Source of the DNA: a virus | Taxonomy: Duplodnaviria > Caudoviricetes | Virus record (IMG/VR): IMGVR_UViG_3300012953_000003 | Location: 1-40,802 of that record | Direction: 5' to 3' (one strand) | DNA length: 40,802 bases | In this document: piece after piece, positions 1 to 40,802 of the stretch | Layout of the letters: the number at the start of each line of letters is the position of its first letter | Numbering within the stretch: the first letter of the stretch is position 1 | Translations under genes and position numbers: made by a program | Notes under the pieces: model-generated | The model's database searches: none | Told to the model about the DNA's origin: nothing | Seen by the model: the letters and a program-made list of their open reading frames with translations, nothing else

Positions 1-123
1 CCTTGCTTAACTTCGCGCCTTCCGTCCTTTTCTTCCGCTTCTTTCATGTCGTTCAATCTGCTTTGGATTTTCCAAGCCCAATTTTTTCTGAAGCTTGAAT
101 TGAATGTCGCATCGAATCCGCCG
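1..123. repeat. Terminal direct repeat, copy 1 (circular assembly overlap)
   Basis: 1-123 is identical to 40680-40802, and one ORF reads through the join. Confidence 0.97.
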
Positions 124-548
124 CGTACTCCTTTTCGTTCTTCTTTTAATGCTCTTTCACATGCTTCGATTAAATAGGCAGAATACAAATCGATCTGTTT
201 TCTGTTCCCTTTTGTCGCGAAGATGTCAAAGCATTTTCCTTTGTAGCTATTCCCGATAACTAATTTTCCATTGAAGAAAGAAACGCAAGCGCTGACGATA
301 ATTTGTTCATGGGGTTTAACTCTTGAAAAATGCTGATGGCCTTTTTCGTCTGTCCATGTCCAGTTGATCGCTTCTTTTAATGTTGGATCTTCGATCCCTT
401 CTTCAACTCTTTTTTCAAGTTGGTCTTTTGTAATTCCGCGCTTTAAAAGTTGCTCTTCAAGTTTTGCTTTTGCAACTGCGCTTTCATTTTCGTTTGCGCT
501 GTTGGTCATTCCCAACAACTTAGATAAAAATTGAAATGAGTCGGTCAT
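1..548 (-). CDS. DUF2786-like early protein, 5' part (continues at 40679-40460; 255 aa in total)
   Basis: ATG at 548 gives MTDSFQFLSKLLGMTNSANENESAVAKAKLEEQLLKRGI..., resembling the DUF2786 N-terminal helix pair. The frame is open across the origin into the 40460 ORF. Missed by the ORF track. Confidence 0.75.
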   Translation of the reverse strand, partial: MTDSFQFLSKLLGMTNSANENESAVAKAKLEEQLLKRGITKDQLEKRVEEGIEDPTLKEAINWTWTDEKGHQHFSRVKPHEQIIVSACVSFFNGKLVIGNSYKGKCFDIFATKGNRKQIDLYSAYLIEACERALKEERKGVRGGFDATFNSSFRKNWAWKIQSRLNDMKEAEEKDGRREVKQ

Positions 549-590
549 GTTGTTCGGTTGGTTCTTTTTTGAAAAGTGTCAGTAACGAGC

Positions 591-629
591 TGACTTCTTT
601 AGTATACATCTTTATTTATTGGTTGTCAA
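591..629 (-). promoter_or_regulatory. Early sigma70-type promoter
   Basis: TTGACA-N17-TATACT followed by the shared leader AAAGAAGTCA. Confidence 0.9.
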
Positions 630-716
630 TTATCCTGCGGACGCTACTCCCTTCCTTTTAATCTTAATAAGATTCAGTTTGTTTCAATTTTAATCAGTGC
701 CGTCTATAGTGACATC

Positions 717-1055
717 ATGGCGAAAAAGCCCGCAAAAAAAGCAACCAATATTGAAATAGATAAGCGCGTTCATCGTGTTTATGATCTTCTTTTGCGTGGA
801 CATAATAAAACCCAGATTGTCCGATACTGCGCGGAAAATTTCAAGGTTTCACTTCGACAAACAGAAGAATATTTGCAACGCGCTCGCGTTCTTCAGTCCA
901 TTGATTGTGAAATGGAGCGCCCGCAATTTCTCCTTGCCGCAATAGCACGTCTTCAGGATTACGAGCGCCGAGCCTCAGAAGATAATAATCTTGTCGTTGC
1001 TATGAAATCTTTGGAGCTTCAAGCCAAACTCCTACGCTTTGAAATGTCTGTATGA
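717..1055 (+). CDS. terS: Putative terminase small subunit
   Basis: 112-aa helical/HTH-like protein overlapping the start of TerL (ATGA); assigned mainly by position. Confidence 0.7.
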   Translation: MAKKPAKKATNIEIDKRVHRVYDLLLRGHNKTQIVRYCAENFKVSLRQTEEYLQRARVLQSIDCEMERPQFLLAAIARLQDYERRASEDNNLVVAMKSLELQAKLLRFEMSV

Positions 1056-2398
1056 GTTCCCTTATTGAATCAGTCTGTAAGAAAGAAAGTGTTTTTGATT
1101 TTATTACTCCGCCAGATCCAACACGTTCAGCCGATATTTTAAAACGAATAGAAGCGGATCTTCATACAGGCCAAGCTCGTTTCTTTGAAGATACAACCAC
1201 AGAAATTCTTGGGCTTTGTGCTGGTTATGGATCGGGAAAAAGTTTCGCCTTGTTTGCTAAATGCGTTCAGCTCGCAATCCTCAACATGGGCTATACCGGG
1301 TGTGTTTTTGAGCCGACCAATGTTCTTGTGCGCGATATTTTTATCAGGGGCTTTAATGATTTTTTAGAGCAATATGGAATTTCTTACAGCTTCAGGGCGT
1401 CACCGTTGCCTGAATATACTTTGCACTTAGAAAAGCCGACGACGTTACTTTGTCGGTCTTTTGAAAATTACAATCGTATCGTTGGTTTAAATCTTTCGCA
1501 TGTAGTTTGCGACGAGTTGGACGTTGTATCACAGCCAACATGCGAGGCAGCCTTTCCAAGAATCCTTGCACGTTTAAGGGATGGAAATGTGAGGCAATTT
1601 GCAGCCGCTTCAACTCCTGAAGGTTTCAAGTTTTTCTATAACACTTTTGGAACAGAGGAAGCACAAGCGCGAACAGATCGGAAGCTTGTCAAGATGACCA
1701 CTTATGAAAATAAACACCTTCCAAAAGATTTCATTGACCGTTTGGAATCTAATTATGAGCCATCTCTTTTAAAGAGTTACCTCTTGGGTGAATTTGTGAA
1801 TATCACTCAAGGTTGTGTATATACCCGATTCGATAGAGAAAAACATTTAACAACCGAGATACCCGACTTAACAAATGAAATAATTCACGTCGGGATCGAC
1901 TTTAATATCGGCAAAATGTCCGGGATTTTGGGCGTTATTAAAAACGAAGAACTTTATATATTTGATGAAATTAGAGCGTATGACACCGACGAATTGGGAA
2001 AAACTATCAGGGCGAAATTTCCCCGAGCCACGGTTTATGGATACCCTGACGCAAGCGGCGGAGCAAGATCTACGAATAGCAGCAAGACCGACATCCAAAT
2101 TCTTAGCAACTACAAAATATATAACCAGTCCGGGGCGTCGAATCCGGCTATTGCTGACCGTGTTAATGCTGTTCAAGCATTGTTGGAAAATGGTAAAGGC
2201 CAAATTCGTTTTCATATTCATCCGCGATGCAAAGAAATGATTAAGTCCTTAGAACTGCAAAGTTACGATGACAAGGGCCAACCCTCGAAGGATTCAGGAC
2301 ACGATCATTTTGCCGATGCTCTTGGTTATATTGTTTGGAGGCGCTTCAATCCTTTACATCTAAACGCAGGAAAATCAACAGGTATTAGGATTTATTGA
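1052..2398 (+). CDS. terL: Terminase large subunit
   Basis: Walker A AGYGSGKS, Walker B VVCDELD, motif III STPEG, nuclease motifs GIDFN and DHFADALGY. Confidence 0.96.
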   Translation: MSSLIESVCKKESVFDFITPPDPTRSADILKRIEADLHTGQARFFEDTTTEILGLCAGYGSGKSFALFAKCVQLAILNMGYTGCVFEPTNVLVRDIFIRGFNDFLEQYGISYSFRASPLPEYTLHLEKPTTLLCRSFENYNRIVGLNLSHVVCDELDVVSQPTCEAAFPRILARLRDGNVRQFAAASTPEGFKFFYNTFGTEEAQARTDRKLVKMTTYENKHLPKDFIDRLESNYEPSLLKSYLLGEFVNITQGCVYTRFDREKHLTTEIPDLTNEIIHVGIDFNIGKMSGILGVIKNEELYIFDEIRAYDTDELGKTIRAKFPRATVYGYPDASGGARSTNSSKTDIQILSNYKIYNQSGASNPAIADRVNAVQALLENGKGQIRFHIHPRCKEMIKSLELQSYDDKGQPSKDSGHDHFADALGYIVWRRFNPLHLNAGKSTGIRIY

Positions 2399-2443
2399 TG
2401 AGTACAATTAAGATGATGTTCATAACGTCCAGAGGATTAACCA

Positions 2444-3892
2444 GTGTATAGCGGTTACAACATTTACGAGCATAGAAGACAGCCCAATGATGGAGGAATT
2501 GAACAGCCTTGTCAGGCTTATTTAGATCAAGAAATTTATTGGGAAGTCATTGAAGATTTGCTAACAGGTTCGCAGGGCATCAGGGCGAAGCATCGGAAAT
2601 ATTTGCCACAAATGGAGCGCGAGGACGAAAGAAGTTATGACCGCAGATTAAGCCGTTCTGTTTGTCCGCCTTATTACGAACGAATAGAAAAGCTATTGGC
2701 GGGGATGTTAATAAGAAAGCCAATTCGAACAAATGACGTGCCGCCGCGAATAACAGAAGATTTATTTGATATTGACATGCAAAATAACGGGTTGTCAGTG
2801 TGGGCTTATACCTGCGCGAGAACGATATTACGCTATGGACATGCGGGCGTTTTAGTTGAGGCCGACAAGAATGGCGGGCGTCCTTATTGGGTTACATATA
2901 GCCCTCGGGAAATTCTCGGATGGCGATCAGAAATTATTGACGGCGCTCGCAAATTTACACAGTTAAGGCTTTTGGAAAAGGTCGTTGAGCCTGATGGTGA
3001 ATATTCAGAAACTACCGTCGAGCAAGTTCGTCTATTAACTCCGGGTGCTTTTGAAATTCACAGAAGGAACAAACAGGGTGAGTTTACTTTGCACGAAGAA
3101 GGTACAACAAGCCTTTCTGAAATTCCTTTTGCCGTTGCTTATTCCAATAGGGTTAATTTTATGGAGTCGAGGCCGCCCCTCGGTGACGTAGCCCAACTTA
3201 ATATTCTTAGCTATCAAAATGGCTCTGATGTTTCGAACCAGCTCCATATTTCAGCGGTTCCGATGTTGGCGTTTTTTGGATTCCCTCAAAGTGCGGAGGA
3301 AGTAAGCGCTGGCCCGAGTGAAGCGTTAAGTCTTCCAACTGATTCAGATGCGCGATTTATTGAACCAGAAGGAAAGTCTTTTGATGCACAATTTACGCAA
3401 TTAGATCGAATCGAAAAGCAGATTAACGAGCTTGGGATGGCGGCAATTTTGGGAACCAAGTTGAAGAATGTGGGAGAGAGTTCGAAGGCGAAGGAAATCG
3501 ACAGGAGTCAAGGCGACAGCACAATGAAAGTCGTGGCGCAACAGTTACAAGATTTGATTGATAACTGCCTCATGTATCACGCCAAATATTTAAACCTTTC
3601 GCAGTCTGGTAATTGTTTCGTCAATCGGGACTTCCTCGGTTCACGTTTAGACCCTCAAGAAATCAACAGCCTTAAGGAGCTATGGACAAGCGGAGCGATT
3701 ACACAGGAAACCTTGTTGAAGCAATTAGAAGCGGGCGAGGTGTTGGGCGATGATTTTGAAATTGAAGAGGAATTATTAGCTGTTCAGCAAGAAGGATTAT
3801 CAGCAATGGAAGCAGAAGCGCCAATTCTTGAAGCTAACGAAAATGAAGACGAGGAGTCTGCGGAGCCTGAAGATGTAGACCAAGAAGACTAA
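2444..3892 (+). CDS. Portal protein (DUF4055-like)
   Basis: Follows TerL; 482 aa; YLPQ..E....Y..RL, YGHAGVLV and IPF motifs; acidic C-terminal tail. Confidence 0.88.
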   Translation: MYSGYNIYEHRRQPNDGGIEQPCQAYLDQEIYWEVIEDLLTGSQGIRAKHRKYLPQMEREDERSYDRRLSRSVCPPYYERIEKLLAGMLIRKPIRTNDVPPRITEDLFDIDMQNNGLSVWAYTCARTILRYGHAGVLVEADKNGGRPYWVTYSPREILGWRSEIIDGARKFTQLRLLEKVVEPDGEYSETTVEQVRLLTPGAFEIHRRNKQGEFTLHEEGTTSLSEIPFAVAYSNRVNFMESRPPLGDVAQLNILSYQNGSDVSNQLHISAVPMLAFFGFPQSAEEVSAGPSEALSLPTDSDARFIEPEGKSFDAQFTQLDRIEKQINELGMAAILGTKLKNVGESSKAKEIDRSQGDSTMKVVAQQLQDLIDNCLMYHAKYLNLSQSGNCFVNRDFLGSRLDPQEINSLKELWTSGAITQETLLKQLEAGEVLGDDFEIEEELLAVQQEGLSAMEAEAPILEANENEDEESAEPEDVDQED

Positions 3893-3896
3893 GTAA

Positions 3897-6092
3897 ATGG
3901 CTCCTAAAATAAAATCTATTTTTGGAACTGTTGACCGTGGAAAAGTCGGGGCCGAGGTTCCTTATTCTGATCTAATTCCAGAAACTTACTTTCGTAATTC
4001 GCTCGACTTAAATCGGTTTGAAAATAAAGTTTCAAAAGAATTGATCCAGTCTTACAACCAAATCATTCTTGATTCGGTTCGAAAGCTTGAAGCAATAGAA
4101 AGACTGCCAAAAGCAAGCCAGCCCAAATATACGGCGGCTCGTTTACGTTCGTTATTAGCTCAGACAAAAAAGAGTCTTGAAGGTTGGTCGAATAGTAGTT
4201 CAAAGGAATTAATAAAAAATCTTGATGGAATTGCAAAGCTTCAATCTGAATTTGTAGAAGAACAATTAAAAAAAGTTTTACCTGCGGGGATGCGTTCGTC
4301 GGTTCGTTCTGTTGAAGTGTCCCCAAAGTTTGCCGAGGCCGTTGTTAAAAATAAAGCAACTGATATAAATGCAAATGTTTTAAGCGATGATTTACAGGCG
4401 GCCGTTAAAGGTGTTGACGGGTTAAGACAAGCTCAAGGAAGTTTTAATTTAACTGCAAAAATGGGGTCGAAATTAACCCTGCCAAATGGCGATATTGTCA
4501 GCAAAGCTTTTAGGGGATTAGCAGAAAAAAACGCTGATTTATTTGGGCGTACTATTCGCGACGGTTTACTTTCAGGAGAAACAACTCAACAGGTCGGGCG
4601 GCGTCTTCTTGGAAAGTTGTATTTTGGGGAAAAAGCAAGAACAGCGAAACAGCTCGCGTTGGCAGGAGGGGAAGCCACTCGAATGGCTAATCACCAAATT
4701 TCGACGCTTGTGCGTACTTCAATTCAACAAGTCAGCGACACAGCCGCGCAATCTGTTTACAAACAAAACAGCGACATCACACAAAGTTATAAATATTTGG
4801 CAACGCTAGATAGTAGGACCGCCCCTCAATGCATGGCCCTTGATCAAAAAGTTTTTAAATATGGTCAGGGACCGACACCGCCTCAACATTTTAATTGCAG
4901 ATGTCGAACCGTTGCGACTATTGATTACGAAGGCTTAGGCATACCGCCGCCAAACTTTACGAGAAGCACAAGAGCCGCTGTTGGTGGGCCTGTTCCAACT
5001 GGAACTTCTTACGGGTCTTGGTTACAAAAACAACCGCCTCAGATGCGGGCGAAAATATTAGGAGGGAAACAGGTCACGCTTTCAAGTGGCAAAAAAGTGT
5101 GGCGGGGTAAGTTTCAATACTTCGATAAGTTGGCAAAAAAAGATGGACCAGATAAAGCCATTGCAAAATTTGTAAGTTCTGACGGAAGTGAAAAGAGCCT
5201 GAAACAATTACAAAAGTCTTATGGTAAGCCGTCAAATATTAAAAAGAAACCGACAATCGTGAAAGAAAGGAAGAGCGCGGAATATTCATGGCAGCGATAC
5301 AGCGATGGTTCGTTGGAGAAAGGAGCCGAGCCAACAAACGCAACAGTCTGGACAAAAGACCGTCAAAAATTACATGACAAGATTGTGGATGATATTTTGA
5401 AAGAAAATAATCCAAAGCCTCAAAAAAATCCTGATTTCTTTATGACTGGCGGAGGGTCGGCTTCTGGTAAGTCGATCATGCTTAAGAAGTCACCCTTGCC
5501 AAAAGGAACGGTAGTTATTGATTCGGATGAAATAAAGAAACGACTGCCTGAATTTGTAGAAATGCAAAAGAAAGGAGGGAAAGCGGCTAAGGCTGCGGCT
5601 GGTTATGTTCATGAAGAATCTTCATACTTGTCTAAACGATTAATGAGAGAATCGGCTCAACGTCGTTATCACACAATGCTCGACGGAACGGGGGACAATA
5701 GTCTTAAGAGCTTAGAAGGCAAAATCAAACAAATGTCTGAAAGGGGCATGAAGGTCAAGGCTAAATATGCGACGGCAGATATTGAAACAGCGCTCGAAAG
5801 AAATTATCAAAGGTTCTTAAAGACTAAACGTCTTGTCCCTGCGACTTATGTTCGTGATGTCCATAGGAATGTTTCAAAAGTTGTTCCTGATGCACTTCAG
5901 GCGGGAATTTTTGACGACTTTGAATTGTATGACATGAATAAAACAGGTCAAGCCATCAAGGTCGCAACGTTCACAAAAGAGAAAGGCTTAAATATACAAG
6001 ACCAAAATTTATGGAATAGATTTATAGGAAAAGCGTGGCAGCCTGACAGTCAATTTAACAAATGGACAGATATGGTTTTAGATGAAAGTTAA
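3897..6092 (+). CDS. MuF/SPP1 gp7-like head morphogenesis protein with C-terminal zeta-toxin-like P-loop kinase
   Basis: MuF motif ATLDSRT..C..LD...PPQHFNCRC. C-terminal FMTGGGSASGKS, VIDSDEIK, HEESS and MLDGTG motifs match zeta/PezT-type kinases. Confidence 0.88.
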   Translation: MAPKIKSIFGTVDRGKVGAEVPYSDLIPETYFRNSLDLNRFENKVSKELIQSYNQIILDSVRKLEAIERLPKASQPKYTAARLRSLLAQTKKSLEGWSNSSSKELIKNLDGIAKLQSEFVEEQLKKVLPAGMRSSVRSVEVSPKFAEAVVKNKATDINANVLSDDLQAAVKGVDGLRQAQGSFNLTAKMGSKLTLPNGDIVSKAFRGLAEKNADLFGRTIRDGLLSGETTQQVGRRLLGKLYFGEKARTAKQLALAGGEATRMANHQISTLVRTSIQQVSDTAAQSVYKQNSDITQSYKYLATLDSRTAPQCMALDQKVFKYGQGPTPPQHFNCRCRTVATIDYEGLGIPPPNFTRSTRAAVGGPVPTGTSYGSWLQKQPPQMRAKILGGKQVTLSSGKKVWRGKFQYFDKLAKKDGPDKAIAKFVSSDGSEKSLKQLQKSYGKPSNIKKKPTIVKERKSAEYSWQRYSDGSLEKGAEPTNATVWTKDRQKLHDKIVDDILKENNPKPQKNPDFFMTGGGSASGKSIMLKKSPLPKGTVVIDSDEIKKRLPEFVEMQKKGGKAAKAAAGYVHEESSYLSKRLMRESAQRRYHTMLDGTGDNSLKSLEGKIKQMSERGMKVKAKYATADIETALERNYQRFLKTKRLVPATYVRDVHRNVSKVVPDALQAGIFDDFELYDMNKTGQAIKVATFTKEKGLNIQDQNLWNRFIGKAWQPDSQFNKWTDMVLDES

Positions 6093-6286
6093 AGGCTAGG
6101 AAATTCTGGGGTGTAGTCCACTGTGAAACCGTTCATCTTTTTTTTCTTTGCAATCTTTTCGGCGTTAGCAATATCTTGTTTAACACCAGCTCTGAATTTC
6201 GCGGCATCTGCGGATTCTTTACCCTTCGGCTCTATACCGAGGGCAACTTCATCTATTATTTTTTGCATACGTTCGGAGCCAAGCAT
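6089..6286 (-). CDS. Small convergent protein, candidate immunity/antitoxin
   Basis: 65 aa; AAGGTG SD; own promoter; its stop overlaps the MuF stop in TTAA. Function is inferred. Confidence 0.65.
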   Translation of the reverse strand: MLGSERMQKIIDEVALGIEPKGKESADAAKFRAGVKQDIANAEKIAKKKKMNGFTVDYTPEFPSL

Positions 6287-6311
6287 TTAAGCACCTTTTG
6301 AAATTATTGTT

Positions 6312-6340
6312 AGAATAACATTGTATACTAAGCAAATCAA
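6312..6340 (-). promoter_or_regulatory. Promoter of the 65-aa gene
   Basis: TTGATT-N17-TATTCT with TGn extension; the spacer contains GTATAC. Confidence 0.6.
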
Positions 6341-6358
6341 TAAGGAGGACCGTCTAAA

Positions 6359-6415
6359 ATGGCGAAGAAAAAGAAAAAAGGCAGCAAGGGTGTAAAGAAG
6401 AAGGGCTATTGTTAG
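6359..6415 (+). CDS. 18-aa Lys-rich peptide
   Basis: TAAGGAGG SD, then MAKKKKKGSKGVKKKGYC*. Confidence 0.55.
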   Translation: MAKKKKKGSKGVKKKGYC

Positions 6416-6442
6416 TATATAAATGCAACCCTGCGGGTTTTC

Positions 6443-7186
6443 ATGTCAGACGAACAAAATCGCGAAGCTGCGCCGAGCGATTCAAATCAAACAAATGTCG
6501 AAGATTTACAAGCTTTAGTTAAAAAGCTTGAAAGTCGTATTGATGCAACCGACATCAAGAACAAAGAACTCCTAGAAGAAAAAAGGAAGTTTAAAAAGGT
6601 CGAAGAAACTCTTTCGGGTTTGCCTGAAGGAACCGACATTAATGAATTATTAACCTTTAAGCAGCAAAGCGAGCAGGCGGAGCTGGAGCGTAAAGGGAAA
6701 TACAGCGAAGCCTTAACGGCAAGGGAGGAACAATTCAGGGAAAGGGAGGCAAAGCAAAAAGAAGCAATTCAAGAGCTTGAATCTAAAGTTAAAAATCTTG
6801 AGTTAATCAATCCAGCCGTTCAAGCTTTATCTGAAGTCGTTCGAGATCCTGATCTTGTTTTGAATAATTTCTTACCTAAAGAAAAGATCGAAATGAAAGA
6901 TGGCGTTCCTGTTGTTATTGATGGATACGACAGGCCACCCGTTACCGAGTGGATCAAAAATAAACTCGTCGAAGATAAGCGCGATTATTTATTAAAAGAT
7001 CCTTCACCTCAAGGAAGCGGAGCGCCAGCAAGTCGAAGTTCTGCTTCTGGCAATACTGCGGGTATTGATTCCGACCTAATGAAAAGGCTTGCTAATGGCG
7101 AGCATGATGTAGAACATGATATTTACAAAAGATATGGTCGTGACGCTTGGTTAAAGGCTAAGGAAATAATTTCTGCAAACAAATAA
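6443..7186 (+). CDS. Capsid scaffolding protein
   Basis: Coiled-coil, E/K-rich, with a GSGA linker near the C-terminus; directly upstream of the capsid gene. Confidence 0.82.
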   Translation: MSDEQNREAAPSDSNQTNVEDLQALVKKLESRIDATDIKNKELLEEKRKFKKVEETLSGLPEGTDINELLTFKQQSEQAELERKGKYSEALTAREEQFREREAKQKEAIQELESKVKNLELINPAVQALSEVVRDPDLVLNNFLPKEKIEMKDGVPVVIDGYDRPPVTEWIKNKLVEDKRDYLLKDPSPQGSGAPASRSSASGNTAGIDSDLMKRLANGEHDVEHDIYKRYGRDAWLKAKEIISANK

Positions 7187-7278
7187 GATAACGCGCTACT
7201 ATAGGCGGTAACAGTTTCAAGGCTGCGCTGCGGACTGTAGCCCTGCGGGCGAATAATACTCTTTCATAAATTTCGGCA

Positions 7279-8310
7279 ATGGCCACGCTTAGAAGCGATG
7301 TCATTATCCCCGAGGTGTTTGAGAGCTACGTCAATGAAGAGACAACAAAAAAAGATGCCTTCTTGGCGTCTGGTGTTGTTCAACCAATGGCGCAGCTCAA
7401 CGCATCCGAGGATGGTGGTGATTTCGTTAATGTTCCTTTCTGGAACGCAAACCTTAATAGTACATTCAAGGTTTTAACAGACAGCACTTCTCTTGTTCCT
7501 GAGAAGATCACAGCAGACAAGCAAGTCGCAGCGGTTTTACATCGTGGCGATGCTTTCGAGGCTAGAGACTTAGCAGCATTAGCGGCTGGTTCTGATCCTC
7601 TTAAGGCAGTTGGTTCAAAGCTTGCTTCTTATATTGCTCACGAACGTCAGAAGGATTTATTAAATACTTTGGCGGGTGTGTTTGGTGATCTTTCTGCTCT
7701 TAATGCAGGAAACACCGCTTTCTCTGATTTAGCTGTTGATGCTTTAGCAGGTGATACAAGAACAGCATTAAGCCCCGGCCATATTGCAAAGGCAAAGGCA
7801 AAGCTTGGCGATCAAGGCGGAAAGCTTACTTCCATTTGTGTTCACAGCAACGTCTTTTATGACTTGTTAGAGCGCAAGATGGTTGATTTCGTTCTTGCTG
7901 CTGATACAAATGCAAGTGCAACCGCTTCAGGTGGTTCAATCGCTGCGGCTTATGGTGGCGAAGGTACTGTTCCTAAGTACTGCGGTTTAAACGTTATTGT
8001 TTCTGATGACGTAACAACCAAAGGCTCTGGATCTGGAACAGTTTACGCGACTTATTTGTTTGCTAATGGTTCAGTAGGTAGCGGCGAACAGGCAGGACTT
8101 AAAACAGAATTTGACAGGGACATCCTTGCAAAGTCTGATGCTATGAGTTTCGACCTTCATTACATCTATCATCCGATTGGAAGTAAGTGGGGCGTAACAA
8201 CTGCAAACCCAACAGCCGCGCAGCTCGCGACAGTTACTAACTGGAGCAAGGTTTACGAAACCAAAAACGTTGGGATCGTAAGAGTGTCCAATTTATCTAA
8301 TATGGACTAA
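7279..8310 (+). CDS. Major capsid protein
   Basis: MAT..SDVIIPEVF start, GDFVNVPFW, GSDP, DRDILA, HPIG.KW; expected size and position. Confidence 0.92.
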   Translation: MATLRSDVIIPEVFESYVNEETTKKDAFLASGVVQPMAQLNASEDGGDFVNVPFWNANLNSTFKVLTDSTSLVPEKITADKQVAAVLHRGDAFEARDLAALAAGSDPLKAVGSKLASYIAHERQKDLLNTLAGVFGDLSALNAGNTAFSDLAVDALAGDTRTALSPGHIAKAKAKLGDQGGKLTSICVHSNVFYDLLERKMVDFVLAADTNASATASGGSIAAAYGGEGTVPKYCGLNVIVSDDVTTKGSGSGTVYATYLFANGSVGSGEQAGLKTEFDRDILAKSDAMSFDLHYIYHPIGSKWGVTTANPTAAQLATVTNWSKVYETKNVGIVRVSNLSNMD

Positions 8311-8723
8311 TGGCTAGTATTTTCCAACTTGAAAATCCTGTTTTTAACAGGGAAAATTCAAGCGTTGAACTTGTAGCAGCGTCCGACGCTGATACAACTT
8401 TGACAGCAGCACAGTCTGTCAACAGCCTTGTCGTAATGACTCCTACAGGTGGCAAAGATGTCACTACAGCAACAGCAGCAGAAATTGTTGCTGAGCTTGG
8501 GTCTGGTGTTCGTATTGGTACAACTTTCTCAATCACTTTGAGAAATCAGGCTGCCTCTACTCACGCGATGACTTTGGTAGGAGGGACAGGCGTTACTCTT
8601 GACAGTGACAACACAAACACCGCAGCAGCAGCAGCGACTCGTTCTTTCTTGGGACGTGTTACAGCTATTGCAAGCGGTTCTGAAGCGATCACTGTTTACT
8701 CTGGCGTAACTTCTGCCCACTAA
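8310..8723 (+). CDS. Putative capsid decoration protein
   Basis: A/T/S-rich beta-type protein translationally coupled to the capsid gene. Confidence 0.55.
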   Translation: MASIFQLENPVFNRENSSVELVAASDADTTLTAAQSVNSLVVMTPTGGKDVTTATAAEIVAELGSGVRIGTTFSITLRNQAASTHAMTLVGGTGVTLDSDNTNTAAAAATRSFLGRVTAIASGSEAITVYSGVTSAH

Positions 8724-8902
8724 TGGGATTATTCGCATTTAGGCGAAGGCAAGCAGAATTGGAGGCCGCTTCGACGGCTTCCTGTTCTACTGTCAAGGCA
8801 AAGCCAAAACGTAAAAGAAAAACCAAGCCTTTAACAAATGGCAATAACGATTCATCACACAGTCGGGGCGTCGAACGCGAACAGCTACCTATCGCTGACT
8901 GA
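8723..8902 (+). CDS. Small basic protein (59 aa)
   Basis: TAATG coupling; MGLFAFRRRQAELEAA...KPKRKRKTK; 3' end overlaps the next gene. Confidence 0.55.
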   Translation: MGLFAFRRRQAELEAASTASCSTVKAKPKRKRKTKPLTNGNNDSSHSRGVEREQLPIAD

Positions 8903-9395
8903 TGCACAAGATTTAATTGATGGTCTTGTTGAAGATGACGACGTGACCGCGTGGGCGTCCGCAACAACCGACCAAAAAAATAGAGCTTTATATACTGCGG
9001 CGGTAAGAATCGATCGTGAAAGATTTCTAGGCGCTAGAGCAACAGATACTCAAGGGATGCAATGGCCAAGGGAAGGAGTGTTAAAACCTGACACTTATAA
9101 CCGTTCGATTTCTGGTTTTCCTTATACGTTAACGGCTGATTATTTTACGACAACGGAAATACCTGAACAAATAAAAGAAGCACAGATAATATTGGCAGTC
9201 TATTTAAACAACAACAAAGCGGGCTTAGGACTTTCAGGATTGGAAGATTATAAACGCGTCGGAGTTGGTGGAATTGCTGTTGAACCTATGACAACAGGAG
9301 CCGTTGGCGCTGATCGTGTTCCGCCAATGTATGAAAGAATGTTGACAGGTCTTAGAATAAGTGGGCCGGGTAATGTATCAATCAAACGGAGTTAA
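8838..9395 (+). CDS. Head-tail adaptor (DnaT-like family)
   Basis: ANSY.S...A, Q...WPR and IP..IKEAQ motifs typical of adaptors at this position. Confidence 0.8.
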   Translation: MAITIHHTVGASNANSYLSLTDAQDLIDGLVEDDDVTAWASATTDQKNRALYTAAVRIDRERFLGARATDTQGMQWPREGVLKPDTYNRSISGFPYTLTADYFTTTEIPEQIKEAQIILAVYLNNNKAGLGLSGLEDYKRVGVGGIAVEPMTTGAVGADRVPPMYERMLTGLRISGPGNVSIKRS

Positions 9396-9398
9396 AAA

Positions 9399-9635
9399 AT
9401 GGGTTACGCCTATTCGTCTGCAATTATCATCACAGACACAAATGCCCACACAGGGCGTTTTGGAAAAATCACTTGCTTAACAGATTCGACTGTTACTTTG
9501 GTTTCTCCAAACGTCACAAAAAATGGATCTTCAACAGTTTCTGGAATTGATCTAAAAGCAAGTACAGACATCGAAGGGATCTTCACAAGTATTACTCAAA
9601 CAAGCGCCGGCTCTGTCATTGCCTATTATTTATAA
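9399..9635 (+). CDS. Hypothetical virion protein
   Basis: 78-aa beta-rich ORF in the neck operon. Confidence 0.6.
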   Translation: MGYAYSSAIIITDTNAHTGRFGKITCLTDSTVTLVSPNVTKNGSSTVSGIDLKASTDIEGIFTSITQTSAGSVIAYYL

Positions 9636-9998
9636 ATGGGATTAGAAGCGGGTTTAAAAAAAGTCATTGGTAAAGTTGTCGCAACGACAGGCATCGGAAC
9701 CTCTGTGACTTTTAGGCGCGTAACTGTGGGAACTTACAACGTCAAAAGCAGCGAGGTTAACCGTTCGACAAGTGATACTTCTTTAAAAGGTGTTTTGTCG
9801 TCTGTTAATCAACGAGAAGTTAATGAATTAATTCATGGCGACGATTTAAAAATAATGATTGCCGCTGATGCTTTGACCGTTGAGCCTTTAACAACAGACG
9901 AGCTTGTAATGAGTGGGGTTACTTATCAAATTATTAGGGTTGAAAAAATAATACAAGCGGGCGTTTTTCTTAATTATGTTCTTTATTTGAGGGCGTAA
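9636..9998 (+). CDS. Head-closure/head-tail joining protein
   Basis: VTFRR...G.Y and Y.I..V pattern; position in neck module. Confidence 0.7.
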   Translation: MGLEAGLKKVIGKVVATTGIGTSVTFRRVTVGTYNVKSSEVNRSTSDTSLKGVLSSVNQREVNELIHGDDLKIMIAADALTVEPLTTDELVMSGVTYQIIRVEKIIQAGVFLNYVLYLRA

Positions 9999-10456
9999 TG
10001 TTTGACAACATTTCTATTCTTGACATGGGACCAGAATACGAAAAGGAGTTAGATAAATTAATGCGCGTTTTAGTTTTAGAAGCCGATTCCTTAGTTAAAG
10101 AAGGAACGCCAGTTGACACAGGAAGACTTGCGGCTAGTTGGCAGATAGGACAAAACGACACAAGCGGGGCACCAAAGCCACCGGGTAAATATCAAAACGC
10201 GGGGCCAGCAAAAGGAAGCAATTATCAAGTAGGAAAAGAAAAAGTTGGAAATACTTATTACGTGCATAACAATTTGCCTTACGCGGAGCCTGTTGTTTTT
10301 GGGACAAGTTTGCCGCCTTCTTGGGGTGGAAAATATAGAAGCGGAAATAAAAAAAGGGGCGAAGCTCCTAAACAGAAGGTCGGTTGGATTGACTTAATCG
10401 AAAAAGACCTCGAAGATAGAGGAAAGCAACTCTGGCGTTCTTGGGGTGGTAAGTAA
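9998..10456 (+). CDS. HK97 gp10-like tail completion protein
   Basis: TPVDTGRLAASW and NNLPYA motifs. Confidence 0.85.
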   Translation: MFDNISILDMGPEYEKELDKLMRVLVLEADSLVKEGTPVDTGRLAASWQIGQNDTSGAPKPPGKYQNAGPAKGSNYQVGKEKVGNTYYVHNNLPYAEPVVFGTSLPPSWGGKYRSGNKKRGEAPKQKVGWIDLIEKDLEDRGKQLWRSWGGK

Positions 10457-10869
10457 TGGCTGCGGCAGATTTAAACACAGTCAGATCGACGATTGAAACG
10501 CGTCTACAAGATGAACTTTTGACAGGCACTCCACCCATTACAGTCGTTTTTAACAACACGCCTTTTAAGCCACCAAATAAAAAAACTTGGGTTCAATGTG
10601 ATATTAGTTTTGGAAGTAGTTCTTATTTTTCGATGGATCAAAACAAGGTCAACGGTGTTGTTGTTTTTAATGTATTTAGTACAAAAGGTATTGGACCGGG
10701 TGAAAATTTTGTTGTCGGTAAAAGGATTAGGGATCTTTATAATAAGGTAAAAGTTTCAGGGGTTTATTTTGATGCGCCTGTTGGCCCCGAAGTTTTTGTT
10801 AATCCCGAACCTGAATCATATTTTCAGACTCAGGTCAGGATCACTTTCGATGTTTTCGAGGCGGTGTAA
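10456..10869 (+). CDS. Tail terminator protein
   Basis: N..F.PP....WV, G.G and FQTQV...F pattern; position. Confidence 0.75.
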   Translation: MAAADLNTVRSTIETRLQDELLTGTPPITVVFNNTPFKPPNKKTWVQCDISFGSSSYFSMDQNKVNGVVVFNVFSTKGIGPGENFVVGKRIRDLYNKVKVSGVYFDAPVGPEVFVNPEPESYFQTQVRITFDVFEAV

Positions 10870-10872
10870 ATA

Positions 10873-12969
10873 ATGAAACAGGTCGGCATTGCTTTACGCC
10901 TTGAAACTGGACAGACAATCAATGGTCTGAAAAAAGTTGACGCGCAAGCAAAGAAATTTAATAACACGATTAATAAGCAAGGTTCAAAGTTAAAGGTCGT
11001 TCAAGGTGGATTGAAAGGGGCAGCTCTCGGCTTCTTGGGTGTAGGAGCTTCGGCAAAGGCGGCAACGCCGGGGATTCATGCAGCAGGGTCAGCACTAAAA
11101 AGCGCTCTTGGCCCTATTACTGCTTTAGTTACTGCGGGTGCAATTCTTCAACAAGTCTTTGCGACGTTAGTTAAACAAGATTTTGCCGAGGCAAAGTTTG
11201 AAACTCTTGGAGGAAATAGTGACAAGCTCGTCGGTAATTTAAAGCTTCTATCCAGCGAATTACAAGGGCAAGCCAGTGTCGTTGAATTAACCTCGGCGGC
11301 TTATGACGTTGCTTCTGCGGGCTTTACCGATGCGGCTGACGCGGCCAAGATTTTAAAAGCGGCGAGTCTTGGAGCAACTGGCGGATTTACTGACATCAAT
11401 ACATCAGGCGGCGCGGCTGTAAAAGTTTTAAACGCTTACGGGAAGACTGCGGACGACGCGGCGTTCTTAATGGATCAGTTCGCACAAACACAGGCGGACG
11501 GAATTATTACCATTGGCCAGTATTCAAGCAATATTGGTAAAGTCGCAACAACTGCGGCGGGCTTAAAAGTTCCGTTAGCAGAAGTCAACGCGGTTATTGC
11601 TCAATCCACTGCGGCAGGCGTTCAAACAGAAACGGCGTTTACTGGACTCAATGCAGCGTTAGCAAAAATATCAAGCGGACAGGTAGGGAAAAAATTAGGA
11701 ATTCAAATGAATGATGTCAGCCTTGCCGCTGATGGACTAGGTGGAACGTTAGAAAAATTACAACAATTCTCAACGGCTGAACTTCAACAGGCTTTCGGTA
11801 TTGAAGCCTTTAAAGGTATACAGAACGCAATTCAAGATACAGAGAAATTCAACCAACTTTTAGAGAATCAAGTAAACGCGCAAGGTGCGGCAGCTCGGGC
11901 AGCCTTTACCGCGTCGGATACAATACAAGGTCAAATAAAACGGCTGGGAGTTGCGTTTCAGAATATTTTTGCAGATGGTTCAGAAGTTGGGGAGCTTTTA
12001 AAACTTGTTATTCGTGCGATTGCAAGAAACGTAGAATTTTTGGGCGTTGCAATTAAAACAGTTGTTTTTCCTTTTCGATTGTTGGCCGATCTTGCTCAAG
12101 GTTTCTTTGAGGGCTTAGGGATACAGGCAGGACCAAGCGGACCAATTCAAAAACTAAGCGAGCAATGGTTTGTTTTCTTAAAAGCGGTTGATGTTGGTTT
12201 TCAAAAGGTAAGTGATTTCACTACAGCATTAGGCCAAGGGGTTGGAAATATTGCAAAATTAATTGTTGATCCTTTTGTGCAAGCGTTTAATTTTATTTTG
12301 CAAAAAGTACAAGAGTTTTGGGATAAATTACCGGGATGGGTTAAATGGGGAGTTAAGCAAGTAACAGGATTTAACGCAGCGGTCGGAATGATTGAAGGAA
12401 TAAAAAACTTTGCAACAGAAGATCCAGAAGTTAAAAAGGAAAGAATTGCAAAAGAAAAAGCAGATAAAAAAGCAGAGGCTTCGTTGCAGAAACAAATTGA
12501 GATGACGAAGTTCCTGAACGAAGGATTCAAGCAGGTTGGCGTTACGATTTCGCAAAGTTTGGCGCAAGGCATTAAAGGTTTAATCAAAGGGACTCAATCA
12601 TTGGGTGAAATGCTTTCAAATATTGCAAGCAAAATTTCTGACATGTTGTTAGATATTGCTATTGGGGCAGCGTTTAAACATTTTGGACTACCGGGTTTTG
12701 CCGCTGGAGGAATACCGCCAGTTGGGAAGCCTTCAATAGTTGGAGAAAAAGGCCCCGAACTTTTCGTTCCTCGTCAGGCTGGAAGAATCGTTCCTAATGA
12801 TCAATTAGGCGGAGGGGGTTCCGTTAATGTTTCGGTAAGTGTTGATGCTTCTGGTTCGTCTGTGGAAGGAGATGGCGACCAAGCGGCGCAGTTGGGCAAT
12901 ATGCTAGGAGCAGCAATTCAGGCTGAATTGGTCCGTCAAAAAAGACCGGGCGGATTATTAGCGGCTTAA
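10873..12969 (+). CDS. Tape measure protein
   Basis: Ala/Gly-rich helical protein; Y..ASAG core; C-terminal FAAGG...VGEKGPELFVP and RPGGLL. Confidence 0.93.
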   Translation: MKQVGIALRLETGQTINGLKKVDAQAKKFNNTINKQGSKLKVVQGGLKGAALGFLGVGASAKAATPGIHAAGSALKSALGPITALVTAGAILQQVFATLVKQDFAEAKFETLGGNSDKLVGNLKLLSSELQGQASVVELTSAAYDVASAGFTDAADAAKILKAASLGATGGFTDINTSGGAAVKVLNAYGKTADDAAFLMDQFAQTQADGIITIGQYSSNIGKVATTAAGLKVPLAEVNAVIAQSTAAGVQTETAFTGLNAALAKISSGQVGKKLGIQMNDVSLAADGLGGTLEKLQQFSTAELQQAFGIEAFKGIQNAIQDTEKFNQLLENQVNAQGAAARAAFTASDTIQGQIKRLGVAFQNIFADGSEVGELLKLVIRAIARNVEFLGVAIKTVVFPFRLLADLAQGFFEGLGIQAGPSGPIQKLSEQWFVFLKAVDVGFQKVSDFTTALGQGVGNIAKLIVDPFVQAFNFILQKVQEFWDKLPGWVKWGVKQVTGFNAAVGMIEGIKNFATEDPEVKKERIAKEKADKKAEASLQKQIEMTKFLNEGFKQVGVTISQSLAQGIKGLIKGTQSLGEMLSNIASKISDMLLDIAIGAAFKHFGLPGFAAGGIPPVGKPSIVGEKGPELFVPRQAGRIVPNDQLGGGGSVNVSVSVDASGSSVEGDGDQAAQLGNMLGAAIQAELVRQKRPGGLLAA

Positions 12970-12973
12970 GCTT

Positions 12974-13315
12974 ATGGCAACCTTTCCAGCGATTCAATTT
13001 ACTTATGGAGCTGCTAAAAGTAGCAGTCCGAATTTAGAACGTATTCAAATGGGTGACGGATATACGCAAGTTTTAAAATTTGGCATCAATCAAAATCCAA
13101 AACAATGGTCTTTAAGATGGGAAGTTTCTGAAACCGATGCCGACACTATTGAAAATTTTTTAAACGCAAGAGCTGACGACGGTGCTGTTTTTGAATGGTC
13201 CCCGCCAGAAGATTCAAGCACGTATAAATGGCGTTGTTTTTCTTGGACGAAAACAATACCCTATTTGAATAGAGCCTCTATCAGTGCAACTTTTATTCAA
13301 TTCTTTGAACCATAA
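12974..13315 (+). CDS. Lambda gpM-like distal tail protein
   Basis: GDGY.Q...GIN, F.W.PP and ATF.Q.FEP motifs. Confidence 0.9.
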   Translation: MATFPAIQFTYGAAKSSSPNLERIQMGDGYTQVLKFGINQNPKQWSLRWEVSETDADTIENFLNARADDGAVFEWSPPEDSSTYKWRCFSWTKTIPYLNRASISATFIQFFEP

Positions 13316-14235
13316 TGGCGGTTGCAGTTTGGGCGGCAAGCACTTCTTTTAGTGTTGGAGATATTAGAAGAGCCGCAACGGCTCAGATCACGGGTCTTTT
13401 CTTTAGATGCACAACAGCAGGAACAAGCGATTCAAGCGAGCCAAAATGGGGTACAGATGTCGGGTCAACGGTTCAAGACAATAGTTGCGTTTGGACTGCA
13501 ATCAGTAGCGCTTATGAAGAATTAGCAACTTTAGCTCCAAGTGCAATTATTGAATTATTTGAGCTTCGTTTAAATTCCAATTTGCATGGAAGTTCTGATA
13601 TTTATCGGTGGCATAATGGGGTTAATGCTGCCGTAAATGGAAATATTACATGGGCAGGAAATAGTTACACAAGACAACCGATTGAAGCTTCAGGGTTTGA
13701 ATTTAAGGCTGGAGAGGGTACGCTTCCGCGCCCAACTTTAACTGTTGGAAATTCTAAAAGAATGGCATCGGGTAATTATGTTTCTGTTGCTGAAATAACT
13801 GCATTGCTTTTACTTGTTAATGAAACCACCGCTGGGAATGATTTAGGAGGTGCTGAAGTTCGCAGAATAAGAACTTTAAAAAAATTTTTGGACGGGGAAT
13901 CTGCGGCCGATCCTTATGCTCAGTTTCCTGTTGAGCTTTGGTATATAGACAGAAAAGCTTCGGAAGACCGATCACAAGTGTCTTTTGAATTAGCTTCAAA
14001 ATTTGATTTACCGGGGACAACTGTACCAAAAAGACAAGTTGTTGCTTCTGTTTGTCAATGGGCTTATAGGTCTTCTGAATGTAGTTATACGGGGACAGAT
14101 TATTTTGATGTGAATGACAATGCAGTGACAGGGGCGGCCAATGATGTTTGCGGAAAAAGACTAACTTCTTGTAAAAAACGGTTTAGCGATACTTTGCCGT
14201 TTGGTGGTTTTCCGGGTGCTGGCCAAATTAAATGA
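13315..14235 (+). CDS. Lambda gpL-like tail tip protein with extra N-terminal domain
   Basis: IELFEL, LPRPTL, C.W.YR..EC.Y, D.CGKRL..CK.RF and PFGGFPG motifs. Confidence 0.92.
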   Translation: MAVAVWAASTSFSVGDIRRAATAQITGLFFRCTTAGTSDSSEPKWGTDVGSTVQDNSCVWTAISSAYEELATLAPSAIIELFELRLNSNLHGSSDIYRWHNGVNAAVNGNITWAGNSYTRQPIEASGFEFKAGEGTLPRPTLTVGNSKRMASGNYVSVAEITALLLLVNETTAGNDLGGAEVRRIRTLKKFLDGESAADPYAQFPVELWYIDRKASEDRSQVSFELASKFDLPGTTVPKRQVVASVCQWAYRSSECSYTGTDYFDVNDNAVTGAANDVCGKRLTSCKKRFSDTLPFGGFPGAGQIK

Positions 14236-14945
14236 AATTAAAAGAAAAAATCAAAGAAGAGGCTTTGGCTCATGCAAAGGAAGATTCACCAAGAGAAAGT
14301 GTCGGATTGGTTCATGTTGTTAAAGGTCGTCAAAGATATTTTCCTTGTAATAATTTGGCCGATACACCTGACGAACATTTTGTTTTAGATCCTGTCGATT
14401 ATGCGAAATGTGAAGATAAAGGCGAAATAATTTGCGTGATTCATTCTCATCCCATTACAAATCATCACCCAAGTCCAGCGGATTTAGTTGCTTGTGAAAA
14501 ATCTGGCTTGCCGTGGTTTGTTGTTAATCCTGATACTGAACAATGGGGATATTGTGAACCCAATGGGTATGAACTGCCGTTTGTTGGACGCCCTTTTTTT
14601 CATGGCGTAATTGATTGTTATACCTTATGGCAAGATTTTTATAAAAAAGAATTAGGGATAAAAATGGGCGATTATCATAGAAGAGATAAATGGTGGGAAA
14701 AAGGTGAAAATATGTATTTAGATAATTTTAAAAAAGAAGGGATGAGGGAGGTCGAAATGGATTCAATAAAATATGGCGACATTTTATTAATGAAACTTGA
14801 TTCGATTGTCCCGAATCATGCAGCTATTTATCTCGACGAAATGATTGTTTTGCATCACGTTCAAGGAAGACTTTCTTCTCGCGATGTCTATGGCGGCTAT
14901 TATCAAAAGGTGACTGAGCTATGCTTAAGACATGAAAGTCGTTAA
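14232..14945 (+). CDS. Lambda gpK-like tail assembly protein (JAB + NlpC/P60)
   Basis: HSHP......S..D JAB motif; DCY and NHAAIY...LHH. Confidence 0.93.
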   Translation: MKLKEKIKEEALAHAKEDSPRESVGLVHVVKGRQRYFPCNNLADTPDEHFVLDPVDYAKCEDKGEIICVIHSHPITNHHPSPADLVACEKSGLPWFVVNPDTEQWGYCEPNGYELPFVGRPFFHGVIDCYTLWQDFYKKELGIKMGDYHRRDKWWEKGENMYLDNFKKEGMREVEMDSIKYGDILLMKLDSIVPNHAAIYLDEMIVLHHVQGRLSSRDVYGGYYQKVTELCLRHESR

Positions 14946-15534
14946 GGTTTACGGGGCATTAAAAAAACGATTAGGTCAAGGAACGTTTGAGCTAAACGTT
15001 GAAACTCCTGCGCAGGCTCTTAAAGCTTTATTTGCTAATTTTGATGGGCTAGAAAAATGGTTTATTGATAACGATCAAAATGGAATAGCTTATAAAGTTC
15101 TAGTCGGAAAAGCTCAAATAGGTCAGGAGAATATTGAAGAATTAGATTATCCGTGGAGTCAAAAAGAAGTGTTTAGTATTACGCCTGTTTTGTCTGGAGC
15201 TGGTCGAGGTTTCGGCCGATTTCTTTTAGGCGCTGCAATAGTTGGGGCGGCTGTTTTTCTTCCGGGTGGTATTGCTGCTGTTGGTTGGGCAAAGGCTGGT
15301 TTTTTAGCAAAGACAGCGGTTTACATGGGTGCAAGTTTAGCTTTAGGAGGCATTTCGCAAATGCTTTCACCTCAACCAAAGCAACCAAAAGATGCAAGTA
15401 AAAATGAAAGTTTTGGCTTTGGAGGCGTTTCAAATACAATTCATCAAGGGGTGCCCGTTCCTATTTGTTACGGACGGTTATATGTTGGAAGTGCGGCCAT
15501 TTCGGTCGGTTTAGATACAGATCAGGTGGTTTGA
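14932..15534 (+). CDS. Lambda gpI-like tail assembly protein
   Basis: Ubiquitin-like N-terminus ending ITPVLSGAG, a hydrophobic segment, and QGVPVPICYG. Confidence 0.92.
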   Translation: MKVVKVYGALKKRLGQGTFELNVETPAQALKALFANFDGLEKWFIDNDQNGIAYKVLVGKAQIGQENIEELDYPWSQKEVFSITPVLSGAGRGFGRFLLGAAIVGAAVFLPGGIAAVGWAKAGFLAKTAVYMGASLALGGISQMLSPQPKQPKDASKNESFGFGGVSNTIHQGVPVPICYGRLYVGSAAISVGLDTDQVV

Positions 15535-15535
15535 C

Positions 15536-18500
15536 ATGGTTTTAATTCGAGGAGCTGGAGGCGGACAAAAGGGAGGGAATAACAGAACACCAACTGAAGC
15601 GGACGACTCGCTTCAGTCAATCCAACATGCAAAAGTTTTAGACCTAATTGCAGAAGGTCCAATTCAAGGTTTAGACAATCAGGCTTATCCATTAAATAGT
15701 ATTTTCCTCGATGGGACTCCTATTCAAAATGCAGCGGGTGAAGATCGTTTTGACTCAGCCTCTTATTCTATTATTCACGATAGACTCGGGACTCAAAATC
15801 AAAGTTATATTTCTGACCTTGAGGGCACTTCTGTTGAACAAGGTGTTGGGGCAAATATCACGAAAACTAATCCACCAGCAACCGCAACACAACAGATTGG
15901 AGATTCAACAAACAGCACAAGTATTGACAAAATAAGAATCACAATATCTTTTTCAGCGTTGCAAAAGTTTGAAGATGATGGAGACATCGTTGAAAATAGT
16001 GTTAATTTAAAAATTCAGATTGCTTATAACGGTGCAAGTTTTCAAGATATAAAAACCGATACAGTTACGGGAAAATCTAGCGCAACATATAAGAGGGATT
16101 ATTTAATTACTCCAACGCCTTGGAACGGTCAAAGCGGCGGTTCAAGTAATTGGCCAATTCAAATTAAACTTGTCAGAATTTCAGACGATGCAACTAATAA
16201 GAATATAAGTGCTTTTTCTTGGGAAAGTTACACAAAAATATCTGATGAAAAACTTTCATATCCAAATTCTGCGTTGATTTACATGCGTTTCGACGCGTCT
16301 TCTTTTAATTCCATTCCACAGCGAAAATATTTGATAAGGGGGTTAAAGATCAATATTCCTCATAATGGTTCCGTCGATACAACAACCCATATTGGAAGGG
16401 TTACTTATTCAGGTTTATTTAATGGGACAGTTAATAATCTTCAATGGTCAAATGATCCTGCTTGGTGCTTATGGGATCTTTTGACGTCCACTAGATATGG
16501 CTGTTCAATTCCTGCAAGTAGTTTAGATGCGTTTGATTTTTATAAAATTAGCCAATATTGCAGTGAGCTTGTGTCTGATGGGAAAGGAGGAGTAGAACCA
16601 AGATTTTCATGCAATATGTTAATTAATTCAAAAGCAGAAGTTTATAGCGCTATTCAATCAATGGCGGCAATCTTTAGAGGAATGAGTTTTTATAGTGCTG
16701 GCTCATTAGTTGCGTTATGTGATAAGCCTCGGGATGCTCAATATGTTCTAGGATCTAGCAACGTTATTGATGGTGTTTTTCAATATCAAGGAAGTTCGCA
16801 AAAATCAAGGCATACAGTTGTTACTGTTGGTTATCAAGATTATGACGGATTAGGAGACACTAAAATCGAATATGTAGAAGACGCGGACGCTATTGCAAAA
16901 TATGGAATTATCCCGACGCAAATACAGGCTTTAGGTTGTTATTCACAAGGGCAAGCAAGACGATTAGGCAAATGGATGTTACTAAGCGAACAGAATTTAA
17001 CGCAGACAGTTTCATTCTCTGTTGATATTTCTTCGGGAATTATTTTACGTCCGGGTATGGTTATCGACATTGCAGACGAAACAAAAGCAGGACGGCGAAG
17101 ATTTGGCCGGATTCAATCCGCAACAACAACGGCAATAACAGTTGATTCCAATACTGATTTAAGTACTGTCGATATGTCAGAGTCTCCAACTGTTTCAGTT
17201 TTATTACCGACGGGATTAGTAGAAACAAAAACAATCACAGGTATAAGTAATACCACAATTAGTATTTCAGGAAGCTTTAGTGAAGCCCCTAATACTGGTC
17301 AAGTTTGGTTAATTCAAACTACTGGAATTCAATCGCAACAATTCAGCGTTATAACAGTTTCGGAATCAGGCAAAGGTGTCTATTCTGTTTCGGCTCTTGA
17401 ATATAATTCAACAATTTATGATGCTGTTGAAAATGATTTAAAAGTTGAACACAGAGACATTTCAGACTTAAATGATTCGCCCGGTCCTGTTTCTGGTTTA
17501 GATGGTGAACAATATTTATACCAAAGAGGTCAAGGTGTTTTTGTTGGCTTTGGTGTTTCATGGACAGCTCCGACAATCGGCGGTCCTTCTACTAATTACA
17601 CAGTTGCTTATAGAATGTCCTTTGACGGCACAGCGTTTAATAATTGGCGAACTTTAATAACTCAAAGTCCATCTATTAATATTGAAAATCTTGCAGCGGG
17701 CACTTTGCAAGTAAAAGTTCAAGCTCTTAATTTTACAGGTAAAGGCAGTGCTGTAGTTTCTGGCGAATTTACGTTAACAGGAAAAGAAGATCCCCCGGGA
17801 GATGTTCAAAATTTAACGTTTGAATCAATTAATCAAAACTCAGGCAGACTTAGGTGGGATCAATCTGTTGATTTGGATGTAAAGGTTGGCGGTAAAATAT
17901 TTATTCGACATTCTTCGGCAACTGATGGAAGTGGAACTTGGAGTAATTCAAGTAATTTAATTGATGCAAAAGCTGGAAATGCAACTGAAGCAGTTATTCC
18001 AAAAATTGAAGGCGAAGTACTTGTAAAATTTGCTGATTCGTCTGGTATTACAAGCACAAACGAAACAAGTGTAATTATTTCTTTAGTAGAAAAAAATCAA
18101 AGGCTAATTGTTCAAACTCAAAGGGAAGATTTGTTAAGTCCTACTCCTTTTGCAGGAAGCAAAACTAATACAGAATATGATTCCACAGCCGACGTTTTAC
18201 AACTTACCTCTTCAGGTGGCGACGTTAGTAGTAGCGGTTCATATTCTTTTGCGGCTGTTCTTGATTTAGAGCATACTTACGCGCTTGATATATCTCGATT
18301 TTTTGTTACGAGAGGAAATTACTTAAATGATTTAATTGATAATTGGCCAAATGTTGATGCTCGTACCGATTGGGATGGGGTTACAGCCGACAAGGTAAAT
18401 GCTGCTTTTGAACTTAGATCAACGACTGATAATCCTAGCAGCTCGCCAACTTGGGGTAATTGGATGCCTTGTGCAAATGGTACTTTTAACGGGCGGGGTT

Positions 18501-18868
18501 TTCAATTTAGATCTAATTTAACAAGTAGCTCAACAGACCAAAATATTCTCGTTGATCAACTTGGTTATATAGCTTCTTTAGATCAGCGAACAGAACAAAG
18601 TGTAGGTCTTGTTGCTAGTGGTACTTCTGGCTCGGGCAAGTCTTTAACTTTTGATAAAGCTTTTTTCACGGGAACATCTGCTTTGTTAGGAGCAAATTCA
18701 CGTTTACCAAGTATTAGTATTGTTGCTCAAAACATGGCAAGTGGAGATTATTACAACGTTACTTCTGTATCGTCTACAGGTTTTACTGTGATATTTAAAA
18801 ATTCCTCTAATACTGTTGTTGATCGTAATTTTTACTGGACTGCTGTAGGTTTTGGTCGTAGGGCTTAA
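15536..18868 (+). CDS. Lambda gpJ-like host specificity/central tail tip protein
   Basis: DLIAEGPIQGL, YPNSAL, WSNDPAWCLWDLLT.RYG and EPRF motifs; FN3-like repeats. Confidence 0.94.
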   Translation: MVLIRGAGGGQKGGNNRTPTEADDSLQSIQHAKVLDLIAEGPIQGLDNQAYPLNSIFLDGTPIQNAAGEDRFDSASYSIIHDRLGTQNQSYISDLEGTSVEQGVGANITKTNPPATATQQIGDSTNSTSIDKIRITISFSALQKFEDDGDIVENSVNLKIQIAYNGASFQDIKTDTVTGKSSATYKRDYLITPTPWNGQSGGSSNWPIQIKLVRISDDATNKNISAFSWESYTKISDEKLSYPNSALIYMRFDASSFNSIPQRKYLIRGLKINIPHNGSVDTTTHIGRVTYSGLFNGTVNNLQWSNDPAWCLWDLLTSTRYGCSIPASSLDAFDFYKISQYCSELVSDGKGGVEPRFSCNMLINSKAEVYSAIQSMAAIFRGMSFYSAGSLVALCDKPRDAQYVLGSSNVIDGVFQYQGSSQKSRHTVVTVGYQDYDGLGDTKIEYVEDADAIAKYGIIPTQIQALGCYSQGQARRLGKWMLLSEQNLTQTVSFSVDISSGIILRPGMVIDIADETKAGRRRFGRIQSATTTAITVDSNTDLSTVDMSESPTVSVLLPTGLVETKTITGISNTTISISGSFSEAPNTGQVWLIQTTGIQSQQFSVITVSESGKGVYSVSALEYNSTIYDAVENDLKVEHRDISDLNDSPGPVSGLDGEQYLYQRGQGVFVGFGVSWTAPTIGGPSTNYTVAYRMSFDGTAFNNWRTLITQSPSINIENLAAGTLQVKVQALNFTGKGSAVVSGEFTLTGKEDPPGDVQNLTFESINQNSGRLRWDQSVDLDVKVGGKIFIRHSSATDGSGTWSNSSNLIDAKAGNATEAVIPKIEGEVLVKFADSSGITSTNETSVIISLVEKNQRLIVQTQREDLLSPTPFAGSKTNTEYDSTADVLQLTSSGGDVSSSGSYSFAAVLDLEHTYALDISRFFVTRGNYLNDLIDNWPNVDARTDWDGVTADKVNAAFELRSTTDNPSSSPTWGNWMPCANGTFNGRGFQFRSNLTSSSTDQNILVDQLGYIASLDQRTEQSVGLVASGTSGSGKSLTFDKAFFTGTSALLGANSRLPSISIVAQNMASGDYYNVTSVSSTGFTVIFKNSSNTVVDRNFYWTAVGFGRRA

Positions 18869-18890
18869 ACTATAGAAAAAAGTAACGAAA

Positions 18891-20060
18891 ATGAGTCCCG
18901 TTCACGATTATACAATTTCAAACGCCTCTGGAAGTGCTGTTAGGAATGACCTTCAAGACGCGTTAAGGGCTTTAAATTCCGCGAACAGTAACGGCTCGGC
19001 GCCTACTGATCAACTTACGGCTTTTAGTCCGTGGGGCGATACAAGTGCAAATATTTTTAAGCGAAGAAATCAGGGTAATGACGACTGGATTTCTTTAAGG
19101 AAAGCTGACGGCACAGTTTTAATTCCTGACGGTTCGGCTGCTAGTCCAAGTGTTCAACCGTCCGACGATTCAAATACAGGTTTATATAGTCCGGGTGCTG
19201 ATCAAATTGGAGTTAGTTGCGCTGGAACTTTACGTTTAACAATTTCAAGCTCAGCAATAACAACAACAGAGCCGATTGGATTACCTGACGCAGATGCAAG
19301 TCTTCCAGCTCTTGTTTTTTCTGACGATACAGACACAGGAATTTATAGTTCAACAGCTAATCAATTAGATATTGCAACAGGTGGGACAAGAAGATTTTCT
19401 TTAAGTAGTGCTTCCTTAAGTCTTGTTCCTGATTTGGTTTTAGAAAATCAAGCTGATGTTCGCTTTAGTGAGGCCAGCGGGAACGGGTCTAATTATGTTG
19501 CAATTCAAGCTCCTAGCAGCCTTTCCGGAAATATAACTTTGACGCTTCCAGATAATGACGGGGGAGCAAATGAAGTCTTAAAAAGTGATGGTTCGGGAAA
19601 TTTGTCTTGGACAGATACGGTTGCAAATGCAACTTCAGCAACTTCAGCAACTTCAGCAACTTCAGCGACAACCGCAACAACAGCCACTAATGCAGGAGTT
19701 GTTAGAACGTCATCAGGAGTAAACGAAAGTACTGCTGCGCAAGTTTTTGGAGGACGTTGTAAAGCTTGGGCGAATATTATTGGTAATGCAAGCACCCCAT
19801 CAACTAGAGATGATTTTAATGTAAGTAGCTTAACTGATATTTCATATGCAGTAATCCAGATAAATTTTTCAACCAATTTTGCTAATGCTAATTATTGTTT
19901 TACGGCAGGAGCAAAAGCAGGCACTGGATCAGGTGGTGGAGGTAGAGTTGTTTGCGGTTTTGACGACCCTGCTGTTGGTTATTTTAGATTTCAGATGAGG
20001 AACTTAAGTAATTCGGATGAACATGTAGGGTATGCGTGTTTAGCTTTCTTTGGTGATTAA
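18891..20060 (+). CDS. Tail fibre protein 1
   Basis: HDY.I.N.SG..VR.DL N-terminus, repeated PS..F..DTDTG.Y units, C-terminal AW.N...SSLTD domain. Confidence 0.82.
   Translation: MSPVHDYTISNASGSAVRNDLQDALRALNSANSNGSAPTDQLTAFSPWGDTSANIFKRRNQGNDDWISLRKADGTVLIPDGSAASPSVQPSDDSNTGLYSPGADQIGVSCAGTLRLTISSSAITTTEPIGLPDADASLPALVFSDDTDTGIYSSTANQLDIATGGTRRFSLSSASLSLVPDLVLENQADVRFSEASGNGSNYVAIQAPSSLSGNITLTLPDNDGGANEVLKSDGSGNLSWTDTVANATSATSATSATSATTATTATNAGVVRTSSGVNESTAAQVFGGRCKAWANIIGNASTPSTRDDFNVSSLTDISYAVIQINFSTNFANANYCFTAGAKAGTGSGGGGRVVCGFDDPAVGYFRFQMRNLSNSDEHVGYACLAFFGD
19629..19664 (+). repeat. Tandem repeat (GCAACTTCA)x4 encoding (ATS)4
   Basis: Four perfect 9-bp units read directly from the sequence. 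Confidence 0.95.
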
Positions 20061-20121
20061 GTGAAAGAAGAGAAAAAATCTTATATTATAGAAAGAACAA
20101 TTTTTAAAAAAGAAAGAAGTT

Positions 20122-20382
20122 ATGGGCTTTAGTATTGACATGGCAAAAGCCAGAAACATACACAGAGTAAAAATAAGAACAGCAAGAGAACCTAAGCTTT
20201 TAGAACTTGATGTCGAATTTCAAAAAGCACAAGAAACAAGCGCAGATACTTCAGCTATTGTTGCCAAGAAACAGGCATTAAGAGATGCTCCAGCAGATTC
20301 AGGAATCGAATCGGCTTCTGATACAGATGCTTTAAAGGCGCAATGGAATACAACTATTTTAGGCTCTAGCCCTTATAGTTAG
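20122..20382 (+). CDS. Putative tail fibre assembly chaperone
   Basis: IR..R...L..LD...KQALRDAP motif; directly after fibre 1. Confidence 0.7.
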   Translation: MGFSIDMAKARNIHRVKIRTAREPKLLELDVEFQKAQETSADTSAIVAKKQALRDAPADSGIESASDTDALKAQWNTTILGSSPYS

Positions 20383-20385
20383 GTC

Positions 20386-20727
20386 ATGGCTATTGCACCC
20401 GGAACGTATGACATGACGATCCAACGAAGATCGGATCATAGTGTGTCAGTGACGTTAAAAGATTCAAGTAATGCGGCAATAAACATTTCAGGTTATACAT
20501 TAGCTTCACAAATTTGGGACTCAGGACGTACAACTAAAGCGGCAGACGCAACTGTTTCGGTGACTAATGCTTCTGGAGGTGCTTTTACTTGGAGCGTTAC
20601 CGATACTCAGACAACTACATTTACGGCTGATGAGTATAAATATGATGTCTTATTGACTAATCCTTCAGGGCTGAAAGAGTACTGGATAGAGGGTACTATT
20701 TATATGGATGAAGGATACACTGCATGA
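20386..20727 (+). CDS. Virion protein (BppU/fibre-adaptor-like)
   Basis: YD..I, I.ISGY...SQI, YKYDVLL and Y.IEG.I motifs. Confidence 0.65.
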   Translation: MAIAPGTYDMTIQRRSDHSVSVTLKDSSNAAINISGYTLASQIWDSGRTTKAADATVSVTNASGGAFTWSVTDTQTTTFTADEYKYDVLLTNPSGLKEYWIEGTIYMDEGYTA

Positions 20728-20945
20728 CTACGGTAAACATCACAACCAATAAGAATACGGTAACTATTGACGAGGACAATAGTTCAGTCATAACGGTTGC
20801 AACTCAAGGTCCGCAAGCTCCCAATCAAGTTAATGTTGATAGTGCTGTAGATAAATCTATAGTCTATTATGACGGTAGTTCTTCAAGTCTTAAGGCCAAT
20901 AATACTTGGACCACAGACACACTCACCAACGGAGGTAATTTCTAG
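20724..20945 (+). CDS. Small virion/fibre-associated protein
   Basis: Coupled ORF ending in GGNF, like the next fibre gene (GGTY). Confidence 0.6.
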   Translation: MTTVNITTNKNTVTIDEDNSSVITVATQGPQAPNQVNVDSAVDKSIVYYDGSSSSLKANNTWTTDTLTNGGNF

Positions 20946-22330
20946 TGGCTAACACGATCAGGATTAAAAAAAGAGCTGCTAGTGGTTCAGATGGTGCGCC
21001 GTCAAGTCTGTTTCCTTCAGAATTAGCGTTTAACGAAAGTGATTTAAAACTTTATTACGGTTTCGGCGATAACGGGTCAACGCCACCTTCTGCAAGTTCA
21101 ATTATTACCGTTGGCGGATCTGGAGCGTTTTTCGATAAGACAACGACAAGAACAGCAAACACAACTCTTGTGGGTCCTGCAAGTGGTTCGGCTGCGGCTC
21201 CTACTTTTAGAGCTTTAGTTGCTGCTGACTTATTAAAGCTAAATGAATTTACGGCTCCTGATGGTTCTGTTTCTCTAAACAGTCAAAAGATCACATCGCT
21301 TGCAACTCCTGTAGCTGATACTGATGCAGCGACAAAAGCTTATGTCGATTCAACTGCCGAGGGTTTAGACGTTAAAGACTCGGTAAAAATTGCAACCACG
21401 GCAAACATTACCCTTTCAGGTACTCAAACGATTGACGGCGTTGCTATTAGTGCAGACGAAAGAGTTCTTGTAAAAGATCAAAGCACAGCAAGTCAAAACG
21501 GTATTTACCTTTGCAAGGCTGGGTCATGGGCAAGAGCCGACGATATGGCTGCTGGTGGTGATGCTGCTGGAGCGTTCACCTTTGTTGAGCAAGGTTCAAC
21601 ACTTGCTGATACAGGTTTTGTTTGTAGTACTAATAAAGGGTCGGCAGTCGTTGGAACTAATAATTTAGCCTTTACTCAATTTAGTTCCGCAGGGGTTACT
21701 TCCGCAGGAGATGGACTTGATAGAACTGGCAACGTTTATTCTGTCGATTTAAAAAGTAACGGTGGTCTGGTAATTGAGTCTACAGAAATTGCTGTTGACT
21801 TAGCTGCAAGCTCGATAACAGGAACACTTGCCGTTAGTGATGGTGGAACAGGTGCGACCTCTGCTAGTGCGGCCCGTACGGCTTTAGGGCTTGTAATTGG
21901 AACAAATGTTCAAGCTTATGATGCCGAGCTTGCTGCGATTGCAGGATTAGCAACAACAGACGGCGGGGTTATCGTTGGTAATGGTTCAACCTTTGTTCTT
22001 GAATCTGGAGCAACTGCAAGAACTTCTTTAGGAGCGCAAACATTAGCGGCTGATCTTACTTCTTTATCTAGTTGCCAATCAGGAGGTGCTGCCGCTTTAG
22101 CTGCTTTAACTTCAACAGAAATTGAAATACTTGATGGCGCAACCGTAACGACTGCCGAGCTAAATCTTATAGATGGTGGAACCTCTGCAACTTCTACAAC
22201 TTTGGCGGCTGCTGATCGTTTCCTTTGTAATGATGCAGGAACTATGAAACAGGTTGCTCTGTCTGATTTGGTTACTTTCCTTGAGGATGGTGCGACTTCA
22301 GGCTTCGACGTTAACGGAGGAACATACTAA
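20945..22330 (+). CDS. Fibre protein 2
   Basis: I.IK...PS.L...ELA head, DAATKAYVD, RVLVKDQ...QNGIY, GGTGA and VQAYD units. Confidence 0.82.
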   Translation: MANTIRIKKRAASGSDGAPSSLFPSELAFNESDLKLYYGFGDNGSTPPSASSIITVGGSGAFFDKTTTRTANTTLVGPASGSAAAPTFRALVAADLLKLNEFTAPDGSVSLNSQKITSLATPVADTDAATKAYVDSTAEGLDVKDSVKIATTANITLSGTQTIDGVAISADERVLVKDQSTASQNGIYLCKAGSWARADDMAAGGDAAGAFTFVEQGSTLADTGFVCSTNKGSAVVGTNNLAFTQFSSAGVTSAGDGLDRTGNVYSVDLKSNGGLVIESTEIAVDLAASSITGTLAVSDGGTGATSASAARTALGLVIGTNVQAYDAELAAIAGLATTDGGVIVGNGSTFVLESGATARTSLGAQTLAADLTSLSSCQSGGAAALAALTSTEIEILDGATVTTAELNLIDGGTSATSTTLAAADRFLCNDAGTMKQVALSDLVTFLEDGATSGFDVNGGTY

Positions 22331-22359
22331 AACAAATTAAACACTAGGAGGCTTAAAAA

Positions 22360-24333
22360 ATGGCGGTCACAATTAAACTCAAAAACGCAAGTGGCAGCGA
22401 TCCAAGTGCTAGTGATTTAGTTTTAGGCGAATTAGCAGTCCGAACTGATAACGGCAAAATCTTTTTAAAAAAAGATAATGGGTCAGTTGCGGAAGTAAGT
22501 GGCGGCGGTGGTATTGATGATGGAGACAAAGGCGATATAACCGTTTCTAATAGCGGTGATACTTGGACTATTGATAATGAAGTAATAACAAATGCAAAAC
22601 TAGGCGACCTTTCAGTAGGCACTGCAAAAATAGCTGCTACTGCTGTATCGACGGCAAAAATTGCTGATGATGCGGTTACTTATGGAAAAATTCAAAACGT
22701 ATCTGCAACCGATCGTTTATTAGGTCGAGATTCTTCTGGTGCAGGAGTAATTGAAGAGATTTCACCAAGCTCAGTAAGAACAATGCTTGGCTTGGTTGCG
22801 TCAGCTACAACCGATACGACTAATGCAGATAACATTGGATCAGGAACATTAGCAGCGGCTAGGGTCGCTACACTTAACCAAGACACAACAGGCTCGGCTG
22901 CAACATTAACAACAGCAAGAACTATTGCAGGAACTTCGTTTGATGGGTCGGCTAATATTGATATTTCTTATGCAAATCTAACTAATAAATTATCAGTAGG
23001 TGATGGTGGATTAACTCAAAATAATTTTACTAATACGCTGAAATCTAAGCTTGACGGTATTGCTGCGAGTGCCACAAATGTCACCAATAATAATCAATTA
23101 ACAAACGGAGCAGGATATTTAACTTCGGTTGGAACATCTAATATAACTAATGGAGCAGTTATTGGAACTAAAATAGCCGATGACGCAGTGGGTACAGCTC
23201 AGCTTGCTGACGGAGCAGTTAACACCGCAAGAATATCTGATGATGCAGTCACAAATGCAAAAATAGCTGATAATGCGGTTCAAGCTGCACAAATAGCTGC
23301 AAATGCGGTTACAACTTCAGAAATTGCTGACACAACAATAGTTCAAGGAAATATTGCTAATGATGCTGTTACTTATGCAAAGATACAAAATGTATCAGCA
23401 ACAAATAGAATCCTCGGTCGTGATTCTTCTGGAGCTGGAAATATTGAAGAGATAAGTCCGTCAAGTTTACGGACAATGATAAACGTGGCGGATGGAGCTA
23501 CAAATGTTACTAATACTAATCAATTAACTAATGGGGCTGGCTATATAACTTCGGCAGATGGTGGAAACGCTGCAACTTTAGATTCGATTGATTCAAGCCA
23601 GTTTTGTAGATCAGATGCGTCTGACACGTTAACAGGTGCGTCTTATACCTTCAATAGTGGAACTAATCAAAAAATAATTCTTCAAGGTGCAAACGATCCT
23701 TATATCCAATGGCAAGAGTCAACAACTAGCAAGGCTTATATCCAATGGTCTACAGACGGTAATTTTTATATTTGGAATCAAGAGCATAATCGGGGGGTAA
23801 GACTAGGTTCGCAACCATCATTTTATGATGGTTCATATAGAACAATGTGGCACTCTGGCAATGACGGCTCTGGCAGTGGGCTTGATGCTGATTTACTAGA
23901 TGGACAACAAGGAAGCTATTACAGCAATTACAACAATCTATCTAATAAGCCGACTATCCCAACTAACAATAATCAACTAACTAACGGTGCTGGTTATGTA
24001 ACCTCATCTGGAGCACCAGCAGCAACAGGTGCAAGAGTTTGGGTAAATGTAGAGGGAGATGCTGGAACGCCATACTTTAGGGATAGTTATGGAGCCAGTT
24101 CCTTAACTGATATTTCTTATGCTGTTCAACAGGTAAATTTTTCAACTAATTTTTCTAACTCTAATTATTGTTTTGTTTCTGGTGCAAGGGCTGGATCAAG
24201 TGGCGGTGGTGGTCGTGTTGTTGTAGGTTATGACCAGCCAGCAACAAGTTCCTTTAAGTACCAAATGAGAAACTTAGGTAACAACAACGAGCACGTTGAC
24301 GCTGCTTGCCTTTCTTTCTTTGGAGACATGTAA
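22360..24333 (+). CDS. Fibre protein 3 with internal repeats
   Basis: L..GELA head, KIADDAVT decamer repeats, three N.NQLTNGAGY units, GLDADLLDG; C-terminus paralogous to fibre 1. Confidence 0.85.
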   Translation: MAVTIKLKNASGSDPSASDLVLGELAVRTDNGKIFLKKDNGSVAEVSGGGGIDDGDKGDITVSNSGDTWTIDNEVITNAKLGDLSVGTAKIAATAVSTAKIADDAVTYGKIQNVSATDRLLGRDSSGAGVIEEISPSSVRTMLGLVASATTDTTNADNIGSGTLAAARVATLNQDTTGSAATLTTARTIAGTSFDGSANIDISYANLTNKLSVGDGGLTQNNFTNTLKSKLDGIAASATNVTNNNQLTNGAGYLTSVGTSNITNGAVIGTKIADDAVGTAQLADGAVNTARISDDAVTNAKIADNAVQAAQIAANAVTTSEIADTTIVQGNIANDAVTYAKIQNVSATNRILGRDSSGAGNIEEISPSSLRTMINVADGATNVTNTNQLTNGAGYITSADGGNAATLDSIDSSQFCRSDASDTLTGASYTFNSGTNQKIILQGANDPYIQWQESTTSKAYIQWSTDGNFYIWNQEHNRGVRLGSQPSFYDGSYRTMWHSGNDGSGSGLDADLLDGQQGSYYSNYNNLSNKPTIPTNNNQLTNGAGYVTSSGAPAATGARVWVNVEGDAGTPYFRDSYGASSLTDISYAVQQVNFSTNFSNSNYCFVSGARAGSSGGGGRVVVGYDQPATSSFKYQMRNLGNNNEHVDAACLSFFGDM

Positions 24334-24536
24334 TGCCAGTTACTACTAAAACGATTGTTTACACCGATGATGATGGAAACATGTGCATCGTCATTCCTGC
24401 GCCTAATTCAACTTTAACAGTTGAAGAAATTCAAGCTAAGGACGTGCCAAGCGGGAAGACTTCTACTATTGTAGAGAAGTCAATTTTCCCTAATGATCGC
24501 ACTTTTAGGGACGCTTGGACTTATACACCTGATTGA
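24333..24536 (+). CDS. Putative fibre-associated chaperone (67 aa)
   Basis: ATG overlaps the fibre 3 stop (TAATG); IVY..DDG...VIP, KDVP and DRTFRDAW motifs. Confidence 0.7.
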   Translation: MPVTTKTIVYTDDDGNMCIVIPAPNSTLTVEEIQAKDVPSGKTSTIVEKSIFPNDRTFRDAWTYTPD

Positions 24537-24540
24537 TTTT

Positions 24541-24783
24541 ATGACAGTTTCAACCGACTCTCTTAAAAAATATGCTGAAAGCTTAAAGGCTGATTTAGTT
24601 AAGGCTAAAGAAAGAAAAGAACAAGCCCTTGGGATGAGTTCTGAAGCAGATAATCAAATTAAAGTGACTGATGGTGCTTTGCAGTTTGCAAATCTTTTAA
24701 TTCAAGAATCTGAGAAGAATGAGTCTTCTGAAGTTGGAGGCGCAATAACCCTTGAAGGGGAAGTAGAGCAACCAAACCCATAA
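24541..24783 (+). CDS. Coiled-coil hypothetical protein
   Basis: ATG 4 nt after the previous stop; 80 aa, helical. Confidence 0.65.
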   Translation: MTVSTDSLKKYAESLKADLVKAKERKEQALGMSSEADNQIKVTDGALQFANLLIQESEKNESSEVGGAITLEGEVEQPNP

Positions 24784-24833
24784 AAACGATTAAGGTAGTA
24801 TGAGTAATAGCTTTTAAAATAGCTTCTTTTACC

Positions 24834-25070
24834 ATGCAAAAAATAGTAAACATTTTGAGTTTAGTCTCTTTTGGTTTCGTTGTCTTAGCCGCTGGAGCTG
24901 GAACCTATTCGTTCTTTTGGTTAAAGAATCCTGAGAACATTGAGAACGTTAAACAAAAAGTAATTGACGGAGTAATGGATGGAATGAAGCTTCCTTCAAT
25001 GCCAAACGTTACAGGTGGGGCAGTTCCTAAAGCCGCGCCAAGTGCAGGTTTTTCAATTCCTAAGTTTTAA
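24834..25070 (+). CDS. Small single-TM membrane protein
   Basis: Hydrophobic N-terminal helix and Pro-rich tail. Confidence 0.75.
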   Translation: MQKIVNILSLVSFGFVVLAAGAGTYSFFWLKNPENIENVKQKVIDGVMDGMKLPSMPNVTGGAVPKAAPSAGFSIPKF

Positions 25071-25805
25071 TTGGGTGAAATAAAAGAAATTGAAATTCCG
25101 TCTGTAAAGATTTGGACGGTTCCAGACATTACGCCGCCTAAAATAATAGGTTCGCCAAAAGTTCCGCTTCCTTATATCTATTCGCCTTGTGCAGAAGTCC
25201 GGCGGGATTATACGACTAGCAAAAAGATTTTCACGGACGACCCTGAAGGAAATAGTATTTTGTGTCCGGGTATTCCTTGGTTTGATCCGATTCAATACAA
25301 CCCGAAAAAAATTCAAATAATAGAAACACAACAACCAAATATTCAGCCGCCGCCAACTAACACAGCAGCAACACCAACAGCAGAAGTTCCGCCCGTTGAT
25401 GTTTCTTCAGACGAAGAAACACCTTGTCCTGATCCAACAAAAAACAACCCGCGCATTGGAGATATTGCGGCAAGTGGAAAAGAAAAAGTTTCAGGTTTTG
25501 AATTAAGGGATGGGAATTGTGTCGTTTTATATTCTGATATTTCAGCAGTCGAAAAATATCTTCCTCAAGTTTCGACAGTTTCAACAACTAGCGTGATCGC
25601 CTCTACTGCTGTTATTAGTTCCGTTTTAGCAAAGCCTCTTGCCGACCTGATCCTTAAAATTGTAAAGCCTACAATAAAAAAATTAATTACTACTTTAAAG
25701 GCGAAGTTATTGAAAAAGTCTCCTGAAAAGTTAAGCCGTCTTCAGAGGCGGATGATTCAAAAAGATTTGAACCGCGCTCATCGAAAAATGAAAAAGGGAT
25801 GGTAA
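25071..25805 (+). CDS. Pro/Cys-rich protein with C-terminal hydrophobic/amphipathic segment
   Basis: 244-aa ORF with TTG start right after the previous stop; 4 Cys; basic tail. Confidence 0.75.
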   Translation: MGEIKEIEIPSVKIWTVPDITPPKIIGSPKVPLPYIYSPCAEVRRDYTTSKKIFTDDPEGNSILCPGIPWFDPIQYNPKKIQIIETQQPNIQPPPTNTAATPTAEVPPVDVSSDEETPCPDPTKNNPRIGDIAASGKEKVSGFELRDGNCVVLYSDISAVEKYLPQVSTVSTTSVIASTAVISSVLAKPLADLILKIVKPTIKKLITTLKAKLLKKSPEKLSRLQRRMIQKDLNRAHRKMKKGW

Positions 25806-26448
25806 CGCTTTCTATTTTGTGCGCGTGATCGGGCAAAGTATTCGGAGGATTAACAAGATTAACGTCTTTACAAAGACCAAACAAAGGTGATTTTTCAGTT
25901 AACAAAATGCCTTCTTTTTTCCACTTGGCGCAGGTGTTAATTCTTGACGCGTGATAATTTAATTTCTTTGATTCGAGTGAATGTTCATATAACTGAACTT
26001 GTTTTTTCATTGCAGATTTGCAAAGCCTTATCTGTTCCCGATCTAATGGAATTGCAAAGGTCATGGCTATTCCTGATGAGATTGACATGTTGTTTTGTTT
26101 TTGACCTGTTCTTACGGGTTTGTAATAAAGAATCGAACCGGGATTAATCAACGCGCCGTCATCATTTGTTTGTAAATCGTAAACAGGTTCGTTATAGGTT
26201 GGCTCATAAGGTTCGCCATAAGAATTTGTCGTTTGAACAAATGGGTTAATATTTAGGGTGCTTCCTTGACACTGAATAGAAGGACCAACAGAACTCGAAA
26301 ATTGCCTAGAGGGCACAACCTGAATAGATTGATTTGTAACCGAACCAGAGGAGTTTGATGTTGTGTTAACCGTGTTGCTGTAAGCCTTGTTGGAAATATT
26401 TGATAATACAAAAGCAATCGCTAAAGTATATTTTAAACCTCTAATCAC
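25690..26448 (-). CDS. Predicted secreted protein
   Basis: Signal-peptide-like N-terminus, 4 Cys; 116-nt convergent overlap with the previous gene. Confidence 0.75.
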   Translation of the reverse strand: MIRGLKYTLAIAFVLSNISNKAYSNTVNTTSNSSGSVTNQSIQVVPSRQFSSSVGPSIQCQGSTLNINPFVQTTNSYGEPYEPTYNEPVYDLQTNDDGALINPGSILYYKPVRTGQKQNNMSISSGIAMTFAIPLDREQIRLCKSAMKKQVQLYEHSLESKKLNYHASRINTCAKWKKEGILLTEKSPLFGLCKDVNLVNPPNTLPDHAHKIESVTIPFSFFDERGSNLFESSASEDGLTFQETFSITSPLK

Positions 26449-26873
26449 TGGCTAAATGTACTTGTCGAGTCGCTAATACTTTCGATGGTGGTAGTCCTAT
26501 TTATTTCTGTAAAATTAGAAAGCCCGCCAGTTTCTAGCGTTTCGAAATAATTCCAACTTTGTCCCTCATCAACAATGTTATAAGTCGGTCTTGTTGTATA
26601 GCTTGGCGTCGTAACTGTTGTATTAACGCCCTGAACTGTTTGGGTGTTTGTTGTATGCCCAGTAGGTGCAACATTGTTTGTTGAAGGTGAAATATTCATG
26701 CCCCCTGTTGTTAGCTGGTATCCATTACGGAAATCAAAACTTTTTATATTTTCTACGACAACAGATGATGTCTCAGTGTGATTTTGTAAAACTCCTTGCT
26801 GAAAATTTGGGATAACAGCCCCAGCTAAACAAGGGCCATTAAATACAAACAACAACAAGAAAATCCGTTTCAT
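26445..26873 (-). CDS. Predicted secreted beta-rich protein
   Basis: MKRIFLLLFVF...AGA signal peptide; T/S/N-rich. Confidence 0.8.
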   Translation of the reverse strand: MKRIFLLLFVFNGPCLAGAVIPNFQQGVLQNHTETSSVVVENIKSFDFRNGYQLTTGGMNISPSTNNVAPTGHTTNTQTVQGVNTTVTTPSYTTRPTYNIVDEGQSWNYFETLETGGLSNFTEINRTTTIESISDSTSTFSQ

Positions 26874-26968
26874 TATTTATTAATGTCCATGTAATGTTTC
26901 CACATTAAAAAATTAAATGTGGCGACAATAATAACAGCAATAAAAGCAACTAATAAAGGAACGTGCAT
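26873..26968 (-). CDS. 31-aa transmembrane peptide
   Basis: MHVPLLVAFIAVIIVATFNFLMWKHYMDINK*; exactly fills the gap, with TGATG and TAATG coupling at its two ends. Confidence 0.7.
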   Translation of the reverse strand: MHVPLLVAFIAVIIVATFNFLMWKHYMDINK

Positions 26969-27459
26969 CAGTCAACGCTTAATTCTGTTATCACTTGGCC
27001 TATGGCAGAAGTTCCAGCTCCGCCGGCTGTTAGCGTAATTGCTCCATCGCTTAAAATTGTCCCTGCTAATGATCCTGCTGATCCTGCCGCTGTAGAAGTT
27101 ACGTTTGAAAAGTTTGGGACAGCTCCGACGCTTGGGGCGCTAGTGGGAACAGCGTCCCCTTGACTGTATGTAGAACTAAAGGAAAACGCCTGTCCGGGGT
27201 CGTCTTGGGTCGCGGCTATTGTGCCGGGTGAGTAAATGCCTGAACTAATCGCACCCGTTGACACCGTGTTGACTGTCGTTCCATCAGTTGTATCTATGTT
27301 GTTACCGCTGATTGAAAAACTTGAACCTAAACGAGTTGATTGGGTCGCTGCGGCGTTTACGGTGAGCTGAGTTGAAGCCGTAATTTTATGATGAAGGTCG
27401 GCTTTTGAACTTGGTGCTAGTGCCAAAAGAAAAGGCAGAATTAAAAGAGTTTTTTTCAT
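26968..27459 (-). CDS. Predicted secreted S/T/G/A-rich protein
   Basis: MKKTLLILPFLLALAPSSKA signal peptide. Confidence 0.8.
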   Translation of the reverse strand: MKKTLLILPFLLALAPSSKADLHHKITASTQLTVNAAATQSTRLGSSFSISGNNIDTTDGTTVNTVSTGAISSGIYSPGTIAATQDDPGQAFSFSSTYSQGDAVPTSAPSVGAVPNFSNVTSTAAGSAGSLAGTILSDGAITLTAGGAGTSAIGQVITELSVD

Positions 27460-27935
27460 ACAAGTTTTCCTGTTTGTGGGTCAACCGTTTTGCCTGTGAG
27501 TGGATCGACTTTTTTGGGCTGTGGAGTTGTTACGACTTCGGCCCCGTTAATGGTTAAAGGCGTTTGCACTCTAATCACTTGCTCGTTTTGTGTTGTATTG
27601 CTTTTTGCAATCATAGCCTCCATATCTTCTTTGCTCACGCCGCCGCCATTTCCTTTTTTAGATGCTGCCTGAACGCCAAAGGCCGTAAGGGTTGAGGTAA
27701 AAATACTTGCAATAAAGGTCGGGTCAAAATTCTGTTTTTGAAACCCGGGCAAATCAACGTACGCAAGAGTCAAGATAAATCCAGACCAAATGACAATTCC
27801 AAGCCTCACGGCTACGCCGATCAATGCAACCTGTTCATCTTTGTCTGGGGTGATCTCCTGAAGCTTTCCAAGGACTCCTTTATTTTTTTCCTTCTCTTCT
27901 GTTTTTGGCTCGTCTGTTTTGATTTCTTCGGTCAT
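27456..27935 (-). CDS. Two-TM membrane protein
   Basis: Hydrophobic segments VALIGVAVRLGIVIWSGFILTLAYV and FIASIFTSTLTAFGV. Confidence 0.8.
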   Translation of the reverse strand: MTEEIKTDEPKTEEKEKNKGVLGKLQEITPDKDEQVALIGVAVRLGIVIWSGFILTLAYVDLPGFQKQNFDPTFIASIFTSTLTAFGVQAASKKGNGGGVSKEDMEAMIAKSNTTQNEQVIRVQTPLTINGAEVVTTPQPKKVDPLTGKTVDPQTGKLV

Positions 27936-27963
27936 AATAAAAATCTAATCTTATTTAGATTAA

Positions 27964-28146
27964 ATGAATGAAATCATTGCTGCAACCATAGGGGCTTCAG
28001 TTTCGATTGTTCTTATGGCAATTAGCAACATTACCCAACGCAGGGAACGCGACGTTCGGGAGCTATTTTCAAGAATCAATAAGCTAGAAAAAGAAGTTGC
28101 AAAACTTTCCACTTATCCATCACGGCGAAGTAATTGGCGAAGTTAA
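27964..28146 (+). CDS. Small TM + coiled-coil protein (holin-like, tentative)
   Basis: N-terminal TM segment followed by LFSRINKLEKEVAKL. Confidence 0.65.
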   Translation: MNEIIAATIGASVSIVLMAISNITQRRERDVRELFSRINKLEKEVAKLSTYPSRRSNWRS

Positions 28147-28184
28147 TTTTTTGATTTATCGTTAGTTCTCTATAGTTTTAAAAA

Positions 28185-28355
28185 ATGTCTAGAAAGGAAT
28201 GGTTCGTTCAAAATGAAAGGATGTTAAGAATGGAACGCCTCTATATTTTAGATCAGCGTCATTTGCCGACGCATCCGCAACATGGGCTTTTCATAGGACT
28301 CGCGGAAAAGGCCGAGGAACTAGAAAAGGTATTAGACGAAAATGGATCTGATTAA
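28185..28355 (+). CDS. 56-aa hypothetical protein
   Basis: MSRKEWF...ERLYILDQRHLPTHPQHGLFIGLAEK; resembles a recalled small picocyanobacterial/cyanophage family. Confidence 0.65.
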   Translation: MSRKEWFVQNERMLRMERLYILDQRHLPTHPQHGLFIGLAEKAEELEKVLDENGSD

Positions 28356-28512
28356 GTGCAAATGTTCTCACTGTCGAAACATAGAACGACAGCAAAGAGA
28401 AGCAGAAGCAAGATCGGCAAAAAAGCAAGCACTTGTCTCTTATTGTAAAAATAGTTACTTTGAAAGAGGAGCCAATGATGCGGCTCTGATGTCTAAGGCG
28501 ATGGACAGGTGA
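28342..28512 (+). CDS. 56-aa CxCxxC protein
   Basis: MDLIKCKCSHCRNIERQQRE...; overlaps the previous ORF. Confidence 0.45.
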   Translation: MDLIKCKCSHCRNIERQQREAEARSAKKQALVSYCKNSYFERGANDAALMSKAMDR

Positions 28513-28546
28513 AAGGCTCTCGGTTTCCCCATGCTGAGAGCTTTTT
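28512..28546. terminator. Probably bidirectional intrinsic terminator
   Basis: AAAGGCTCTCGG...CTGAGAGCTTTTT between convergent units. Confidence 0.75.
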
Positions 28547-28727
28547 ATTTGCGCCGCACTTTATTCATGGCGGCTTCTTCTCTCTCTGCTTTCAGCTCAT
28601 AATAAGCGGCGAAATAAACTAATTCCTCATCTGTTAATTCTTGTCGTAACCTGCTCAGGGTCATCCCTAACTCAGTTGCAAGCATTAACTCAAAGTTGAG
28701 CCAGTTATCCGCCTTTAGTCTTTTTTT
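28545..28727 (-). CDS. Tail chaperone -1 frameshift extension (gpT-like part of gpGT)
   Basis: Slippery GCA AAA AAA GAC; the -1 frame gives RLKADNWLNFELMLATELGMTLSRLRQELTDEELVYFAAYYELK... Confidence 0.85.
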   Translation of the reverse strand, partial: KKRLKADNWLNFELMLATELGMTLSRLRQELTDEELVYFAAYYELKAEREEAAMNKVRRK

Positions 28728-29080
28728 GCTTCTTCAATAGTGGCGTTGCCATCTTCGTCCACACCAAAAAGAAACAATTCTAATTCGTTTAAAATCTTCT
28801 CAGGTAATCGGCGTAACGCTGCAACTTCGCCAATGGAAAAAGCCTTCGTTCCGTCCTCCAGCTCTGCCTTCTCTATCAGCATATAAGTTGACATCTTTAT
28901 CGCTTCGTCTGTTCCTGCCCTGCCTTGAACAGCAAGACGATCAGCGCGAGTAATAGGTTTAAAATATAAATCAAATAAATGTTTCTCGTCGATAATAAGT
29001 TCATATTTACGACGACTATTCATGTCAAAAGCGGCCGATAAAATATCAGCCGCCCTTTGATCTGTCTTCTTTGTTGCCAT
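28715..29080 (-). CDS. Tail assembly chaperone (gpG-like)
   Basis: Follows the tail tube gene; EDG.KAF motif; ends EEAKKD at a slippery site. Confidence 0.85.
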   Translation of the reverse strand: MATKKTDQRAADILSAAFDMNSRRKYELIIDEKHLFDLYFKPITRADRLAVQGRAGTDEAIKMSTYMLIEKAELEDGTKAFSIGEVAALRRLPEKILNELELFLFGVDEDGNATIEEAKKD

Positions 29081-29124
29081 GAAAAATTTATCTTAATAAG
29101 ATAATTCTACACAATAAAGACTGT

Positions 29125-29541
29125 TTAGCTTGTAACCGCGTTGGTGATTGCGCCAGAAGCTTGGAAGTTGATGGAGCAAGTTTCAATTTCGTTTGTTGTT
29201 GCGCCAAAATCAACACTTGTCACGATGCCACTGAAACTGATTTTTCTTGTGCCATCTAAGTAAAGCTCAAACGCTGCATCAGCAGGGTCGGAAGCCGTCA
29301 ACGCCTCAAGGATAATTTCACCAGCTCCAGCCGCTGCGCCGGGTGCTTCGTAAAGCATTTCAAGCGAGCCGCTTCCTGAAGTCAATCCACCGATAAAGGT
29401 TTTGGCTGTAGCTCCTAAAGCAGTTGTTTCGTAGGTTTCTTTTTCTTCGGTAAAGCTCCAGTTTTGAACTCCAGCAACAGCGAGAGCAGTAGCCGCACTG
29501 TTTTTGAATTTTACGGAGCCTTCCTGTCCTCTGATTGCCAT
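29125..29541 (-). CDS. Major tail tube protein
   Basis: W.F......ETTALG...K.FI.GL.SGSGS, FSG.VTS and FQ.SG.I motifs. Confidence 0.9.
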   Translation of the reverse strand: MAIRGQEGSVKFKNSAATALAVAGVQNWSFTEEKETYETTALGATAKTFIGGLTSGSGSLEMLYEAPGAAAGAGEIILEALTASDPADAAFELYLDGTRKISFSGIVTSVDFGATTNEIETCSINFQASGAITNAVTS

Positions 29542-29569
29542 GAGTTAAAAATGAAGGTTTGAATAAAGT

Positions 29570-29716
29570 TTAACCTTTTGTTGAGGTTGAGTCAGGTTTT
29601 TTTGAATTTTCTTGTTTTGCCTTATAGCGTTGCTCGCATCTTCCATCCCAATAATTGACGTTTCGAACGCCTTTAACCTCTTCGATGATGTCAAGCATTT
29701 CTTCGGTAAATTCCAT
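29570..29716 (-). CDS. 48-aa hypothetical protein
   Basis: TAATG-coupled; MEFTEEMLDIIEEVKGVRNVNYWDGRC... Confidence 0.65.
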   Translation of the reverse strand: MEFTEEMLDIIEEVKGVRNVNYWDGRCEQRYKAKQENSKKPDSTSTKG

Positions 29717-29919
29717 TAGACCTTTTCCTTTGTGTTTATTGTATTCAATAATATCAATTTAATCAGCGTTGCTTTGTTATAGGTGTGGGTCGTTCCTGCC
29801 ATTCGTCGTAAATACCAATTCGGATATTGCCGCAAGCTCTTTGCATATAGTTCCTCATGCGTTGGGGATTTATAAACGAAAGGACTGCCAAGAAAATCAA
29901 GAAATTTTTTAATTACCAT
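29716..29919 (-). CDS. Hypothetical protein, possible HeH/Rho-N-like fold
   Basis: LR.MA......NKA.LI..I pattern. Confidence 0.55.
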   Translation of the reverse strand: MVIKKFLDFLGSPFVYKSPTHEELYAKSLRQYPNWYLRRMAGTTHTYNKATLIKLILLNTINTKEKV

Positions 29920-30185
29920 TTAACTTTATCGGCCCAATAGGCTGCGCTCATTTTACCTTTGGAAATATTTTTGGCATGTCTAGCTTTAAAAGAAGCTTGT
30001 TTTGCTTTGCCTTCTTTTGTTTTTGGATTGTCTCCAGCTCCTTTAACACCTTGTTGACCAAATCTAATAAGTTTTGTTTTATTGCCATCTTTTGCCAAAA
30101 CAGCGTGTGACTTTTTTGGATGGTTTGGCGTTCTTTTAGGTTTGTTGTATCCAGCAAACGTTTCCGAACCTTTAGTAATTGTCAT
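29913..30185 (-). CDS. Basic conserved phage protein (DUF5754-like, tentative)
   Basis: IRFG, SFKARH and SAAYWA...KW motifs; Lys-rich. Confidence 0.7.
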   Translation of the reverse strand: MTITKGSETFAGYNKPKRTPNHPKKSHAVLAKDGNKTKLIRFGQQGVKGAGDNPKTKEGKAKQASFKARHAKNISKGKMSAAYWADKVKW

Positions 30186-30406
30186 TTCTTTTTTGGAGCT
30201 ACTTTTAATTGTGATCTTTTTTTTAATACAGCATTGCCTGTTGATTCTGATTTAATTTTTATTATTGGATCTTTTGCCGTTCCTATTCTTGTTACTGTTC
30301 CGCCTGACGGCCCTTTAATTGAAGATCTAGTCCCGCCTTGTCCTGTAACTACTCCATAAGTTCGTTTGCCTTGGTAGACCCAACTGACTCGGCGTCCTTT
30401 TTTCAT
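30182..30406 (-). CDS. DUF2945/Hva1 Tudor-like protein
   Basis: K.G..V.W......G.V...DP...I.S..TG..V.KK.S.L pattern. Confidence 0.75.
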   Translation of the reverse strand: MKKGRRVSWVYQGKRTYGVVTGQGGTRSSIKGPSGGTVTRIGTAKDPIIKIKSESTGNAVLKKRSQLKVAPKKK

Positions 30407-30461
30407 TTTTATACCTTTTTATTTATTTTTCTAGCATAGTAAAAGAAAGAATCAAATTTTT

Positions 30462-30740
30462 ATGGAGTTTCTAGATTGGCTTGTAATTGATTCAAAGCCC
30501 GAAAAAGATTTTCTGCTTGAGGTTTACAGTCGGCAAATTTTAAACAATAAAAATCACAAAGAAGTCGCGGAAATGTGCGTGAGTTTGTTACATCAGAACA
30601 ACGTTAAAGATCAAATAATGTTTAAGGCCATCGAAAAAATTTCAGAATTAGAAGAAAAAGTTACAGATTTAGAATTAAAAAAAGAGCGCCTTGAAAAGCG
30701 CTCTTGTTCTTTGATTGAAAAATTCCTGAATAGAAATTAA
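30462..30740 (+). CDS. NblA-like phycobilisome degradation adaptor (candidate)
   Basis: E..F.L..Y..QI...E....VSL..Q..VKD matches my recalled NblA helix-loop-helix pattern; extra C-terminal coiled coil. Confidence 0.55.
   Translation: MEFLDWLVIDSKPEKDFLLEVYSRQILNNKNHKEVAEMCVSLLHQNNVKDQIMFKAIEKISELEEKVTDLELKKERLEKRSCSLIEKFLNRN
30677..30705 (-). terminator. Intrinsic terminator of the recombination operon
   Basis: AAGAGCGC...GCGCTCTT with a U tract on the minus strand; lies inside the + ORF. Confidence 0.65.
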
Positions 30741-31069
30741 AACGCGTCGTCTACTTCAATTTTTCTTGGATTTATATTTCCGTAACAACTTTCGCCATCA
30801 GGGGAAATTTTTCCTTTCGCATTGATGTAGATAACATCGCCGACCTCTTCCTGCCTTGTCTCAGGATTCCAAACTTTTTTATCTTTTTTTATATATTTTT
30901 CATCGGCTGCCATTTTGTAAATATGAGCGGCAAAAGCATCCGCAGATTTTACGGGGATAGCAATCGACATCTGTTTTGGATTCGCGTCGGAATCATCAAA
31001 AGGATTGTCGTTCAGAGACCATTTCAAAGTGAAAGGTAAAGCGGGAACGAACTCGTTGAAATCAGCCAT
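30737..31069 (-). CDS. Hypothetical protein, possibly SSB-like
   Basis: Downstream of ERF; acidic-aromatic C-terminus EVDDAF. Confidence 0.6.
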   Translation of the reverse strand: MADFNEFVPALPFTLKWSLNDNPFDDSDANPKQMSIAIPVKSADAFAAHIYKMAADEKYIKKDKKVWNPETRQEEVGDVIYINAKGKISPDGESCYGNINPRKIEVDDAF

Positions 31070-31289
31070 TTAGTGTGTGGTCGGATAGTTGATGTAAAAA
31101 ACGTCGTCGGATAAGAGAACGAATAAATTTGTTTGGTTTAATACCTAGTTGGTCGCATTTTCTCCGCAAGGCTTGGGCCTCTTCGTCATCAGTTCGAACC
31201 GTAAAAATATTACGGTTGTAAGCCTGATTACGTTTTTTTAATTGTTGGCGAATTAGTTCGCCAGAAAGATCGGCTGCCTCGGGTGACAT
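31062..31289 (-). CDS. Ribbon-helix-helix-like DNA-binding protein
   Basis: FTVRTDDEEAQALRRKCDQLGIKPNKFIRSLI. Confidence 0.7.
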   Translation of the reverse strand: MSPEAADLSGELIRQQLKKRNQAYNRNIFTVRTDDEEAQALRRKCDQLGIKPNKFIRSLIRRRFLHQLSDHTLNG

Positions 31290-32012
31290 TTATGCGCTCT
31301 GGTATTGGTCTAATAGTTGGGACATGTAGTCGCCTTGCTCTTTTGTTTGAATATGGCTAGGGGCCAAATTCTCGGAGCTGATGTTGAACTTTGCCTTATA
31401 AAGTTTTTTAGCGTGGTTTTTGTTATCTGCTGAAAGATGCGGATCAGCCAGCTTAACTTTTATTTGATCTAAAACTTTAGGATCAATACTTTCTTCTTTT
31501 TTTTGTGAAGTTTTTGGCGGCTCTGTTTTTTTATTCAGGCCGGACGGGCTGCGACTAAAACCCGTTTTCTTGTTGCTGCTGAAACTGTTTTTTTGTTGTG
31601 GCTTTTTGTCTTCTGTTTCTGGGTCGTCGTTGTCACATTCAAGACCAAGAATACTTTTAAGGCTGTAGCGCCTCGCGTATGTAATAGCGCCGCCCCATGC
31701 AAACATTTGTTTATGTTGCGGGGTCGTTTCAGGAAGCATTGGAATAAATAAAGGGATTTCTCCTTTTATTTCTTCGCCTGATACATGTCTGAGAATTGTG
31801 ATAACGGTGGGCTGACCTTGTGGCGTAACTCCAAAAGGTTGTGAAACGAAAAGTCCATATTCAAGCAAGACCGGGTTTAATTGGTCGAGCGTCATTTCTA
31901 AAGGCAAATAAGAATAATTATGCGCCGGCTTCGTGTTGATTAACTTCGGCGCGTTTTTCTTAAATTCAATTAATGCTTCGTTTAATGTTTTTGGTTGCTG
32001 TTGGTTCGGCAT
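31290..32012 (-). CDS. erf: ERF family ssDNA-annealing protein
   Basis: Y.Y..LE, L.HVSGE and GGAITYARRYSL..ILGL...DD signature. Confidence 0.93.
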   Translation of the reverse strand: MPNQQQPKTLNEALIEFKKNAPKLINTKPAHNYSYLPLEMTLDQLNPVLLEYGLFVSQPFGVTPQGQPTVITILRHVSGEEIKGEIPLFIPMLPETTPQHKQMFAWGGAITYARRYSLKSILGLECDNDDPETEDKKPQQKNSFSSNKKTGFSRSPSGLNKKTEPPKTSQKKEESIDPKVLDQIKVKLADPHLSADNKNHAKKLYKAKFNISSENLAPSHIQTKEQGDYMSQLLDQYQSA

Positions 32013-32026
32013 TGTTTAGACTAAGG

Positions 32027-32063
32027 GACTTCTTTAGTATACCTTCTCAATTAAACGCGTCAA
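32027..32063 (-). promoter_or_regulatory. Early-type promoter of erf
   Basis: TTGACG-N16-TATACT-AAAGAAGTC. Confidence 0.8.
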
Positions 32064-32064
32064 C

Positions 32065-32541
32065 CTACAAAGCCCTTAAATGTTGTTGGACGTTTTTTAA
32101 TTTTTTAATGTAGATATAAGCGCCCGGATGTTCGCCTCGTTTGCAATATCTTTTTTCATTGGAATTTTTTGCAACAAGTGAGTCATCTTGTAAAACTGTT
32201 CCGCCCGCTTTTTGGCTTAGTCCGTCATATGTGCTTCGCTCCAATTTTTCGAGGTCGCCATTTCTAACGCTTGTTACATATTTAGGCGCAGATGGTTTTA
32301 AGCGGTGCGCGTTCTTGCCTGTTCCGTAATGGCTCTTAGGCCGAGGAAAAATAAAAACAATCGTAATGTCAACAGCGTCTTCGATAATTGGTCCATGATA
32401 AAACTTTAAAGCGGCTTCTCTGACGTCTTGACGCCACGGCTTAACGCGTTTACTGCTTTCAACCATTACGCCATTGCCGACGTGCCGTTTGCTTCCTTGA
32501 GGCGCAGGGATGCCAACGACGGGAATATAAATTAAAGCCAT
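32065..32541 (-). CDS. rusA: RusA-like Holliday junction resolvase
   Basis: PAPQGSK, DLEKL.R...DGL and DDS.V motifs. Confidence 0.9.
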   Translation of the reverse strand: MALIYIPVVGIPAPQGSKRHVGNGVMVESSKRVKPWRQDVREAALKFYHGPIIEDAVDITIVFIFPRPKSHYGTGKNAHRLKPSAPKYVTSVRNGDLEKLERSTYDGLSQKAGGTVLQDDSLVAKNSNEKRYCKRGEHPGAYIYIKKLKNVQQHLRAL

Positions 32542-33242
32542 TACACAAAAAGCAAACCTTGAGAAACTGGTTTGTAATCAGCGTTATATCGTTTGTTATC
32601 TCCTTTTGGATAGTTGCAAATTTCATAAGCTAAATTGGCAAGCATTTCTTTTTTTTGTTTTTTTGTGCCTATTAAATAAAAATATCTGTGCTTTCTAGGG
32701 CGTTCTTTTAAATATAATTTATCTCCATATTTTTCTTTTAGTAAAGTGTGTTTGTCTATGTTTTTATTTTTGTCATAACGTCCAACACTATCTTCAATGG
32801 AGCTGTGGTGCATGTGTTCCAGACCTTCAACAGCGTAATCTGTAAACTTGTTGCTTAAACCTGTATAAATCCAATTAGTTGCTTGATAAATATAACCATG
32901 ATGATTTTGTGAAGTGTCAGCATAGCTAACAAGAACAGAAGGTTTTGGTAGTTGTTTAAAGCATTGGGCAACAAAAAAAGATAATGAATTTTTTTGTAAT
33001 TTTTCGTTAACGACTAATCTATTTAATTCAAAAAAACAATCTTGGTATAAACCTTTAAAAGCTCCTTTTATTAAAGTATGGCTCATGGGTTTACCAAAAC
33101 TACAAACACCTTCTAAAGAGTTATTTTCATACAAGCCAAAAGCATAAGAAACTGACGGTAATCTTTTTGCATAGTGTTTATGTAAAAACCACTCTTTGCA
33201 TTGTTCGTTTTTAATTTTTGTAATTGTATATTTATTGTTCAT
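32541..33242 (-). CDS. mom: Mom-like DNA modification protein (GNAT fold)
   Basis: HY, ELNRL, VSYAD..Q.H.GYIYQATNW.YTG, KHRY and YPK motifs. Confidence 0.85.
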   Translation of the reverse strand: MNNKYTITKIKNEQCKEWFLHKHYAKRLPSVSYAFGLYENNSLEGVCSFGKPMSHTLIKGAFKGLYQDCFFELNRLVVNEKLQKNSLSFFVAQCFKQLPKPSVLVSYADTSQNHHGYIYQATNWIYTGLSNKFTDYAVEGLEHMHHSSIEDSVGRYDKNKNIDKHTLLKEKYGDKLYLKERPRKHRYFYLIGTKKQKKEMLANLAYEICNYPKGDNKRYNADYKPVSQGLLFV

Positions 33243-33932
33243 TTAAAAAAACTCCTGTTTATCTTCGAACTTTGTCCACGCGTCAGCCCATGCAAGCCGA
33301 CACGTTAAAGGGTCTTGAATTTCTCCGATGACTGTTTTGCCGGGTCTGGACCAAACAGTTCGGCAAGCATCAACGACAATTCCATGATGATTTGCCAGCG
33401 CGTCAACGTAACTTCCTAATTGTGCATCAGTTGAATAAATGCCTTTGTTCTTTCCTTGTGTTTTTAAATCAATCAAAACAAGTTGGTCCGCCGCGTGGTC
33501 ATATCCCAAAAGGTCCAACTGTCCGCCGACCGATTTCAAAAGATCACAAAGCATATACTCGACGGCCCACGGCTCAAAGCTTTTCCAATAGTCGTGATTC
33601 ATTAACGGCTCGACCCATTCTTTAAAATCTCCGGGGTCTGGTTTTGGATCTCCCAACATTTTCTGTTGCAAGGTCCAATGAACGTGAACGCCGCGAGGTT
33701 CCCAAACGTGTCTATATTTTTCAATGTTCGCCATAGCTGCGGGGCTTTTATCGTTGCAAGCTTGAGTTGTTGAAAAGGCCAACCATTCGCCTGTCGGTTC
33801 CCAACAATATTTATGTTTCGATTCATCGCGAAAAATTGGAAGCGGGTCAAGTTTTAATCCTGACCATGCATTAGGTTTTCTGTTCAAGGTTTGGCAATGT
33901 TGCCATTTTGCGAACGGGTTTGTTTGGTTCAT
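33243..33932 (-). CDS. PD-(D/E)xK exonuclease-like protein
   Basis: RG..VH, E, GGQLDL, IDLKT and QL.SY motifs. Confidence 0.82.
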   Translation of the reverse strand: MNQTNPFAKWQHCQTLNRKPNAWSGLKLDPLPIFRDESKHKYCWEPTGEWLAFSTTQACNDKSPAAMANIEKYRHVWEPRGVHVHWTLQQKMLGDPKPDPGDFKEWVEPLMNHDYWKSFEPWAVEYMLCDLLKSVGGQLDLLGYDHAADQLVLIDLKTQGKNKGIYSTDAQLGSYVDALANHHGIVVDACRTVWSRPGKTVIGEIQDPLTCRLAWADAWTKFEDKQEFF

Positions 33933-33972
33933 TAATCAATAATTAAGGGGGGGGGTGTAAGTAGGAAAAGTC

Positions 33973-34314
33973 TCAGAACAAAAAAAGAACTTCTGCTTTT
34001 CGTCCTGATTTTGTTGGCCTTGTTATCTTCTTTAGTATTAAAGACGGTTTTGCTTTCGGGTCAAATATCATTCGACAAGAAAGTTTTTTATCTTTTACCA
34101 ATTCATTAACGCGAGCGCAAACAGTAGCAAGGGGTAAACCTGTCGCGGTTGCAATTTCTTCTCTTGTGTATCCTTCTGGAGCCAGTTCAAAAGCATTTAA
34201 AATTGTTTGCTGTCCCTTTTTTATTTTGGGTTGAATAGCGATTGCCGCTTCGATTGATGTTTCTGTTCTGTTATGTGGCGCGGTTGGTTGGTCGAATAGG
34301 TTTGTTTGGTTCAT
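33973..34314 (-). CDS. Winged-helix DNA-binding protein
   Basis: TREEIATATGLPLATVCARVNELV...TKSGRKA. Confidence 0.8.
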   Translation of the reverse strand: MNQTNLFDQPTAPHNRTETSIEAAIAIQPKIKKGQQTILNAFELAPEGYTREEIATATGLPLATVCARVNELVKDKKLSCRMIFDPKAKPSLILKKITRPTKSGRKAEVLFLF

Positions 34315-34583
34315 GTTGCTAAGTCTTTAGGATCAATAATTTCAACAGCCTCTCCAACGGGCAAATGCTCGCGAGCAAGGTTTTTAAATTGCACTCCTAT
34401 ATACCCATTTGGAAAAGATGTCGGATGATTGTTTGCTGTTGCGATTTGCTCCGCGACTCCGGGGCTTAATTGGTCAAGGTCGTTAATGTCCCAAAGTGGG
34501 ACGTCAGGGTTTGCGGGGTTGCGTCTTTGTAATCCACCTTTTAAAAGACGGATAATTGTCGAGCGTTCAAAAGCGGGTTCCAT
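34311..34583 (-). CDS. Hypothetical protein
   Basis: 90-aa ORF coupled to both neighbours. Confidence 0.7.
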   Translation of the reverse strand: MEPAFERSTIIRLLKGGLQRRNPANPDVPLWDINDLDQLSPGVAEQIATANNHPTSFPNGYIGVQFKNLAREHLPVGEAVEIIDPKDLAT

Positions 34584-35158
34584 TAGCTTTCAAATCCTCC
34601 TGCCGCTGTAAAGACCCGAGACTGTAAAGCGGACGGAGCTGGCTCCTTGCTGGCTTGTCCGCCGCCGTTAATCTTCTCGTAGTTGGCAAGGGTTATTGAA
34701 GACCACGGGCCGCGAGGACCGCCAACGATGGCCAGTTCAATCTGAGCAGAAACAACAGCGTCGCCATATTTTTTTTGGATGTCAATTAATCCTCTATGAA
34801 GTTGCTTCCATGAAGCTTCACTTTTAGCGCCTGACTTAACCGACCAAAAGAAAGCAATTCGCTCCGCGTGTTTCGTCAAGATAAAAGGAATTAATTCCTG
34901 TTTAAATCGAAAAGTTGAAATTTTATTTTTTACCTTTTTATTATTAACTATAGTTTTATTATTAATAGGTAAAGGCTCCCCTTCTTTCTGACCTTCCTTT
35001 GTCTGTGTCGCCTTTCCCAAGTTAACACGCCTGTCAATAGCAATTAAGCCTTCGTTAATAACATGGTTGATAAACCCATTGCTGGACATGTATGAGGGCT
35101 TGATCATGTTGCACTCGTCGATCAGATTGCAATCAATTCGAATCGGTTTTGTTTCCAT
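34583..35158 (-). CDS. Putative replication initiator-like protein
   Basis: Two domains joined by an N/K-rich linker encoded by very AT-rich DNA; first gene of its operon. Function is inferred. Confidence 0.5.
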   Translation of the reverse strand: METKPIRIDCNLIDECNMIKPSYMSSNGFINHVINEGLIAIDRRVNLGKATQTKEGQKEGEPLPINNKTIVNNKKVKNKISTFRFKQELIPFILTKHAERIAFFWSVKSGAKSEASWKQLHRGLIDIQKKYGDAVVSAQIELAIVGGPRGPWSSITLANYEKINGGGQASKEPAPSALQSRVFTAAGGFES

Positions 35159-35297
35159 TTTGGTTCAGATTGTTTCAGTGGTGAAGTATTCCGATTACAT
35201 AATGACACACGTCAAAAAGTCGTCAATACATTAATTGAAATATTGTTGCTTCGGACTTTTCCTACTTCTGGGATATAGGGCTTTATTTGCTTGCATT

Positions 35298-35327
35298 AAA
35301 AAAGCCCCCAGTTAAGGAGGCTTTTTT
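35298..35327. terminator. Bidirectional intrinsic terminator
   Basis: AAAAAAGCCCCC-agttaa-GGAGGCTTTTTT. Confidence 0.85.
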
Positions 35328-35465
35328 AAAACTCTAACTTGTTAGGCGACGGTTTGAGATTGGTCATCGGCCCTAGTAACTTATCCGACTAGCGGAGCCT
35401 ATCTGATCGAAAGTTCAGTGAATGGCGGTTGAAACTTGGAGTTCCTTGTGTCTCGCTCCGAGATG
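35298..35465 (-). ncRNA. Candidate structured ncRNA
   Basis: Lies between a TATATT -10 box and a terminator; several hairpins; only a 13-aa ATG ORF. Confidence 0.4.
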
Positions 35466-35521
35466 TCCTTAATATACATCAAAAGTATACTAATAAAGCT
35501 AGTTGTAATAATTAGTTACAA

Positions 35522-35773
35522 TCAAAGTTCAAAAGCAAGAGCCTTTGCCAAAAGTTTGCGGATCGTGCTGCTTTGAGATTCTCCAGACTTGGCAGCAATT
35601 TCTGAAATTTCGTTTTTGATTTCTGGCGTCACGCTGACCTGAAGAACTTCGCTCCATAATTCCGACCCTTCAGGCTTCCTTGGCATTTCGCTATTTTTCG
35701 ACCAACACTTAATCAACAATAGTAATTCTTTTCGCCTTTGTTCGGCGAATGTAATGCGTTCAGAATTGTTCAT
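35522..35773 (-). CDS. RHH/CopG-like regulator (start uncertain: 35773 or 35686)
   Basis: LQVSVTPEIKNEISEIAAKSGESQSSTIRKLL. Confidence 0.7.
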   Translation of the reverse strand: MNNSERITFAEQRRKELLLLIKCWSKNSEMPRKPEGSELWSEVLQVSVTPEIKNEISEIAAKSGESQSSTIRKLLAKALAFEL

Positions 35774-35885
35774 CGTCGTCCTCTGGTTCTTCTGTTTCTT
35801 CGTCTTCAAAGTATTCGGGTTCGTAAATGTTTTCTACGACATGATCGCCTATTCTCATAAAACGATAAGGATTGAATCTTTTCAT
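35760..35885 (-). CDS. 41-aa acidic peptide
   Basis: ATGA-coupled; MKRFNPYRFMRIGDHVVENIYEPEYFEDEETEEPEDDDEQF*. Confidence 0.6.
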   Translation of the reverse strand: MKRFNPYRFMRIGDHVVENIYEPEYFEDEETEEPEDDDEQF

Positions 35886-36109
35886 TTCTTTTTTTTAGTA
35901 CGATTTACTTTTCTTAAATCTGCTTGAGCTGCTCCATCTTCTTCTAGATCTGCAACTTTTTTTGTCAACTTACTAAGAATTTCTAACAAATCCGCTTGAT
36001 AATAAAGATCATCATTGGATTGATTTTCATATTCTTTTTTTGTTAAAGAAAGCAATATTTTCGCATGGGGTAATTTGACATGAAGTAAATGTCTAGGTCT
36101 TATTGTCAT
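35882..36109 (-). CDS. Hypothetical protein
   Basis: Coupled 75-aa ORF. Confidence 0.65.
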   Translation of the reverse strand: MTIRPRHLLHVKLPHAKILLSLTKKEYENQSNDDLYYQADLLEILSKLTKKVADLEEDGAAQADLRKVNRTKKKK

Positions 36110-36306
36110 TAGTTCAGGTTCAGTTTTTCTTGTACGGCGGTCAGGACGTCAGGAGGAAGGCCGTCGTCTTTGAACTGGTTAATTCCATAGCAGAATCTAA
36201 CGCTGCCCGTTTGCTCGCCTTCTCGCAGCCATGCGACGGTGTAAAGAATTGCGCCGTTGCTTAAAAGATCATTTGTCATGTTGACGTCGATTTTCTTTAG
36301 TTTCAT
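36109..36306 (-). CDS. Hypothetical protein
   Basis: 65-aa ORF coupled to the next gene. Confidence 0.65.
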   Translation of the reverse strand: MKLKKIDVNMTNDLLSNGAILYTVAWLREGEQTGSVRFCYGINQFKDDGLPPDVLTAVQEKLNLN

Positions 36307-36310
36307 AGTT

Positions 36311-36334
36311 AAAAAAAAAGGGCCATTTGGCCCT
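36311..36334 (-). terminator. Intrinsic terminator
   Basis: AGGGCCA-aa-TGGCCCT-type hairpin plus U tract. Confidence 0.8.
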
Positions 36335-36585
36335 TAGCTTATGTCGGAAATTACTTGACGGATTCCTTTTTTAACCGCTGCTCTTTTGTAAGAATCAAGC
36401 GCTTGAAGTAAGCAGTCCGCGCCGTGGAAAACTTTTCCGAATGGAAGATTACGACCGCCGACTGTTTTGACTGTAACGGTGCAATTTGGAAACTCGCCTT
36501 TGCTAACTACAACGCAAAGATTTTGCTTTGCTGAAATCTGAAATGTGTATCCGGTGATTGTTTCAGAAGGCTTTGTGATTTCCAT
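36334..36585 (-). CDS. Early hypothetical protein (83 aa)
   Basis: ATG 36585 lies downstream of the promoter; the track's longer start is the TTG of the -35 box. Confidence 0.75.
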   Translation of the reverse strand: MEITKPSETITGYTFQISAKQNLCVVVSKGEFPNCTVTVKTVGGRNLPFGKVFHGADCLLQALDSYKRAAVKKGIRQVISDIS

Positions 36586-36600
36586 TGTGGTTCGTGTGAT

Positions 36601-36639
36601 TGACTCTTTTAGTATACATATTATTTTACAGGGTGTCAA
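36601..36639 (-). promoter_or_regulatory. Early promoter
   Basis: TTGACA-N17-TATACT-AAAAGAGTCA. Confidence 0.9.
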
Positions 36640-36644
36640 CTAGC

Positions 36645-36670
36645 AAAAAAAAAGAGCCTTATGGCTCTTT
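36645..36670 (-). terminator. Intrinsic terminator
   Basis: AAAGAGCC-ataa-GGCTCTTT plus U tract. Confidence 0.8.
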
Positions 36671-36880
36671 TCTTTCGATTGAAACGGTATAACCTTTAAA
36701 CCTTAAATGGTCCATCACGTCGCCTGAGTAGCTGGCGCGGTAGGTCATACCAGTACAAGCAAAACCGCCTCCAAGTTCTTTCAAAGCTTTTTCTCCTTTT
36801 TTGTTGCAAGCCGTAAAGGTGTGCTTCGTAGAATTAAATCCGCCTGTAAAAAGAGTCAAGTCGGTTTGATTGTTGTTCAT
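36659..36880 (-). CDS. Early hypothetical protein
   Basis: 73 aa, with its own promoter and terminator. Confidence 0.75.
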   Translation of the reverse strand: MNNNQTDLTLFTGGFNSTKHTFTACNKKGEKALKELGGGFACTGMTYRASYSGDVMDHLRFKGYTVSIERKEP

Positions 36881-36896
36881 CGTGGTTCACTGTAAC

Positions 36897-36936
36897 TGAC
36901 TTCCTTAGTATACACATAGGAGAATAAACTTGTCAA
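36897..36936 (-). promoter_or_regulatory. Early promoter
   Basis: TTGACA-N18-TATACT-AAGGAAGTCA. Confidence 0.85.
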
Positions 36937-37235
36937 CTGATCGGGTGTCTATTGTCCCGAACATGTTTAAAGCCTTCGCTTTCTAATCGTCTTTTGACTT
37001 CGGCTTTCATCGTTGGTTCGTTTACTTTGATCCGAAATTCGGTCCTATTTTGAAAGCGAACGATCTTTACAAAATGATCGCTCAAGTTTTTGTATGGATA
37101 GAAATCCACTTCGAAGCTTCCGTCGCCGGATAATAATCCGGGGCCAAGGATTGCGGGTTTGTTCATTCTGTCTCTAAAAGATTGGGTTCGTATTGGGTCT
37201 TCTTTTTTGGTTCGACGGCGATCGACTTTTCTCAT
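36933..37235 (-). CDS. Hypothetical protein
   Basis: 100-aa coupled ORF. Confidence 0.7.
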   Translation of the reverse strand: MRKVDRRRTKKEDPIRTQSFRDRMNKPAILGPGLLSGDGSFEVDFYPYKNLSDHFVKIVRFQNRTEFRIKVNEPTMKAEVKRRLESEGFKHVRDNRHPIS

Positions 37236-37585
37236 AGTTTAAATTTTTCAGTTTGTTCGAAGTATTCGTCATGGAAAAAAGCATTTTCCGCGACGGCTGC
37301 GCGGTCTTGCATTTGTTCTTCAACAAGTTTTGCAAGCACGAGCAAAGATCCTAACGCGTCGATCTTCCGTGAAACTTGTTTGATCTTCCTAAACTTTTCG
37401 GTGTCATTGTTTGGATTGGAAGCGGTTTCGCCCTGTTCGAGCGAAGCCAGCTCCAAACATTTCTCAACTCTTTGTAACGGTCGATCTTTCAGAATGTCGG
37501 TTTCGCGAGCATCGCGACCGCCAGCAATCAATGAGCAAATTTGATTAATTGCTCTGATTTGGTTTTGTTCTTGTTCTTGGGTCAT
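37232..37585 (-). CDS. Hypothetical helical protein
   Basis: 117-aa ORF in the operon. Confidence 0.7.
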   Translation of the reverse strand: MTQEQEQNQIRAINQICSLIAGGRDARETDILKDRPLQRVEKCLELASLEQGETASNPNNDTEKFRKIKQVSRKIDALGSLLVLAKLVEEQMQDRAAVAENAFFHDEYFEQTEKFKL

Positions 37586-37589
37586 TGGT

Positions 37590-37811
37590 TTAAATTCCTT
37601 CGACTTTTTGGATTCGTTGTTGAGGTAGCCAGTCGGTCCTCGTTTTGCCTCGCCAAAGAATTTCGTAATAAGAAATCTTTTGAGGTTCTAGTTTTCCTTT
37701 TCGTTTGCGCTCCCATATTTCGCGCTTAATAACAGTTCCTATTGTTGACTCAGGATGACAGGGTGGGCGCTTTCTTACGAGCGTTCCGGGTGAGTAGCGT
37801 TCGACGGTCAT
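37590..37811 (-). CDS. Small SH3/KOW-like protein (tentative)
   Basis: Y.PG.LV...IG.VI...YEILW pattern. Confidence 0.65.
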   Translation of the reverse strand: MTVERYSPGTLVRKRPPCHPESTIGTVIKREIWERKRKGKLEPQKISYYEILWRGKTRTDWLPQQRIQKVEGI

Positions 37812-38287
37812 TTCTTGGCCCTCCTTCTTGCCGCTTCAAAAGCTTGGGCTGTTCGTCTTTCTGTATGTGCCTTTAAATCAAAGTTTGGGCGACTAAAATC
37901 ATCCCAACTAATTCCATGTATCTGTTTGCAAGTTTGATTTAGGTCGTACCAAATAGCTGTCGGTCTTGGCCATCTTCCTGTCATGTAATGCCATCCTTCT
38001 TTTAATTCTTTTGCATTACGGAGCGCTCTTAAGTCTTCTTGCGTTACATGCAATTTTTTTGCTGTTTCTTTTGTAGACCAAATACAGTCAAAGTCATGTT
38101 CTTTTAAAACAGGTTCTTTTGAAACAGGTTTTCTTTTTTTTTGGTCGTAATCTTTTTTAATTGTTCTTTCTACAAATTCAACGCTTAACTTTTGCAATAG
38201 GTCTTCGTCAAGTCGATTAACGTATTTGGCTCGGGCATCTAAGACAAGTTTTATAACCCTTTTTAATTGATCATTAGTTAAATTCAT
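37808..38287 (-). CDS. Protein with Xis/MerR-like HTH
   Basis: STKETAKKLHVT...LR......LKEGWHY; ATG 38287 is coupled to the upstream ORF. Confidence 0.7.
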   Translation of the reverse strand: MNLTNDQLKRVIKLVLDARAKYVNRLDEDLLQKLSVEFVERTIKKDYDQKKRKPVSKEPVLKEHDFDCIWSTKETAKKLHVTQEDLRALRNAKELKEGWHYMTGRWPRPTAIWYDLNQTCKQIHGISWDDFSRPNFDLKAHTERRTAQAFEAARRRAKK

Positions 38288-38415
38288 TTGATCAATTCCT
38301 CGCAAGCTTTTTCGATTCCAGCCTGACAATCGGCCTTCGTCATGTTTGTTAATGATCCGTCAAGGGCGGTATAGAAGACCGCCGCGACGCATAGAAAGAA
38401 AAAAAAGTTTTTCAC
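38284..38415 (-). CDS. 43-aa membrane peptide with Cys pair
   Basis: GTG start after GAACCCAAACA; (M)KNFFFFLCVAAVFYTALDGSLTNMTKADCQAGIEKACEELIK*. Confidence 0.65.
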   Translation of the reverse strand: MKNFFFFLCVAAVFYTALDGSLTNMTKADCQAGIEKACEELIK

Positions 38416-38434
38416 TGTTTGGGTTCCTGTAGGT

Positions 38435-38677
38435 TTAGAAATCAATCGCCATTGCCTGAGCAATGTGATTTAAGAAATGGTGAACGTTACCGTTTGCAAA
38501 ATCAATTTTTCTTAAAACAGTTTCGATCTTTTGAGCTTCCTCGCCCTGAGTTGTTTTGATCTTTGCAATGACTATATCGGTTTCGATAAAGTTCATTGTT
38601 CCTTGTGGAGCTGCTACTTCGTAGATCCTGTTTTCTAGGTTCTTTTCGTCGAAGAAGCGATTGAAGAAAGTGTCCAT
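38435..38677 (-). CDS. Early hypothetical protein
   Basis: 80 aa, first gene after its promoter. Confidence 0.8.
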   Translation of the reverse strand: MDTFFNRFFDEKNLENRIYEVAAPQGTMNFIETDIVIAKIKTTQGEEAQKIETVLRKIDFANGNVHHFLNHIAQAMAIDF

Positions 38678-38693
38678 TGTTCGTTTGGTTCGT

Positions 38694-38732
38694 TGACTTC
38701 TTTAGTATACAAACAAGAAAGGAAGTTGTCAA
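38694..38732 (-). promoter_or_regulatory. Early promoter
   Basis: TTGACA-N17-TATACT-AAAGAAGTCA. Confidence 0.9.
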
Positions 38733-38737
38733 CACAT

Positions 38738-38761
38738 AAAAAAAAGACCCCTTTCGGGGTC
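38738..38761 (-). terminator. Intrinsic terminator
   Basis: GACCCC-GAAA-GGGGTC plus U tract. Confidence 0.9.
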
Positions 38762-38768
38762 GTTTGGT

Positions 38769-39122
38769 TTAGAAGTTGTAATCGTGCTTGGCTCTCCATC
38801 CTTTACCTAATGCGGTTGGGTTGGAATAGTGGGCGCCACACTGACACCATACGCCGTTTTGTCTTACTCCGAATTTCATAGTCCCGCCGTTTTCGTTTCT
38901 GGTGATGTCGTACTTAAGCTCATTTTGATTAGTGCAATGTCCGACGAATCCTCCGGGGATGATTTTAGGATGTGAATCCTTGTTCAACTTGTAATCGTCC
39001 ATTTGAACAGTTACAAATTTTTTGGTCCTTTTGATAACGGTGCAAGGGTGAACATCAGAGTAATAATAAACCGCTGCCTTGTCGCCGATTTGTGGGTCGA
39101 AGTTGTGTGTTACGTTTCCCAT
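38769..39122 (-). CDS. Early hypothetical protein (117 aa)
   Basis: ATG 39122 follows the leader; the track's extension is promoter sequence. Confidence 0.8.
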   Translation of the reverse strand: MGNVTHNFDPQIGDKAAVYYYSDVHPCTVIKRTKKFVTVQMDDYKLNKDSHPKIIPGGFVGHCTNQNELKYDITRNENGGTMKFGVRQNGVWCQCGAHYSNPTALGKGWRAKHDYNF

Positions 39123-39140
39123 TGTGGTTCGTTTGGTGAT

Positions 39141-39179
39141 TGACTTCTTTAGTATACATATAAACTTAAGAGCTGTCAA
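39141..39179 (-). promoter_or_regulatory. Early promoter
   Basis: TTGACA-N17-TATACT-AAAGAAGTCA. Confidence 0.9.
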
Positions 39180-39185
39180 CAAGGT

Positions 39186-39216
39186 AAAAAAAAGAGGGGC
39201 GCTTGGCCCCTCTTTT
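39186..39216. terminator. Intrinsic terminator (possibly bidirectional)
   Basis: AAAAGAGGGGC...GCCCCTCTTTT. Confidence 0.9.
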
Positions 39217-39230
39217 CGTTTTGTTTTGGC

Positions 39231-39674
39231 TTATCTCATGTAAAGCCATCCGCCGGCCCATGTGCAGTTATCAGGGTTAAGAACGAAGTCTCTGCTCTTT
39301 TGATCTCTTAGATCATATCGAACGTGCTTCGCTGGTGCTCTCCAGCCCGCGGGCTTGTAGATCTCACCTGTTTGCTTGTCGATAAAAGCGTGAACGCTTC
39401 CGTCCCTCCATTCGTTCCTGTCGTTGTAAGTATCAAACTCCTGTTGGATGATTTTTAAATACTTTTTGCCGGGCTGAATACGAAACTTCATCAACTTAGC
39501 TGTACCTTCGTCCATTTCTTTAATTTGCTTTTTGCCGTAAGCACTATCAGCAAAAGTTGGATCTTGAGTCATTGCTCTGTAGTGAAAACGCTTGTAGTTT
39601 TCTGCAAGTGCTTCACAAAGTTGCTCGGTCCATTCGAAGATTTGGGCTTCAGTGATGATTGTTGCTGTAGTCAT
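39231..39674 (-). CDS. Conserved early phage protein
   Basis: GKKY.KI...SVHAFIDK.TG..YKPA.W.APAK.VRY motif, recalled from cyanophage early genes. Confidence 0.82.
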   Translation of the reverse strand: MTTATIITEAQIFEWTEQLCEALAENYKRFHYRAMTQDPTFADSAYGKKQIKEMDEGTAKLMKFRIQPGKKYLKIIQQEFDTYNDRNEWRDGSVHAFIDKQTGEIYKPAGWRAPAKHVRYDLRDQKSRDFVLNPDNCTWAGGWLYMR

Positions 39675-39690
39675 TTGTGGTTCCTGTGTT

Positions 39691-39729
39691 TGACTTCTTT
39701 AGTATACATATAACTTTAAAAGGTGTCAA
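39691..39729 (-). promoter_or_regulatory. Early promoter
   Basis: TTGACA-N17-TATACT-AAAGAAGTCA. Confidence 0.9.
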
Positions 39730-39738
39730 CTAATTCGC

Positions 39739-39773
39739 AAAAAAAAAACGCCCCGCGCAGATTCGGAGCGTTT
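39739..39773 (-). terminator. Intrinsic terminator
   Basis: AAACGCTCCG...CGGGGCGTTT plus U tract. Confidence 0.8.
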
Positions 39774-39819
39774 GCCTTCCCTTTTGTCCTTTCTTATCTT
39801 GGCGGGGTTTGGCAGTCTG

Positions 39820-40164
39820 TCAATTTATTAAAAGACTTTGATTCCGGCCAACACATAAATATTTTCTTTCTGGACTTGGAAGGTGGGAAACATCAAGGCT
39901 TCCATCAGTCCTTGTAAATGGTTTGTTCACAACTGATCCTCTTTTTGATTTAATCGTCAAGATTCCCATTTCTCCTTCTCGGTATTTATTTATATGCCAT
40001 ATTCTCCACATCAATCTAAAACGAGTAAAGCCGCCACCTTTTAGCGCTTCTTCGTATTCTTCCTGCGTTGGCCCAAGGTCATTAGCCCAATGATTTATGT
40101 ACTCGCGAGCTTGTTTTAATGTTGTCCCTTTTTGAGCTGGTTTTGATTTAGTTCTTTTTTTCAT
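39820..40164 (-). CDS. Early hypothetical basic protein
   Basis: 114-aa ORF between two terminators. Confidence 0.7.
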   Translation of the reverse strand: MKKRTKSKPAQKGTTLKQAREYINHWANDLGPTQEEYEEALKGGGFTRFRLMWRIWHINKYREGEMGILTIKSKRGSVVNKPFTRTDGSLDVSHLPSPERKYLCVGRNQSLLIN

Positions 40165-40170
40165 TGTGTT

Positions 40171-40195
40171 AAAAAAAGCCCCTCAAATGAGGGGC
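40171..40195 (-). terminator. Intrinsic terminator
   Basis: GCCCCTC...GAGGGGC plus U7. Confidence 0.88.
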
Positions 40196-40202
40196 GGGTG
40201 GT

Positions 40203-40361
40203 TTAGAAAATAGCGGCGGCTGCTGCTGTGATTCCTAGAAGGATTAGGGCGGCGTTCAATTTCTCGGTAAGAATTTGAATCGTTTCCTTTTGGTCGTCAA
40301 TCAGTGGAAGAGCCTCGGCAAGAATTTCAGCCTTGGTATTCTTCGCGGTGATTGTTGTCAT
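40203..40361 (-). CDS. 52-aa protein with hydrophobic C-terminus
   Basis: ATG 40361 with GGAG upstream; MTTITAKNTKAEIL...ALILLGITAAAAAIF. Confidence 0.7.
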   Translation of the reverse strand: MTTITAKNTKAEILAEALPLIDDQKETIQILTEKLNAALILLGITAAAAAIF

Positions 40362-40412
40362 GGATTTAACTCCGGTTCGGTTTGGTTCGGCAAGTGACGA
40401 GCTTGCTTTATT

Positions 40413-40440
40413 AGTATACATTAAGAAGACCCCCTGTCAA
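40413..40440 (-). promoter_or_regulatory. Early promoter
   Basis: TTGACA-N16-TATACT. Confidence 0.8.
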
Positions 40441-40450
40441 GGAGGTCTTC
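40425..40450 (-). terminator. Hairpin/terminator after the DUF2786-like gene
   Basis: GAAGACCUCC-UUGACA-GGGGGUCUUC; short U tail. Confidence 0.65.
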
Positions 40451-40459
40451 GAAAAAGAT

Positions 40460-40802
40460 TTATATTCCTGCGATTCTCCGGGTTTGTCTTCCTGATACCT
40501 GACGGCCTAATCCTGCATTTGCTCCTGCTTGTTTTCCTGCTCTTGCTCCAGCTCCACCGATTGTGAATCCTGTGCCTTTTCTTAGTTTCGGATATTTTTG
40601 GTCTCTTAATGAAAGCGCTTTTGTTTGTTCGATTTCATTTTTGCCTCGGACTTGAATCGCTCTGACGTTGATCTTTTTGCCTTGCTTAACTTCGCGCCTT
40701 CCGTCCTTTTCTTCCGCTTCTTTCATGTCGTTCAATCTGCTTTGGATTTTCCAAGCCCAATTTTTTCTGAAGCTTGAATTGAATGTCGCATCGAATCCGC
40801 CG
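40460..40802 (-). CDS. DUF2786-like protein, 3' part
   Basis: In-frame continuation of the ORF starting at 548; C-terminal AG..AG...GL..QV pattern. Confidence 0.75.
   Translation of the reverse strand, partial: GGFDATFNSSFRKNWAWKIQSRLNDMKEAEEKDGRREVKQGKKINVRAIQVRGKNEIEQTKALSLRDQKYPKLRKGTGFTIGGAGARAGKQAGANAGLGRQVSGRQTRRIAGI
40680..40802. repeat. Terminal direct repeat, copy 2
   Basis: Identical to 1-123. Confidence 0.97.

Follow-up and report, generated by a model that had tools for sequence, protein, structure and literature searches.

The locus and its genes

The window, i.e. the whole stretch of DNA analysed here, is a complete virus record of 40,802 bases with direct terminal repeats at its ends. 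Its head module is arranged in the order terminase, portal, MuF, scaffold and capsid. The gene of interest (3897..6092, plus strand) has the portal gene (2444..3892, plus strand) to its left and the head scaffolding gene (6443..7186, plus strand) to its right. It encodes a protein of 731 amino acids, in which a MuF (gp7-like) minor head protein carries a kinase as C-terminal tip. The Phage_Mu_F domain (aa 220-338, 4554..4910; Pfam E 7e-14) is followed by a lysine-rich linker (aa 445-461, 5229..5279) and by a P-loop kinase domain of the zeta/AvrRxo1 fold (aa 481-731, 5337..6089), all on the plus strand. Within the latter, Pfam recognizes a Zeta_toxin domain (aa 501-682, E 6e-20), and both Pfam matches exceed the curated cut-off. 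The kinase contains an RxxLH motif (aa 489-493), Walker A GGGSASGKS (aa 518-526, 5448-5474), IDSDEIK (5517-5537) with the catalytic aspartate D544, HEESS (aa 572-576, 5610-5624) with K580 downstream, LDGT (5679) with DGTGD at aa 596-600, and the arginines R635, R639 and R645. The catalytic motifs of the kinase are intact, and the order of MuF domain, lysine-rich linker and zeta-type kinase given in an initial annotation of this DNA was recovered with reading frame, Pfam domains and motifs all in place.

An AlphaFold2 model of residues 475-731 (pLDDT 93) was ranked by Foldseek closest to zeta (E 6e-13), followed by PezT (3e-11) and AvrRxo1 (3e-10). Weaker matches were obtained with ng_zeta1 and polynucleotide kinases (approximately 1e-5); a polynucleotide kinase as closest fold was rejected, since its E-value of 2e-5 ranks below zeta and AvrRxo1. 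Sequence profiles gave the same preference (zeta 2e-16 versus AvrRxo1 2e-7). A hand count of 120 long homologues revealed fusions to MuF in 29 (one of them the protein of the window itself), to a portal family in 18 and to a prohead protease in 6; NUDIX (11), 2H (4) and ART domains (4) are co-fused as well, and many of the remaining members carry no head-protein label.

Tail-to-tail with the kinase lies a small gene for a protein of 65 amino acids (6089..6286, minus strand), the cognate partner and predicted inhibitor of the kinase, which consists of two helices and an extended tail. Both reading frames overlap by TTAA (6089-6092). Compared to the related locus L001, 20 codons differ synonymously and 7 non-synonymously, and third positions hold 24 of the 32 differences; this bias supports coding and with it the earlier assumption that the gene with the shared TTAA stops is real. 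Searches of Pfam, PHROGs, NCBIfam and PADLOC gave no family match for the 65-aa protein. The gene lies on the strand that also bears Erf, RusA and exonuclease genes (27 ORFs scanned), in line with its proposed position on the early strand, and the ribosome binding site described for it was also seen as a Shine-Dalgarno-like AAGGTG (6292..6297, minus strand) 5 nt ahead of the ATG.

The promoter proposed for this gene fared less well. The weak sigma-70-like motif TTGATT-N17-TATTCT with TG is present (6312..6340, minus strand), but it lies below the threshold of the promoter scan, is matched by 7.4% of 500 shuffles and is indistinguishable from background. Scored with a matrix derived from five strong TTGACA/TATACT sites on the minus strand of the phage, it reaches 4.5 bits (rank 258 of 81,540), whereas such strong sites reach 16-23 bits. 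At least seven such strong sites exist, and seven near-identical TTGACA-N16/18-TATACT promoters are located on the minus strand at 601-629, 36611-36639, 36907-36936, 38704-38732, 39151-39179, 39701-39729 and 40413-40440. Several other lineages have promoter-like pairs 22-28 nt upstream of the partner start, and in 11 kinase-partner regions no promoter stood clearly above its own shuffles (P 0.03-0.53). A TATACT hexamer identical to the -10 element of the strong sites was also observed at 6414-6443 (minus strand; 6.2 bits, weak), just beyond the exchangeable segment described below, in a block common to the other alleles; it could drive any antisense partner.

The nearest major capsid proteins are those of the cyanosiphoviruses KBS-S-2A (68%), S-H1 (60%) and MED4-184/P-HS2 (57%), and because of this capsid similarity (57-68%) the host is presumably a marine picocyanobacterium. 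Profiles for tyrosine integrases and serine recombinases (PF00589, PF07508) had no match in the complete record; in the controls they matched 14/14 and 2/14 genomes. The record also encodes a Mom-like DNA modification protein (32541-33242, minus strand; PHROG 1384). Between partner and scaffold, a lysine-rich ORF of 18 amino acids (6359..6415, plus strand) is preceded by a perfect AGGAGG (6343-6348), and its 3' end is kept in the alternative alleles L054-L063. Relatives have several small basic genes ahead of the scaffold, possibly for DNA-condensing core proteins.

Linkage and predicted complex of kinase and partner

The initial annotation had asked for the co-occurrence of both genes in related phages and had named persistence of the small gene beside a short MuF as evidence against a cognate pair. 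Where the interval from MuF to scaffold is covered, the partner is present in 18/18 loci with the kinase and in 0/70 loci without it, so that no such persistence was seen, although these counts are not independent, since some loci are the same contig twice, near-identical or related. Among 54 incomplete loci, it was found in 11/34 with and 0/20 without the kinase. This tally comprises 142 loci (L001-L051, L054-L150 and the window) and omits L052, L053 and any locus that lacks both MuF and kinase. The reverse search, starting from the partner, gave 42 loci: the kinase is encoded in 33, the sequence of 8 stops short of the MuF region, and a single one (L256) lacks the kinase.

An iterated partner profile matched 8 of the 10 loci L173-L182, the other two being truncated, and 15 of the 16 distant viral loci L183-L198. 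In 17 genome loci from several phyla it found the partner in 7 at E<1e-7 and weakly in 3. No partner was found with this profile in L190, L053 and the remaining 7 of the 17 genome loci. The best kinase-free locus had an E-value of 0.76; as the profile was iterated on the same loci, these E-values are partly given by construction. Partner and kinase also occur as one chain in L200, P0177, P0269 and, with the partner in front, P0122, and some of these cases could be read-through errors. In L188:3292-6099 and in L194-L196, a long ORF directly after the kinase-bearing ORF opens with a partner domain.

Co-folding, another of the checks proposed in the beginning, gave a score of 0.85 for kinase and partner and 0.00 for the best of three controls, with a contact agreement of at least 94% between runs and a partner pLDDT of at least 85. 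The mark applied is reached by 116/157 solved complexes and by 2/215 mismatched pairs. The predicted interface on the kinase comprises D544, H572, S576, K580, 595-602 and 644-651; aligned to zeta, these residues would form the acceptor cleft and the lid. On the partner side, residues 31-42 and 51-65 are predicted to lie opposite the last two of these kinase segments. The model thus predicts binding of the partner and occlusion of the acceptor site, and we regard it as very probable that the 65-aa protein is the cognate binding inhibitor of the kinase. On the basis of the co-fold, the partner may also neutralize a putative toxicity of the kinase.

The same pair exists in the cultured cyanophage P-SS2 (L052:4846-9965). 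Its ORF030 (1499 aa) combines MuF with a kinase domain of 48% identity and with two additional tips. The partner homolog is ORF033, co-oriented on the plus strand, and ORF032 resembles ART partners (E 8e-6). ORF031-033 look like one partner per tip, of which ORF032 and ORF033 are assigned. For purified P-SS2 particles, Table 2 of PMC2784084 gives average peptide numbers of 96.5 for ORF030, 1.5 for ORF031, 1 for ORF032 and 2.5 for ORF033, the peptides of ORF030 being given for the protein as a whole and not by protein part. Among the rows of this table that were compared, enzymes have 0-0.5 peptides. The paper labels ORF030, which is a MuF protein with three tips, as major capsid protein and the small ORFs as unknown structural proteins; our reading suggests an identity for these three. 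With the reservation that the counts are low for the small proteins and come from another phage, the data suggest that kinase and partner are co-packaged in P-SS2. Delivery of the kinase with the virion appears likely to us, and since the virion proteome of a cultured phage already holds both proteins, delivery, substrate and immunity between phages can be tested there.

One might regard the small gene as a chance neighbor or shadow ORF, given that it has no family match and only a weak promoter. Synonymous bias, strict linkage, fusions, co-fold and the peptides of the P-SS2 homolog have already largely refuted this, and we consider it extremely improbable.

Cassette exchange and gene orientation

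Ten contigs (L054-L063) encode a MuF N-terminus that is 95-97% identical to that of the window but lack the kinase; L064 is a truncated eleventh. Nine of the ten are full length. A peptidase-like tip with HExxH is encoded in L054 and L055 together with an antisense gene of 98 amino acids, and a related tip in L058, here with a small gene in sense orientation; L059 and L062 have another HExxH tip and a sense gene of 64 amino acids. In L057, L060, L061 and L063, an ART-like tip is combined with an antisense gene of 54-61 amino acids. The tips were named according to motifs and their resemblance to ORF030 of P-SS2. Every full-length alternative tip is accompanied by its own small gene. On the DNA level, the flanks of the ten contigs are 90-96% identical to the window, and nothing matches between 5244 and 6352: identity stops at 5228..5243, the left boundary of the swappable cassette, and resumes at 6353..6367, its right boundary. 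In L001-L003 the pattern is reversed: the cassette is 82-83% identical throughout, but of the flanks only short pieces match, at 67-81%. Kinase and partner thus move as one swappable cassette, and the locus offers several alleles within one near-identical phage background.

Sequencing run X3 contains one contig that covers 5277-6423 together with loose ends at 5243 and 6384-6386 that continue with other sequence, and therefore several cassette alleles probably coexist in one sample. In L256:1-2591, a MuF with an ART-like tip and its own 54-aa gene is found next to an 87-nt remnant of a kinase 3' end (86% identical to L030, E 2e-23); an orphan gene for the kinase partner is present as well and is cut off by the contig end. 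Displacement scars of this kind are known from polymorphic toxin loci. The one in L256 may be the trace of a recent swap and not a sign of selection.

The arrangement of the two genes is much less uniform than their linkage. Of 24 hand-picked kinase-partner pairs, 9 are antisense and 15 co-oriented, and both orientations occur within each of two separate tree clades. In 28 of 33 close loci with kinase and partner, the genes are 1.0-3.0 kb apart with plus-strand genes between them, and in L030 a two-way terminator between kinase and partner abuts the latter. The initial annotation had considered antisense cross-regulation as part of the design. These observations speak against this: the antisense layout is not conserved and is not how the kinase-partner family works, although the overlapping genes of the window may still permit antisense cross-talk. 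Since 6 of the 9 full-length alternative alleles also have antisense partners, separate expression of the partner may nevertheless be favored. The further claim that the antidote is made both separately and early was weakened by the weak promoter and by P-SS2, where the partner gene has the same orientation as the kinase and its product occurs in the particle.

The variable layout also bears on the idea of a toxin-antitoxin pair whose action is confined to the cell that makes it, in which antisense RNA sets a late switch from partner to kinase and delivery is irrelevant. The convergent genes of the window without a strong terminator between them would fit, as would the six antisense alternative alleles and the change of orientation within two clades. 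However, the 15 co-oriented pairs, the long spacers, the two-way terminator of L030 and the fusion of the kinase to MuF, portal or prohead protease in many homologs speak against it, and we judge it improbable.

As an additional observation, L009, L012, L017, L024 and L030 contain a variable island of plus-strand genes of 1-3 kb between kinase and partner. In L030 this island has two perfect TTGACA-17-TATAAT promoters and resembles a moron-like hot spot within the head module.

Substrate, possible function and relation to known systems

The initial annotation had described the kinase as a zeta/PezT-like UDP-GlcNAc kinase. The fold match to PezT and zeta stands; the substrate is another matter. 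According to PMC3062530, zeta contacts UDP-GlcNAc via D67, T118, R120, E100 and T128, for which sequence alignments place D544, T598, D600, K580 and a residue other than threonine at the equivalent positions of the kinase. Accordingly, two of the five contacts (D67, T118) are kept and three (R120, E100, T128) are lost. Among 258 kinase domains, HEESS is present in 248 and lysine at the position of zeta E100 in 228; a DGT-type motif was matched 238 times, in 230 cases as DGTGD/N and never with the arginine of zeta R120. RxxLH and HxESS are common to the kinase clade and AvrRxo1, which according to PMC5087710 and PMC5491322 lacks the UDP-GlcNAc motif and makes 3'-NADP. XopAJ/AvrRxo1 (NF041405) is also the best NCBIfam match of the kinase, with 31.4 bits versus a cut-off of 300. 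Because three of the five UDP-GlcNAc contacts are lost and the AvrRxo1 motifs are kept, UNAG-3P is a doubtful product as judged from the residues. The pocket of the kinase clade points away from the textbook zeta substrate. We give NAD or an adenine-type compound an even chance of being the substrate; another compound is possible, if less likely, and a UDP-sugar seems rather unlikely.

It is conceivable that the kinase phosphorylates UDP-GlcNAc as a classical zeta toxin does, thereby weakening the cell wall so that DNA can enter or the cell lyses, and that the small protein restrains it. Zeta and PezT are its best matches in sequence and fold, the equivalents of D67 and T118 are kept, and a cell-wall role was proposed in a passage of Iyer et al. 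2017 (PMC5512222). On the other hand, aspartate or asparagine stands in place of R120 and lysine in place of E100, and T128 is lost; zeta has neither the invariant HEESS nor RxxLH, the sister alleles are peptidases and ARTs, and the co-fused domains act on nucleotides. We therefore consider this possibility unlikely.

The explanation that we find probable overall is a MuF-fused kinase effector that forms one cassette with a cognate plugging partner, is injected, and has an NAD or adenine-type substrate as the likelier target. The zeta-fold kinase, fused to the MuF head protein, would be packed in the head, and the partner, predicted to plug the acceptor cleft, would keep it silent during synthesis and packaging. 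Ejection would then free the kinase in the next host, where it may act by phosphorylation on a nucleotide cofactor of the host; NAD or a similar adenine nucleotide is a likelier substrate than UDP-GlcNAc. A co-packaged inhibitor would require a release step. Fresh partner from its own transcription unit might shut the kinase off afterwards and also protect against effectors of the same allele. Co-occurrence, cassette exchange, fusions, co-fold and the P-SS2 proteome all agree with the initial proposal of a kinase effector that is part of a head protein and has a small cognate partner.

Alternatively, the kinase might be a non-toxic anti-defense enzyme that phosphorylates a host immune signal or an RNA end, with the partner as chaperone, packaging adaptor or timer. 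Fusions to NUDIX, 2H and ART domains, the weaker fold matches to polynucleotide kinases and the partner homolog in P-SS2 particles are compatible with such a role. According to the co-fold, however, the partner would occupy the catalytic cleft, and a separate small gene for every full-length alternative tip as well as the orphan partner in L256 are what toxin-immunity loci look like, so that we see little chance for this alternative. A more far-reaching idea extends the MuF-fused effector and its plugging partner to competition between phages: marine cyanophages without integrase might fight inside co-infected cells with a packed allele-specific effector and inhibitor, with immunity to the own allele and NAD poisoning by the allele of the window. 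The MuF slot would then be a kin-discrimination locus under balancing selection, in which orphan immunity genes are kept after swaps. We regard this as speculative and rather improbable. The physiological role of MuF toxins in general is still open according to PMC12226406, and the present locus adds a small family of predicted inhibitors without database match to this question.

The closest known systems are the MuF polymorphic toxins (Jamet et al. 2017, PMC5576092; Apk2/IapK, PMC12226406). As in these, the MuF gene lies directly 3' of the portal gene, the C-terminal toxin-type enzyme domain varies between relatives, and a small tip-specific gene (<150 aa) follows the toxin, in the window in antisense. 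IapK occludes the acceptor-nucleotide site (PMC12226406), and the same is predicted for the 65-aa partner. In contrast, the tip is a kinase here and the antisense partner belongs to no known family. Moreover, these toxins are described as tied to temperate phages, whereas the window is a complete genome without detected integrase or serine recombinase. P-SS2 gp030 is listed in a table by Jamet et al. via its ART domain, and the word zeta was not found in the passages of the main text or in the six searchable supplements of PMC5576092. A fusion of a zeta-toxin-like kinase to MuF is mentioned in one passage on polyvalent proteins by Iyer et al. (PMC5512222); this passage describes the same domain architecture, assumes phosphorylation of a cell-wall sugar and names no partner. 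P-SS2 ORF030-033 (PMC2784084) share the MuF-kinase and the partner homolog ORF033, and all four proteins are found in virions, but P-SS2 differs by the 1499-aa protein with two further tips, three small genes and a co-oriented partner.

With epsilon/zeta and PezAT (1GVN, 3Q8X, 2P5T) the kinase shares the fold (Foldseek E 6e-13, TM 0.68), the Walker A lysine, the catalytic aspartate and T118, and differs by the three lost UDP-GlcNAc contacts. Epsilon obstructs the ATP site while the acceptor site stays accessible (PMC3062530), whereas the 65-aa partner is predicted in the acceptor cleft; neither profile nor fold comparison matched it to an antitoxin of the epsilon/PezA type. With the NAD 3'-kinase AvrRxo1 and its partner Arc1 (4Z8Q; PMC5087710, PMC5491322, PMC4938570), the locus shares the fold (E 3e-10), the RxxLH helix, HxESS, the loss of the UDP-GlcNAc motif and a small partner downstream of the toxin. 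Sequence identity to AvrRxo1 is only about 20%, far under the family cut-off, DGTGD is not among the common motifs, and the double-tyrosine motif of Arc1, as given in PMC4938570, is absent from the 65-aa sequence. AvrRxo1 is delivered by type III secretion, whereas the window kinase would be delivered by the phage head. Membership in either family was rejected, with two of five zeta contacts and no epsilon/PezA on the one side and 31.4 versus 300 bits for NF041405 on the other. The cassette is thus a real effector-partner pair of the MuF polymorphic toxin kind that resembles the zeta and AvrRxo1 toxin-antitoxin pairs and stands outside both families.

The MuF-zeta architecture as such is known from the passage in PMC5512222. 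What is new is the family of inhibitors, a substrate that is likely a different one, the swapping of alleles in a phage where no integrase is detectable, and the hint of co-packaging. Neither the partner family nor an exchange of alleles between cyanophages was found described in the literature covered, which comprised sources other than subscription papers and included PMC9503650, PMC10532202, 10.1101/521658 and 10.1101/2025.01.14.632903.

Some homologs deserve a separate remark. More than one kinase copy is present in 17 of 240 proteins, and in L173:1907-7111, L174, L175 and P0160 MuF is fused to two or three kinase copies in tandem; one partner gene was seen in the loci L173-L175. Frameshifts in the MuF or kinase genes of L036, L050, L206 and L212 may reflect assembly error or decay. 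The stand-alone homologs L208 and L210 from Bacillota have HDESS and DGTMK motifs and a different small downstream ORF, and possibly represent another subfamily.
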